From the NCBI GenBank assembly GCA_963707505.1, contig CAVPQB010000004.1:1374272-1438271 (forward strand): a stretch of DNA of 64,000 nt, read 5' to 3'. The notes beneath the pieces were generated by a model. That model saw nothing but the letters and a program-made list of their open reading frames with translations, made no database searches and was not told the origin of the DNA. Positions 1 to 64,000 of this stretch are shown piece by piece (position 1 is the first letter of the stretch; every line of letters starts with the position of its first letter). This DNA is from an uncultured Gemmatimonadales bacterium. Its GTDB lineage: Bacteria > Gemmatimonadota > Gemmatimonadetes > Gemmatimonadales > Gemmatimonadaceae. A program made the translations under genes and the position numbers.

Positions 1-518
1 TCGGTTCGCGTCACATCACCGTGTCGACGGTCGGGATTCTGCCCGGCATCGTCGCACTCGCGGACCGTCCTGAACAGTTCCGGCTCGCGATTTCAGTGCA
101 TGCACCGACCGATGAGCTGCGTCGCAGCCTCATGCCCATCAACACGAAGTATCCGCTCGCTGAAGTGATCGAAGCCGCGAAGCGCTTCGACCGGCGCGTC
201 ACCTTCGAGTACGTGATGCTCGGCGGTGTCAACGATCGCGATGAGGATGCGCGCGAGTTGATGAAGCTCGCGCAGGAGTGCAAGGCGTTCGTGAATCTCA
301 TTCCGCTGCATCCTGGCGGCGCGGGTGATTTCACACCAACCACCGCGGACTCCATACGGCGGTTCGCCGCCATGCTGCGGCGCGGTGGGTTGAGTGTCGC
401 GATCCGCAAGAGTCGCGGAAAGGACATCGCCGCCGCGTGTGGACAGCTACGGGTAGAACGGCATCGGAGGCGGCGTCCAGTCGGTGCCGAGCACGACGGT
501 GGCGTCGAGGTAGCGTGA
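1..518 (+). CDS. rlmN: 23S rRNA m2A2503/tRNA methyltransferase RlmN, 3' part (5' end outside window)
   Basis: Motifs STVG, LAISVHAP, TFEYVML.GVND, VNLIP and RGKDIAAACGQL are typical of the RlmN C-terminal half. Confidence 0.93.
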   Translation, partial: GSRHITVSTVGILPGIVALADRPEQFRLAISVHAPTDELRRSLMPINTKYPLAEVIEAAKRFDRRVTFEYVMLGGVNDRDEDARELMKLAQECKAFVNLIPLHPGGAGDFTPTTADSIRRFAAMLRRGGLSVAIRKSRGKDIAAACGQLRVERHRRRRPVGAEHDGGVEVA

Positions 519-879
519 CGTATCGGGGCGAGTGACGACCTTGCCCCCAATTGCCTTGCCGATCAGCGCGGCCCACTCGGGATGATTGGATCTATCCAGT
601 ACGAGTGTCGGCGCCTGCGTCGTACGAGAATTGCCCATCGCAACGACGTCGTAGCCGCGCGCGCGCAGCAGTAGCGTCGCGCGTCGCGCCGCACCGCGGG
701 TCGCGCTCGCGTTCAACACTTCTACCTTGATGCGCACGCCGAGCGGCGCGTGACCAATGGTAGTATCGATCTTTGCCGAAGATGCATCGGACGCACGTGC
801 CGCGACGTTGATCGCCCTTTTTGCAGCCCACGATCGCAAATACCGTAGCGATCGCCAGCACTACGGAACGCCGCAACAT
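447..879 (-). CDS. LytR C-terminal domain protein with lipoprotein-like signal (one frameshift)
   Basis: N-terminus MLRRSVVLAIATVFAIVGC in one frame; VEVLNAS..RGAARRAT..LRARGYDV and ATVVLGTDW (LytR_C) in another. Confidence 0.75.
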
Positions 880-1421
880 TACTGCAGGCTGTTCCAGAGC
901 GTGACTGTTTCCGGGAAGATGTGATTTCCCTCGCGCACCGTCCATTCGAGACGCATCCGCACCACCTGGCGAAACACCGTTTCGAACGACGTCGGGACCT
1001 GCAGCGAAAGAAAATACCTGTCCTGCTTCATGAACTTTCGGCCAGGCTCCAGAAAATCGGCCATGTACAGCGCGCGGCCGACGACGCCCCAGCGCGCACT
1101 CCCGACGGTATGATAGCGAATCGCGTCGAGCACATCGGTGCGCTTCTCGCCGTGCTTTTCCAGTGTAATCGCCGCAGCGGGCCCGTGCAGCAGTCCGAAC
1201 GGGCTTTCGTTGTCACCGGTTATCTCGCGCAACTCGGCTTCGGTCGCATCACGCAATGCATCGTGCAGTACGCCCGCATCGATGAACGCGCGCGCTTCCG
1301 CCGGCGGAAGCCGCATCGCCGCTGCCCACGCATTGAGTAACGCGGTGACGCGTTGAATGTGCTCGGCGCGCTTTTCGCCCACGCGCGCCCAATCGGGAAG
1401 GTCCAGCGTCGAGCTGTGCAT
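879..1421 (-). CDS. HD-domain phosphohydrolase, YqeK-like
   Basis: RAEHIQRV, GVLHDA, LLHGPAAA, AIRYHTVG, LYMADFLEPGR. Confidence 0.8.
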   Translation of the reverse strand: MHSSTLDLPDWARVGEKRAEHIQRVTALLNAWAAAMRLPPAEARAFIDAGVLHDALRDATEAELREITGDNESPFGLLHGPAAAITLEKHGEKRTDVLDAIRYHTVGSARWGVVGRALYMADFLEPGRKFMKQDRYFLSLQVPTSFETVFRQVVRMRLEWTVREGNHIFPETVTLWNSLQ

Positions 1422-1423
1422 TG

Positions 1424-2266
1424 TCAGAGTCTGATGTTGTCGATCAATCGAGTGCCACCGATCCGCGCCGCCACGAGTACCGAATCGCCGCTTGTCGCGA
1501 CCGACGGCGTTGCAAAATCAGCTTCATTCACCAGTGCGAAATAATCAACATCGAAGGCACCGTCCTCCGCCAGGACCGCGCTCCCTCTCGCTTCGATCGC
1601 CGACGGATCGGTATTACCGGCGTGGAACGTATCCTTTGCGGTGACCAGAGCTGCATGCAGCGCCGGTGCGTGGCGGCGTGCATCGGTGTCGAGGTAGCGG
1701 TTGCGACTGGAGAGCGCGAGTCCATCGCTTTCTCGCACCGTGTCGATTGCCGTAATGTGAACCGGAAAGTTCAGATCGGCGACCATTGTGCGGATCAGCG
1801 CCAGTTGCTGAAGGTCCTTCCGTCCAAACACCGCCACATCGGGCTGCACGATGTTGAACAGCTTCGCGACCACGGTGAGCACACCGGCGAAGTGACCGGG
1901 CCGAACGGCACCCTCGAAAAGCGCAGCGAACGATGGAGGCGTTACGGTCGTCCGCGACGTGCTTCCCGCGTACATCTCGTCCGCCGTGGGCATGAAGACA
2001 AGCGTCGCACCGTGCTCGGCGAGCTTCGCCGAATCGCTCTCGGGCGTGCGCGGATAACGCGCAAGGTCCTCGTTCGGTCCGAACTGCAACGGGTTTACGA
2101 AGATGCTCACCGCGACCACGTCCGCAGTTTTCGCCGCGGCGTCGACAAGCGCGAGATGTCCCTCGTGCAGTGCCCCCATCGTCGGCACGAGCGCCACGCT
2201 CGCGCCGTTCGCGCGGAGCTCGCGCAAACGCGCACGAATCCCGGTGATACTGCTCTCGATCAGCAT
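1424..2266 (-). CDS. panC: Pantoate--beta-alanine ligase
   Basis: VPTMGALHEGH, SIFVNPLQF, RPGHFAGV, GLALSSRN, TRLIDN. Confidence 0.97.
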   Translation of the reverse strand: MLIESSITGIRARLRELRANGASVALVPTMGALHEGHLALVDAAAKTADVVAVSIFVNPLQFGPNEDLARYPRTPESDSAKLAEHGATLVFMPTADEMYAGSTSRTTVTPPSFAALFEGAVRPGHFAGVLTVVAKLFNIVQPDVAVFGRKDLQQLALIRTMVADLNFPVHITAIDTVRESDGLALSSRNRYLDTDARRHAPALHAALVTAKDTFHAGNTDPSAIEARGSAVLAEDGAFDVDYFALVNEADFATPSVATSGDSVLVAARIGGTRLIDNIRL

Positions 2267-2275
2267 GTGGTGTGT

Positions 2276-3088
2276 CTAGAAGCTCTGATCGGCGGACGGA
2301 TAGCGATGCTCACGAACGTCGTCGCCGTATGCGCGCACGGCGTCGCGTACCGTATCGGCGAGATTCGCGTAACGCTTGAGGAAACGGGGTGAGAACTCCT
2401 CGTTCATGCCGAGCATGTCGGGAAGCACCAGCACCTGACCGTCGCACCCCGGGCCAGCACCGATCCCGATCGTCGGAGCGCCCACGCTCGCCGTGATGCG
2501 CGCCGCCAGCTTTGCCGGCATCAGCTCCAGAACTATCGCGAAGGCGCCCGCCTCGTCCAATCGCTTCGCTTCGGCCAGAATGCGCTCCTCTTCTTCCGCT
2601 TCCCGTCCCTGCACTCGCACGCCGATTGCATTCACCGATTGCGGCGTGAAGCCGATGTGTCCCATCACCGGGATTCCGATCTCGACAAGACGCGCGACTG
2701 TCGCGGCGATGTGCTCGTTACCGCCTTCCAGCTTCACAGCCTGCGCTCCAGTCTCGACGAGCAACCGTCCCGCATTCACGATCGCAGCGGCGGTATCGAT
2801 CTGATATGTCAGGAATGGCATGTCGACAGTAACGAGTGCGCGGGAGACCCCACGACATACCGCTGCACCGTGGTAGATCATTTGATCCAATGTCACCGGC
2901 AGAGTCGATTCGAATCCCGCCACCACGTTGCCGGCGGAATCACCGACGAGCACGATGTCCACTCCAGCCTGATCTACGAGCCGGCCGAAGAGCACGTCGT
3001 ACGCAGTGACGACGACGATCGGATCCTTGCCCTTGCGATCGCGAATGTCGCGAACCGTGACGGCGCGTGACGGTGGTGCGCTGCTCAA
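2276..3088 (-). CDS. panB: 3-methyl-2-oxobutanoate hydroxymethyltransferase
   Basis: TAYD, LVGDS, DMPF, VKLEGG, GHIGFTPQS, IGIGAG..CDGQVLV. Confidence 0.97.
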   Translation of the reverse strand: MSSAPPSRAVTVRDIRDRKGKDPIVVVTAYDVLFGRLVDQAGVDIVLVGDSAGNVVAGFESTLPVTLDQMIYHGAAVCRGVSRALVTVDMPFLTYQIDTAAAIVNAGRLLVETGAQAVKLEGGNEHIAATVARLVEIGIPVMGHIGFTPQSVNAIGVRVQGREAEEEERILAEAKRLDEAGAFAIVLELMPAKLAARITASVGAPTIGIGAGPGCDGQVLVLPDMLGMNEEFSPRFLKRYANLADTVRDAVRAYGDDVREHRYPSADQSF

Positions 3089-3534
3089 ATGGATACCTCT
3101 GCGAGCTCGGCAAGCTCTCGCTGCCAGAAGTCGCGGTTGTCGATTTCTATATGTGGCACCTGCAGCTCAGGCGAGCTCCAGGTGGTGTGCGCATACCTGA
3201 CAATGTCCAAATCTATTGTGCGCGGCCCCCAGCGGACGGTCGAACGCGCCCACCCTCACGCTCCGCCTCGTGCAGCGCCGCGAGCAATTCGGGCGGCGAC
3301 AGCGAGGTACGGATCGCGACCATCTGATTCAGATAGCGCCCCTGTGCAACGGGACCGATCGGCTCGGTTTCCTCGGCGCGGGTCACCGCCAGTATCGCGA
3401 ACTCCTCGAATTCTGCCAATGCGTGTCAGGGCGTCGGACAGATGTTTTCGCCGGTCGCCCAGGTTGGAGCCGAGCGCGACGAAGGCGACGTCATCCATGA
3501 CGGCATCCATGACGTCACGCGCGACGTCATCCAT
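3085..3534 (-). CDS. folK: 2-amino-4-hydroxy-6-hydroxymethyldihydropteridine diphosphokinase (frameshifted)
   Basis: AFVALGSNLGDR, YLNQMV, GPRTIDLDI and LQVPH spread over different frames. Confidence 0.9.
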
Positions 3535-3878
3535 CTCGCTCGCGGGTGATCGAGACTTCGGCGTATTCCACCGGGCCGGGCAACGGCACATGCGGCTTTC
3601 TGATCGACACCGTGGCTGACCGGACACCTGCGACGCGCAGTGCAGCAGCCGCGACGCGCTCGGCCGCCTCTTCGAGATAGGCGATGTGACGCACGTTCAT
3701 CACTTCTGCGACCGCGGTGTAAAGCGCGACGTAGTCGACGACGTGCGGCGGGCGCACATTCTCATCCACCTTTACCGAGAAGATCGAGCTCAACCGGTTG
3801 CGGAAGCTGCGCCTCATGCGGTAACACTCCGACGCGCGAGTGAAAGCGCATTCCTCTGAGCGAAACAGTGTCGGACAT
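3527..3878 (-). CDS. folB: Dihydroneopterin aldolase (one frameshift)
   Basis: MSDTVSLRGMRFHSRVGVLPHE..QPVELD, then VDYVALY..LEEAAE..VSIRKPHVPL; directly upstream of folK. Confidence 0.88.
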
Positions 3879-3880
3879 TC

Positions 3881-4686
3881 TCACCCTGCGTTGTCGATCC
3901 CAGCACGGAGGGACCGCGTGAGTGCGATCGCCGCATCAACGCTCGTTCCCGCCGCCCGGACGATCGCGCTTCCCACCACAACGCCGTCGGCGACAGCCGC
4001 AACAGCAGCGGCCTGACGTGCGTCCGTCACACCGAAGCCGACGCAGATAGGCAACGTGGTGACCGAACGCAGACGCTCGACCGTAGCGCCAGGTTCCGGG
4101 GCGATCCGCTGCTGCATACCTGTGACGCCGAGCCGGCTGATGAGATAGACGAATCCGCTGCCATTCTGTGCGATGAGCTTCATTCGATCAACCGGAGTGG
4201 TTGGTGCGACGAGTCGGATGAATGCAAGCGGGCTGGCCGTAAAGCGAGCCTTCGAGCGGCGGATCTGCGCCCACCGGAAGGTCGGTAATCAGCAAGCCGT
4301 CGCATCCCGCCTTCACTATCCGATCCAGTGCGCCCTCGCCGGCAGCGAGAAACGGATTGAGATACCCGAACAGAACCACCGGAACGCCGAGAGCCGCTTC
4401 AGCGACGATTTCGAGCACGCCGCTGAATGTCGTGCCCGCGTCGAGCGCGATCTGCGAGCTTGCCTGAATGACCGCGCCCGTCAGCGAGCGGGTCGGAGAA
4501 CGGCACGCCCACTTCAACTATGTCGGCGCCGGCGTCTTCCAGGCCGCGCAGCAAGGCTATCGAGCGAGCGCGGTCAGGATGTCCAGCTGTCGCGTAGCAC
4601 ACGAGCGCCTTTCTGCCCTGGTCGCGCAGAAGAGCGAACCGCTCGTCGATTCTGTTAGATGACGTAATCGCTAACCCTGATGCCAT
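3881..4686 (-). CDS. trpA: Tryptophan synthase alpha chain (frameshifted)
   Basis: ALVCYATAGHP, EVGVPFSDPLADG, YLNP, FVYLISRLGVTG, VGFGV, ADGVVVGSAIV. Confidence 0.93.
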
Positions 4687-5924
4687 ACCTGTCCGGATCT
4701 GCAGTCTTGATGATGGTGCGCGCAAACTGACCATCGGGTCCGGTCGCCGCAAGGTCTGTCTCGATTGGCGGCTGCAGAAGATTACCACGTCCGTCGCTCA
4801 CTACTACCACGCGCGGCCTCGACAACATCTCGGGATTCGGATTTGCGGCAAGCACGACCGCCAGCTCGAACGTGTCGAGCACGACGAGCGTTCCGGACGG
4901 GTAGATCCCGAGCAGCGTTATGAACGCCTTCACTACAACCGGATCGAGCCCGCGGCGTGGATTGTCACGCATCTCCTGCAGCACCGCTGACGGTGGATAC
5001 GGCTTGGTCTGATATGAGCGCCTGCTCGTTGCACGTCATACGCGTCCGCCACCGCTCGATCCTGCTCGTCATCGCAATGGATCGCGGACGAATCACGCGA
5101 GGATAACCGGACAGGTCGCGGCGCATGTGATGCTCGTGCGCGCTCACCATCGCACGATATGGAAGCTCCTGTTGCCCGCGCAGCTGAAACAGAGTGAGCA
5201 TCCCCAGCCATGGATGCGCCGTGATGCGCCGCCAGTCGTCCTCGTCCAGCGCGGTGGACTTCTGGAGCAGGTCGGTCGGAACGCGCGACTTGCCGATGTC
5301 GTGCATCAGCGCGGCGACACCGAGCTCGTAGAGCTGCAGCTTCGTCATCCCAATTCGCTTGCCAAGAGCCACAGCAAAGATGCAGACGTTGACGGAGTGC
5401 GTGTACGTGTACTCGTCGTACTCACGGAGAGTCGTAAGTCCGATCAGCGACGCCTCTTCCGTCAACACCTCGTCCACGATGGTCTGCACTGCTCGCTTGA
5501 TCTTCCGCGCGCTCGGCACGCGGCCCATGCGAACAGAGTTGATCACGTCCTTGGTGAGCGCGACCGACTGGGCATACGTACGCCGCGCCGCAGCCTTGGC
5601 GACCTCACGCTCCTCGATCTCTTCCTCCTCATCCGCGTGGGCGACTGCCTCGAACGCGTCCACTCCCGCGGCGCGCAAGCGGGTGACAAGCTCGTCCGCA
5701 TCGCCCTGGCCGGTGGCGCCGACTGTCGCCAGCAATGTGAGCAGCGAGAACCATTCGCGTGGCGTCGCTTCACGCACCACACGCAGCGACCCGACACCAG
5801 CTGATCGAAACAGGTCCAGCACGCGACCGAAGCTTCCGGCATAATTGCTGAGATCCAGGCGCAAGCGCGTGCCGTTTACGAAGATGAACTCGCCGTGCAC
5901 GCGCAGCTCGAGCTCGGAATCCAC
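4655..5924 (-). CDS. HD-GYP/HD-domain phosphodiesterase, 5'-truncated at the junction, frameshifted
   Basis: YTYTHSVNVC, ALMHDIGK, HEHH..DLSGYP, C-terminal GIYPSGTLVVL; no evident start or N-terminal region. Confidence 0.85.
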
Positions 5925-5947
5925 GCTCCTGCATTCCGACGCTGTGG

Positions 5948-7273
5948 ATGCGCACCGCCGACATGCCCACGACCGACACGCGGGCGTACCGCGGCGGCAG
6001 CATCATCGCCGCCGTCGCGGCCGGGCTGGCGGTGTCGGTGAAACTGAACCTGCTGGCTCCGGTGGGGGCACTTACGCTCGCCGCGATCGCGTTGACCCCC
6101 CGCGGCCGGCGCGGGAGCGCGACCGGGTGGTGGATCGGGGGGCTGGTCCTCGCCGGTGGTTACTGGTATGCCCGTAACCTCATCGCGATCGGGAACCCGC
6201 TCCCGTGGTTCAGCTTCGGCGTACTGCCGACACCTCACCCGCCGCCGCTGCAGCAGGGCAACTACTACTCCCTGGCCGACTACGCGACCTATCCCCGGAT
6301 CCTCCGCCACTGGCTGATTCCGGCGTTGAACATGAACCTCGGGCCGTGGTGGCCGGCGTTGGTCGCCGCCGCCGTGGTCGGTCCTCTCGTGTGTCTCTTC
6401 TCCACGCGCGACCGAGTGATCCTGGCGGCGGCTCTGATCGCCCTCGCCTCCCTGGTCGCCTACACCTTGACCCCGGTCACGGCGTGCGGGCCCTGGGGAC
6501 ATCCCTACTGCTTGATGTACTCCATACGGTACGCAGCTCCCGCACTGACGCTGGCGCTGGCCGTCACGCCGCTGGTCCTGCTGTTCAGGAGCCAGCTTGG
6601 CAGCTCGGCGGCGGCGGCCGGACTCACGACGCTGTTCGTGGCCACGGTGGCCCTGCGCCGCCTATGGACGCCGCACTACAACCTGGGCGGAGCTGCCGCC
6701 GCCGTGGTCCTAGTCCTCGTGGTGGCGGTGATCGTGGTCCTCAGACCGTGGTCGCTGATCCCGCTCCGGCGCCCGCTCGTGCGCGCCACCGCCGCGACGC
6801 TGGCTCTCTCGCTCGTGCTGGGCGGGGTCGCACTGGGCTACTCGGGGACGCGGGATTACCTGAGGCACCGATATACCGACAAGTCCGGGCGGGTCGCCGT
6901 TTACAAGGTGTGGCGCTGGGCTCGGGGTCTGCACCACGCGCAAATCGCCCTGGTGGGCAGCTTCGGCTTCTTCTTCGGCTATCCCCTCTGGGGTCTCGAC
7001 GATTCCAATCGCGTCGCGTACATGGGCCAGCGCGGTCCCCATGGCTCGTTCCGGCCCATCAACAGCTGTCGGGCCTGGCGCACGGCGCTGAACCGGGGGC
7101 ACTACCAGTACGTGATCACCACCGCGCGCGCGATCACCTTCACCACGCGGCTCGTGCACTCGCCGGAGGTCGACTGGACCCGGACCGACCCCGCGGCGAG
7201 GCTGGTGCTCTCCCCGAGCTGGGCGATCCAGGTCTTCCGGCTCACCGGGCCACTCCACCCGGATCGCTGCTAA
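5948..7273 (+). CDS. Polytopic membrane protein (GT-C-like), probably 5'-truncated
   Basis: Many hydrophobic helices; GLAVSVKL, GGYWYARNLIAIGNPLP, IRYAAPAL; begins mid-domain. Confidence 0.65.
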   Translation: MRTADMPTTDTRAYRGGSIIAAVAAGLAVSVKLNLLAPVGALTLAAIALTPRGRRGSATGWWIGGLVLAGGYWYARNLIAIGNPLPWFSFGVLPTPHPPPLQQGNYYSLADYATYPRILRHWLIPALNMNLGPWWPALVAAAVVGPLVCLFSTRDRVILAAALIALASLVAYTLTPVTACGPWGHPYCLMYSIRYAAPALTLALAVTPLVLLFRSQLGSSAAAAGLTTLFVATVALRRLWTPHYNLGGAAAAVVLVLVVAVIVVLRPWSLIPLRRPLVRATAATLALSLVLGGVALGYSGTRDYLRHRYTDKSGRVAVYKVWRWARGLHHAQIALVGSFGFFFGYPLWGLDDSNRVAYMGQRGPHGSFRPINSCRAWRTALNRGHYQYVITTARAITFTTRLVHSPEVDWTRTDPAARLVLSPSWAIQVFRLTGPLHPDRC

Positions 7274-7279
7274 AGAAAC

Positions 7280-7385
7280 CTTGTGGACGAGGCGCAGGAC
7301 TTCTCGGCGAACATGATCAGGGCGATATTGGGCCACCTCGCGCCCGATCACTCCGTCACGTTGTGCTCGACGCCGCACAACGTGG
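7280..7385 (+). pseudogene. Tiny remnant of an SF1/UvrD-like helicase
   Basis: Translates LVDEAQDFSANMIRAILGHL...(frameshift)LDAAQR, matching helicase motifs II-III. Confidence 0.5.
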
Positions 7386-7580
7386 TTCCATGAGTCGCTA
7401 CGCCAATTCGGGCGACTTCCGAAGTAGGCACGACACCAGAGCAGGACCCTCCCCGAGCCTGGTCCGGCACCTAGTCCACTCCAGCAGGCGGGCTACATCT
7501 CCTTGACGCCCGTGACCAGTACCAAACTGAGATTGACGACGCTGATGAGAAGCGCGCCGGCCGGGCTGACTAAGGTCTAC

Positions 7581-7614
7581 GGGCTACGTCCTGCCGCCGC
7601 TCGCGGCACCTCAC
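7581..7614 (-). repeat. Isolated fragment of the IS110 non-coding region found at 63870-63903
   Basis: gggctacgtcctgccgccgctcgcggcacctcac vs gggctacgtcctgttgccgctcgcggcacctcac, 32/34 identical. Confidence 0.8.
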
Positions 7615-7749
7615 GACAGGTTGCCCTGTCAGCGACCGTGCGGACCGTGGAGCTGCGTGGTTTCGCCGACGCTTTGACGGATACCGGGCGATGGCACCGT
7701 CATGGCTAACACGGCTCGGCGGAGCGTCACGGATGACCGGATGTCGGAC

Positions 7750-9769
7750 TCATGATGTTTGGGTTCTCGAGGAGCGCTCCGGCGACCGGCGTTGCCGGTC
7801 GTGGGTTTCTATTTGGATCTCGCCATTGGTCAGTGGCTGGTGCTCGGAGTCGTAGCCGTTGCTCAGGCGGATGCGGTAGCTGGCGCCCGAGCCGCGCTCC
7901 TCTCCGGCGGTGACGTCGACGCGCATGAACACCGTTTCGTTGCGACTGAGTGTTGCGTGGGCGAAGATCGACGCATCGCGTCGGTCGGAACTGCAGGTGA
8001 TCGCGTCGAGCCTGTTGACGCTGACCTTGATTGGCTGCGCAGGTCCGCGGTCTCGATAGCTCAGAGCGCCGTCGAGCCAGGGGTGCTCGCGGGGCCCGTG
8101 GGCGTCGGCTGTCAGCCCGAAGCGTGCGCGGTCACCGTTGCCCGCAGTGATTGCCCCCTCGCCCTCGATCCGGCATCCGCGTGTGCTCGCGGGAACCGCA
8201 ACGCCCACGGTCGTGTAGCCGACGCTCGTAGCGTGCGTACCGTCGCCATCGTAGCTGGCGGTGATCGTATCGAGCCCCCGGAGTCAGCGAGCTGTAGGTC
8301 ATCGAGCAGGTGGCCGCTGACGTGCTGGTTGCTGACAGGATGCAGCTCGCGCCTGAGGGGAACGTCCCAGCGCCGCTGGTCGCGGCCGTGACCGTTCCCG
8401 TCGGGGCGCTTTGTGTGCCCGGGCTGTCGTCGGCGACCGCCGCCGTGCAGTTGCTCACGTCCCCGGGCGCGACCGCGTTTGGCGAACACGACACCGCGAC
8501 CGTGGTCGCGCGCTTTCCCTGAATGGAGATCGTTGCCCCGGAAGCGTCCGCTGATACGAGCGTGATCGCGAGGGTTCCCAGGGGGTCGCGGAACGTCGCT
8601 CCGATCGGCAGCGCCGCATCGTAGAAGTTCCCGGTCGTGTCGGGCGTCGTGTCGAGGAGATACGACCCCGGCGCGGCGAAACCCTCGTCGTCAGGACCTT
8701 GGAGCAGAATTCTGACCCCGGCGGTCGCTTGGGGGTACCCAGATAGCCAGGCGTCGACTCCGATAGCTTGGCGATATTCGACCCAGAAAGTCTCGCTGCC
8801 GTCCACCACCTTCACGGCATGCAAGGCCGCGCTCTGCTCTTCGAGCGGCGCGATGGTGTACCTCGATGGGCCAGTCGCAGTTGTTTCTCGGCTCCCCATC
8901 CAGCCGAGGTAGTCGCTTTGCATGGCGGTGAAGGACCCCGCGCTAGCAGGCCCGCCATTGTATGCTTGACCCATCACGTCGTAGGGGTCGCCGTATTCCT
9001 CGGGCAGTTGGTTAGCCGCCGGGCAAGGGGCATTGGGATCACCAAATGCGCTCGCGGCCAGGGTAACGCTGTTGTCGTAGCAAGGGTACGAGTGGGCGTG
9101 GCCGAGACCGAGAGTGTGGCCTAGCTCGTGAACTGTCACCCCGGTTGTCCCCATCGCGCCGTTGATCCAGATATTGGTACCGATCGTCCAGCCCGCCCAA
9201 CCGCACGGGACGTTTGAAAAGTAGTACATGACAACGTCGTAACCAGATGGGTTGTAGCCGGCCGCCTGGGCGGCACCGTTGGCCTCAGACTGAATGGTCG
9301 CCCGGAATGCATTCCCGCAACCGTCTGAATCCAGTGGCGGCGTTGCGATCGCAAACCAACCGGTAGCTTGGGCTTTCCAGCCTGCAAACTGTCCGTAGGA
9401 CACTGACTGATACCACGCCGTGTCGGTTGTTCCTATCTGTGTCTGCGCCTCTGATGTCGTCACACTGTCCGACGGTGCAGCGGGTGCGTACGTAACCCCG
9501 GAGGCCGGCGCTTGCGAGCCCCAGTCGGCGAGGATCACGAGAACGGTCCTGGCGGATGTCACTGCCGCACCCAGAGGCGCCAGTCCCTGCTGTAGCCGCG
9601 GAGAGACGGACCGAATTCCTGGGTCGACAGTTGTTGGTGTCCGCGGAGACAGCGACGCCTGAGCGCTTGACCCTACCGGGAGGTTCGATCCCGCGCGGGC
9701 GAGCGCAGCGGATCCGAAGAAAGTAACGGCTGCAAACGCGGCGGCGAACGCAATCCCCGGCGCCCGCAT
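7750..9769 (-). CDS. Secreted metzincin metallopeptidase (M11/M6-like) with Ig-like and C-terminal beta domains (frameshift near 8280)
   Basis: Signal peptide; HELGHTLGLGHAH zinc motif; EEYGDPYDVMG; WVEYRQ; Thr/Ser-rich Ig-like segment. Confidence 0.8.
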
Positions 9770-10829
9770 GTGGGTCCTCGGATAGTGCGCGACATTCGAC
9801 GGTCGACCTCTAACCGGGACCATGGTGAGTCGGCAAGCACGACGGTTGATCATGTTTCAGCGCGCCTGCCGTCGGTCGCCGGCCCGCCGCGACACCTGGA
9901 GCGGCCGTCGTAGAGCGGAGAGCTGTCCGTGTCATACACAATGCGCTGCCGGCCGTCGCCACGAAACGGTGCGGCAGCCCGCCATGGGCAGCAAGTCGCC
10001 GCTGACGCGCATGCCCGTCCTGAGCCACCGTCGGTGACGGTGGTGAAACCGCTAAAGGTCCCGATTGCAGCGTTCTGCCGCATGGAGCCACCCCCGGCCC
10101 GTGCTGTCCCCTACTCTTCACCCAGCCCCTACTGCGCTATCTCGGGTCAAGCGCCTCTACCAAGGCTGACACCCGCTCACCTGCGGTCACCATGATAGAC
10201 CCCGCTTGTCGCCGCGTCAACCCCGGGCCGCCCGACAGGTACTGCCGAGCGGAGCGATACGAAGGTACTGGCGCTCAAAGTAACCACCCGACGAGTAAGG
10301 AGCGATGAACACTAAGAGTCACCGTGATTACGAACGCTCGAGCGCAGACGTGACGAACCCCGCGCGCCGGCCAGGTAGCAACAGACGACCGACCAGGGAA
10401 CTACTAACCGCAGACGCCCTGCAGGAAGCAGCATGGAACAAGGGCATCCAACCCTATCCGGCGAGGAAGTGCATGTCGAGCGGCCCTGCATGCCACAACC
10501 GTGAAAGCAGCGGAGCGTCTGCGACTGCTCCTGGTGGCGCGGCGACTCACGCCTTTCATCTGTCTGCGCCATCCACCACCTCTCGTCGCGGCAGCCGATC
10601 GCAATCGCGGCCTACGGAGAAGTTCGCATCGTTATGGGGCGGTCCGGAACGCCGGCGCTCGCCCCGCGGTATCGTCGCGGCACGGTTTGCGGTTTCGTGT
10701 TCATCGCCGCTCTGAGCGAAAGCAACAGGCCGTGCGGCGTGACCGGAGCAACTCATCGTCCTATCGCCGCTCCGTTGTTGGGTTGGCTGGTGGGTCTGAC
10801 TGGAGCGCGTTCATCGGTCTACCTGCTGT

Positions 10830-11385
10830 GAGAGCTCGGCCGGTGTGATGGGTGTGCCACGGTAGCTGCCGCGGCGGTTGAGCCGCGGTGCGGTGGTCTC
10901 CTCAGCAGGATGCTTGCCTCCACGCGGTCCGAACGCGGCTGCCTGTCGGTCGCCGCCTGCCTGAGGAAGCCGGCAACGCCGCTCGACCCTTCCCCAGCCG
11001 CAGTTGCTGCGAATGCCCGCCGCGGCTGCCCGAGATGGGCGGCGAACGCGGCCGGGGTCATGATCTCACGCGCGTTGTGCAGGCGACGCTGGTTGGCGTC
11101 GATGCGCCAGTCCTCGGTCAGTACGCGCGCCGCTTGGAGGCAGGAGAAACACCTCGACGGCGAGGAGCTCGTCGCGGATGCGCCCGCCGAGCTCTCCACA
11201 TATGAGTTCTGCCACGGCGAGCCGGGCTCGATATGCGCGCTCCCGAGCCTTCGCGAAGCGGCACAGTCCGGCGGGCGTGGGCGGTCATCTCCGGCCCGTT
11301 GTCGCAATGCAGGAACCCGGGGGTCCGGCGTTCGCCGACGACCCGGTCGAGCACATCGACAGGCTTACAGCGACCATCGCCGCCG
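10830..11385 (-). mobile_element. Degenerate IS3-family orfB remnant, related to the copy at 35886-36813
   Basis: VDVLDRVVGE..CDNGPEMTAHA, IEPGSPWQNSYVES, EDWRID, MTPAAFAA; multiple indels. Confidence 0.85.
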
Positions 11386-11479
11386 CGGCCTCGCCCTGCG
11401 GGCTCGGCCTCGCCACGACGATCGCGCTGCTGCCTCAACCCACAAGCGGCCTCGTTTGAACCGACGCGGTTGACACCTT

Positions 11480-11532
11480 GTGGCCTGATTTTCGACCGAG
11501 GCCAGTCGCCTATTTTTCGACAGGCCTCGCCA
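11480..11532. mobile_element. Probable orphan IS21-family terminus
   Basis: Tandem boxes gtggcctgattttcgaccg and gtcgcctatttttcgacag ending in CA resemble IS21 terminal repeats; no istAB present. Confidence 0.45.
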
Positions 11533-11849
11533 GTCAGACCCATCGCGGCGGGGCGGCTGCTATCCCAGCACGATTGCAATCACGTGCTCGTCGTGGACTG
11601 CGTCGCCTCTCCCCCTGCCATCCGATCGCCCCAAGCTACGTCGATCAGCGGCCCATGAGTTCCCGCGCTGGGAGGAGCCGGGCACGTCTCGCGGGCCACG
11701 GCGCGCCGCCTCCTCGCCAGACGCACAACCAACAAGCGGTGGGGGCCGCTACAGTCGCCGCATGTTGAGGACCGGCGGCCTCACGTGCCGCTCGGCGCTC
11801 CTCTTCTGTCACAGTTGTTGAACCGCCCTCTACGACAACCTTCGGGTTT

Positions 11850-11940
11850 GTGACCCTCCGGTTATGAGAGGCTTCGAGGGGTCCAGCTAGGTGCTGATTT
11901 GCAGCGCTTTTGTGATTTTGCCTGAGCTTGCCCGAGGCTA
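11850..11940 (-). other. Degenerate att site (tRNA-fMet anticodon-loop core plus arm)
   Basis: Ungapped alignment with 37070-37160 gives 61/91 identities by hand count, including GTTATGAG and GATTTGCAG. Confidence 0.7.
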
Positions 11941-12419
11941 GATTTTGCCGGTCTTGTTAGACGGTCTGCGACCGTCCCGGTGCGCTTCGGCGCCACAGCA
12001 AAGGAACTCGCTGTCCGCGCAAGCCAGGAGAGCCGGCGTCACGCCCGAGATGCTCGCGGCACCCGGAGAGCAGGTCTCTGCTGACCAATCGGTCGCTTCC
12101 CCAGCGCGGCCCTGCCGCTTCACGTCTCGAGCGGCAGTCTCGTCAAGACTGCCTGGGTTCGCGCGGTGATCGCATCCCGCGCCCGGGTCGAGGGACTTTG
12201 TAGGTTGTCCGGGTTCGGGGCGGGGAGCCCGTGAGGGCTCTTTCTGGGGTGGGAGATCGGGGGTCGTGTCGCTGAGCACCGCCGTCGATATCCGCGACGG
12301 GGTCGAGCGTTCGTCGCCATCTGTGGTGTTGCCTTCGCAAAGCGTCGGTGAGGGCGCGCCGCGGTCCCGGCCGCGATCCGGCATCCTGTCGGGCTAGGAT
12401 CGTCGCCCTTGCCTCCCCC

Positions 12420-13505
12420 GTGATCGCGGCGCCCGCCCGCTCTGTGCCGCCGCTGCCGGTGGCTGCGCACCTCACCGCCGAGGATCTCGCTGCGATCGGT
12501 CGGGACTTCGATGCCATCCGCACAGACGTCGTCGCCCGGCTCGGCCGCCGGGACGCTGACTACATCCGGAGAGTGATCACGGTCCAACGCTGCCTGGAGC
12601 TCGCTGGTCGGGCCTCGCTCCTGCTCTCCAAGCGCCGTCCCGCGTTCTTCGCCGGGACCGCGATGCTGACGCTGTCCAAGATCCTGGAGAACATGGAGAT
12701 CGGCCATAACGTGATGCACGGCCAATATGACTGGATGGACGATCCCGCCGTCTGTTCGCGCCGCTGGGAGTGGGATGCGGTCTCCACCGCCGCTTCCTGG
12801 AAGTTCGCCCACAACTTCCAGCACCACTCGTTCACGAACGTGATCGGCAAGGACCGCGACCTCGGCTACTCCGTGATGCGAGTCGACGCCGACCAGCCGT
12901 GGCATCCCATCTATCTCATCCAGCCGATCTACGGCGTCGCGGTGGCGCTGACGTTCGAGTGGGGAATCGCGATCTACGACATGGAGCTCGACGCGGTGCG
13001 CCGAGGCGAGAAGTCATGGGACAAGGGCCGAGCGGAGTTGGTGGCGTTCGCGCGCAAGGCGCTGCGCCAGCTCGTCAAGGACTTCGTGCTCTGGCCTGCG
13101 CTCTCCGGGCGGGCGGCCAAGCACACCGCGGTCGCGAACCTGATCGCGAACGCCGCTCGGAACGTGTGGGTCCACACGATCGTGTTCATGGGGCACCTCC
13201 CCGAGGGCGCGGAGACGTTCAGCGAGGAGCAGACTGCCGACGAGACCCGCGGCGAGTGGTGCGTCCGGCAGTTGCTCGGCTCCTGCAACCTCGAGGGAAC
13301 GCGGCTGTTTCACATCATGAGCGGCAGCCTCTCCTTCCAGATCGAGCACCACCTGTTCCCCGACATCCCGAGCTGCCGATATCCCGACATCGCACCGCGC
13401 GTTCGTGAGGTCTGCGAGCGCTACGGGCTCCCGTACAACAGCGGCCGGCTGGGCAATCAGTACAGGTCGGTCGCGACCAAGATCCTGCGCTACTCCCTGC
13501 CCTGA
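12420..13505 (+). CDS. Membrane acyl-CoA fatty acid desaturase (DesA3-like); start approximate
   Basis: Three His boxes: HNVMH, HNFQHH, QIEHHLFP. Confidence 0.92.
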   Translation: MIAAPARSVPPLPVAAHLTAEDLAAIGRDFDAIRTDVVARLGRRDADYIRRVITVQRCLELAGRASLLLSKRRPAFFAGTAMLTLSKILENMEIGHNVMHGQYDWMDDPAVCSRRWEWDAVSTAASWKFAHNFQHHSFTNVIGKDRDLGYSVMRVDADQPWHPIYLIQPIYGVAVALTFEWGIAIYDMELDAVRRGEKSWDKGRAELVAFARKALRQLVKDFVLWPALSGRAAKHTAVANLIANAARNVWVHTIVFMGHLPEGAETFSEEQTADETRGEWCVRQLLGSCNLEGTRLFHIMSGSLSFQIEHHLFPDIPSCRYPDIAPRVREVCERYGLPYNSGRLGNQYRSVATKILRYSLP

Positions 13506-13764
13506 GGCGCCAGCTCACGCAAGGATAGGCACGCCACCCAACGCGTCGTTGGGGGACCAGTTCCTGCGCGTCCGCTCAACGTTCGGCGATTGAGACGGGC
13601 TCCGTGGTCGCTCTGGGCCGCAATCGCCAGCAAATCGTTGTGGATGGGCGTCTGAGACACGCACCACCTATCGGCCCGGGATGACCGCGAGCCGACACCT
13701 ATCTGCCGGCTGAGTCCGCTCGGCGGTCGCGTACCTGATACGCAGGCGGCTGTAGGCTCGTTTC

Positions 13765-14452
13765 ATGTCCGGTCCCGAGACGAACTCGGTCAAGTGTCAT
13801 CTTGACGTTGACGCTGATGGCTACGACGTCCAGATCCGACGCCTGATTCCACACTACGACGAGATGATCGCCACTGGTGTCGAGCTGCTGAGCGCGCTGG
13901 CGCCGCCCGACGGGCACGTTCTCGACCTCGGTGGCGGTACTGGTGCGCTCTCGTCGGCCGTGCTTGATGCGCTTCCCGGTGTCCGCGTGACCTGGACGCG
14001 GACATGCTCGGCGAGGCCCGTCGCCGGCTGGCCCGCTTCGCGGATCGCGTCTCGTTGCAGGAAGGCAGCTTCTTGGACGCGCTGCCGGCCGCAGATGCCG
14101 TGGTCGCGTCCTTGTCGCTGCACCACGTCCATGACCTGCAGACCAAGACGGCGCTTTACCGGGCGATTTACGCCACGCTGTCGCCCGGCGGGGTGCTGGT
14201 CAATCTTGACGCGGCGGTGACTGAAGGCGCGCGGCTTCGCGGGCTCGGGTTTGACCGCTGGGCGGCTCGGGTGGGTGATCACGGCATCACGATGCGCAGG
14301 CGCACGGCCATTTCGCGGCGTGGTCAGATGAGGACCGGTACTTTGCGCTGGACGCGGAGCTGAGCGCGCTGCGCGAGGCGGGCTTCGATGAGGTCGAGTG
14401 CTTCTGGCGGCGGGAGTTGTCTGCAGTCATATGCGGGTTGCGCGCCAGCTGA
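13765..14452 (+). CDS. Class I SAM-dependent methyltransferase (frameshifted)
   Basis: IPHYDEM, VLDLGGGTG, VVASLSLHH, LSPGGVLVN, LREAGFDEV. Confidence 0.82.
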
Positions 14453-15091
14453 CCGGCCCCCATCCGCCGCGATGACAGGTCCCCGGGACCGCCCGAACCG
14501 ACGTTCGCTGGACCATCCCCATCGCGACGGCCGTGTTCAGGGTTGCGGTGGCTTAGCACCGACTCCCGGCCCGGCGTCCGGTCAGCAGTCGCTGAGCGAG
14601 CGCCGCTGACGCGCGGGTGTATCGGCAGTCGCCGACGGTCAAGAGATGCGTCCACGGGACCGTCTTGCCCCGTGGGCGCACCAGATGACGCGCCCCAACT
14701 CCTTCGTGTTCGTGCCCCCACCGATCTCTATCGGCACTCGCCTAGCAAACCTTTAGCAAGAATTATGAGGTCTACCGAGGGCACGTCCCCGACGCCGGGG
14801 TCATCCCACCGACTGGATGCCCAGCAACCACAGGCCGGCAGGACCGGGCTGGCAGATCGATCACTGGTGGCAGTCCAGAGCGGTCCGCACACATCGTGCC
14901 CTCGCGCGGGAAGCGGAGCTGGTCGCAGACGCGGATAGACCAGCGGACGCTTGAGCGTCGGCCGATATCGTCCGCCGCCGGCCGAGAGCGCGTCTCACGT
15001 GTTGACACTATCCGCACGCTAAGGCGACGGATTGAGAGGCGGCTGTCTCTTGACTGGTGGCTTGACGGTCGACCGACGACTTCGCCGCTAA

Positions 15092-15367
15092 CTACCGGCG
15101 CGCACGCGGCCGTCCTGGCGCGCCAGTCCTCGACCGACGCACCAGCCAGACAAGGAACATCGAGAAGAGGACCGACAACAGCAGTCCCGCGCCATGGCGA
15201 TGCAGGACATACCAAGAGAACAAACCAGCACTGAACGTTCCGACCAGCCCGACCACCGCAGTCATCCACACGCTCATCGGATCGCGGCCAGGCAGCAGCA
15301 GACGCGCCAGCGCCCCTACGAAGAGACCAACCACAAACAGGACGATGAGGTAGACGAGCAGGCCCAT
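15092..15367 (-). CDS. GlsB/YeaQ/YmgE family stress-response membrane protein
   Basis: GLFVGALARLLLPGRDPMS; three hydrophobic segments. Confidence 0.85.
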   Translation of the reverse strand: MGLLVYLIVLFVVGLFVGALARLLLPGRDPMSVWMTAVVGLVGTFSAGLFSWYVLHRHGAGLLLSVLFSMFLVWLVRRSRTGAPGRPRARR

Positions 15368-15591
15368 TCGTTACGCCTACCCCGTTGCAAGCACCGGCTA
15401 TCATCGCGGGCGCCAATCGACCGACGATCGGTGTCCGAACGAGAGGCTTTTACCTCGCCGTCCGGTCGGGGATGGGCTCGCGCGACTAGCCCTGCCTGCC
15501 GCGCAAAGCTGGAAAGCCTACGTCGGCGAAGAGGTGCCTGTCGCGCGCTGAAAGGAGGTTCCGGTGACGGCCGGCCCGTGTCTAGCTTGAG

Positions 15592-16086
15592 TCACGCCCT
15601 GACAGGTCCGAATGCGCCGTTGGGCTGGTCTTGGACCTGCGCTTCGGTTCCGCGATCATGAGCGGGGCTGTTGCCCGATAGCGCAATCCGGGTCGCGGGG
15701 TCAGACCACTTCCATGCGTACCAGACGGCAGCCGCCGATGTGGCGATCAATATCAGTGAGAAGAACAGATAGGCCAAAGTCGGCGTTCCGACGAATAGCG
15801 TCACGATCTGAACCGCGGTCAAGAACGCGCCGGCTGCGATGTTGGCCCGGCGATTTGCCCGGTACCGCAATACACGAGACAGGACGACCATCGAGATCGA
15901 AATCTCGATGAGGACGCCGGCTCCGAGTAGGAATGCTTGGGTGTAATGCACCTTCGCGTGGTGGTTAATGAACACGCTGTAGTAGAGCGTGGTGATGTCG
16001 ATGTAGGCCGCGTTGAACATGTAGAAGATCCAGAGCAACGAGAGCCTCGAACCCATGTCCAAATTTGTTGTGTGCGATGCGGTCAT
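15592..16086 (-). CDS. DUF6326-like four-helix membrane protein
   Basis: SRLSLLWIFYMFNAAYIDI, IEISISMVVLSRVL.YRANRRANI, VWYAWKW. Confidence 0.7.
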   Translation of the reverse strand: MTASHTTNLDMGSRLSLLWIFYMFNAAYIDITTLYYSVFINHHAKVHYTQAFLLGAGVLIEISISMVVLSRVLRYRANRRANIAAGAFLTAVQIVTLFVGTPTLAYLFFSLILIATSAAAVWYAWKWSDPATRIALSGNSPAHDRGTEAQVQDQPNGAFGPVRA

Positions 16087-16399
16087 TGTTGGTCTCTTCC
16101 GTTCGTTTTGGTTGGGCTCTCGAGCATTGCGACCTCTGGAGCAAGACCCCGCATGGCTACCTGCCTTCCCCGCAGAAGGGGCGAACGCCAAGACCCGACC
16201 ATCGCAACTTACTCTCAGTGCAGAGCGCTGGATATGGCCCGTTCGGACCTGGTTGAGGGGCCCGTTCAGGCCCCCTCTGGGGAGTAGGAATGCGACCCGA
16301 ACATCCACTCGCCGGCTCACCCGCTCGCGTTATCGGCACCCGCGCCGGGTATAGATGCTCCGAGTAGACGATCTCGGGGGATCGGGATTGGTCCCGACT

Positions 16400-17089
16400 A
16401 TGCCCGCGCAACACGACTCGACGCAGCACCCGCAGCCGATCACGGTTGTCGTGGTCGACGACGAGCCGATGATCCGCGGGGCCCTGGCTCAGACACTGAC
16501 GGCTGGCGGGCTCGACCTCGTCGGTGAAGCCTCCAGCGCGCGAGACGCCCTCCGGCTCGTCGTTGACGTCCGCCCCGACGTCGTGCTGATGGACCTCCGG
16601 CTTCCCGACAGCCCGGGTGTGCGCGCGATCGAGCAGCTCGCTCTGTTGGCCCCCGCCTCGCGCATTCTGATCCTCACCCGCACCGAGCAGAACCGCGTGG
16701 TCGAAGCGATCGTGGCCGGCGCCAGCGGCTACATCCTCAAGACCGCGCCCCCCAAAGCGATCATCTCCGCGGTCAGGGCAACCGCCGCCGGAGAATCAGT
16801 CATCTCCTCCCAGATCGCCGGGAAACTCCTGCAGCGCATCCGCGAACGCGACATACCCGTCACCACCGCCAGCGACAACGCCGCGAGCGCGATCCGCTCC
16901 GTCCTGACCGAACGCGAACTGGAGATCTTCGAACGGCTCGCCAGCGGCAGAAGCAATCACGACATCGCCCACGAGCTCTCGCTCAGCACCAACACCGTCC
17001 ACAACCACATCGCCAGCATCCTCGCCAAACTCCACCTTGACAACCGCATCCAAGCAGCGGTCCAAGCCGTACGCAGCGGCATCTCCTAA
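16400..17089 (+). CDS. NarL/LuxR-family response regulator
   Basis: VVVDDE, DVVLMD, GYILK, LTERELEI..LASGRSN..IA..LSLSTNTVHNH. Confidence 0.93.
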   Translation: MPAQHDSTQHPQPITVVVVDDEPMIRGALAQTLTAGGLDLVGEASSARDALRLVVDVRPDVVLMDLRLPDSPGVRAIEQLALLAPASRILILTRTEQNRVVEAIVAGASGYILKTAPPKAIISAVRATAAGESVISSQIAGKLLQRIRERDIPVTTASDNAASAIRSVLTERELEIFERLASGRSNHDIAHELSLSTNTVHNHIASILAKLHLDNRIQAAVQAVRSGIS

Positions 17090-17396
17090 CCAGCTACGCG
17101 TGACGTCTTCGCTGCGGTGGCCTATCGGAACACCGCGATCGACCGCGACGCGGTACCGGACGCGCGTGATCGCCAAAGCAGGACCCGCCGACCCCGCAGC
17201 CCGCCCGACCTGCTCGTCGCCAATCTCAGGGCCCGGCGCCTCACAAGCCGCTGTTCGTAGAGGGTTCCCCGTGCGGACGGGTGCGGGGGATCGCTCAATA
17301 GCTACGGCACGCCAACCCGCTCGGCCTTTAGCGGCATGAGATCGGGGCCGCGACGCTTCCGCGGGCGCGTGGTGGGTGAGTCATAGGCTGTTAGCC

Positions 17397-17979
17397 ATGC
17401 TCGGGCGTCTGCCTTCTCAGGTTGCGTGGCGTCACGTCGGGGCGCGCGAGGGTTTTGAGGTCACGTTCGTCGCCGAGGTCAACGGCCTCCTGTGCTTCAC
17501 AGGAACGACGTCTGCGCTGGAGGATGGGCACGCCTGGACCGTCAGTTATCAAGTCATGGTCGACCCGATGTCCTGGGCGACTCGGAGCGCACACGTCAGC
17601 GCCCGTACCGACGCCGGGAAGCGTGCGCTGGAGCTGACTACCGACGGGGCGGGAGCGTTGGTGGCTCAACCGCCGGCCCGCTGCGCACCTCGATGGCTGC
17701 CTGGACATCGACCTCGAGTCCTCGGTGCTCACCAACGCGTTTCCCGCGCGCCGGCTCGGGCTGGCTTCCGGGCAGGGCGCTGACGCGCCCGGCGCCTATG
17801 TCCGCGCAGAGGATCTCCGCGTCGAACGTCTTGAGCAGCGCTACGTCCGCCTCGAGGACCAAGATGCGGGTCAGCGTTTTGCGTATGCCGCGCCCGCGTT
17901 TGACTTCACGTGCGTGCTGGCCTACGACGACGCCGGCCTCCTGCTCGACTATCCAGGCATCGCGGTCCGGGCCACCTGA
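17397..17979 (+). CDS. Putative glycolipid-binding domain protein (frameshifted)
   Basis: AWRH..AREGFEV, LDGCLDIDLESS.LTNAFP, VERLEQRY, LLLDYPGIA. Confidence 0.75.
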
Positions 17980-18530
17980 CCAAGCGATCCCGCGCCCCGA
18001 GCCCTCTCGCACTCAGCGTTCCCCTCTGAGATGTCGACTTCGTCCGCGTGACTGCCTTCGAGGGCATGCGGCAGTCTCGGTTTCGTGGCTGCCTTGGTCG
18101 GAGAGGCCGAGCGCCTTGCGACGCGCGGCCCTCCTCAGAACCAGGACGTGCGGCTTTCACCGCATCCGGCTCAAGCGAGTCCTGTTGGCTTTTGGCGGGC
18201 CGGTGCCGTGTCGCTGCGTGGGGTGCAGTCGGCGTGTATGAGACGGCGCTCAGCTTCGTCTGTAGTGCCTGTGTTCGACGTCGTGATCGTGATGATCGCG
18301 GCGTGGTTGGCGGCCAGCTACGGCGACACAGCACACGCCGAGCACCGTGTCGAATCTTCGCGCTCGGTCCTGGGGAGGTTGCCAGTGCTGTGGTCGCCGA
18401 CGTCGTTGTCGCGACGCGGTCTCGCGCGCGTCAGCACAGGTGGGGCACCGGCGGGTTGCCCGCGCTCCTCAGCAGCCTTCGATGTCACGGCTTGCTCGTT
18501 CAGACGCTGCTGTGCGCGGTTCCGGTTTGC

Positions 18531-19637
18531 TCAACGAACCAGTCGAGGGCCGCGACAACCGCCTCGTAGTTCTCGGGCTGCGAGAAATTGCTCAACTGGG
18601 AACGACTTGAAGGATTGGTCGATGATCTTGTCCTCGACGGGCATTCCTGCCGCTGCGCCAATGCGGCGGACGAACTCGAGGCGAAGGTCGTCTCTATTGA
18701 ACGGCGGGAGGCGGCGCATCTCGTGCGGGTAGAGGTCGAGCTTACCGTCCGTGGACAAGCCGAAAGGCCGGGCGGTCGAGTCGTGAGGGCCGGCGACCAC
18801 GACGTGCGCGTACCCGATCTTCGCGCCCGAGCCCCATGCGACTGGGAGGTTGCGGTCGTTCGCCCAACTGAGCAGTCGTTCGGCAACCGTCACGGTCTCA
18901 GCCGATGATGAGCGTCTCATTTCGTCCAGCCCCGATTCGGAACTCCAGTCGCGCTTCTCGGTCACCGCCTTGGCGTGTTGTGCCGTCGACGTCCTCCCAA
19001 TGATCTGGGTCGTCAGAACGGTGACGCCATCGCCTTTGTGCTGCTTCACCTCCACCGCGAGCACCTCGGTGGCGCGCATCTGCTCGTTGAGAAACTCGAC
19101 GACCGTCTGCAGGCTCGCGGGGATCTCATCGGCAACGAACACGAGGCGCAGCCGCTTGGCGGCTAGGTTCGTCTTCACTCGAGTCCAGTACTCCTCGTAG
19201 TCAGCGTCCGATATCTCCCGAACCTTCTCAGCGGGCTCGACGCCGGCGTGATCGCATCTGGCTTCGAACTCGTCACGCATCCGTTCCGGCGGCCAGTGCG
19301 CCAGGATGTTCGCCGCGTAGTCGAGCATCTGCCCCACGACCTCACGCCGGATCCGGCTATCACTGGACCGTTTCACCTCGACAAGCGTTGGCACTGCCTC
19401 GGCGTCAAGGAACAGGTGATCAAGAAACCAGCGGTCAGAACCACCATCGCCTTCCGGCACCCCAGCTTCCCGGCGAACGAGCAGGTACCTGGACGGATGG
19501 CCGGAGTCCGCCGTCTCGCCGAGCAAGAGCTCAGGGTTGACCTCGAGAAGCTCCTGTAGCTGGTCTTCCGACTCGTACAACTCGCCACGCAGCTGCACGA
19601 GCTCGCCTGCGTCTCGTCTCAGGAAGATGCCGGGCAC
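18531..19637 (-). CDS. NucS-like PD-(D/E)XK endonuclease domain protein (C-terminus possibly frameshifted)
   Basis: ESEDQLQELL, LDHLFLD..AVPTLVEVKRSSD.RIRREVVGQMLDYAAN. Confidence 0.75.
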   Translation of the reverse strand: MPGIFLRRDAGELVQLRGELYESEDQLQELLEVNPELLLGETADSGHPSRYLLVRREAGVPEGDGGSDRWFLDHLFLDAEAVPTLVEVKRSSDSRIRREVVGQMLDYAANILAHWPPERMRDEFEARCDHAGVEPAEKVREISDADYEEYWTRVKTNLAAKRLRLVFVADEIPASLQTVVEFLNEQMRATEVLAVEVKQHKGDGVTVLTTQIIGRTSTAQHAKAVTEKRDWSSESGLDEMRRSSSAETVTVAERLLSWANDRNLPVAWGSGAKIGYAHVVVAGPHDSTARPFGLSTDGKLDLYPHEMRRLPPFNRDDLRLEFVRRIGAAAGMPVEDKIIDQSFKSFPVEQFLAARELRGGCRGPRLVR

Positions 19638-20350
19638 GGGACCACGCTACCGAAGACAGCGCCGCCCGACAAAGAGCCGCACGGCAGCTGGGCGACTCCG
19701 AGAGCGCCGACCAACCGTTGTCCCTCACGAAGCTCCCTGTCTCCTCCGTGGGGGGTGATGGCGCGAGTACCGCAGCCACGAAAGCACCGGTCGCGTCGCG
19801 CTGGACTTGGCCTCCGAGCGGCAGTCCTCCTTCGGGGCAACGAGCGAGAAGAGCGGCAGTCAGCGGCTGACGCCCCGGCTGGCGACGAAGGGGGAGCGCT
19901 CGCCGATCGCCGGTCCGAGCGTCTGCTTGCTCGCCAACGGCTAGCACCGCTGCGTCGCGAAGTTGCGCTTGGTCGCCGAAGCGATGCCGAGCTGCGCGAG
20001 GCTCTGAGACGAAAGCGATCATCACAGTGTCCTCCAAGTGATGTACGCCGATGAGCCATGCGGCGGCCCCAGCGGTGATCGCCTTCACGCGATTGCGAGG
20101 GCGCGGTTGCTGACGCGCCCGGTCGCCTTCTGCATGCCGTCTGCCCTGGCAACTTCTTCAGGCCGGAGCAGGATCGGCGGGGTGCCGGCGTCCGCGCGTG
20201 GGAGACGGTCGGCGAGTCCGTTCAGGTGTGCGCCGCAGCTCGACAGGAGGTCTCCGGCCGTAGCGCGGGCAGGCACCTCGTGCCGGGCGACGATCTGCGT
20301 TGGGGGACCGATGCAGCTGGTCGGTTGCGTGGTTTGCGCGGGCGAGGCGT

Positions 20351-21510
20351 ATGTTGCTAGCGACGATGGTGAGTGGTCAGCCCGAGGCAGGTGAGCTGCT
20401 GGGTGCGTCGTTGCCGCATCTGGTGCCCGAACGGGTCGTCGAGGTCGCGTCGGCGCAGGCGGGCTGCCCGGTCGCGGCGTATGTGCTGGATCTGGATGGG
20501 TCGTTCGCTCTGCGTTTGGCCGGCGATGTGGAGCGGTTTCCCGAGCGGATCCGTGCGCCGGTCGGTGTCGGCCCGGAGATCATTCCCGAGGCTATGCCGC
20601 AGTTGCGGGGGCTGGTGATCGATCGCGTCGGACCGAGCACGCTGTGGCCGTTGGTGGTTCGCGATCGCGTGATGGGCTTTCTGCTGGCTCGCGACCGGCC
20701 GGCGGTTGATCTGGAGCCATTTGCGGGCCAGGCCGCGTTGGCGCTGGAGTTGGCGTCTGGCTACACCGACGCGTTGCATGCCGTCCGTCGGCGCAAGGAC
20801 ACTCAGCCCGCTGCCGAGATTCAGCAGAACCTGTTGCCGCCGCGGCTGGCCCGTGTGGACCGGGCCGACGTCGCCGGGGGTGTGCTGCCGGGCTATGACG
20901 TCGGCGGCGACTTCTTTGATTACGCCGCCAACGCGGACGGCTTGTGGCTGGTCGTCGCTGACGCGACCGGAAAGGGCAATCCGGCCGCGGCGCTGTCTTC
21001 GTTGGCGATCGGGGCGCTGCGCGCCGCTCGCCGTGCCGGCGCTGGTCTGCAGGAAGCCGCGCGGCTGGTCGACGAGGCGATCCTGACGCTCGATACGCCG
21101 CTGTACCTGACCGCGGTGCTGGGATCCTGGGATCCCCACACGTATCGGCTGCGCTGGATCAACTGCGGCCATCCCACGCCGCTCGTCCTGCGCGCCGATG
21201 GGCGGATCGAAGAGCTCGACGGCGAGCGCACCTATCCGCTGGGCATGCGCTTCGCCGAGCGCGTGTTCCCGGTCCTCAGCGCTGAGGTGGGCCCGGAGAC
21301 CGCCTCTTGCTGTACTCCGACGGGGTCAGCGAGCGCCGCACCACAGACGGCGGCCGCATCGGCGAGACGGGCCTGCGTGCGGTTCTGGCCGAGCTGGGTA
21401 CCCGGTCGGCCGCGATGACGGTACGCGGCTTGCAAGACGCGGTGATAGACGCCTCCCGTGAACCGCTGCGCGACGACGCCACGATGCTGGTGATCGCGCC
21501 CCACGACTGA
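20351..21510 (+). CDS. PP2C/SpoIIE (RsbU-like) serine phosphatase (frameshift near 21300)
   Basis: EIQQNLLPP, VGGDFFD, VADATGKG, NCGHP, LYSDGVSE, DDATML. Confidence 0.92.
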
Positions 21511-21609
21511 CAACCCAACCGGTCCCAGCCCGATGCGACGCGGCTAGCCGGTCGTCATCGAGGGTAGCTTCCGATAGTGCGCGAGGAGACACGTGAGCCG
21601 CGAACAGTC

Positions 21610-21934
21610 ATGTGCGACGACGTCGCGGTCGTCACGGTCAGCGGCGAGCTCGATCTCGCGCTGTGCATCAAGCTCGCCCCCGAGCTCAATGCCGCGGTGC
21701 GCTCCACCGCGCGAGCGGTCGTCATCGATCTCGAGGACGTCTCCCTGGTCGATTCCTCGGGTATCGCGCTGCTGCTAAATGCCTTCCGCCATCTAGACCA
21801 CGCCGGGCGCCAGCTCGCGATCGCCTGCCCGCATGGGATCGCCGCGCCGCGCGTTCGAGCTGACAGCCCTCGATCGCCAGCTGCCGATGCACGAGACCCG
21901 CCGAGATGCGCTGGCTGCCGTACGCGTCAGCTAA
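21610..21934 (+). CDS. STAS-domain anti-sigma factor antagonist (frameshifted)
   Basis: VSGELDL, VVIDLEDVSLVDSSG, RRAFELTALD. Confidence 0.88.
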
Positions 21935-23026
21935 CCGTCTTTGGGTGAGGACAGCCACCGGCGCCAGGCTGGCGGGCGGGATCTAATCGAGAGCGCATCG
22001 CTCAGGTGCGTCGTCTAGGTGTAGTTCCTGACCACGTTGTTCCGGTCTGAGGGGTAAGCCATCCGGTGCTCCTTGGAGGCTGACAGGTGCTCAAGCCAGT
22101 CAGTCCCAAGGAGGACACCGGATGAAGATGCACGCTAACGCTCGGCTCAGTCTGAAGGGCCGCGAGCTGCTGGTCGATCGCGTCCAGGACGCGGGGTGGT
22201 CGCTGGTCGCGGCCGCCGAGGCGGCCGGGATCAGTGACCGCACCGCGCGCAAGTGGCTGGCCCGCCACCGGGCTGAAGGGCGCGAGGGGCTGCTGGATCG
22301 CTCCTCAGCCCCGACGGTGGTCGCCAATCGCACCGAGGAGCGCACGGTCGAGGTCATCGCTGCGCTGAGGCGGCTGCGCCTGACCGGCGCGGAGATCGCC
22401 GAGTGCCTGGATATGGCGCTCTCGACCGTGTCGGGGATCCTGACCCGGATCGGGCTGGGGCGGCTGGGGCGGCTGGGCTTGGAGCCCGCGCAGCGCTATG
22501 AGCGAGCTCGCCCGGTGAGCTGATCCACATCGACGTCAAGAAGCTCGGCCCGATCCACAACGGCGCTGGGCACCGCTTCACCGGCCATCCCGGCCAGCGC
22601 CGGGCCGCGGGCAGCCGCACCGACGCCGAAGGCGTCCGCCGCAACCGCAGCGGCTGGGAGTACGTGCACGTCGCCATCGACGACGCCACCCGCCTGGCCT
22701 ACGTCGCAGTTCTCGCCAACGAGAAAGCGCCCACCGCCATCGGATTCCTGCGCCGCGCCGTTCAGCACTTCGCCAGCTACGGCATCACCACCGAGCGACT
22801 GATCACCGATAACGGCAGCGCCTACCGCTCCACCGTCCACGCCATCGCCTGCCGCGCCCTCAAGATCCGCCACCTCCGCACCCGGCCCTACCGACCCCAG
22901 ACCAACGGCAAAGCCGAACGATTCATCCGCACCCTGCTCGGCGGCTGGGCCTACGGCGCGATCTACCGCTCAAGCGCCGAGCGCAACGCCGCCCTCGCCG
23001 GCTGGCTTGACTTCTACGGATGAAAG

Positions 23027-24381
23027 TCAAGTGGCAGGAGCGGTCTGTTGGTGGGATCCTTTCGGGTGGTGCGGGTGACTGACGAAGCGAAGTGCAGGTA
23101 TCAGGGGCTTGTGGCCTGCCGCGCGGCTTTGCCCTTCGAGGGCCTTTCTAATGCGCGCCCCGGTGTCGCGCCCGCACCACCGTTCGGTCGCTGTCCAGTC
23201 GGCGACGAGCCGGCGATAGGCCGTCTCGGCCTGGCCGGCGAGCTCTTTCTCGAGGCGACGCTGATCGACGCTGGCAAATGTGCGTCCCGCGCTCGCGAGG
23301 CGTTTTCCTTGTTGGCGTGGCGCGCCGAGCATGCAGCTCATAGCGCCGCAGCTTCTCGCGGTGCAGCGAGGGTCGGCCAAACGCGTATCCCTCGCCGCGG
23401 CGCAGCATGTGAAACGCGATGACCACGAGCTTGCGGGCGACCGCGACCGTGGCGATGTTCGCGCCGCGGCGGGCGGCGACCCGCTGGTGGAACGCGCGCA
23501 GCGGGCCGGTGGTTCTCGCGGCGTGCCACGCCGCTTCGACCAGCAGCCCCCGAACCGGCCCGGGGCCTTGTTTGCTGATCCGGCCGTGCTTGGCGGGCTC
23601 GTTACCGGATTGACTGCACCCGCGGGCTCAGCCCGAGATAGCCGACCAGGTGATCGGCGGTCGGGAACCGGCGCACATCACCGATCGCGGCCAGCATCGC
23701 GGTCGCGGTCACGCCGCTGACTCCCGGGAGGGTCATCAGCCGGCGGATGTCCTCGCTGGCGAGCACCTGCTTGGCGATCTCGATGTCAACCAGCTCGATC
23801 TCTGCGGCTAGGAAATCGATCTGGCGCAGGCACGCATCGACTGTCTGCTGCTCATCGGTCGGCAGCAGCCTGCACTGGTCAGAGAGCCAGATACGTCCCT
23901 TGACCCCGAACACGTCTGTCATCGGTGGCCGGCTCTTGAGCTGGCGTTGGAGAACGGCGTGCACCTGGTTCTTCTCACGCACCCGCTGACGCACGAGGTG
24001 CATTCGCCGGGAGATCAGGCGCCGACGGACCCGCGTGGGCTCATCAGGCGTCCACACCTCCGCCAGGAAGCCTGCCGCCAGCAGACGAGCCAACAGCGCC
24101 GCGTCGATCTTGTCGGTCTTGGCTCGCAGACCGGTGATCCTCTTCACCGACTTCGGGTCGGCCAGCACCACCTGCGCGACGTGCGGCTCGACGATCCGGG
24201 CGATCGCCAAGGCGTTCGCCGTGGCCTCCATCGCGACCACATCGTCCGGCGCCAGGCTGCACGCGAACACCTCCAGCTCTGACGGGGTGCTCGCCACCTG
24301 ACCGGCGAAGCGCAACCTGCCGTCCTCGACGACCGCGACCTCGCAGAAGTCACGATGGACATCTACTCCGATGAACCTCAC
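23027..24381 (-). CDS. IS110-family recombinase/transposase (frameshift near 23620)
   Basis: GVDVHRD, MEAT, KTDKIDA, LMTLPGV, YLGLSP, VATARKLVV. Confidence 0.92.
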
Positions 24382-24389
24382 CACCACCT

Positions 24390-24620
24390 CCTTCAGCTCG
24401 AAGAAGCAAGGTGGAGACGCGGCGGGCAAAACGACAACTACGGATCCGTGCTCGAAGCACACCCGGGCAAGTCGCGGGGGCGGCCAACTACAAATTGCGG
24501 GCTCTCAGCCCATAGAACTAACGGCCTGCCCAGCCAACGTTCTCCCGGAACCCCCGTCCCGGAACGCCGCCAACCTACGACGGGCCCCGGACACAACGGG
24601 CTCCAGGACGCAGTTTCATG
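24390..24620 (-). ncRNA. Putative bridge RNA of IS110 element 1
   Basis: Non-coding region upstream of the transposase with four short matches to target and donor halves (see findings); boundaries approximate. Confidence 0.6.
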
Positions 24621-24729
24621 CCCCTACAATCGCCGCCGACCACACGGCGCCCTCAGCCACAAGCCACCCATCGACCGCCTCAACGAACGGAACAACCTCC
24701 TCGGGTCCTACAGCTGATATGGAGAGTCG

Positions 24730-25000
24730 TTTGTCAACCCGGGCGCGGTGATTTGTCGCTGGTGGCGCCGTGGGGGTGTGGGTGTGGTCGGCTGGGTGGG
24801 TGGCGGTCCGGCTTGCTGTGCGCGACGCGCGGTCAGGCTGATATTCGCGGGTTGGGACCGCAGGACCATGTTCGTCGTGGGGAGCCGCTGTCTAGGATCG
24901 GGCGTGGCCGGCCGGTGAGGGCGGGTTGCTCATAGCTGTCTCGCGGGTTCCCCGCGCGTGCCGGGCCGCCACCGACCCAGCCGACGGGATGAGGGACTCG
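24730..25000 (-). ncRNA. Putative seek/bridge RNA of IS110 element 2 (downstream non-coding region)
   Basis: Contains tagctgt and ctagg (target halves) and ctgatat (donor junction); boundaries approximate. Confidence 0.62.
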
Positions 25001-25003
25001 GGG

Positions 25004-26086
25004 TTACTCGATTTGGCTGATCGCCCAGCAGAACCCGGCGAGCTCGCGGGCGGCGGCGACGGCGATGATCGTGCGGCGCTTGGCGCGGGCCTCCAGACGG
25101 GTCCAGGTGCGATGCAGTCGCCGTTGGGCTGACCAGGCGATCGCGATCGCCTCGGGTGGCTGGCCGTCCTGGCGCTCGGTGAGTGCCTTGCCGATCGCGG
25201 GGCGCTTGCGGTAGTGCCAGGCGGCTTCGACCAGCAGCCGCCGGGCGTGCCCAGAACCGGTCTTGGTGATCGACCCCAGCCGTCGCTGCTGCCCGGTGGT
25301 GTTCTCGCACGGGACTAGGCCGACGTAGTTCATCAGCTGCTCGGCCTTCGCGAACCGTTCGAAGTCGCCGATCTCTGAGCACAGCCCGACCGCGGTGAGC
25401 GTGTCGACCCCGCGCAGGCATCGCAGCCGCCCGACCTGCGTGGCCCACGGCGAGCTCGGGAGCAGCGCGAGGATCTCGCGCTCTAACGCGTCGCGGCGGT
25501 GACAGAGCGCGTCGATCGCTCCCTGCACGTCGAGCAGCGTCGATTGCGCGGCCGGCCACTGCAGCGTGATCGTCGCCAGCCAGGCTCGGTGGCGGTCTGT
25601 CCACGCCTTCCCGTCGTCAAACCGGATCCCGTGACGCAACAGCAGCTTGGAGAGCCGATGCCGGGAGCGCATCAGATCCACCCGAACCTGCTCGCGGGCG
25701 CGGACCAGGTCGCGCAGCGCCTCCTCCTCGGGCCCGGGCACCCTGACCGGGTGAAGCTTGCCGGCCAACAACAACCGGACCAGATGCTCGGCGTCACGCC
25801 GATCGGTCTTGACCCGATCCCCCGACGCCCGCGGGATCTTGCTCGGCGCCGCGACCACGCACTCCACGCCGCGCCGCGCGAGCTCCCGCGCGAGCCCGTA
25901 CCCGGTCGGGCCGGCCTCATACGCGACCCGCACCGGCCGCGGCAATCCCGCGCAGAACCCGGCCGCCCCACCAGCATCACCGCTCATCGCAAACCGCGAC
26001 AGCTCCCCGGTCTCCGCGTCCAGCACCGCCGCGACGATCTTCGCCGCGTGCACGTCCAAGCCGACGACGGTCCTAGCCTTCGCCAT
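25004..26086 (-). CDS. IS110-family recombinase/transposase, uninterrupted 360 aa
   Basis: GLDVH, YEAGPTG, KTDRRDA, LRGVDTLTA, ITKTG..HARRLLVEAAW, AAARELAGF. Confidence 0.95.
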   Translation of the reverse strand: MAKARTVVGLDVHAAKIVAAVLDAETGELSRFAMSGDAGGAAGFCAGLPRPVRVAYEAGPTGYGLARELARRGVECVVAAPSKIPRASGDRVKTDRRDAEHLVRLLLAGKLHPVRVPGPEEEALRDLVRAREQVRVDLMRSRHRLSKLLLRHGIRFDDGKAWTDRHRAWLATITLQWPAAQSTLLDVQGAIDALCHRRDALEREILALLPSSPWATQVGRLRCLRGVDTLTAVGLCSEIGDFERFAKAEQLMNYVGLVPCENTTGQQRRLGSITKTGSGHARRLLVEAAWHYRKRPAIGKALTERQDGQPPEAIAIAWSAQRRLHRTWTRLEARAKRRTIIAVAAARELAGFCWAISQIE

Positions 26087-26309
26087 GGCTGGTTCCTCCT
26101 ATGCGATTGTGGGCCGCCGCGCGGGTACCAGCCGCGCGGCATAACTTCACCCCCACCGACGACGTGGGGGGAACCGGCCTCTTCTATCTCTCAGGCCGGA
26201 CGGACCAACAATCCATATTGTCTAGGCGAGCCGGGGCAGCAGGTCGGCATGTCTCTGCTCCCTCCCGTTCGTCGACTCGCCGTCGGGCAGGTTGCGCGGA
26301 CCCCAGTTG

Positions 26310-26717
26310 CTACGCGTTTACGGGTTCGGGCGCATCGACCAAGTCCGCATCTGGGGCGAGAACGAAGATCTCGACCAGCCGGTCCGGGTCAAACAGGATT
26401 TGGCTGTGGTAGCTGACGATCTTGCGCTCGAGGACGTCCTCGACGCGGCGGATGAGTTCGGGGGCGATCACGGCTTGGAAGCGGAGACGGTATGCGCGTA
26501 CGGCTTCGTGCTCTCCTCCGCGGACCATCGTTTCCTCATCGCGGGTCATGCCGCCGCTCATCGTGCAGAACACGTATTCGTCGCAGAAGTAGGTCTTGGC
26601 GTGGGTCGGGCCGCGTCCGTAGAGGTCCTTCATCGTGCGCACGACGGCTTGTGAGACACGCGCTTGCAGGGACTGCGCCTCTGAGGGGCTTCCCTCGGTG
26701 ACTTCGTCATCGGCCAT
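26310..26717 (-). CDS. DUF2294 (MpsC-like) domain protein
   Basis: SQAVVRTMKDLYGRGPTHAKTY, MTRDEETM, VRAYRLRFQ, VEIFVL. Confidence 0.8.
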   Translation of the reverse strand: MADDEVTEGSPSEAQSLQARVSQAVVRTMKDLYGRGPTHAKTYFCDEYVFCTMSGGMTRDEETMVRGGEHEAVRAYRLRFQAVIAPELIRRVEDVLERKIVSYHSQILFDPDRLVEIFVLAPDADLVDAPEPVNA

Positions 26718-26950
26718 GTGCGCGCAGACTAGCTCAGGCAGCGAGCTCAGCAGAGATGGGCCGAGTCCAAAGGATTCAGGGGCGAACGCACGTTTGGGCG
26801 GACCTAGCGCGGGGTAGACTCAGCTATGAGCGAGCCGACGTCAGCTTGCGCCGCTCCTGCAGTATCAGACGGGAACGATCCCACCGGGCGAAACGCCGTT
26901 GGAGCGATCGGTCCAGTCGCCAGCCTCAATTCTCACTTTAGGAGTGTCGC

Positions 26951-27271
26951 ATGAGCATTACCACCCCCGCTGAGGGACGCCGTTTCGACCGTGCCGACCG
27001 GGACCGTTCGGCCGCTGAACATTCAACTCGGCGTCTGTCGACCGAGACAAAGGCCGCGTTCAAGACGACCGAGTTCATCGCGTATCTCGTCGTACTCGCC
27101 GGAATCCTGATCGCCGGAGCGGTGGCGAAGGCCAGCCACTATGCCGGTGCCCACGATCCCTTCCGAGCCGACCGTGTGTGGCTGTACGCCACGATTCTGA
27201 CGGTCGGGTACATGATCAGCCGCGGGCTCGCGAAGGCCGGCACCCGCGAGCGCTACGACGAGCAGTCGTAA
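26951..27271 (+). CDS. Small two-TM hypothetical membrane protein
   Basis: AGGAG RBS upstream; TETKAAFKTTEF and GYMISRGLAK. Confidence 0.75.
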   Translation: MSITTPAEGRRFDRADRDRSAAEHSTRRLSTETKAAFKTTEFIAYLVVLAGILIAGAVAKASHYAGAHDPFRADRVWLYATILTVGYMISRGLAKAGTRERYDEQS

Positions 27272-27383
27272 TTCGGACCGTCGCCTCCCGCTGGGCCCGG
27301 CCGGCACCCATTTGGGTGCCGTTCGGGTCCGCCAGGGCTACTCGCAGCGGCCCCTTGGCCGACTGCCCTCCCAATTAGTGAAA

Positions 27384-27905
27384 GTGAATGACAAGTTGAG
27401 TGGTCGAGAGAATTCCGAGCGGACCGCCGGTGGTCTGGTCGGCAAAATTGCCGGTAGGACAAAAGAAGCTGTCGGGTCCGCGCTGGGCCGCGACGACCTG
27501 GCGCGCGAGGGGCGTTTGCAGCAGGCGCAGGTTGACGCCGAGGCGCAGGCGGCTCGTGCGGCGGCCGAAGCGAACCACCGCGCGACGGAAGCGTCGCTCC
27601 AGGCGGAGAAGACCGAGGCTCAGCTTGAGTACGACCGCCTCCAGAATGCCGTAGCGGCCCGCGAGCGTGAGCAGCGGATCGAGGGTGAGCGCGACGACGC
27701 CGAGCGTCAGGCCGAGTCCCAGGCGCGCCGTGAGCAGGCGGCTGCCGAGAGCCAGCGCGACGCGCACGAATCCGCAGCTGAGAACACTGAGCAGCGCGCC
27801 GTGGGTGAGCGCGTGGCTGCGGCCGAACAGGCGATCGGGTTGGAGCAGCAGGCACGCCAAGCCGAGACAGAGGCGGCAACTATCGATCCCCAGGAGCAGC
27901 GATGA
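27384..27905 (+). CDS. CsbD-like N-terminus plus coiled-coil protein
   Basis: GKIAGRTKEAVGSALGRDDLAREGRLQQ resembles CsbD; Ala/Glu/Gln-rich tail. Confidence 0.65.
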   Translation: MNDKLSGRENSERTAGGLVGKIAGRTKEAVGSALGRDDLAREGRLQQAQVDAEAQAARAAAEANHRATEASLQAEKTEAQLEYDRLQNAVAAREREQRIEGERDDAERQAESQARREQAAAESQRDAHESAAENTEQRAVGERVAAAEQAIGLEQQARQAETEAATIDPQEQR

Positions 27906-28528
27906 ACGTACGTGACACCCCCGGAATCGCGGTTGACCGCTATCTACGCCTCGTGCGCCTGCCGCTTGATGCGGCTATCGAGCGGCTCCCTGGAAACGGT
28001 CGTGGGGTCCGACCCGCCGCGAGCCTGATCGTTGATCGCGCCGATGCCTCCGTGCGAGGGCTGTTTGCAGCGATCCTCAGCGACTCGGCGCTGCGCGAAG
28101 ATGCCCAGCAGCGACGAGCTGCTGTGCAGAAGCGCGAGCACGCTGCGCGCTTGCGTGACGCGGCCGAGCGCAAGACCGAGCAGGCGGATACTCGTTTAGA
28201 GGAGCGCTACGCGCAGGCGGAGCGTCAGCGCTCGCGGGCCGAGCAGCGCGCCGAGGGACGGCGCAAGCAGGCCGCTGAGGAGCGCGATAAGAAGGCTGAC
28301 CGCGCGGCTGAGGCTGAGAAAAAGCGTCTTGACGCAAGCCGCGAAGCGAAACGTCGTGTTGACGCCGCAATCGACGAGCGCACGCCGAAGGAGCGGCTCC
28401 AGACGCTCGATGCCAAGGCCAGCGCGCTGGCCGAGCAGGACCGGGCCCTGACAGCCAGCGGCGAAGCTCGCCGCCTGAGCGAAGCCGCCAGCCGTTCAAA
28501 GGCCGAACGCAAGAACCGGAGCACCTAG
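27902..28528 (+). CDS. Hypothetical coiled-coil protein
   Basis: ATGA overlap with the upstream gene; charged helical composition. Confidence 0.65.
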   Translation: MNVRDTPGIAVDRYLRLVRLPLDAAIERLPGNGRGVRPAASLIVDRADASVRGLFAAILSDSALREDAQQRRAAVQKREHAARLRDAAERKTEQADTRLEERYAQAERQRSRAEQRAEGRRKQAAEERDKKADRAAEAEKKRLDASREAKRRVDAAIDERTPKERLQTLDAKASALAEQDRALTASGEARRLSEAASRSKAERKNRST

Positions 28529-29277
28529 CAAATGCGGTTGCCCTGTTTGGTCTCCTCATCGCCGTCGCAATCTTGGCGATATCCGGCGGACGCGTCTGCT
28601 TGCGGCCGTTGTTTTTCTTCCTGCCGCTCGGCGGCATGTTGGGCCACTGGAGCCCGTATCGCCGCGGCGACCGTCGAGGCTGTTCGGCGGGAGGGCACGG
28701 TTTGACGATCGCCGAATCGCTCGGTCAAGCTGGCTTGGCGGCCGGCGCCAGTCGCAGGCTTACCTGCGGAGCGCCGTGCTCGTGTGCAAGTCCTGATGCG
28801 CCAAGTCGCGATCGGGCCGGCGAACCTCTCCCCGGGCGAGCGCCAAGAGATCGGCGAGCTCGTCGGGGAACTCAACCGTGGCGAAGTGCTGCGTGACACC
28901 ACGATGCGTACGTCTCGCGTCGGCGTTCGCCGACGTCAGTAACCGCTAGGGGAATCACGGCCACGGCAAAGGCCGTAGCCGACACGTGCAGCGACCCGCC
29001 GCAGGGTAGTGACGCTAGTCGAGGCCCGCCACGACGAGGGCAAGGGTGGTCCGCGACCGTCTTGCTCGGCGCGACAGCCGGTGATCCCGCCGCCCTCGCC
29101 TGCGCAGCTATTAGCTGGTTGCACAACGTGCGCCAGCGTGCAAGCAGAACCTAAGAAGAGGAACACGATGACCAGCACGAACAAAGCCAAGCGCGCGGCC
29201 GACCCCCCGCTCCTGCACGCGCCCCCGCCGGCGCGCCGGCGCTGACGCGCCACCGCGGTGGCAGCGGGCAGCCGCTG

Positions 29278-30063
29278 GTGCTGGTGCTGGTGCACGGGCT
29301 CGGGCTCAGTTGGCGTTCCTGGCAGCCAGTGCTCGACGCCCTTGAGGGCCGCCACGACGTGATCGCGATCGATCTCCCCGGCTTCGGCGAAAGCCTGCCG
29401 CTTCCCGATGGCGCCGCTCCAATCCCGACCCGATTGGCTGATGCGGTCGAGTCCGAGCTGGACCGCCTCGGCCTGGACGCGCCAGCGCTGGTCGGCAACT
29501 CCCTCGGCGGCTGGGTCGCGCTCGAGCTGGCCCGACGCGGCCGGGCGGCCCGCGCCGTGCTCATTTCGCCGTCGGGACTCGAGTCGCCTCTAGAACGCGC
29601 CTTGGTCATCGCCCTCAACGAGCAGATGCGTCTCCGCGCGCGCTTCGGCGTGCCGCTGGGGCAATGGCTGACTGGGACGGCGCTGGCCCGCACCATGCTC
29701 TTCGGCGGCCTGCGGAGCCAGCCGTGGCGGTTGACGCCGGACGCGGCCGCTCGCGACCTGCACGACTTCGGCTATTCGCCGGGCTTTCAATCCACGCTGA
29801 GCTCGACCGTCGCTACCCGCGCTGCGATGCGGCTCGGCGAGATCGACGTGCCGGTCCGCGTTGCCTACGGGACGCTTGACCTGATGCTCGGTGTCTTCAC
29901 CGCCCCACGGTTCGCGGCGGCGATCCCGCGCGCCGAGCTCGTCCCGCTGCTAGGAGTCGGACACGTCCCGATGCTCGATGATCCCGAGCTCGTGGCCCGA
30001 ACGATCCTCAACTTCACCGCTGACGCCGATACACCACAACGACCCGCGGCCACTCGAGCATGA
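29278..30063 (+). CDS. Alpha/beta fold hydrolase
   Basis: LVHGLG, IDLPGFG, GNSLGG nucleophile elbow, GHVPM. Confidence 0.92.
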   Translation: MLVLVHGLGLSWRSWQPVLDALEGRHDVIAIDLPGFGESLPLPDGAAPIPTRLADAVESELDRLGLDAPALVGNSLGGWVALELARRGRAARAVLISPSGLESPLERALVIALNEQMRLRARFGVPLGQWLTGTALARTMLFGGLRSQPWRLTPDAAARDLHDFGYSPGFQSTLSSTVATRAAMRLGEIDVPVRVAYGTLDLMLGVFTAPRFAAAIPRAELVPLLGVGHVPMLDDPELVARTILNFTADADTPQRPAATRA

Positions 30064-31354
30064 CGTCTTAGCGTGAGTGGCCCTGAGGGCTTTGATCGCC
30101 GCACTTGGTGCGACTGACGACGATCGCTCAGCACCAGCCCTACATGGCCGACTGAGGACAGCCGCGTCAAGCAGACGCTGCTGGCCGCCGCCGCGGGTCG
30201 AGTATGAGCCCGAGCCGCTCCAAGGACGTGGCAATGGTCGTGCGTGCGGCCGCGCTCGGCTTCGCGACGACGGCGCGCTAGTCAACCACGGAGCTCAGAC
30301 GACCTAGAAAGTCCCTCCAACTGGGCGGGTGTTGCGATCACCGCGCGGACCCTAGAGCGCTGAGCGGACGCCGCCTATCACTCGTGAGCACGGCGAGCGC
30401 GGTTAGGATCGAGGCATGCCGAAGGAGCTGCGGTCGCGGCCGCGATCGCCGTCGCTGCCGGCGGGTGCGACGGGTCGACCAAGACGGTGACAGTCACGAC
30501 GCGCGCCCCGTCGGTCACGACATCCTCGGCAACGTCGTATCGCCCGAGGTCCTGGCCGTCCGACCATGGCGGCTTTTATGGGGCCGCCCCCGCCGCGACG
30601 ATGTCTGGACGCTGCAGTTCGTTGTCCCCGCCACAAGCGCATCGGACACGATCACATCCAAGATCGGGAACGGCCCGCTCCGACATGCTCAGGTCAACCC
30701 GGGCCAGGCTGCCACCTTTCGTCTGATCCCCAATGCAGCCCGCGCCCGCCAGCCGGCCGACCCGTGTCCAGGCACCGCGCGACCACGGCCGCAAGCGCAG
30801 AGCCTCTCGACATTCATATCTCCCAGGCCACCGAGTGGCAGTCTGGCGGCCGGACATTTCTCTCGCGCTGACCGCGATCGGCGGGGAGACCGGCCAGTGC
30901 GCACTTGCGGACAGTCGGGTCGATGCCCGCACCTACTTCAACTGGCACTCAATAGTCCGCTACACACGCCCGAACGCGAAGCGATGCAGACGCGGTCAGG
31001 CTTCGGATGCCAACGGTATCTCGCGGTGAAGCCGCAGGTCTCAATCGAGGAGTCCACCAGCACACGCTCGCGCCGGCCGCGGGATGACGTGACGCCGCCG
31101 GCTGAAAGTCTCAGAGCGCCGACGTCCATGCGACAGCGCTCCGTCCGGCTTGCCGGACGCAGCGCGATCCCAGTCCGTGGCACCAGTGTCTGGATGGCAT
31201 CTCGTGACGGGAGGACACCTACCGTTGGCAGCTGCTCTAGCGAACTGATCTTCGGCTTCGGTGCGGCTGCTCGGCCTCGCTTGCCGGCCCCGATGTCGGC
31301 CCTTTCTTATTCAGCGCACCGAGATTGCTCGCCCGCACCGGCAACCGCCCGGCG

Positions 31355-31687
31355 CTAGCCGACCGCGCTGGCGATGTCCTTGATGCCTACGCCCAGCCCG
31401 CTGCGAGCGGGTGCGCCCAGAGGGGGTCGGACCCTACGCTGCACGTCCGCGTGACCGAGGATGTCCACGATCAGCGGCAGATCCGCGGCCCGCTCGCGCA
31501 GTAGCCGCGTCGCGAGCGTGTGCCGCAACGCGTGCGCGCTCTCACCAACGCCGGCGTCGCGCATCGCGCCCGTGGCGATCGCGGTGATCGAGCAAACCGA
31601 CAGCGAGCCGCCGCGCCTGTTCCACAACGGCCCATCATCGGGATCGACCCGCGGCAGCGCCGCCCGCTCAGCCAGCCGTTTCGGCAT
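31355..31687 (-). pseudogene. Tyrosine recombinase C-terminal remnant
   Basis: SAHALRHTLATRLL..ADL..ILGHAD; N-terminus and catalytic Tyr region missing. Confidence 0.75.
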
Positions 31688-31709
31688 GCCGTCCGCTAGC
31701 GTTTTCGCG

Positions 31710-33344
31710 ATGCCGTTGCGGGCGTCCGCGACGAGCGACCTATGGTGGAAGAACGCCGTCGTCTACTGCCTTGACGTCGAGACGTTCGCCGACTCCGACG
31801 GCGACGGCTGCGGCGACCTCGCCGGGCTCGTTGAGCGGATCGACCACGTCGCCAACCTGGGAGCCACCTGCCTGTGGCTGATGCCGCTGTACCCGACCAC
31901 CAATCGCGACGACGGCTACGACATCACCGACTACCTCGGCGTCGACGCCCGGCTCGGCGATCTCGGCGATGTCGTGGAGGCGATCCGCCACGCCCGCGAC
32001 CACGGGCTGCGCGTCCTGATGGACCTGGTCGTCAACCACACGTCGAACCGGCACCCGTGGTTCCAGGCCGCGTGCGCGGACCGCTGCTGCCCCTTCCGCG
32101 ACTACTACGTCTGGACGGACGATCCCGCTAGCGAGGACGGCACCACGAAGGAGAACTGGACGTGGGAGGAGACGGCGGCCCAGTACTACCAGCACCAGTT
32201 CGCGCCGTTCCAGCCCGACCTGAACATCGCCAACCCGAGCGTCCGCCACGAGATCGCCAAGACCGTCGGGTTCTGGCTGACGCTCGGCGTGTCGGGCTTC
32301 CGCATGGACGCCGTGCCCTTCCTCGTGCAGGTCGTCGAGGGGACCGGCAGCGATCCCGGCTCGGGGAAGCGGTGGCTGCATTCACTGCGCGAGTACGCCA
32401 TGCGCCGGCGCGGCGAGGTTATGCTGATGGGCGAGTGCAACGTCGCCAAGGAGGAGGTGCCGTCCTTCTTCGAGGACCACGGCGACGCCCTGCACCTCCA
32501 GCTCGCGTTCCTGATCAACCAGCGGCTCTGGCTCGCGCTGGCCCGCGGCGAGGCCGCTCCGCTGGAGGACCTGATCCGCGACCTGCCGGTCCCGCCGCAC
32601 GACTGCGGCTGGGCCACGTTCCTGCGCAACCACGACGAGCTCACGCTCGACCGGCTCTCGCCGGCCGAGCGCGACGAGGTGTTCGCCGCCTTCGCGCCGG
32701 ACGAGGACATGCGCATCTACGGGCACGGGATCCGCCGGCGGACCGCGTCGATGCTCGGCGGCGACGGCCCACGGCTGCGCATGGCGTGGTCGCTGCTGCT
32801 CACGCTGCCCGGCACGCCCGTGATCCTCTACGGCGACGAGATCGGCATGGGCGAGGACCTGAGCCTGGACGGTCGCATGAGCGTGCGGACGCCGATGCAA
32901 TGGTCACCCGGCCGGGGCGCGGGATTCTCGACCGCTCACCGCCTCGTGCGGCCGATCGCCGAGGGCGCCTTCGCCCCCGATCGGGTGAGCGTCGCCGGCC
33001 AGCGGCGCAGCGAGGACTCGCTGCTGCGCTTTCTCAGCCGGCTGATCCACGCCCGCCGCCAGGCGCCCGAGCTGGGTTGGGGCACGAGCACACTGCTCGA
33101 GAACGACCCCACGGCCCTCCTCGCCCATCGCTGCGACTGGCAGGGCTCAACAGTCGTCACCGTCCACAATCTGTCGGCGTCGCCCGTCGCAACCGAGCTT
33201 GACCTCGGTCAGGACGTTGAAGGCGCCGACGATCTGCTCGACATGCGCGAGCACCACGTTGAGGGCGGCCGCCTGCGCGTGGACCTCGCTGCCTACGGCT
33301 ACCTGTGGCTGCGAGCGCGGCGCGCGTCGGATGGAGCCACGTAA
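31710..33344 (+). CDS. GH13 alpha-amylase family protein, trehalose synthase (TreS)-like
   Basis: WWKNAVVY, DDGYDITDY, DLVVNHTS, GFRMDAVP, FLRNHDEL, YGDEIGMG, RTPMQW. Confidence 0.9.
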   Translation: MPLRASATSDLWWKNAVVYCLDVETFADSDGDGCGDLAGLVERIDHVANLGATCLWLMPLYPTTNRDDGYDITDYLGVDARLGDLGDVVEAIRHARDHGLRVLMDLVVNHTSNRHPWFQAACADRCCPFRDYYVWTDDPASEDGTTKENWTWEETAAQYYQHQFAPFQPDLNIANPSVRHEIAKTVGFWLTLGVSGFRMDAVPFLVQVVEGTGSDPGSGKRWLHSLREYAMRRRGEVMLMGECNVAKEEVPSFFEDHGDALHLQLAFLINQRLWLALARGEAAPLEDLIRDLPVPPHDCGWATFLRNHDELTLDRLSPAERDEVFAAFAPDEDMRIYGHGIRRRTASMLGGDGPRLRMAWSLLLTLPGTPVILYGDEIGMGEDLSLDGRMSVRTPMQWSPGRGAGFSTAHRLVRPIAEGAFAPDRVSVAGQRRSEDSLLRFLSRLIHARRQAPELGWGTSTLLENDPTALLAHRCDWQGSTVVTVHNLSASPVATELDLGQDVEGADDLLDMREHHVEGGRLRVDLAAYGYLWLRARRASDGAT

Positions 33345-34017
33345 CCCCTGTGGATTAGGCGCACTTCTCTGAAGGCCCCCCCGCTACCGCGGTGCGCGAC
33401 GAGGAACAGCCGCACGGCGGCGCGGTCAGTCGATGGCAGTGGTTCGTCCCGGTTGATGTCAGCGCGTCGTGGCGCGGAACCGCCCGTGGCGTAAGGCCGG
33501 ACGAGGCGCTCCCGGTCGCGAGAGCGGGATCCCTCCCGGCCGCGCGGTGTCATTCGACCGGCACTCGACAGATTCAGCTGTGCGGCGAGTCATCACAGAC
33601 TCTGGCGTGAGCAGACGCTCAGCCGATCTTTTTGTGGCGGTGCGTTCTGGTGGTCGACTGCCGAGATCGGAACGGAGAGGCAGGCTCAGGTCGACCCATG
33701 AACCCGAACGAGACTGCCCTCAGAAGTCGCGGGGCCTCCTCGGGTCTCGTACCGCCTTCTTCCACTCCTGGTGCGCCGTGTTCGTGCGCGACGAGCGGGG
33801 CCCCCCAGGGGTTTCGTAGCTCAGCTCTCACTGACGGTGCCGTTCGGGCTGGCGAGACTGCTCGTGATCGCACAGGAAGCGGCTGTCTGGACGAGAGTGC
33901 CTCGAAGGCGACGATCCAGCCGTCTCGCCTGCGACCAGGCGGCGCTTGGTGGCGTTCCAACTCGGCAGCGATGTGGTCGGCGTCGATATCGGGCCGCCCG
34001 GTTTCGCTGTCGCGCGG

Positions 34018-35885
34018 TCAGAGCTCGATGTAGGAGCCCATCGTCACGATCCGGTGCTTCGGTAGGTGGTAGGAGTCGACCGGGCTTCTCGATGTGCGCG
34101 CGAGCAGCAGGAACAACCGTTTACGCCACGGGCGCAGACCCGGGTCATCGCCGCTGACGAGTGTGATCTCGGAGACGAGGTAGATCGCGTTCTCGATGTC
34201 GAGATCCCCGAGCATCCCCTGTTCGGCGGCATTGCGCAGCGCCGCCGGCACGTCCTGCTTGTCCTGGAAGCCGTATTGGATCGTTAGGTAGAAAACGTCG
34301 TCGGTGTACTCAAGGTCGTCAACGACGACCTGGTCGGACGGGTTCACGTGGGGGACCGGACCGGTCTCGACGGACACGATGACGACGTGCTCGTGCAGCA
34401 CGTGGTTGTAGTGCAGGTTGTCGCGCAGGGCGAGGGGCGTCGTCTGCTTGCCGGCGGACAGGCAGACGGCCGTGCCCGGCGCGCGGTACGGCGGCGGGTT
34501 CATCGTCGCGATCTCGTCGATGAAATTGCTCAGCAACCCCTCGGCCTCCGAGCGCTTGGCCGTGACGAGCCCCCGGCCGCGCTGCCAGGTCGTGAGGACC
34601 GTGAAGATCACCAGCCCGACGGTGAGCGGGAACCATCCACCGGAGGCGACCTTGGTCAGGTTCGCCGAGAAGAAGGCGAGGTCGATGACGAGAAACACCA
34701 CGGCTCCCGGCAGCACGATCCACAGTGGCTTGTGCCAGCGCATCCGCACGATCGCGAAGAACAGGAGGGTGGTCGTCACGAACGTTCCGGTGACGGCGAT
34801 GCCGTAGGCGGACGCCAGCGCCGTCGAGGAGCCGAACCCGATCACGAGCCCGATCACGGCGACGTACAGCAGCCAGTTGGTGGCGGGAACGTAGACCTGC
34901 CCCTCTGACCCGGACTTGTGACGGATCTGCATCCGGGGCAAGAAGCCCAGTTGCACCCCCTGGCGGGTGACGGAGAACGCGCCGGTGATCACCGCCTGGG
35001 AGGCGATCATCGTGGCCAGCACAGCGACTACCACCATTGGCACCTGCGCCCACTTCGGCATCAGCCCGAAGAACGGGGTCGCGACCGCCTTGGGATCGGC
35101 AAGGATCAGGGCTCCCTGCCCGAGGTAGTTGATGAGCAGAGCCGGGAAGACGACGAAGAACCACCCGCGCCTGATCGACGGCCGGTCGAACTGGCCGAGG
35201 TCGGCGTAGAGCGCCTCGGCGCCGGTGACCACGAGCACCACGGCCCCGAGGGAGAGGAAGCCGACGCCCGGGTGGTCGGCGAAGAACGAGATCCCGTAGG
35301 TGGGGGACAGGGCCTTCAGGATCCCGGGGCTCTGCGCGACCTTGGCCAGGCCGGTCACGGCGAGCAGGGCGAACCACAAGGCCATCATCGGGCCGAACAG
35401 GCGTCCGATGGCATGCGTCCCGAACCGCTGGTAAGCGAACAGCAGCGTGAGCAGGGCGACCGTGATCGGCACCACGAGCGAGCTCACTCCCGGCACCGCC
35501 ACCTTCAGCCCCTCGACCGACGAGATCACGCTGATCGCGGGCGTGACCGTCCCGTCGCCGAAGAACAAGGCCACTCCGAGGATCCCGATCGCGACGAGGA
35601 TCGCCTTGACGCGGCGGTCCTTCACCGGCAGCTCTCGGACGAGTGCCACCAGCGCCATGATCCCGCCCTCGCCCTGGTTGTCGGCGCGCATCACGAAGGC
35701 CACGTACTTCACCGAGACGACCAGGACGATCGTCCAGACGACCAGCGAGATCATCCCGTACACGCCGGCGTGGTCCGGCTTCACGCCGTGGACCTCGAAC
35801 ACCGAGGTCAGTGCGTAGAGAGGGCTCGTGCCGATGTCGCCGAAGACGACCCCCAGCGCGGCGAGGGTCAGCGCCGCCGCGGCGG
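34018..35885 (-). CDS. kup: KUP/HAK/KT potassium transporter, extreme 5' end lost at the IS3 remnant
   Basis: LAALGVVFGDIGTSPLYA, RADNQGEGG, GAEALYADLG, ASAYGIAVT; no start codon region before the IS3 sequence. Confidence 0.93.
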
Positions 35886-36813
35886 TCCGGCCGCGGCTGC
35901 GGCGGATCTCGCGGGAACGTCCGCGGTGGGGCTACCGGCGCGCGCACGCGCTGCTGGTGGCCGACGGGTGGGTGTTGAACATCAAGCGGACCCGTCGGGT
36001 GTGGCGCGAGGAGGGGCTGCGGGTGCCGCGCAAGCGGCGCAAGCGTCTGCGGCTGGGTGAGTCCACGGTGCCAGCGGCGCGGCTGCGGGCCGAGGCGCCC
36101 GATCACGTGTGGGCGATCGACTTCCAGTGGGATCAGACCGCTGACGGGCACAACCTCAAGCTGCTGCACGTCGTGGACGAGTTCACCCGCGAGGCGTTGG
36201 CGATCGAGTGTGCCCGCCGGATCGACGCCGACAAGACCGTCGACGTGCTCGACCGCCTCGTCGGCGAGCGGGGGACCGCACCCGGGTTCCTGCGCTGCGA
36301 CAACGGGCCGGAGATGACCGCCCACGCGCTCCGGGACTGGTGCCGCTTCTCGAAGGCCGGGAGCGCGTACATCGAGCCCGGCTCACCGTGGCAGAACCCC
36401 TATGTGGAGAGCTTCGGCGGCCGCGTCCGCGACGAGCTCCTCGCGGTCGAGCTGTTCTCCTGCCTGACCGAGGCCCAGGTCCTGATCGAGGATTGGCGCA
36501 TCGACGACAACCACCGCCGCCCGCACAGCGCGCTTCAGATGATGACCCCCGCCGCGTTCGCTGCCGGTCTCCGTCAGCCGTGCCGGGCCCCCACAGCAAC
36601 TGCGGCTGGGGAAGAGGGCGAGCAACGCTGTCTGCTTCTCACGGCGGGCAGCGCCCACCAGCCGGCTGTCTTCCCAACCTCGCAACGACAGAGTCCTGCT
36701 GAGGACATCACCTCAACCTCACCGCACATCAACCGCCACAGCAGCTACCGTGGCACCCCCATCACAACCACCCAGCTCTCACAGCAGGTGGACCGATGAA
36801 CGGGCTCTGGTCA
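35886..36813 (+). mobile_element. IS3-family element, 5'-truncated (orfB and right end only)
   Basis: WGYRR, WAIDFQ, DNGPE, GSPWQNPYVESFGGR; right end ...gtggaccgatgaacgggctctggtCA. Confidence 0.9.
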
Positions 36814-37048
36814 TCAGGGCGCTGCGGGCTCCCGCGGAGCGAACGGACTCCGGAGGAGTACGGCTCCGTCCGGCCCCGACAACCCGAATGTCGACGCTTG
36901 GCTGCTCCGGGGAAGGCCGGGTGCTTGCAGCCAGATTTCCGTTGCGGCACGACGCCGACAGATGCGCGTCTAACAGAAAAGTGTTACGCGCCCATTTCCG
37001 CACTAGCCCGACGCAAAAGAAAAGGCCTCGAGTTGCAGGCTTTTCAAT

Positions 37049-37092
<44 letters not shown>

Positions 37093-37171
37093 TTCAGGGG
37101 TGTTGGGTACCTGCCGATTTGCAGGGATTTCGAGAAATTGCGTCCGGTTGCGTGAGGTCAAATTTGCTTGT

Positions 37172-37196
37172 TTTGGTACCCGTTTGGTACCCGTTT
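37172..37196. promoter_or_regulatory. Putative integrase arm-type binding sites
   Basis: tttggtacccgtttggtaccc; the same 20-mer occurs at 59081-59100. Confidence 0.75.
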
Positions 37197-37217
37197 TCGG
37201 GCCTGGGCGGGTGGTCG

Positions 37218-37698
37218 TCATCCCGCAGGCGGAGATCGACGACGACCTGACCGCCGTCCGCGCGTCATTAGCTGCAACTCGTCGAGGAAAGCGTCGAGTT
37301 CAGGCTGGCTGATCTCTGGCAGGCCATCATCGCAACACGGTGGTCGCAGATGGTCCGCCGGCGGATTCTCGACCCCGAATAGGTCGTGGAGCACGGTCCA
37401 GACGTCGCTCGCCGTGTACCGAGGCAGCGCTTACCGACGTAGAGGACCACGATGCGGGTCGGGCCGTCGGGGGTCCTCGGCCGGCTGAAGGGTGAAAGCG
37501 AGCCGAAAATCGCGCTTGAGATGGACTCCACAAACGATCGGAGCGAGCGGGCCCGAGAGCCTGTATGCACCGAGCTGCTTCGCGCACGGGTCCCGACGAA
37601 GCTGCTCATAGACCGCTCGATACCCAGCCTTGTTTTCCCACGAGCTCGTCTACGAGCTTGCGCACCGGGCGCGGGGTGACCACCTCGAACTCGGGCAC
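37218..37698 (-). CDS. RelE/ParE-like toxin candidate (frameshifted; not called intact in the ORF track)
   Basis: Reconstructed MPEFEVVTPRPVRKLVDEL..YEQLRRDPC..GAYRLSGPL..VCGVHLKRDFRLAF..IVVLYVGKR; directly downstream of an HTH gene. Confidence 0.5.
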
Positions 37699-37711
37699 GT
37701 TTGGACGGTCG

Positions 37712-38185
37712 TCAGTCGTCCGGGCCGAACGCGTCGGTCGGAGCAGCGGACACGAGCCTCCCCTTGGCGAGCGAACGTAAACCCGGGCCGTAGAGCTTCT
37801 TGAATTCGCGTTGGTAGGTAGCGTCGTTGCGCTGAAGCTGGTCGACAAGCGCAACGATGAGGTTGCGCTCACGACCGCGCTGTCGAAGATCGGCAACTCG
37901 CTCGGCGAGGTCGAGCGCGGTGTCCCGAGGAACTCGTGGTCGCCCGCTCGTCGCCCGGTTCACCGGGACGATCCGCTGCTCTATCCACTTGTCGAGCGTC
38001 GGAACGCTCACACCGATGACCTTCGCCGCCTGGCTCTTGCTCATGGTGTCGTCCAGATCACCTCGGAGACCCTCGATGATCGGCTCGAGCTCGTCCCGCA
38101 CGTCCCCACCGCGGCGTGCGGTCCTGCGCAGCGCGAGGATGCGGTGAGCAGTCCGCGTGGTGTCGATCGTCCGTGGCATGTTCAC
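37712..38185 (-). CDS. HTH DNA-binding protein, putative antitoxin
   Basis: MSKSQAAKVIGVSVPTLDKWI. Confidence 0.7.
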   Translation of the reverse strand: MNMPRTIDTTRTAHRILALRRTARRGGDVRDELEPIIEGLRGDLDDTMSKSQAAKVIGVSVPTLDKWIEQRIVPVNRATSGRPRVPRDTALDLAERVADLRQRGRERNLIVALVDQLQRNDATYQREFKKLYGPGLRSLAKGRLVSAAPTDAFGPDD

Positions 38186-38467
38186 AGGGTAGCTGATCTT
38201 GGCGATATTCCCGTGATTTTCGCCAGCTTGCGGACAGACGCCAAATGCTGACGTCTCTGCGCGCGGGACGCACCGTGCGAATACGCGTCGTCGGGGTCAT
38301 GCCCTGGCCGATCGCTCTGTAGGGATCGACCTCGATCCTTACGAAGCTCGGCCAGCTCCGAAAGGTTCTGACGCGGGGCACCCGCGTACGCCAGCTCGCC
38401 GGCGTCGGCAACGCAGAGGTCGATGAGTCCTCAAGAACCAGCAGCACGACCGCTCGGGCGTTCTGCA

Positions 38468-38884
38468 TCAGGACTTGGTGTCGAGTAGATCGAGAAACTG
38501 CCGTGGGGTGAGTACCGGCGGGTTGGGGTCAGTCAGGTCGAGGAGGTGCCGGTCGCCGGAGACGAGGTAGTCCGCGCCAGCGGCGCGCGCGAGCGCGACG
38601 AGGTAATCGTCGTCAGGATCCGGCGAGACACCGGGTAGCTCTGGAGGGTCCGCGACAATGGTGGCGTCGGTGGCGAGTCCGTCGATGAACTCGGTCGCGA
38701 CGGCGACGGTGATGTAGCGCCGGAACTTCGGGCGAGCGAGCACGTCGGCGAGTTCGTCGAGCAGCGCGGGACTGGCGATCAGCTCGAAGCGCTGCTCGAT
38801 CCAGGCGGTGAGGATCTGTCGTGGCTGACCGGTCGGCGAGATCGCGGCCGATACGAGCACGTTGGGGTCCAGCACGGCGCGCAC
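38468..38884 (-). CDS. PIN-domain (VapC-like) toxin
   Basis: AVLDPNVLVSA, ELADVL.RPKF, DPDDD, LVSGDRHLL. Confidence 0.92.
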   Translation of the reverse strand: MRAVLDPNVLVSAAISPTGQPRQILTAWIEQRFELIASPALLDELADVLARPKFRRYITVAVATEFIDGLATDATIVADPPELPGVSPDPDDDYLVALARAAGADYLVSGDRHLLDLTDPNPPVLTPRQFLDLLDTKS

Positions 38885-38893
38885 GCGCCGCTG

Positions 38894-39205
38894 TCAGCGC
38901 TTGGGAGCGCGCCGTTCTCGGCGCATCGCGTGCAGCTCGCTGTTCGCGAGCTCCATGGCGGCGTCGGCGTCGAGCGTTTCGCCGGCCTCGCGTGCCTGCT
39001 GCTCCAATGCGGCTGCGACCCGTTCGCGGCCGCCGACGAGCTTGAGGTACCGCTCGTAGGAGAGCACGACAGCCTCGGGACGGCGGCGTGCGCCGATCAC
39101 GACCGGTTCGGCGTCAGCGCCGGCTTGGCGGAAGCGCTCGAGCAGCGCGGGCAGTTGCGCGCGCGCTTCGCGGGTCGCCAGAACATCGTGCGGGTTGCGA
39201 GCCAT
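38894..39205 (-). CDS. Phd/YefM-like antitoxin
   Basis: TREARAQLPALL..PVVI..RRRPEAVVLSYERY; upstream of the PIN gene. Confidence 0.8.
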   Translation of the reverse strand: MARNPHDVLATREARAQLPALLERFRQAGADAEPVVIGARRRPEAVVLSYERYLKLVGGRERVAAALEQQAREAGETLDADAAMELANSELHAMRRERRAPKR

Positions 39206-39255
39206 AGCCAGAAGGGTAGCACGAACGTGTACACATATGTGACCGCATCAGCGGG

Positions 39256-39582
39256 TCAGGGCGCCCAGCGGCGGTAGGCCTCAACCCACTCCCAGCCATC
39301 CGGGGCCGGGTGGGAGACCGGCAGCTCGAGGATCGGGATCGTCTGCCGGTGCCCGTCGCGTGCGCAGATCGCGACGATCTGGTCATCGGTCGTGACGTCG
39401 ACGCGGGCGACAGTGACCGGCACGCCGAGCACCGTTGCCTCGAACGGCAGCGCGAGGTGCTCCTCGATCATGGTGAACAGGCCGGTGACCTGTTCTGACT
39501 CGTTGTAGCAGTCGACCGTCGCCTCCTCGATCAGCTCATCGAGCTCGGCGCTCCTGATCGCGGGCTGGCGTCGCCGGGGCAT
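39256..39582 (-). CDS. CcbP-like ('calcium-binding') family protein
   Basis: LIEEATVDCYNESEQ.TG..MIEEHL.LPF, WVEAYRRW. Confidence 0.7.
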   Translation of the reverse strand: MPRRRQPAIRSAELDELIEEATVDCYNESEQVTGLFTMIEEHLALPFEATVLGVPVTVARVDVTTDDQIVAICARDGHRQTIPILELPVSHPAPDGWEWVEAYRRWAP

Positions 39583-39586
39583 ACCG

Positions 39587-40360
39587 TCAGAGCAGCGTCG
39601 GTTGGGTGAGCTCGGCCGAGGGCCGCCATCTGCGGACCGTCGCGTTCGTGTCGATGTGCGCCCTGCTGCGGGCTGCGTCGGGTCCGTCGAGCTCGCAGAG
39701 CACGTCGAGCGCGGCCAGGCGGACGTTCGATTGCCCGCCCTGCAGGCCGCGGGCGACGAGCCCGCGGCGCTCGGTGACCTCAAGCCCGTCGCAGGCGTCG
39801 AGCAGCCCGTGGATCACCGCATCACGGTGGCGTGGCGCGAGCAGGTCGGCGTCGCTGAGCAGCTGCTCGAGCCGGGCCGGGTTGGCGCGCAATGCGCGTC
39901 GGGCCGCCCACCGGCGCAGCGGCGGCTCAGGGCGCGTGCGATGCTGGCCGAGTGTGCCCTGATCGACGACGCGGACGGTGCTGCTGCCGTCGTGAAGCTC
40001 GACGTCGAGCCATTCGGGTGAGACCCACGCGAGCGGATAGGCGATCACATGCTCATGGGCGAGAAACCCCTCGGCGAGTTCATCCAGATCGGCGGCGTCG
40101 AGCAGCTCGCTGTGCTCAAGTGCGGTGATCAGCCGAGCTGTGACCCGATCCCAGCGCCGGCAGGTGCAGATCATCAACGCCACGAACGCGGGCGGCAACT
40201 CGCCGGTGCCGCTCACGCCGGCGAGCAGCTCGACCGCCTCCTGGTGGCGCGTGCTGCGCCCCCACCCCCACGGCGAAGCCGACAGCCGCCTGCACACCTC
40301 ATCGGCATCACCAAGCCCCGCCAGGTCCTCGAACGCCTCGTCACCGCCTCGCAGCATCAC
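39587..40360 (-). CDS. Hypothetical helical (HEAT-like C-terminus) protein
   Basis: 257-aa ORF tightly coupled to the CcbP-like gene; VRLAALDVL and NATVRRW. Confidence 0.55.
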   Translation of the reverse strand: MMLRGGDEAFEDLAGLGDADEVCRRLSASPWGWGRSTRHQEAVELLAGVSGTGELPPAFVALMICTCRRWDRVTARLITALEHSELLDAADLDELAEGFLAHEHVIAYPLAWVSPEWLDVELHDGSSTVRVVDQGTLGQHRTRPEPPLRRWAARRALRANPARLEQLLSDADLLAPRHRDAVIHGLLDACDGLEVTERRGLVARGLQGGQSNVRLAALDVLCELDGPDAARSRAHIDTNATVRRWRPSAELTQPTLL

Positions 40361-40448
40361 GGGCAGCGTAGGGGCGCTCGCGGACGTCGCCGACGGCCTT
40401 CCGTCACGTCGCGGTGACGGCGCCGCCGCGGGTAGATTGTGCGCCGCG

Positions 40449-40900
40449 ATGCCGCAGCCGGAGACGATCGATCACGTTCTCGAGGTGTTCCTGCGCGACC
40501 AGCGACTGCGGCTGTCTGAGCGGACGTACCGCAATTACGCGGACGTGATCCGGCTGCTGCGCAACAGCTTGAACACGTACGCATATTCCTCGCTGAGCGC
40601 CGCTGACGCCAAGCGCTGGCAGAAGGCGTTCGACGCTGGCGATGAGGAGGCGTTCTGTCATCTGTTCGGCCCGCAGGAGATCCCGCCGCATCTCGGCGAG
40701 TTCCTCGGCTATTTCATGGTGCGCAAGGTGATCGTCGGCCAAGAGCTGCTCAAGGCCGCCGGCACGGTCACCGGCAAGCTCGTCCGCTGGCTCGAGAAGG
40801 AGGCGTATATCGAGCCGGACGTGGCCGCGATCGCTGGCGAGCGAGCACGTGAGAGCGCGCGAACGCTTCCCGCGGCCGAACGGCTCGGCAGCCTCCTTCA
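40449..40900 (+). pseudogene. Hypothetical protein with integrase SAM-like N-terminus, apparently truncated near 40900
   Basis: TIDHVLEVFL..RLSERTYRNYADVI, FLGYFMVRKV; sequence character changes abruptly after 40900. Confidence 0.5.
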
Positions 40901-41207
40901 GGGGCGTCTTATTGCGCAAAAGTGCTTGATTTCGCATCATGCGCACGCACGCCTGTGCGCGCAGGCACGCGTGATACGCAGGTGCGCTCTCGCACTCGTC
41001 CTCGCGCGCACGCGTGCGCGCGCGGGAACGCGCTCGATGGCGTCGTCCTCGGTCACCGTCCGTGACGGTCTGCCGCGCCACGCACTCGCGCGACCGTTTC
41101 CTGTTTCCGGATGTTTGCTGGCCCAGCAAACATCCCGAACGAGGCAACCTTCAGAGGTCCTGGCTGCCCGTGGTGTCGCCGTCGGCGGCCGCCGTTACGG
41201 TGATCGA

Positions 41208-41882
41208 GTGCCACCGCAGCTCGTTGACCACGACCGGATCGGGATCTCTACCGGCGTGTTCGCCTCATCTCGAGGTTCCTGGCCCAGACTTGTCGATCAG
41301 GCATTGCGGGTCTCGAGCATCGCCGTCGAGCTGTCGGCGCTGTCGGGCGACGAGCTGCCTGGCCTCGTGGCCTACCTGCGCTCCGAGCCGCGTCTCCCGT
41401 TCCACTACGTCAGCGTCCACGCGCCCGTCAAGGGGATCGACACGATCCGCGGGCACTCCCTGCTCCACGAACTTCCGCCCCGGGTGTGCTCGATCGTGGT
41501 GCATCCCAACGCCGAGATCGACCTCGACTCGTGTCGCGCCCTCGGGAACCGCCTGACGCTCGAGAACATGGACTTCCGCAAGGACAGCGGCCGCGTCGCC
41601 GCCGAGCTGGAACCGTTCTTCGCAGCTCTGCCAGACGCCAGCTTCTGCTTGGACGTCGCGCACGCTCACTCGATCGATCCGTCGATGAACGCCGCCACCG
41701 AACTGCTCGACCGCTTCGGCAGCCGGCTCCACCAGGTGCACCTCAGCTCGCTGGACGACGACGGCCATCACCTTCCGTTGAGGGAGGCCGACGAACCGCT
41801 GTTCGCTCCCGTCCTCGATCGCTGCCGAGACGTGCCCTGGATTCTCGAGGCGCCGCCGCCGCGCCGTTGGAGCGAGCGATGA
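41208..41882 (+). CDS. Xylose isomerase/AP-endonuclease-like TIM-barrel protein
   Basis: IGISTG, VELSA, SVHAP, VVHP, LENMD, CLDVAH, VHLS, WILE. Confidence 0.75.
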   Translation: MPPQLVDHDRIGISTGVFASSRGSWPRLVDQALRVSSIAVELSALSGDELPGLVAYLRSEPRLPFHYVSVHAPVKGIDTIRGHSLLHELPPRVCSIVVHPNAEIDLDSCRALGNRLTLENMDFRKDSGRVAAELEPFFAALPDASFCLDVAHAHSIDPSMNAATELLDRFGSRLHQVHLSSLDDDGHHLPLREADEPLFAPVLDRCRDVPWILEAPPPRRWSER

Positions 41883-41990
41883 CGACGAACTTCGGAGGCG
41901 AGGCTCACGGCGCGTACACGGACATTAGTAAGTGCGGAATTTCCGTCTTTGGCGCACAGAGGAATCCGACGGCGGCGCTACGTTGCGGCA

Positions 41991-44081
41991 ATGTCGAAGA
42001 CACGCCGAGCATCGAAGAGCAACACGCGCGCCAAGCGCCAAGCGCGGGCTAAGGCCTCACGCGAATCGCGCCGAGACGCTGTCGCTCAGCGGGCCGCCGA
42101 ACAACGGCTCGAGGAGCTGTTCGGAGCCGACACTCCACCACGGCGCTCAGCAGAGCTGATCATCGAGCGACTCGGCGCCGGCGCAGTGCCGGCGGGGATC
42201 TCGCGATTCTTCATCGTCGCCGGTTCGACCGAGCGCGCCCGCGAGGTCTCCGAAGCGGTGACAGAGCTCTCACCAGACAGCGTCTGCGCCCTTTCGTTTG
42301 CGGCCGACGTCGCGGCCCATCTCGACCGCGACGATCGGATGGCAAGCCAGCTGCTGGACCGTGCGCTGGCACTGACCGACGACGATGCGAACCGCGTAAC
42401 GCTCGCCGACCACCTCGTACGCCTCGGCCGGGCGGCCGATGCACTCTCGATCGTCGAGGAACTCCATCTCGACGACCCGCAGGACGACGACCTCGAGGCG
42501 ATCCGCGCCGCCGCCCTGATGCTCGCCTGGCAGAGAGCATCCGCCGGGCCCGACGATGAGCATCTGCCAGACGAATGCCCGTGCTGGTCGGACCGTCCGT
42601 GGCTAGAGTGCTGCCAGCCCGCCGAGGCCGCGGCGATCGCACGCTTCGATGACCGATCGGAACTGACGCAACTCCAGATCGCCATCGAGCGCTACGTCGA
42701 CGGCGAGCCAGTGTTGCGCGCCGCTGTGGCGGACGATGTCCGGCGGTGTCTGGAGGCCTCGACGATCTGCGGCGAACCGGTTGCCGACGCGGGCGAGGTG
42801 ACGCGGATTGGTGCCCGGCACGCGTGGCTGATCGGCGCCGAGGACTTGGACCCGGAACCCGGGCAGCTGGCACGGTTCGATCCGGACTCGCCGCTCGCGT
42901 CGTTTGCAGGCGATCCCTCGACGCCGAGCCGGCAGGCGGCGCAAGCTCGCCGCTGGCTTGAGAACTGCTCCTACGGTCTGTGGCAGGTGCGCGAGCCGAT
43001 TGCAGAACCAGGGGTGTGGCTAACCGAGCTGGTGACCGGTGTCTCACGCTACGCCGCGCTCCCGGCAGAGCTGTTGGCGCGCGCAAGCCGCTGGAGCGTG
43101 CTGCTCGGCGGGCTCGTTGCGATCGATGGAACCTGGCGTCCAGCCGCCGACCTGATCCTCCTGCGCCCTGGCGAGGCCGATGAGTCAGCTGATCTTGTCG
43201 AGGAGCTGTCCTACAAGGTGGTGTCCAGCGCGAGCGGGACGCCCCTGCGTCGTCCCCGCGGGAGCGACATGGTCCAGCCACACGGCGTGCTTGCGTCGCT
43301 CTCGGATCCGAGCTCGCCTGAGGTCTCGCGGTTCGTGAGCATGGTGATCGGCAGCGGAATCCCACAGCTACTGGCATACATCGCCGAGATGCGCAACGCG
43401 CAGCCCAAGCTGGTCAACACCGACAAGCACCCGACTGTTCTGATCAAGGCGACCGTTGCCGTCAACGATGTTCTTGAGGTGACCGCCCGGTTGGCGGACC
43501 ATCCCGAGTTCGACGTCGAAGACGGGGCGATCAAGTGGTGGGGGCGCGAGCTCGACGCGATGGAGCGCGAGACGTCTCTCGCCGAACTCGGAGCTTGGCT
43601 GAAGGAGCAAGGCGAAGATCCAGCACTCGCGGCTGAGTCCGAAGGACCGCAGCGCTGGTTGCGTGGATCGATCTCGATCGGCGATGGCACGCTCGAGATC
43701 GATGTCAACTCGCGCGAACGCTTCGACCGATTGTTGAGCCTGCTCGCCGACGTTGGGGGCGCGCCTGACGTAGTCGCGAAGCTCGTGATCGACCCAGCCC
43801 AGGACATGGCGCTGCCCCATCTCGGCTCCGTCCTTCCCGGTTCGAGCTCGGAGGAGGGAAACGAGGCCTGGCGACGGCATTGGCCCGATCAGAAGCTTCC
43901 GGCGCTTGGCGGCATGACGCCGCGGCAGGCGGCGCGCAGCGAACGACGCAAGCCGTGGCTGGAAGCGATGCTGCGTGAGCTCGAGCACGACGCCGATCGA
44001 CTCGCACGCCACGGCCGACCGGCGCCCGACGTCGATGGCCTCCGCGCCGAATTGGCAATGCCGGCCACGGCGTTCAGCTGA
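41991..44081 (+). CDS. TPR + SEC-C-like + C-terminal Xre/MbcA/ParS-like domain protein
   Basis: CPCWSDRPWLECC (SEC-C-like); C-terminal WPDQKLPALGGMTPRQAA. Confidence 0.72.
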   Translation: MSKTRRASKSNTRAKRQARAKASRESRRDAVAQRAAEQRLEELFGADTPPRRSAELIIERLGAGAVPAGISRFFIVAGSTERAREVSEAVTELSPDSVCALSFAADVAAHLDRDDRMASQLLDRALALTDDDANRVTLADHLVRLGRAADALSIVEELHLDDPQDDDLEAIRAAALMLAWQRASAGPDDEHLPDECPCWSDRPWLECCQPAEAAAIARFDDRSELTQLQIAIERYVDGEPVLRAAVADDVRRCLEASTICGEPVADAGEVTRIGARHAWLIGAEDLDPEPGQLARFDPDSPLASFAGDPSTPSRQAAQARRWLENCSYGLWQVREPIAEPGVWLTELVTGVSRYAALPAELLARASRWSVLLGGLVAIDGTWRPAADLILLRPGEADESADLVEELSYKVVSSASGTPLRRPRGSDMVQPHGVLASLSDPSSPEVSRFVSMVIGSGIPQLLAYIAEMRNAQPKLVNTDKHPTVLIKATVAVNDVLEVTARLADHPEFDVEDGAIKWWGRELDAMERETSLAELGAWLKEQGEDPALAAESEGPQRWLRGSISIGDGTLEIDVNSRERFDRLLSLLADVGGAPDVVAKLVIDPAQDMALPHLGSVLPGSSSEEGNEAWRRHWPDQKLPALGGMTPRQAARSERRKPWLEAMLRELEHDADRLARHGRPAPDVDGLRAELAMPATAFS

Positions 44082-44164
44082 TCCGAAGGGCACACCGTGG
44101 GCGCCCGCCAACGAGGAAGGCGAGGAGGGTGTCGGAGGGCTGGTTCGGGGTCACTCGGTCCGGG

Positions 44165-45163
44165 CTATACCAGCGCGTCGAGCGCCGCAGCTGTCATCTC
44201 CGCGAACGTCTGCCAGTAGGCCTCCCCGGGCCGGCCGTCCGCTTGGATACGCACGCCCGCGTACGCCAGATCCTGTGCGATGTCGTCCGCCAAGGTGCGG
44301 GCCGCGCTGGCGAGCATGTAATCCGACAGCTCGTCGAGTCGTTCGTCGCCGAGCCACCGGACGAGCCGGCGCAGGGCGTGGAGGAGCCGCGGCCAATCGC
44401 GGTACTCCGGGAGTCGGGTGAGGCCGAGTAGCTGCGCCCATGTGTCGCCGTCGATGCCGTACCGGTGCTGGTTGCTGAGCGTCGAGCCGTTGATGACGCC
44501 GGCTGCGTGCAGCGAAGTCAGAGCCTCCTGGACGTTTCTCTTGGCAAAGCCCGCCGAATCGGCGACGGCCTGGGTCGAGAGCCGCGGCGCGTCGACGGTC
44601 AACAGGAATCGCACGACCTCGGCGCGAGCGCCGACGCCGAGGATCTCACGAAGCCTGAACGCGAAGTTGATCGGAGCGAGCAGGTCCGGGGCCTGCGACT
44701 TACCGCTCGGCTCGGTCTCCGGCTTCAGCCATCCGTGCTTCAGGAAGCCCGCGTCCGGCGTTCGCCGTATCGGCACGGTGGAGTCGCGGAAGAATGGCTC
44801 CCCTCGCGATGGTTCGAGCCGCGGCGCGGGCTGGTGTCCGGCGAGGCGCGGCCGCGGCCGCCAGCGCGCCACCGACGTTAGGAAGGCGTCGGCGAGCGCT
44901 TCGTCGGTCTCGTCACGGCAGAGGTTCCGCAATCGTCGGACGCTCATCAGCCGCTCGTTGCGGACCATCCAGTCCGATACCTCTTCGAACAGACGGGCGT
45001 CGTAACGGCCGACCTCGAGCGTGACCAACAACAGCGCCTCCGGGTCGGCGGCCCATTCGTCCTGTCGCCGGCTCGTCGCGAGGACCCCCATCTGAGCCCA
45101 CTGATCCCAGACGAATTCGAGCGACCGCGTCTGGACGACGTTCCTAAGCTCCGAGATCTGCAT
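44165..45163 (-). CDS. Winged-helix-containing protein, partner of the adjacent nucleotidyltransferase
   Basis: ARAEVVRFLL..STQAVADSAGFAKRNVQEAL..L..AGV; overlaps the end of the upstream gene. Confidence 0.7.
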   Translation of the reverse strand: MQISELRNVVQTRSLEFVWDQWAQMGVLATSRRQDEWAADPEALLLVTLEVGRYDARLFEEVSDWMVRNERLMSVRRLRNLCRDETDEALADAFLTSVARWRPRPRLAGHQPAPRLEPSRGEPFFRDSTVPIRRTPDAGFLKHGWLKPETEPSGKSQAPDLLAPINFAFRLREILGVGARAEVVRFLLTVDAPRLSTQAVADSAGFAKRNVQEALTSLHAAGVINGSTLSNQHRYGIDGDTWAQLLGLTRLPEYRDWPRLLHALRRLVRWLGDERLDELSDYMLASAARTLADDIAQDLAYAGVRIQADGRPGEAYWQTFAEMTAAALDALV

Positions 45164-45731
45164 CCCGAACTCCCAGGTACTTGAGCGCTTCTTCGAGCAT
45201 CTGTCGGTAACCGTCGGACGAATCGTGCGTCCTGCTCCACCGTGCCGCCTGGACGAGCTCATCGTGTGTCGGCTGGAGCGCGTGGAGGTCCTGCTCGTGC
45301 TTGCCCGGGCCCTGGTCGACGAGCGCGTAGAGCTTGAAGTGGATCTGATCCACGCGAGAGGCGAAATGGACGGTCAGCGCCTGACCGAACGTCCGCGTTT
45401 CGGCGCGATCGAGAAACCCGGCCGGCAGCCCGAAATCCATCAGGTCCGCTGGCTCAGCGTTGAGCCAGTCTGGCGGGAGCCCGAAATCACGTGCCACCCG
45501 AGCCCCCGCCGCGACCAGTCCAGGCGGTAGCGGCTTGGCCTTGGTCAGCACGCCGGCCTCCCGGAGCGCAACGACGTCGACGTCGCGCGTGGGTCGGTCG
45601 ATCAGCCCGAGCGCGAGCAGTGCCGAGCCACCGATGACAGCCAGCTCGTAGGATTCGCCCGCAGCGGCAAGCTGCTCGGCCAGCGCCCTGAGCAGCTCGT
45701 CGGCCCTGGAAGCGTTCAGGATGTCAGTCAT
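45144..45731 (-). CDS. DUF6036/AbiEii-like nucleotidyltransferase
   Basis: VIGGSAL..RPTRDVDVV, DWLN, HFKLYA..KHEQDL. Confidence 0.82.
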   Translation of the reverse strand: MTDILNASRADELLRALAEQLAAAGESYELAVIGGSALLALGLIDRPTRDVDVVALREAGVLTKAKPLPPGLVAAGARVARDFGLPPDWLNAEPADLMDFGLPAGFLDRAETRTFGQALTVHFASRVDQIHFKLYALVDQGPGKHEQDLHALQPTHDELVQAARWSRTHDSSDGYRQMLEEALKYLGVRDADLGA

Positions 45732-45927
45732 CTCAAAACGAGATGATAGTCATCGCGCTCAATGTTTTGCGAAAGCCTCCCTCACCAGCGCATCTCGGCT
45801 CGAATCGCATCCGCGGCCTCAAGGGCGCGTTCGCCCGCCGATCGACAATCGAGATAGAGCTGCACCGGATCGGCGACCTGGATCCCGTTGCGGTCGCTGG
45901 CCAGTGACAGGACGAACGGATCTCGAG

Positions 45928-46800
45928 TCAGCTGCATCGTGACCCGACCAGGCGCCGGCCTGGACGGTGATAGGCGCGAGCTCGTTCGGCCCAGAGGTCA
46001 GCATCGTCTCGCCGGATCCAGACGACCACGTCGACGGGCTCGACCGCGCGGCGGACGAACGAGGCTCCGGCCACCCCGCCGACCGCGTACGGCACGTTGA
46101 GTTTGTGAGCCGCCGCCTGGAGAGCCTTCATGGCCTCCGGCGCGTCGCGCGCGCCGATTTCCCACGTGACGCGCCGCGGCCGGCGCAGCGCGACGGCCCG
46201 CTCGAAGGCGTCGAGCAGCCGTGCAGGCTCCGGCAGCCGAGCGAGTCGCAGCCGAGCGTCCGCTGGGTCGGACCCGATCGCCACCAGGCCATCGTCCGCC
46301 AGGGCGCGCATCGTGCGCGAGACCATCGCCTCGCTCAGCTCAAGCCGGGTCGCGAGTTCACGAAACGACGGTTGGTCGTTAGCGTGGAGAAGCAGCCAGC
46401 GCGGCACGCGGCTCGCGCGGTTCGCGAACGGCGCCGCCGGCGCCGCGCCGACCGGCACGACCTTCCGTCGCGGCGGCCGCTCGACGATACACGCGGCGGT
46501 TCGTACACGAACAGCTCTCCGTCCGCCGCCGCGTAGGACGCCCTGCGCTCGCGCAAGTACGCCCGTGCCTCCGGCGACGAACGCTCGAACGCGATCATGA
46601 TCGGGCGGCGGGAACGGCGAGCCTCTTCGGCGAGATCTTCCGCCGCGGCGCGAGTCAAGACATCGACACGTCGGACCGCAAACGACCGCTACGCGTCTGC
46701 CGTCGATCGACAGCGACGCACGGGCCTTTCCAACGCTGACCTCGAACGGTTCTGGGCTGGTAGATCCTTGCAAAATAACGATGCTTGCAGTATGGGTGCA
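45928..46800 (-). pseudogene. AbiEi-like (type IV TA antitoxin) regulator, frameshifted and probably truncated
   Basis: ASRVPRWLLL..FRELATRLELSEAMVSRTMRAL, PARLLDAF, YAVGGVAGA. Confidence 0.6.
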
Positions 46801-46857
46801 AGTATCGTACAGCTGCAAGCACTCGGTCCAGCTCGCCATCGTCACCCCGTAGTTACG

Positions 46858-47166
46858 GGCTAATGCGGAGATACCGCAGGCGCTGGATCGACTCTTGGGC
46901 CAAATGCAAAAGGTGCCCCTTACTACGCATTAGGTCGGTCCAACTCCGCACTAAGTCAAGGCCGTTCGGCGCCCGGATAGTCCCGTTTTGCAGGGATTTC
47001 TATGACCTACGGCGGAGTTGGGCCCGAATCGTCCAACTCCGCTCTAAGTCGTCTTTAGGTTCGGACCCGTCGCCAGGTCGGAAACAGGCGTTTTGCAGGG
47101 ATTCCCTCGGGACCTAGCGCGGAGTAGACCCCGATTTCGCCCGGTGACTTAGGTGTGGGTACGGAC
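46858..47166. repeat. Array of seven ~20-bp boxes (consensus ~GTCYAACTCCGCNCTARGTC) in mixed orientation
   Basis: Forward copies at 46917, 46938, 47031; reverse copies at 46858, 47004, 47111, 47146; cgttttgcagggatt lies between converging pairs twice. Confidence 0.8.
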
Positions 47167-47490
47167 GTCGCGGGAATCACGCATGCCGTTCGGGACGTCG
47201 ACGGCGGCGCTGATCCCGGTCGGATCGCCGGCGGCCGGTCGTATCCTGGGACCGTGGAGATCGAGATCCGAGCCGGCTTCTGCGACCCGGACGGCGAGCT
47301 CCTCGCCGTGCTCGAGCGCTCGGGCTGGCAGCGCATAACGGCCCGGCGAAGGGGCGAGATCGCCGACGAGATCGTGCGCGTCTGCGAGGCGGCCGAGCGC
47401 GGGATCGCCGAGGCGTGGCAGAGGCGCCCCGATTCGCCGCGGTTCGTGATCGGCTACCTCCACCGTTCCCTCCCGCTGAGCGTGCGATGA
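47155..47490 (+). CDS. Hypothetical protein
   Basis: 111-aa ORF with ATGA overlap to the next gene; start uncertain. Confidence 0.5.
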   Translation: MGTDVAGITHAVRDVDGGADPGRIAGGRSYPGTVEIEIRAGFCDPDGELLAVLERSGWQRITARRRGEIADEIVRVCEAAERGIAEAWQRRPDSPRFVIGYLHRSLPLSVR

Positions 47491-47849
47491 CGACGCCCGG
47501 CTCCCCGCCGACGATGGCCCTGGCAGACCTTCTGATCGGGCTGCTGGAGCGGGTCCCGATGAGCGAGGCGCAGATCGCGCGCGCGACCCAGGCCGAGCCG
47601 GCGACGATCCGGCTGTGGCTCCAGCGCCGGAAGGCTCCCGCCGGGCTCGAGGCTCAGCGGCTGACCGAGCTCGTGGCGTTCGTCGAGGAGATGGCGCGCA
47701 ACATTCGCGGCGACGCCCTCGCCGAGTGGCTCGACTCCGACATCGACGTTCCTCAACGGTGCGAAACCCGCTCGACGAGCTCGCCGCCGGAGGCTACGAG
47801 CGGCTGATCCAGCTCGCGCTCGGATCTCACCCACGGCGTCTTCACGTAG
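47487..47849 (+). CDS. Xre-HTH + MbcA/ParS-like antitoxin (frameshifted); no RES toxin adjacent
   Basis: SEAQIARATQAEPATIRLW, AEWL..PLDELAAGGYERL. Confidence 0.65.
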
Positions 47850-47934
47850 GCACGGCGGGACTCTTCGTCGCCGGGGCAATACTTCATCGGAGCAGTACTT
47901 AACGAGAGTCGCCTCCACTTCGTCTGCTCTTGCA

Positions 47935-48141
47935 ATGACCACCGAAACCTCGATCGACGTGATGGCGGAGCTCGGCATCCTCGAGCCTCACGAGGTCGCC
48001 CAGCTGCTCAAGCTCCGCCACTCGACCGTCCTCGACCTGAGCCGCCGAGGCGTCCTGCCGGCGTTCAAGATCGGGAAGCACTGGCGCTACCGGCGAGCTG
48101 ACCTCGAGGAGTGGATGGTTCGCCGGCGCGACGCCGCGTGA
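47935..48141 (+). CDS. Excisionase-family HTH_17 protein
   Basis: EVAQLLKL..STV..RRGVLPAFKIGKHWRYRRADLEEW. Confidence 0.85.
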   Translation: MTTETSIDVMAELGILEPHEVAQLLKLRHSTVLDLSRRGVLPAFKIGKHWRYRRADLEEWMVRRRDAA

Positions 48142-48350
48142 CGTGTCCTGCAACCGCGAATCCGAAGCTATCCGGCGGGAAACCGGACAGCCGGAGCCGA
48201 CGCCACCTGGGGTCGAGCACGGGTCTCGGGCGGCTACGGATCCGAGCCGTCCGGGCGAGCGCTCCGTCGATTCCGATCGTGCGGTTCGTCGCGGAGCTCG
48301 CGATCGCGTTCGTGGCATAGGACTCGCCGGCATCGGCGCCGCCAGACGCG

Positions 48351-48453
48351 CCCTCAGTCGCCAACTCGATCGTGCCGACCGAGCGGGAGCCGACGATCGC
48401 ATCCGTGGATAGCGATCGTCCGCCGACGCCGACGCTGCGATCACGCGTAAGCA
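48351..48453 (+). repeat. ~100-bp inverted repeat, left copy
   Basis: About 9 differences in 103 positions against the reverse complement of 51653-51754; internal hairpin gacgatcgc...gcgatcgtc. Confidence 0.9.
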
Positions 48454-48654
48454 CAAGCGCTCCGAGGTCTCGGAAGGTCAACGACCGGGCGGCGATCGGT
48501 ACGGTCAGACTCCGTGGGCCTGGCTATCGCTCCGCTCAATTGGGATCGCCTCGACTAGAGGACATTTCTCGCTGAGCTTGAGCTATACCGCGATCGCTTC
48601 TTCAGCGGCCTGGTTAACACCCAGGAGGGCGCCTACATCCGCTGCTTTCAGGCG

Positions 48655-49197
48655 ATGGAGAACCGGTTAACCGCCGAGCGCGCCGAATTGACGGATAAGC
48701 TTCTGGACTTCCTCAACGCGTGGGAGTGCCGAGCCAGCCGGGAGAAAGCCGCCCCGTTGTTCCGCGATTGGATCCTCGCCCACGCCACCGAGCTCGATGG
48801 CCTGCAGGCGACCCGCATCGGCGAACCCGGCTTTCCCGAACGGCTCGATGAAGTAGTCGAGCTCTACGCGGACCTGCTCACGCTCCGAAGACCGGAGCTG
48901 ATCCACAACTGGAGTGATGCTTGCGCCTCGAAGATGCTCAACCAGCTCGCACCGGGGGCCTTCGTCATGTGGGACAACCAGATCAAGGTCTACGCCGCCG
49001 GTGACTACCGGACGTTTCTGCAGGAGATGCACCAGCTTGCCCTGCGTCTAATTGATGAATCACCAGCCGACGACGCCCGGGCTCTTGAGGAATGGCTTCA
49101 AGCTCACCTGGGATATCCCATCAGAAAGACGATTGCGAAGTATCTCGATGAGTACAACTGGCACGTCGCTGTTGGCCGCGGTTACGCGCCACGCTGA
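48655..49197 (+). CDS. Hypothetical protein, possibly HhH/DUF6308-like fold
   Basis: FLNAW, ASKMLNQLAPGAFVMWD, AKYLDEYNW. Confidence 0.5.
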   Translation: MENRLTAERAELTDKLLDFLNAWECRASREKAAPLFRDWILAHATELDGLQATRIGEPGFPERLDEVVELYADLLTLRRPELIHNWSDACASKMLNQLAPGAFVMWDNQIKVYAAGDYRTFLQEMHQLALRLIDESPADDARALEEWLQAHLGYPIRKTIAKYLDEYNWHVAVGRGYAPR

Positions 49198-49253
49198 AGT
49201 ACCGGCCTCCTGAGCGCCTCCGGCCGCACGGCTCCTTCGCGCGAAGAGCGGCG

Positions 49254-50322
49254 TCAGGTTGGGATCTTCGCTGGGTTAGTCACGATTCCGCGAAGAATTC
49301 CTTCCGCGAGTTTCTCCGGTGCCACGAGGTCAGCCCCGTTCGGAATCTTTCCAACATGCGATTTTCCGCGCAGGTCGTTGATGCGAGCAAGCTCCTTTAT
49401 GGCATCGGACCGATTGGGAAGGGCCAGCGCCTCTACGAGTGCCTCTAGCCGCTGCCGCGCCCCGGGCTTTCGCGACGTGGTCGGTGCTCCGCACACGTCG
49501 CAGAATCGTTGCTTGACCGTAATCCGGGCGTCAAACCTAGATCCGACGTTGCTCGCGAGCCGCTCCAGCGCTCCCCATCCCAGGGTAAACCGCAGCCAGT
49601 TCGCCTCGGTAGCCCTCGCTGCAGCCAGCAGCTCAAGTGGCTCTTCGATCGCGTCGTATAGCGGCGCCGGCGTAGCCGCGAGCTTCGCCGCCCACTCCTC
49701 GACATGAGCATAGGGAAACGGTTGCTTCGATCCGGACGTCACTTCGGCAGTTCCAACAAACTCGCCGAGGACGATTACTGGGGGGATGTAACGGTGCAAT
49801 CCAAAAGCTATGCGACGCGACCCGGTCCATGAGTGACTCGCCAATTTCGAGGGCCAGCCCGACCGCCAGGCGACCGAGAGCGGTGTGCAACTCCGAGCGG
49901 AGCTGCAAACCCCGCTCATGCTCAGCTGCTATGTCAGCCCAGTCATACTCGCCAACCGGTGTGCGCTGACGTATGGCAGTTGCTCGCCAACCCATAAGGA
50001 CTGCCATCGGTCGCGAGCGCCACAAGTTCTCGCGCTGGTCGCGTTCCTGTGCGGCTTGAAGGTGCTCCTTGAGTGGCTTACCTGCCCCGACTGTGCCCAT
50101 GAGGATCGCGTCGCGCAGCGCCGAATCCAGTATCCGGGCCTGGATATATGCCTCCGGGAGTTCGCCAAGCAGTGCGCGCGCTCCGTCAAGCCCTCGTCCC
50201 GGCACTTCGAAGCTGCTCGGCTCAGCGTAGGCGCGCTGGGCCTTGAAGACTTGTATTGCCACGATGCCCTCAAGATCGTGAGGTACCCCAAGTTCAGCAA
50301 GCATGAGCGAATCATTCCCCAT
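49254..50322 (-). CDS. Hypothetical protein with HEPN-like C-terminus (frameshift near 49790)
   Basis: RFTLGWGALERL, CDVC, INDLRGKSHVG (R..H spacing shorter than canonical). Confidence 0.45.
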
Positions 50323-50524
50323 GGGCTCCTCTGCTGTGCCTAAGGACCGGCCGACCCAGTGCGGCAGCGCCACGGCCCAGGCCCAGGACGTGGTCATTGC
50401 CGCTACGCGGACGGAGCTTCTGCTTCGCGCGCGAGAAGCAGCGGCCGAGCCCCGCCGGCGCCGCGCCCGTTCGTATCGCGTAGCTTCGCGAGAACCCTCA
50501 TTGTGTGTGGTCGATAATGGATCT

Positions 50525-50956
50525 GTGCCGCGTGGGGCATACAGCGAAAAGGAGAAACTCGCGGTCGAGATCGTCCGGGAGCGCGAGATCGCCCGTGGCT
50601 GGGCGCCTGGTCCTCTCCTTGGCCAGCACGCGCAGCATGAGCAGGGTTGCGACCTGCTCAGCTCGCCGCCGGACGGTGGCCTTCCTAGCGCTATCGAGGT
50701 GAAAGCTTGGGGAGAGCCGCTCCTTCGGCCAAACGGAACCTTCACTTATCCGGCTGACGTCAACGCCGAGCAGCTTGAACGCGCGAGGATTGATCCCGAC
50801 TGGCGCCTCATCATCGTGGCCAACCTTGACGCGGTACGAGCTGGGGTTGGGGAAGCCCAGCTACTCGATCTCGATTCGGCCGAGGTGACCAAGCGGGCGA
50901 TCGGATGGCGATACCGCGTTCCTCTAGGCGGTCTGGAAGACTGCATCAAGAGCTAG
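50525..50956 (+). CDS. DUF3883 (NO VEIN C-terminal)-like PD-(D/E)XK nuclease
   Basis: EKLAVEIV..E..RGW..GCDLLS..IEVKA, EQLE.AR, WRLIIV. Confidence 0.7.
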   Translation: MPRGAYSEKEKLAVEIVREREIARGWAPGPLLGQHAQHEQGCDLLSSPPDGGLPSAIEVKAWGEPLLRPNGTFTYPADVNAEQLERARIDPDWRLIIVANLDAVRAGVGEAQLLDLDSAEVTKRAIGWRYRVPLGGLEDCIKS

Positions 50957-51049
50957 CTGGGCGGCCCCTTCGTCGCGAAGCGCAATGACGTCGCAAAGCG
51001 CAACGACTCTTTCTCCGAGCCCTCACTTCGTAAGCCCACTCCACAACTC

Positions 51050-51562
51050 GTGACGCCGATGGAGGCGAGTGTCAAGTGCTGGAAGGTGGCCTATCTCCGG
51101 AGAGAGAAGACGGGCGAGATCGTCTTTACCTCGCTTGGAGCCGACGACGGTGCCCCCGATGTGTACCGAGTAGTCGCAAAGACCGAGGCTCCTGGCTTCC
51201 ACGCATATGTGGCGCGGGGCGACACATGGCAGCGGCACCCACAGCTTTCCGATGGTCGTGCCATCCAACTCGAGGTTGAACTGATGTCCCTGCAGCGGGA
51301 CAACCAGTCAACAGGAACCGTTCGAGGCCTCGAGCAGAACGTGTTATCGGTCCACGTGCCGCTGTGGTGCAGGGGCCGGGAGCCCTTGGGCGGATCGCTT
51401 GGGGCGCATCCAATTACAGATCCAAGCGCGCTTGCTCTGCGATGCTTCGATAATGGGCGGCTGCAGCCCCGGTGCCGCGACCACGCCGGCACTTCAAGGC
51501 TCAGCCTTCAATTTGCGTCCTGTCAGCTCGGGGTGCCGTTCTTCGCCCTGACCAAGCCGTAG
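51050..51562 (+). CDS. Hypothetical protein (may be frameshifted)
   Basis: 170-aa ORF with no recognisable motif. Confidence 0.35.
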   Translation: MTPMEASVKCWKVAYLRREKTGEIVFTSLGADDGAPDVYRVVAKTEAPGFHAYVARGDTWQRHPQLSDGRAIQLEVELMSLQRDNQSTGTVRGLEQNVLSVHVPLWCRGREPLGGSLGAHPITDPSALALRCFDNGRLQPRCRDHAGTSRLSLQFASCQLGVPFFALTKP

Positions 51563-51652
51563 CAACTTGATGTAGGCGTTCGTGGAGAGATCGGGCCACT
51601 GGTCGAACGTCGGTGCGTTGCGGGGAAACAGCGGGGAGCTGACCGGCGCGGC

Positions 51653-51754
51653 TGCTTCCGCGCAATAGCAGCGTCGGCGTCGGCGGACGATCGCTACCCA
51701 CGGATGCGATCGTCGGCTGCCGCTCGCTCGGCACCATCGAGTTGGCGACGAGGG
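51653..51754 (-). repeat. ~100-bp inverted repeat, right copy
   Basis: Reverse complement matches 48351-48453. Confidence 0.9.
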
Positions 51755-51956
51755 AGCACTCCGCCGAGGTCGGCGGCCGGACTGGCGCTTGGCCACGACG
51801 GCGATCGTCGGCACCGGGAGGATGACAGTTGCGGTAGGCGGCGATCTGATAGAGCAAGAACGAGGTCCGAACTCACGTGCGGGGCACCCGGCCAGCCAAC
51901 TCGGTCGTGGCGACTGCGCGCGGCTGCTCAGCGACGTCACGGGCATCCCGCGGGCG

Positions 51957-53039
51957 TTACCCGAGTAGCGCCGCGAGTTCTTGGCGGTGCTGTTCGAGGG
52001 TGTCGAAGATCATTCCGGTTCCGGCGCGTATCCAGAGGGGTCGCTCGCCGGGGGAGCGTAGATAGGCGGCGCGGGTGATCCGGTGCGTGCGGTCGGGGTC
52101 GCGTGGCCAGCGCCGCTCGACCGACAACGCGGCGAGGTCCTGGTCCCAGGTCTGGTTGCGCCGGATGATCTCGGCGAGGTGCTCGGGGCCGGCGAGGGTG
52201 GCGCGTTTGCTGTTGTTGCAGCGGTGGCAGGCGGCGACGAGGTTGTCGATGCCGTCGTCGCCGCTGTAGGTCCATGGGATGAAGTGGTCGATCTCGCGGT
52301 TGCGGCCGATCGGGGTGTGGCAGTAGAAGCAGGTGCCGCGCTGGAGGTCGAGGAGCCCTTCGGCGATCCGCTCGAGCGCGACGCGGTCGCGGCCGAAGAG
52401 GAAGTCCTCGAACTCGAGCACGCTCCGGGCGGCTTCGACGTCGGGGTTGAGTTGCGCGGCCTTGTCGGTCCACCAGCGGGTGATGAACGGCCGCAGCAGC
52501 GGTCCGAGCGCTGTCAGCGCGTCGCCGACGCCCGGGTACAGCCTGATCGCTCGCCCGGTCGTGCGATATGCGCGCACGGACCAGCCGCCGGCCTCGGCCC
52601 AGCCCCAATCGAAGCTGTAGAGGAACGGCTCGTAGGGCCGCTGCAATCGTGGGATCGGCCACTCGGCGAGCGTTTCCTCCACGCGCGTCAGGAGCTGCTC
52701 CCATCCTCGCTCGTGTCGGATCGCCGGCGGCAGCGCGCGGGCTGCCTGCGGCGTGCTGCGTCGCGGAACGCGACGATGGCCTGGACGATCGCCGCCCGAC
52801 CGGTGCTGGTCTGGCTCTGCTTGCAGCACGTGGCCGGTGGTCGGGTAGGCGAGCGTCTGCGGCCAGTACAGCTCGACGACGCGCTCGGCGAGCGCGCGCA
52901 CAGGGATCCTCTCCTGGTCGGAGTACTCCTGGGCGCGATCGATCAGCGCCAGCAGCAATGCCGGCTTGTAGGTCGTGGTCCGTGCCGACTCCTCCAGCAG
53001 CGCCAGCAGCTTCTCGCCGAGCGCCAGCGCGTCGGTCAT
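51957..53039 (-). CDS. HNH endonuclease with N-terminal TTYKPALL domain
   Basis: TTTYKPALLLAL..VELYW; CFYC..EIDHFIPW..NLVAACHRCNNSK. Confidence 0.88.
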   Translation of the reverse strand: MTDALALGEKLLALLEESARTTTYKPALLLALIDRAQEYSDQERIPVRALAERVVELYWPQTLAYPTTGHVLQAEPDQHRSGGDRPGHRRVPRRSTPQAARALPPAIRHERGWEQLLTRVEETLAEWPIPRLQRPYEPFLYSFDWGWAEAGGWSVRAYRTTGRAIRLYPGVGDALTALGPLLRPFITRWWTDKAAQLNPDVEAARSVLEFEDFLFGRDRVALERIAEGLLDLQRGTCFYCHTPIGRNREIDHFIPWTYSGDDGIDNLVAACHRCNNSKRATLAGPEHLAEIIRRNQTWDQDLAALSVERRWPRDPDRTHRITRAAYLRSPGERPLWIRAGTGMIFDTLEQHRQELAALLG

Positions 53040-53438
53040 CCGTTGGCTCCAGTAGTCCGCCCGGTCGGGGATCACGTGGCGAACGCCACCGCGCGGATCG
53101 GGGACATCGCCCAGCCGGCGCGGGATGACGTGGACGTGAGCGTGATCGACCGTCTGCCCAGCGGCGACCCCGCTGTTGACGCCCACGTTCACGCCGTCGA
53201 CCCCGTCCCGCTTCGAAAGCTCCCGACAGACCTCTCGGACTAGCGCGAATAGCTCGGCCCATTCGTCCGCCTCGAGATCTTCGACGCGCGCGAGGTGGCG
53301 GCGCGGAACCACAAGGACGTGCCCCTCCGAAACCGGGTACGCGTCCGCAAACGCGACCGCCGCCGCGCGAGCGTGGATGATCTCGTCGCCCGCAGCGACA
53401 CGATCACAGAACGGACACTTGGTCACCTGACCGGACAC
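53040..53438 (-). CDS. HIT-family nucleotide hydrolase (in frame with the HNH gene as sequenced)
   Basis: CPFC, DAYPVSEGHVLVVPRRH, AGQTVDHAHVHVIPR, GGVRHVIP. Confidence 0.92.
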
Positions 53439-55697
53439 CGTTCATCGGTCCACCTCGGAGGACTTCGTCCAAGCAGGTCCCGCCACGTCGTCGCAAAGGG
53501 CGCACCGGGTATCGCCCCGGTGACGGCACCGTCCCGAAGGCTGAGCTGTCCGAGCCACTCGGGCTCGTCATCACGCCGCTCGACGGGGCAGCAGAGGTAG
53601 ACCCTGCCCCGCGGGTTCGGATAGCCGAGCGTCAACATCTCGTCTTGCGATTGGACGAACCAGGCGCCCGACTCGTGCCCACAGGGACGGCCGCAGGCCG
53701 GGACCGTAAAGCACGATGTCGAGCGCGCGCAGGATGTCGGCATCGGCTGCAACTGCAGCCGCGACGGTCGCCCGCACGAACGTTGTAGAGCCCGTTGTGG
53801 TCGACCCATCGGCGGTGCGGCCTGTCCTCTCAGGTATCCGCACAGAACTGGCGCGTCCGACGGCGGAACGGACAGCGCGGGAAGCCGGCGATCCTTGTCG
53901 GATCGCATCGGAACGCGGCGGTGGATCACGGTTCTCCAGAAGCGACTCCTTTCGTGCTGCGTCGCCCGGTCAGCCACGTGATCGATCACTTCCGCCAGGA
54001 ACCGATCGAGTGCCGCCGTGCCGACCGGCCCGGTGGCGCCGGGACGCAGCGGAAAGGCACCGAGGCCTGGCAGCACCTCGTGGTGCTCCATGAACGGGGT
54101 GCGCTGCTCGTCGCCCGGATAGATCACGTATGCCCCGGCAGACCGCCGGATCGCGTCGCGATACGCGTGCATCTTGAGCAAGTCCTCTCGCTTGCTCCGG
54201 GCGAGACGCTCGACAGCCTCCGCCTCGGCCGCGAGCGCGCCATCGCGCTCGTCCGGCGGTGCGAACTGCTCGTCGACGAACTCCACGCGGTACTTGGCAT
54301 CGAAGTGCAGCCAGACGGCCAGGTCATCGGCAGCGATGCCACGCCCGAGCCCGTCTGGCCGCAACCGAAGCGAGCAGTCGGGGCGCATCGCGCGGGTCCA
54401 GGACGAGTCGGGGCGAGACGAGACGAGGAACTCGCGGTTGAAGTAGAGATCCGCCGTCAGATTGCGACCACGGCCAACGAGCACCCACGTCAGCCGGCTG
54501 CGGCGTCCTCGTGGGAAGCCGATGCTCATCCCGTCGCTCGAGCGCTCCATCACGAGGGCTGAGAGGTCGGCGCCGCAGACGCGACCGACGCTCTTCGCGA
54601 GCTGCAGAAACGCCCAGTACTCGTACAGGGTCGCCACGTTGCGCTGGCTGGCGGCGAACGCGTCGTCCAGATCCCAGTCGAGGGCAAGCTGCGCGCCCAT
54701 CTCCGTGAGGACGAACGTCCGCAAGAGCTCCCGGTAGCCAGCGCGCTTCTGCAGCACCTGGTTCGCCGTCGGGAACGACCCCAAACGACCGACTGATCGG
54801 AACATCGGCGCGGACAGCGTCCGATCGATGACGGCGATCACTTCGGACGCCGCGTCAAGACCTCGCGAGATCGGTCCGGTGATCTGACCCTGCGCGGCCA
54901 GCAGCGTCTGAACGTTCAGCGCCAGCTCGCGCCAGCGCCGCAGCGCGAAGGCGATAAAGCGGTTCGGCTCGGTGTCGAGGGTTTCCTCGCTGCGGCTGAC
55001 CGCAATGCGAGCGGGAAGACTCGCGACGGCATTCACCCGCTGGCGCACGAACGCGGGGCCCGGGCCGAGTCAGCGCGCGTATGTTCCGAGAGCTGCCGCG
55101 CATCGGAGTCCCGGGAAGGTGATGCTCCTCGTGGTCAATCCATGCCCGGTGCGGCCGGTTCAGGACCAGCGCCAGATCGCGCTCACCGGCACCCATCAAC
55201 CGCGCATGTAGAAACGCGAACTGTTGGTACAGGAGCTGCGGCCTCTGCGCAGCGTCGTGTTCAAGTGCAATGGATGCTGGAGCGAAGCCCTGCAACACCG
55301 CCTCGGTCGCGACCTCGGCGATGTCGTTGAGCATCTGGCGGTATTCGGTCAGGGCTTCGAGCTTCTTCGGTTCCACGGAGACGAAGGCGTGGCCCTCGAC
55401 GTCTTCGCCGCGCACACGCACGCCGATCCGCCCAACGTGTTGCCTCGGCAGCATCCGACCTCGCTTCCGAGACGAATCGTCGAAACTGAACAACTCGTCG
55501 CCAGGAACGATCTCGAGTGATTCGGAGTTGTCGAATCCGCGAACCGAGAAGACGTACGTGCCCTCCTCTTCCACGAGCGCCCGGTCGGCGACACTCTCGA
55601 GACGGTCGCGTCTTCCTGGCAACTGCGCGAGCACGAGATGCCCGACCGTCTCGCCGGAGCGATCACGAATCGGCGCGACGACGGAGTCGGTACTCAC
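53423..55697 (-). CDS. McrC-like DUF2357 + PD-(D/E)XK nuclease (frameshifted)
   Basis: DTEPNRF, LQKRAGYRE, LYEYW, MRPDCSL, HFDAKYR, DLLKMHAYRDAIR; GTGA overlap with the McrB gene. Confidence 0.88.
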
Positions 55698-57738
55698 TCC
55701 GTGAAGCTCACGAATTGCGCTTCGATGAGTACGCGGATCATCCGATCCAGCTTGTCCACTGACAGCGGCATCCGCATGCGTAATGTCTGCTCGTCTTCCT
55801 CGGCGGCGAACGACCGCATCTCCCGCAGCTCGGTCTCGACACGGGCGCGGGTGCCGTGCACCTTCGGGAGGAGCTTCGTGAGCATGATCCGGTCGAGCAC
55901 TGACCAACGATCTTCGACGCCTGTCGCGTGCAGAAACGCCGCGTACCGCAGCGCCTCATAGAGCACGCGATGACCAAACTCGTGTCCCGACTGCCCGAGC
56001 AGCGAGTGGAGCACGAGGAGATGCTCGGCCAGCGGGTCGACGCTCGGATGAGCATTCGTGTGCTGCCAGTCGTCGTCAACGATCGCGCGCACGATGGTCT
56101 GCCGGTGAACCCGGACCCCGCGTCGACCGACGTAGGCCGGCGAAGAGCAGGGTCGAGGTCGGCCGCGGCCGTGCGGAACTCAAACGTGAATGCGCGATCA
56201 AGGACCTTCGGCGAGAACAGGTACGTGGTTTCGTCGACGTTGACCGTGCCGACGACGATCAGGTTGCGCGGCAAAGGCAATCGGTCTGAGCCTTCGACGG
56301 CAACCCATTCGCCGTCAGCGCGAGCGAGCACGGGCAGGATCGGCCGTCGCGATTCGACCCCGAAAGAAAGTCGGCGAAGTAGCGCTCAACGTGAGCAAGA
56401 TTCATCTCGTCGAGTACCAGCAGGTACGGCTCATCCGGCTCTTCCGCAGCGCGGAGCACGAACTCAAGCGCGTCCGGGACGGCCCACACCTCCTTGCCCG
56501 AGGCGACCGGAGCGCATCCGGGTAGCCGAAGAGGTACTCCGGGCCGGTCCAGTCGGGACGCACCGGAACGACCAGCGACCGCGGCCGACCCTGGGCATCG
56601 CTGCCGACCCACTCGCCGAACCGCATCGCAAGCTGGGTCTTCCCGGACCCGGACTGTCCGGTGATGATGACGAACGGCTTCGCCGCCACTGCCGCGACGA
56701 ACGAGGCGACGAGATCAGGAGACAGCCGCAGGCCGCTGATGTCAACAGCCTCAGCGAACGCACGGGCCGCGGCGCCGACATCATCCGGCGTCGGGGCGAG
56801 CGGTCGATCTGGTGGTGTCACCTCGCTAGCACCTCCATCCGCTGCGGCTTCTTTCGCGGCCTCGAGCTCGCCAGAGATCAGCAGCTCGGCGTACGCGTCA
56901 AGCATCGCGGCAACGGCGTCTGTTACATCGGTCCCGAGTAGCGACTCCGACGCGAACCGCCGGTGGACAACGGTCGATGCCACGTAATCCCGAGCGAGCT
57001 GTGACTGCGCCCAGCTCGAAGGCTTTGTCGAGCGCAAATCCGAGCTCGCTGAGAGCGCCGAGCTTTGGACGAAGCTGCTCCGAGCGACGGTCAAGTTCCA
57101 CGTACGCACGCCGTCTACCGAGCGTCTGATTGAGCTCGGTGACGCCCTGGGCGATCGTCACCTCAACCGCAGATAGGTCCTCGCGGAACAGAAGCACCGG
57201 ATAGACGCCGCGCTGGGTCGTGTTGGTTTCACGCGGATGCAGCACGGCGATCCAGGGAACGCCCGCCCAGTTGCCTTGGCCGACCGACGGTCTTACTTTC
57301 GCCCCGGCGAGCGACTCGGGGAGCAGCTCCTCGATGACCTTCGCGCACTCGCGAAGCGCGTCGACAGCCGGGTGAGCGTGACCGAACTTCGTCGCCCGTG
57401 CCTCAGCGAAGAGCTCCATGAATCGGTGCAGCCCAAGCGCGAGATCGTCCGGAGCGTCAGCTTCGACGACTTCAAACCCAAGTTGGCGTGCCTTGTCGAC
57501 TGTCACGCGACCTCCGCTGAACTCCGACGGCTCTGAGTGGACCGGCGTCGGGAAACTGGAAACCGTGCGCAGCGCCAAGGATCGCCTTGGATGGAAACGT
57601 CTCGCCCTCGTAGGCGATCTGAATCCGTCGCGACCGCTCGAACCCGTACTTCTCGAGAAACGCGTCCTCGCCGAGCTCGCGGAACTCATTGATCGCCTGG
57701 AGGACAGCCGAACGATCGGTGAGATCACGAAGAGCCAC
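55694..57738 (-). CDS. McrB-family AAA+ GTPase with ScoMcrA-head-like and DUF3578-like N-terminal domains (frameshifted)
   Basis: AVLQAINEF..FLEKYGF..SKAILGAAHG..FSGG; SVGQGNWAGVPWI..TQRGVYPV; GQSGSGKT; LDEMNLAHVERYFADFLS; GTVNVDETT..SPKVLDRA. Confidence 0.9.
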
Positions 57739-57849
57739 GGGCAGACCCTAAACGACCCTCCGATCACAGCGCGGCGCGTCGGAGCGCCGGGACATCTTGC
57801 ACGGGCTCGCAGGGTCGCTGGAGCGGATCAACCGGCTCGGGTCGTCCGG

Positions 57850-59057
57850 CTAGGTCCCGCCGGTGCTGGCAGGCTGGCCTAGTTGAAACGCCCGAGCGAC
57901 CAACTCGGCGTCCTCGTCCCGCGGCGCGTAGTGCAGGTACTTCATCGTCGTCTGGATGTCGGCGTGGCCCATCCACTCCTGCACGCGCCGGATGTCGGCC
58001 TTGGCGATCATCCGCGTACCGAACGTGTGCCTCAGATCGTGGAACCGCAAGCGGCCGTAGCCCGGCCCGCGCGAGCGCGTCTCGATACCGGCTGCTGAGC
58101 GCGTCGCCGTCGAGCGGGAGCCCGGCCTCGCCGGCGAACACGAAGTCGTCGTCGCCGGTGAAGCGCTCCCGGTCGCCGAGCCGGGCGAGCGCGCTCGCGA
58201 CGTCGGGCGCCATCGGCACGGCGCGGACCTTGCCGGACTTCGGCGTCGTCAGCTGCCCGGCGGCGTAGCTCGCGCGGACCCTGATCGTCGAGCCGGCGAA
58301 GTCGACGTCGCGCCAGCGCAGCGCCGAGCAGCTCGCCGCGGCGCAGGCCGGTGAACGCCGCGGTCAGGAAGATCGCCGCGTCGGCCTCGGACGCTCGCGG
58401 CGCGGACGAGGCCCAGACCTCCTCGGGCGAGAACACCTGGATGTCGCCGCTGCTCCGCACGCGGAAGCGGTCGACGCTCGCCACCGGATTCGCCGGCAGC
58501 CCGTAGAGCTTGACGGCGCGCCTGAAGATCGCGTGCATCAGCACGAGCAGGTTGTTCTTGGTCTTGTTCGAGAGCTCGCGCTGCTGGCGGGCGCTCGACA
58601 TCCCCGCGCGCCAGCGCTCGATCTCCTGCACGGTGATGTCCTCGAGCGCCATCTCGCCGAACACCGGCAGCAGGTGGACGTTGATCGCGTTGCGGTAGTT
58701 GCGGACCGTCGACGGCTTGCAGCCGCGGTCCTGCTCGGAGAAGCGCAGGTACTCGGCGGCCGCGTCGGCGAACGTCACGCCGGCTCGGTCGACGCCGGCG
58801 CCCGCGAGCGCGCGAGTCGCCCCGGCACGACGTCCAGCGGCCGCCGCCAGTCCGCGCCGGACCTCCTCGAGCCGGTCGTGCAGCCAGTCCTCGGCCAGGC
58901 GCTTCGTGAAGTAGCCGTCGGCCGGCCGCCCACGCCCCGTCCAGGCCGGCCCGATCTTCCGCTTGACCTGCGTCCCGTCCGGCAGCCGGTACTTGGCCCA
59001 CCACGACGGACCGCGGGTCTTCTCGAGCCTGAAAACGAAGCCGGACGGCCGAGCCAC
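57850..59057 (-). CDS. Tyrosine integrase of the 37-59 kb island (frameshifted)
   Basis: TFADAA..KPSTVRNY, FTGLRRGELL, FHDLRHTFGT, WMGHADIQTTMKY. Confidence 0.92.
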
Positions 59058-59080
59058 GGACCCCGATACTAATGCAGATC

Positions 59081-59100
59081 TTGGTACCCGTTTGGTACCC
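59081..59100. promoter_or_regulatory. Putative integrase arm-type sites
   Basis: ttggtacccgtttggtaccc, identical to 37173-37192. Confidence 0.75.
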
Positions 59101-59121
59101 GGTCCGGATTCGCCCTAAACG

Positions 59122-59144
59122 AAAAAGGCCACCTTGCGGTGGCC
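59122..59144 (-). terminator. Intrinsic terminator downstream of the tRNA fragment
   Basis: 7-bp GC stem ggccacc/ggtggcc, GCAA loop on the minus strand, followed by TTTTT. Confidence 0.75.
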
Positions 59145-59206
59145 CTTGAGGTCTCGGTCGGCCGGTTTGCAGGGCTTTTGCGAGTTCTACGCCTTGTCGG
59201 CCGGGA

Positions 59207-59252
<46 letters not shown>

Positions 59253-59330
59253 GAAAAGGAGCCTCTAGTTCGCGCAAATATGGGTGAGATTGGGTCGCAA
59301 AAGCGCCCGGTTTCGGACTCGTTTAATGAG

Positions 59331-59381
59331 TTTGGTACCCAAAGTGGTACCCACGAGAAGGTGGTACCCACGTGGTACCCA
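59331..59381. promoter_or_regulatory. Four TGGTACCC arm-type repeats upstream of the second integrase
   Basis: TGGTACCC at 59333, 59345, 59362 and 59373. Confidence 0.75.
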
Positions 59382-59402
59382 TGAGTTATTCTTCCTCTGC
59401 CG

Positions 59403-60748
59403 ATGCCTCCGCGAGACCCTCTCCCCACCCCCTTCTTGCTCCTCCGCGAGCACAAGGGCGAGCCGTTCTATGAGGCAAAGTTTCGCCACACCGGCCAGCA
59501 GGTCAAGCGGCGTGTCGGGCCGGCGTGGTTGACGCGGGAAGACGCGGGCGGTTGGGTCCCGCGTCGCGGCCGCGTGGCCGACGGGTACTTCGACGAGCCG
59601 CGTGCGCACGTGGCCGCTGCGGAGCTTGTCCGTACATACGTCACCGACTTCAACGAGTCAGAGCGGGTCGAGCGCGAGCGCCGCACGCGCGGAGTCACCT
59701 TCCGAGAGCTCGCACACGGGTACTTGGAGTGGCTGGAGAAAGTCCGCAGCGCCAAGCCCTCGACAATTCGCTCACACCAATCCGACCTGGCCGAGCCGGG
59801 AACACCGCATAAGCGCGGCACCGGCATGACGGCGGGACTCATCATGGCCGCGCTCGGCGACAAGCCGGCGGCCAAGATCACCCCGGCCGACGTCGAGGCG
59901 CTCCTGCGGACGGTCGCCGCCACAGGCGTGTCGGCTCGCAGCGTGAACCGAGCGCGAGAGATCGTCTGTGCCGCGTTCAACTACGGCATGAAGCCGACGA
60001 TCTCGACCCGCTCCCCGACCAATCCCGCCCTCGGCACCGACCGCCGGAGCGTGCCCGAGCCTGGGGCGCTCCTGTTCTACTCGCCCAGGAGATCGAGGCC
60101 ATCGCCCGCTCGCTCGCGGCCGGGTTCCACCGTCCAGCCGTGTCGGCCCGCGGCGAGCTCGAGCACTTCGAGGATCACCGCGACGGCGAGGCGGTCCGTG
60201 TCGCCGCGTACTCCGGGCTCCGCCTCGGAGAGCTGCTCGCATTGCGCTGGCGCGACGTCGACTGGACCGGCTCGGCGCTCACCATCAGCCGGTCGCTCTC
60301 TTCCGGCGTCGAGGGGACAACAAAGACCGGACACGTCCGGCGCGTGCCAATGGCCGACCAGGCCGCGGCCGCGCTCGACCGGCTTTCACAGCGCGAGGAT
60401 TTCGTCTCCTCGGATGACTACGTCTTCTGCAACGCCCTGGGCCGGCCGCTGGACGGCTCGGCGCTCCGCCGCCGCTACAAGCGGGCCCGCGACGCCGCCG
60501 GGCTACGCCCGCTCCGCTGGCATGACCTCCGCCACACGTTCGGATCGCTGCTCGTTGCCGGCGGGGTCGACCTCGTAAGCGTCAAGGACGCCATGGGACA
60601 CTCGCAGCTCACCACCACGAGCCGATACCTCCATGCCCGCCCGGCAACCGAACGCGCAGCCGCATTCACCGCCGCGTTCGGAGGTAGCGCCGCCAGGGCT
60701 TCTCATTCCCCACGCGGTGACAGCATCGAGCAGCCCGACGAGCCGTAG
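59403..60748 (+). CDS. Second tyrosine integrase, paralogue of 57850-59057 (frameshifted)
   Basis: QVKRRVGPAW, ADGYF, YSGLRLGELLALRW, WHDLRHTFGS, MGHSQLTTTSRY. Confidence 0.92.
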
Positions 60749-60869
60749 CGAGCCCTGACACTGGTGCGACGCCGGCCGCGTTGCCCGGTGCGTCAAAGCC
60801 CTCACGTAACCGCCTGGCTGGCTCCTCCATCACGCGCACCGAGCATCATGACGGGCTATCGTGATGCAC

Positions 60870-61060
60870 ATGGCTCGCACCACGGTCGATGTCGACGACG
60901 CCGCACTCGCCGCGGCCCGGGCGGCGCTCGGGACACAAGGCCTCAGCGTCACGATCAACTCGCCTCTGCGCGAGGTCGCCCGCCGCTATGCACTGGCCGA
61001 CTTCGACGTGGTTCGCGACATCGACGGCACACCCGACGAGGTGCAGCCAGGACGCACTGC
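60870..61060 (+). pseudogene. VapB-like antitoxin, orphan or degraded
   Basis: MARTTVDVDDAALAAARAALGT..TIN..LREV; no intact VapC follows. Confidence 0.6.
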
Positions 61061-61185
61061 CCGTGGCGGCACCACGACGGCATATCGGCTGAACCCGGCA
61101 CCACTCACCCGGCCGTCGCTCGTCGACACCGCCGTCCGAGTGACTCGCGACCGTGGCGCGGCAACCCTACCCCTGGTTCGGTGCG

Positions 61186-61437
61186 CATGGCGTGCCGGAA
61201 GAGGAGAGAGCAAAGCACCGCTCGGGCAGCATCGAGAGAATCGGCCAAACTCGACGCTTCGGCGAGACGTAGACCGCGATGATCGCTCCACGGGCCGAGG
61301 GCAAGAGCCTGAACGAGACCGTGAAGCTCGCGCTCAGCGAGGCGGTCGAACGACGGCGTAGCGACCCCGCCTTCACCGATCACGTGCGACGGATCATCGA
61401 GCAGGATCGCGAGCTGCTCGAGCTGATCGCGAAGTGA
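61186..61437 (+). CDS. Putative antitoxin of the Doc-like toxin (5' part uncertain)
   Basis: RAEGKSLNETVKLAL..RRIIEQDRELLELIAK; GTGA overlap with the Fic gene. Confidence 0.55.
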
Positions 61438-61861
61438 CCGTCGCTTACATCAACCTGTCGACTATCTCTCGATCGCCGCCGAAGTCACCGGACTCGACGT
61501 CAAGCCTCATCTGCGTCACCAAGCTCGACCTGGCCGGCTCCGCTCTACACGCTCCCGCCGCTGCGTTCGGCGGAACCGAGTTCTACCCCGACTTCGTCGA
61601 AAGGCCGCCGTGCTGATCGTCCGCGTTGCCAAGAACCATCCGCTGCCGGACGGCAACAAACGCGCCGCGTGGGTCTCTCTACGCATGTTCATCGAGATCC
61701 ACCGGCGGCACTGGACGCGTACGCCCGACATCGACCAAGCTGAGCACGCAGTTCTCGCGGTCGCCGACAGCGACTGGAACGAACAGCAGACTGCGGAGGA
61801 GCTCCGCCGACCTGATCGCGCGACAGCCCCCGTGACCGTCGAACCGCGCCATCCGACGTAA
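61434..61861 (+). CDS. Fic/Doc-family toxin (frameshifted)
   Basis: SALHAP..FGG.EFYPD, KNHPLPDGNKRAAW. Confidence 0.82.
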
Positions 61862-62459
61862 CGGTGCTCTGGTCTGCGGGCTGGCGAGGGCTTTCCCTGT
61901 CACGACTTCGGTGGAGCTCTGCGCGTGACCGACGGGCAGTCAAGGGAGCCGCGGCAGCGGCCGCCGAAGGCGGGGCCGAAGGCCCGACCTTGACGGCCCG
62001 GCGGCACGCGCGACAATCGTGCCGACTTCGTGACAGGGCGCCCCTGGTGATTGCGGCGCAGGCCGACGCTGGGGTCAGGCCCGTCGTCCTGGCCAGCGGT
62101 GCGGCGCCTTCGCCGGCGGCGCTGGCGCCTGTGGCGGGCGGGGGGTCGGGCTCGGACGTCAGCAACCTAGGCCGGCGAGCGAAGCCGGCCGATTGACGCC
62201 TGCGCGGCGGCTTCGTCCCCCAGACCGACTCGGACACCCTCGGACATCGCCCTAGCCAGGCTTTGACAGAACCGAGCACCCTGACTCTTCCTCCAGCACC
62301 GGCGAGATGTCATCCACAGAGGCGTCGCCTCAGTCGGGCAAGCTGGCGATCGCGTGCGTGGCATTGCGCTCGTCCGCGATCGCCGGCGCTCGTGATGCCA
62401 TCGTCGCCAAAGACGTCCTGTGTCAACCTCCCTTCGTGTCTGACGCAGTGGTGGTGTCG

Positions 62460-63780
62460 TCAGGTGACGGTGAGGTCCGGTCGCCAGAGACCGGCGCCGG
62501 CCATTCGCTGGGTGGCGGCGTCGTCTGCGACGCCGCCCGACGGGGCGGGGATGGTCACGGTGATGTGGCGTTGCAGTGACCGGTCCTTGCTCGGATTGTA
62601 GGTGGTGTGGTTGCGCCAGCATTGCCACACCACGCGGCACCAGGCGCGACCGACGGTCCGGATCGCGCGCGGGTGGTCGTGACCGCGCTGGCGCGCCTGG
62701 AGGTAGAGCGTCTGGGCCCAGGGGTGCCAATGGCGGGTTGAGTCCGCCAGGCGACAGAACGCGATGCGGAGGCGCTTGTTGCAAGCTCTGCGGAACCCGA
62801 CGGTCTTCCACTTGCCGGACTCGACGGCGACCGCGGCCTGTCCGGCGTCGGCGGCGAGCGCGTCTCGATCGGGGTAGCGCTCGCGGCAGTCGCCGATCTC
62901 GGCAAGAAGCTCCGCGGCGGTGATCACGCTCGCACTGGACTTGAACAGCGAGAGGAAGATCTTCCCGTCGGGGTGCGCGCGCATCCGCTCGCGGATCTGG
63001 CCCTCAAGGGCCTTGATCTGTGCGTTGAGCTTGATCTGTGCGTCGAGCGTGCGGATCAGCTTCACGTAGGTGAGCACGAGCTGTCGGCGCGCAACGAGCT
63101 CCTGCTCGCCGACACGGCCGCGCGGGGCGCTTCGGAGCTTGGCCATCAGCGTGGTCGGGTGCTGCCCACCCGAGTACCGCTCGCGCACCAGGAACGCCTG
63201 CATCCGTGCAACCCCCAGCCCGTGCGCGTCCGCGGGGCTGGGGTAGCGCTCGAGGGAACGAGAGCAAGATCTCGGCGTCCATGTGGGAGAACAACCTGAG
63301 CGGCCCGGGCCAGAACCGCTCCAGCTCGGAGCGGAGCTGATTCATCACCCCCGTTCGGTTCTCGACGAGATCCTCACGCGCGCGAGTCAGCGCCCGGATC
63401 GCCTTCGTCTGATCAGAGTCGGGCTCCAGGACCCGGAAACGATGATGGTCGGTGCGAGCGAGCTCGCAGAGCACGAACGCGTCGAACCGATCCGATTTGC
63501 CGCCGGCCACCCTGAACCGATCCCTCGCGGCGGCGACCTTGTTCGGATGCAGTGCCAGCACGCGCAGACCGGCATCGAGCAGCCGCTCGACCAGCAGGCC
63601 GTCTGGTCGCTCGATCGCGACCAGCCCGACGTCCAGCCGCACCAGGGTGCGGCACAGGGCGCTCAGCCCGTTCTCATCGTGCGCGAACGTCCCGGCGAGC
63701 AGCTCGCTGCCGCGCTCGTCGGCGACCAGCACGTCGTGCTTCTCAGACGCCCAGTCAATCCCGGCACACCGACACGCCAT
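62460..63780 (-). CDS. IS110-family recombinase/transposase (frameshift near 63260)
   Basis: GIDWASEKHD, IERPDG, KSDRFDA, AELLAEIGD, VESGK, ACNKRLR. Confidence 0.92.
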
Positions 63781-63799
63781 CTTTCACCCTCCGTCGTCG

Positions 63800-64000
63800 A
63801 GTCGCCTTCACAGCGCCACGACCCGGAGGTACCGTTGCGGATGCTCATAGACAAGGCCCTCGCAGTTCGGGGCTACGTCCTGTTGCCGCTCGCGGCACCT
63901 CACCACCGTCGGGACGGGCTGGTCTTTGGCAGGCCCTCCGCTAAAGGGCAAGCGATCGTGGCCCTCTCCCGGCGGCGGTCGAGGCAACCACAGCTTGTCC
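63800..64000 (-). ncRNA. Putative bridge RNA of IS110 element 3
   Basis: acgtcctgt (63875-83) equals element end 62413-21; ctttggc (63924-30) is the reverse complement of flank plus core 62406-12. Confidence 0.62.

Follow-up and report, generated by a model that had tools for sequence, protein, structure and literature searches.

The IS1111-type element described here is most probably an insertion sequence that settles beside another insertion sequence: an RNA from its downstream non-coding region is predicted to guide its recombinase to a site of 8-9 bp, which covers the terminal ACA of an IS481-family element together with the adjoining NCTAGN duplication, and its lineage likely makes use of these junctions as landing sites that are safe and renew themselves. 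The element lies in a window of 64,000 nucleotides (the whole stretch of DNA that was analysed) from an uncultured Gemmatimonadales bacterium. The preference for IS481 junctions is a family-level trait, neither exclusive nor destructive; that the window copy itself is programmed against IS481 would follow from the behaviour of its family. The features at the insertion site are the following:

22020..24712, plus strand: IS481-family element running from TGT to ACA, frameshifted near 22500, with a second IS110 inside
24710..24715, plus strand: target half on the IS481 side, made up of the terminal ACA, a G and the CT core; an in-frame TGA stop arises where it meets the first G of the element
24716..26223, minus strand: IS1111-type element, 1508 bp long if the CT/AG core is counted once, with ends conserved in homologues
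24719..24730, no strand: right subterminal inverted repeat, set 3 bp in from the end, 8/12 alike with the left repeat
24732..24737, minus strand: TTGACA -35 box, whose predicted partner is a 4-of-6 -10 box, GACAAT, at 17 nt spacing in the circle junction only
25004..26086, minus strand: IS110-family recombinase of 360 aa, with D11, E57, D95 and D98 present and T264 at the place of IS621 S241
26205..26216, no strand: left subterminal inverted repeat, set 7 bp in from the end
26224..26226, plus strand: AGG, the rest of the IS481 target duplication, by sequence reading

Copies of the CT core are read directly at 24714-24715 and 26222-26223, and excising 24716-26223 leaves cctACAGCTAGG, which can also be written ACAGCTAGG. 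The subterminal repeat is imperfect (8/12), and its 7/3 spacing is that of the IS1111 group, whose members, according to the accessible part of PMC11187229, have subterminal inverted repeats of 11-13 bp placed 7 and 3 bp inside the ends. Non-coding DNA is likewise distributed as in this group, with about 290 nt downstream of the recombinase gene versus 137 nt upstream. The reading frame (26086-25004, minus strand) is free of stops over its 360 codons; in profile searches the protein passes NF033542 with 228 bits against a cut-off of 140, and PF01548 and PF02371 (the DEDD RuvC-like and Tnp20 domains) score above cut-off, which places it in the IS110/IS1111 family. A first-pass annotation, made from the letters alone, had already named an IS1111-type element with an uninterrupted 360-aa recombinase, and this description holds.

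The neighbouring element belongs to the IS481 family by PF13011 and rve; NF033577 is its top match, in two pieces that each stay below the cut-off. The earlier annotation took the restored sequence as the IS481 right end. The restored sequence is correct, but its CTAG part is target duplication: the IS481 end proper reads ...CCTACA and ends at 24712, with the duplicated GCTAGG beyond it. This means that the insertion lies in the duplication and not in the IS481 repeat. The core is found inside NCTAGN, 1 bp outside the IS481 terminus, and not within an inverted repeat as with IS4321-type insertions. The two duplication copies, TCTAGG on the left (22014-22019) and GCTAGG on the right (24713-24715 plus 26224-26226), are alike at 5/6 positions and differ in the first base. 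Three of the four whole unoccupied IS481 copies that were fetched have a perfect 6-bp duplication; the fourth, in locus L179, likewise differs at one end base. As far as the accessible part of its description goes, the IS481-family element ISRe46/TnRErm46 has an NCTAGN direct repeat, a repeat starting with TGT, and a transposase stop codon formed by the TAG of the duplication (PMC6794481). Since IS481 duplicates NCTAGN, the guide covers the ACA of the terminus, then a variable base, then CTAG. After the insertion the IS481 frame still ends in ...GSYS-stop, with the TAG stop replaced by a TGA that the element's end supplies.

IS481 arrived before the IS1111-type element, since the right-end junction is without CTAG, none of 92 left flanks has an IS481-type end, with orientation fixed, and excision restores perfect 6-bp duplications in L163, L167, L169 and L219. 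We find it hardly credible that IS481 came second, beside a resident IS1111, or that both moved as one unit. CTAG, the IS481 target, is indeed kept at the left junction of the IS1111-type element, but it is always the right end that IS481 adjoins, and the IS481 partners range from ~38 to 92% identity to that of the window.

The downstream region carries the predicted guide RNA, with these parts:

24787..24985, minus strand: predicted bridge/seek RNA, a long closing stem around target-binding and donor-binding hairpins, with two-sided change in 23/41 pairs
24933..24939, minus strand: target guide 1, ACAGCUA, the complement of the transposase-sense strand across the core and the IS481-side flank; Z 8.1-12.1 at variable positions
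24892..24896, minus strand: target guide 2, CCUAG, with the same sequence as the transposase-sense strand across the core and the other flank; Z 6.1-10.7
24864..24869, minus strand: donor guide towards the left end, AUGGUC, here 5/6 complementary to the core and left end
24838..24844, minus strand: donor guide AUAUCAG, identical to the right end and core; position 24840 matches in 82/82, Z 8.2

Homologous loci came from scans of genomes (15 of 64 parts; best 80 of 496 hits) and of metagenomes (7 of 64 parts; best 80 of 530 hits). A right end was recognisable in 112 of 161 loci, window included; once loci with a single end or short flanks, duplicates and two loci with a wrongly called left end had been set aside, 82 unique sites remained for covariation. 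Across these, RNA positions 24939 to 24936 are complementary to right-flank bases 4 to 1 in 55, 71, 71 and 69 cases (24-30 expected), and positions 24896 to 24894 are identical to left-flank bases 3 to 1 in 48, 78 and 80 (24, 55 and 53 expected). The best Z between guide and flank reaches 12.1, against a maximum of 4.95 over 300 shuffles, which ignore kinship; guides differ even between elements that are 93% identical. On the donor side, position 24840 agrees with the last right-end base at all 82 sites, including a C/G switch, and position 24868 follows left-end base 4 more weakly than the other guides do (57/82, Z 6.5). Position 24837 tracks flank base 1 (61/82, Z 9.2), which would fit a pairing between the two loops. 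Among the top 30 covarying pairs there was no signal for pairing past flank base 4. Thus tagctgt (24933-24939), ctagg (24892-24896) and ctgatat (24838-24844), proposed as guides from one sequence, are guide positions that covary across the family.

The fold of the downstream non-coding region beats all 200 shuffles (z -4.25). A two-hairpin structure, set by hand from the window fold, counted afterwards and therefore leaning towards the window sequence, has 86.5% of its cells paired in 30 sequences, versus 37-42% when slid, and all four guides sit in its internal loops. The matches lie in loops of a covarying structure and not in paired stems, and internal-loop guides that covary with target and donor are the mark of a bridge or seek RNA. 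Single-sequence unpaired probabilities are mostly above 0.5 for three guides and low over half of the fourth; plain RNAalifold overlooked the majority of the stems and had guide 1 pair to the flank. The order within the RNA is that of the IS1111 group, with the complement of the top strand (24939-24933) ahead of the bottom-strand match (24896-24892). An Rfam scan of 22000-27000 gave two chance-level hits only. A 23-nt inverted match (83%) between the target-loop region (24916-24938) and an intergenic stretch 600 nt off (26821-26843) is probably due to chance.

How strongly the family prefers IS481 ends can be judged from several counts. ACAGCTA is the commonest of 50 guides (16/108), and ACA-N-CTA guides (21/108) are scattered on the tree, with 15 changes versus 19.6 when shuffled. 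TGT follows CTAGN at 26 of 2326 sites in the window's genome and 17 of 1097 in the loci (1.1-1.5%), and ACA among the guides is about 20-fold above its background. With the window left out, 6/20 elements with ACA-N-CTA guides adjoin an IS481-type end versus 1/85 with other guides (p 1.5e-4), an enrichment that the first-pass annotation had proposed to look for; the other 14 same-guide homologues sit away from IS481 ends. For four of the six the flanks are shorter than 100 nt and the call rests on the end motif, which was drawn from the hits themselves, was checked by tblastn on the four whole unoccupied copies and has a background of 103/180,765 (0.057%). L051 resembles an IS481 end but fails the motif, in an APH-like frame, and was counted as non-IS481.

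Nine genomes chosen for carrying the guide were counted with all their copies and free sites, leaving out the window's genome and G410, which has a TCAGCTA guide. Exact CTAGCTGT sites were occupied in eight cases and free in five at IS481-type ends, versus eight and 92 elsewhere (p 2e-5), giving 18-fold occupancy odds for IS481 ends over sequence-identical sites; these sites are not independent of one another within a genome, repeats are collapsed in MAGs, and the copy counted in L166 is without a left junction. IS481 ends with another base at N were never occupied (0/16). Four of the nine genomes have none of two copies at IS481 ends, among them that of the closest same-guide relative (94% aa; 0/2). 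Within the clade of 79-94% identity the window copy alone is at an IS481 end, and the majority of close relatives differ from it in guide and target. A search with the guide pattern through 401 genomes of the order matched only the window's genome.

Among 691 plasmid hits, 20 of the top 25 served as an independent set, with 47-51% identity. ACA-N-CTA guides are carried by 12/20; seven of these lie at IS481-type ends, six with a transposase match, and five at other sites. N agrees with the guide in 6/7, with G, C and A guides, while the guide is mismatched at N in three IS481-end insertions (L144, L214 and the second copy in L220). On plasmids of Mycolicibacterium poriferae and Rhodococcus pyridinivorans, inverted copies of 99% identity occupy both ends of one IS481, and the M. 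poriferae IS481 gene is annotated as whole. These pairs (L219:601-4721 and L220, about 300-5400) bracket IS481 like a composite unit, with one copy damaged in each. The occupied IS481 end in L216 differs at 1/20 positions from the repeat of ISRe46 as printed in the accessible part of PMC6794481.

Two general rules were considered and gained no support. One is the targeting of stop codons as such (14/36 CTAG sites at likely stops versus backgrounds of 66/266 and 326/1162; p 0.11 and 0.19), the other the lethality of in-gene insertions as the cause of the IS481 excess, coding-like sites making up 6/37 of those occupied versus 45/268 and 184/1162 in the background (~16%).

Some further associations were noted. 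IS481 left ends start with TGA in L037, L169, G410 and L123, and the second commonest guide, TCAGCTA (8/108), fits them; in G410, 2/4 copies lie at a TGA-type IS481 end with the same flanks, likely from one event. A relative with guide CGCCCTA adjoins an annotated IS5-family element at a CTAG site (L212:2962). Other guides of the family may therefore read into other IS ends. Two clades, seen in right flanks, each retain a single guide and a single conserved target sequence across genomes, one made up of L046-L049, L127, L129, L131 and L137 and the other of L052, L059, L062, L065, L068, L071, L158 and L159; for these conserved non-IS481 targets, the eight loci searched gave no Rfam match.

Another reading is an element that is a generalist for a short motif: its guide would not be selected on IS481, the junctions would supply a rare CTAG 8-mer where insertions survive, and the excess would reflect survivorship or a shared island. 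We hold this to be unlikely, though it is the most serious competitor. Same-guide insertions are mostly elsewhere and CTAG-anchored guides dominate the whole family, but the 20-fold surplus of ACA among guides is not accounted for, nor is the variable guide letter that follows N while ACA stays constant. Survivorship that left only a quarter of the other sites usable would raise p to 0.04; against this, only 16% of CTAG sites lie in coding-like DNA, and occupied sites show no depletion of these. An island is compatible with the window's GC of 63-69% in a genome of 60-63%, yet two plasmids were hit at both ends of one IS481.

Far less probable is a dedicated parasite whose insertion would split the IS481 end and so inactivate IS481, in the manner reported for IS4321/IS5075 in the Tn21 repeats. 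Insertion is recurrent and oriented at both left and right IS481 ends, but the site is the 6-bp duplication outside the terminal TGT/ACA, the IS481 stop codon is preserved, the M. poriferae gene is whole with both ends occupied, and the targeting is not exclusive. The earlier proposal of an RNA-guided parasite of IS481 ends hence stands in its guides and in the recurrent association, whereas a dedicated parasite does not fit with 14/20 insertions elsewhere and an intact terminus and frame.

In the preferred reading, a junction-directed element that leaves IS481 whole, circle formation would join the ends and thereby complete a TTGACA-17-GACAAT promoter. Two hairpins, each with an internal loop, would form in the RNA, the predicted target guides pairing with both strands round the CT core and the donor guides with the element's own ends, as the covariation suggests. 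Recombination at the core would proceed through the DEDD residues and Thr264 instead of serine, and the right end would land 1 bp outside IS481, as observed, with the repeat intact and TAG turned into TGA. Because the guide is short, other matching sites would also be used, and such insertions are indeed seen. The TTGAC of the -35 box is invariant in 30/30 aligned homologues. A complete promoter was looked for in the linear form and none was found; the combination arises only across the predicted junction, where the box would be part of a circle-junction promoter. The end-to-end joint of a circle was absent among the joints listed for four contig-only runs, whose contigs are of mixed relatives, and in RNA runs at most 12% of words were present, as contigs of mixed relatives only.

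D11, E57, D95 and D98 are near-invariant among 108 proteins of the family. T264 aligns without gaps to the serine of IS621 and ISCro4 (IS621 S241), and the catalytic loop of the window recombinase reads TTG; the serine that IS621-type recombinases use for a 5'-phosphoserine is absent. Judged by this alignment, T264 may act as nucleophile in its place. This threonine, the second donor guide and the second IS110 inside the same IS481 go beyond the first-pass annotation. It seems improbable that the window recombinase is inactive without the serine, its copy having been placed in trans by a Ser-type relative. Such a view is in line with the loss of IS621 activity upon S241 mutation (PMC11208158, accessible part), with the TTG loop and with the single copy of the element in the window's genome. 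Threonine before glycine is, however, common to 41/108 proteins, 30 of them TTG, and the guides of the TTG clade are much reprogrammed; moreover, one relative with the TTG loop is present in two copies of 99.7% identity, at different sites of a genome in which the end pattern picked up no further member of the family.

The IS481 gene houses one more element:

23018..24627, minus strand: second IS110-family element, frameshifted, with an upstream non-coding region and a CTAC core, inside the IS481 transposase gene; guides identified by eye

It sits at the gene's 'DFYN' codons, has short subterminal repeats and shows four apparent guide matches upstream, found by eye (24488-93, 24469-73, 24438-45 and 24424-28). 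No homologues were found in 200 family genomes at E 1e-70 or in viral contigs. The frameshifts in IS481 and in this IS110 may be assembly errors. The three IS elements of the window are the only IS110 and IS481 matches in its genome, and with a GC of 63-69% versus 60-63% for the genome contigs, the window is likely an acquired island. Elsewhere in the family, another IS110-type element lies exactly at the right end of IS1111-type homologues at six loci (L006:4387, L013:5685 and 5863, L025:4397, L029:4396, L034:4412, L130:1333). The right-end sequence recurs in the upstream region of this element, and in the three full copies inspected the base that follows changes in step with it, which suggests that this IS110 is programmed against an IS1111. 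In L025 and L034 the guide-matching flank of the IS1111-type element resumes beyond this insertion, and L034 also has a short gene-less version of it.

The mechanism is that of the known IS1111 seekRNA and IS621 bridge RNA, and the targeting of one IS by another is known as well. IS4321/IS5075, of the IS1111 group, reportedly target the Tn21 inverted repeats, and IS1383, of the same group, is said to target IS1384 repeats. The element described here is similarly aimed at the ends of another mobile element; unlike those, which by their titles go into the inverted repeats themselves, it recombines in the target duplication and reads 3 bp of the repeat.

Comparisons with published systems draw on the accessible parts of the cited papers. 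With ISEc11, ISPa11, ISKpn4 and ISPst6 (Siddiquee et al. 2024, PMC11187229) our element shares the downstream non-coding region, the subterminal repeats 7/3 bp inside the ends, the top-strand complement ahead of the bottom-strand match and natural reprogramming; it differs in its IS481-junction target, the Actinomycetota host range, a donor loop also backed by covariation and the threonine in the catalytic loop. Like IS621 (Durrant et al. 2024, PMC11208160; Hiraizumi et al. 2024, PMC11208158), it has target and donor internal loops, a CT core, the DEDD tetrad and a junction promoter, here predicted, whereas its RNA is downstream, its target is read in the opposite sense, its guides are shorter and Thr264 replaces Ser241; the two recombinases show weak sequence likeness (E 5e-4). 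ISEc21, whose target lies in IS3 transposase genes at the codons round the second D (PMC11187229), is a case of RNA-guided IS-on-IS targeting and the closest parallel to the second IS110 within the IS481 gene; unlike the window element, it is of the IS110 group and breaks the transposase gene of its host element. ISRe46/TnRErm46 represents the target class, and an IS110 partner is absent from the accessible part of its description (PMC6794481). No report of an IS1111-IS481 pairing was found in the openly accessible literature that was searched. Neither this pairing nor a threonine nucleophile is reported in the covered parts of PMC11208160, PMC11187229, PMC11208158, PMC6794481 and the preprints 2026.08.31.748434, 2026.08.14.744561 and 2026.03.19.712850, or in the supplements of PMC11208160 and PMC11187229, as far as these were searched.

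A bolder and rather doubtful extension is that an actinobacterial IS1111 lineage tracks IS481 transposition via a cue beyond the 8-9 bp pairing, such as end structure or bound transposase, cuts by phosphothreonine, places inverted copies on either side of IS481 and in turn serves as the programmed target for a third IS110, forming a three-tier RNA-guided chain. The 18-fold occupancy odds make testable what sets the specificity of bridge recombinases beyond base pairing; for ISPpu10, a target stem-loop is such a cue, according to the accessible part of 10.64898/2026.03.19.712850. Efforts to understand and engineer such enzymes in high-GC bacteria can draw on fifty natural guides on one conserved scaffold and on what may be a threonine nucleophile. 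The finding extends the natural targets of RNA-guided recombinases by a widespread class, namely a junction made by another transposon and used unbroken. Since IS481-family elements carry cargo in Rhodococcus (PMC6794481, accessible part), IS1111 pairs at IS481 ends may shape cargo units.
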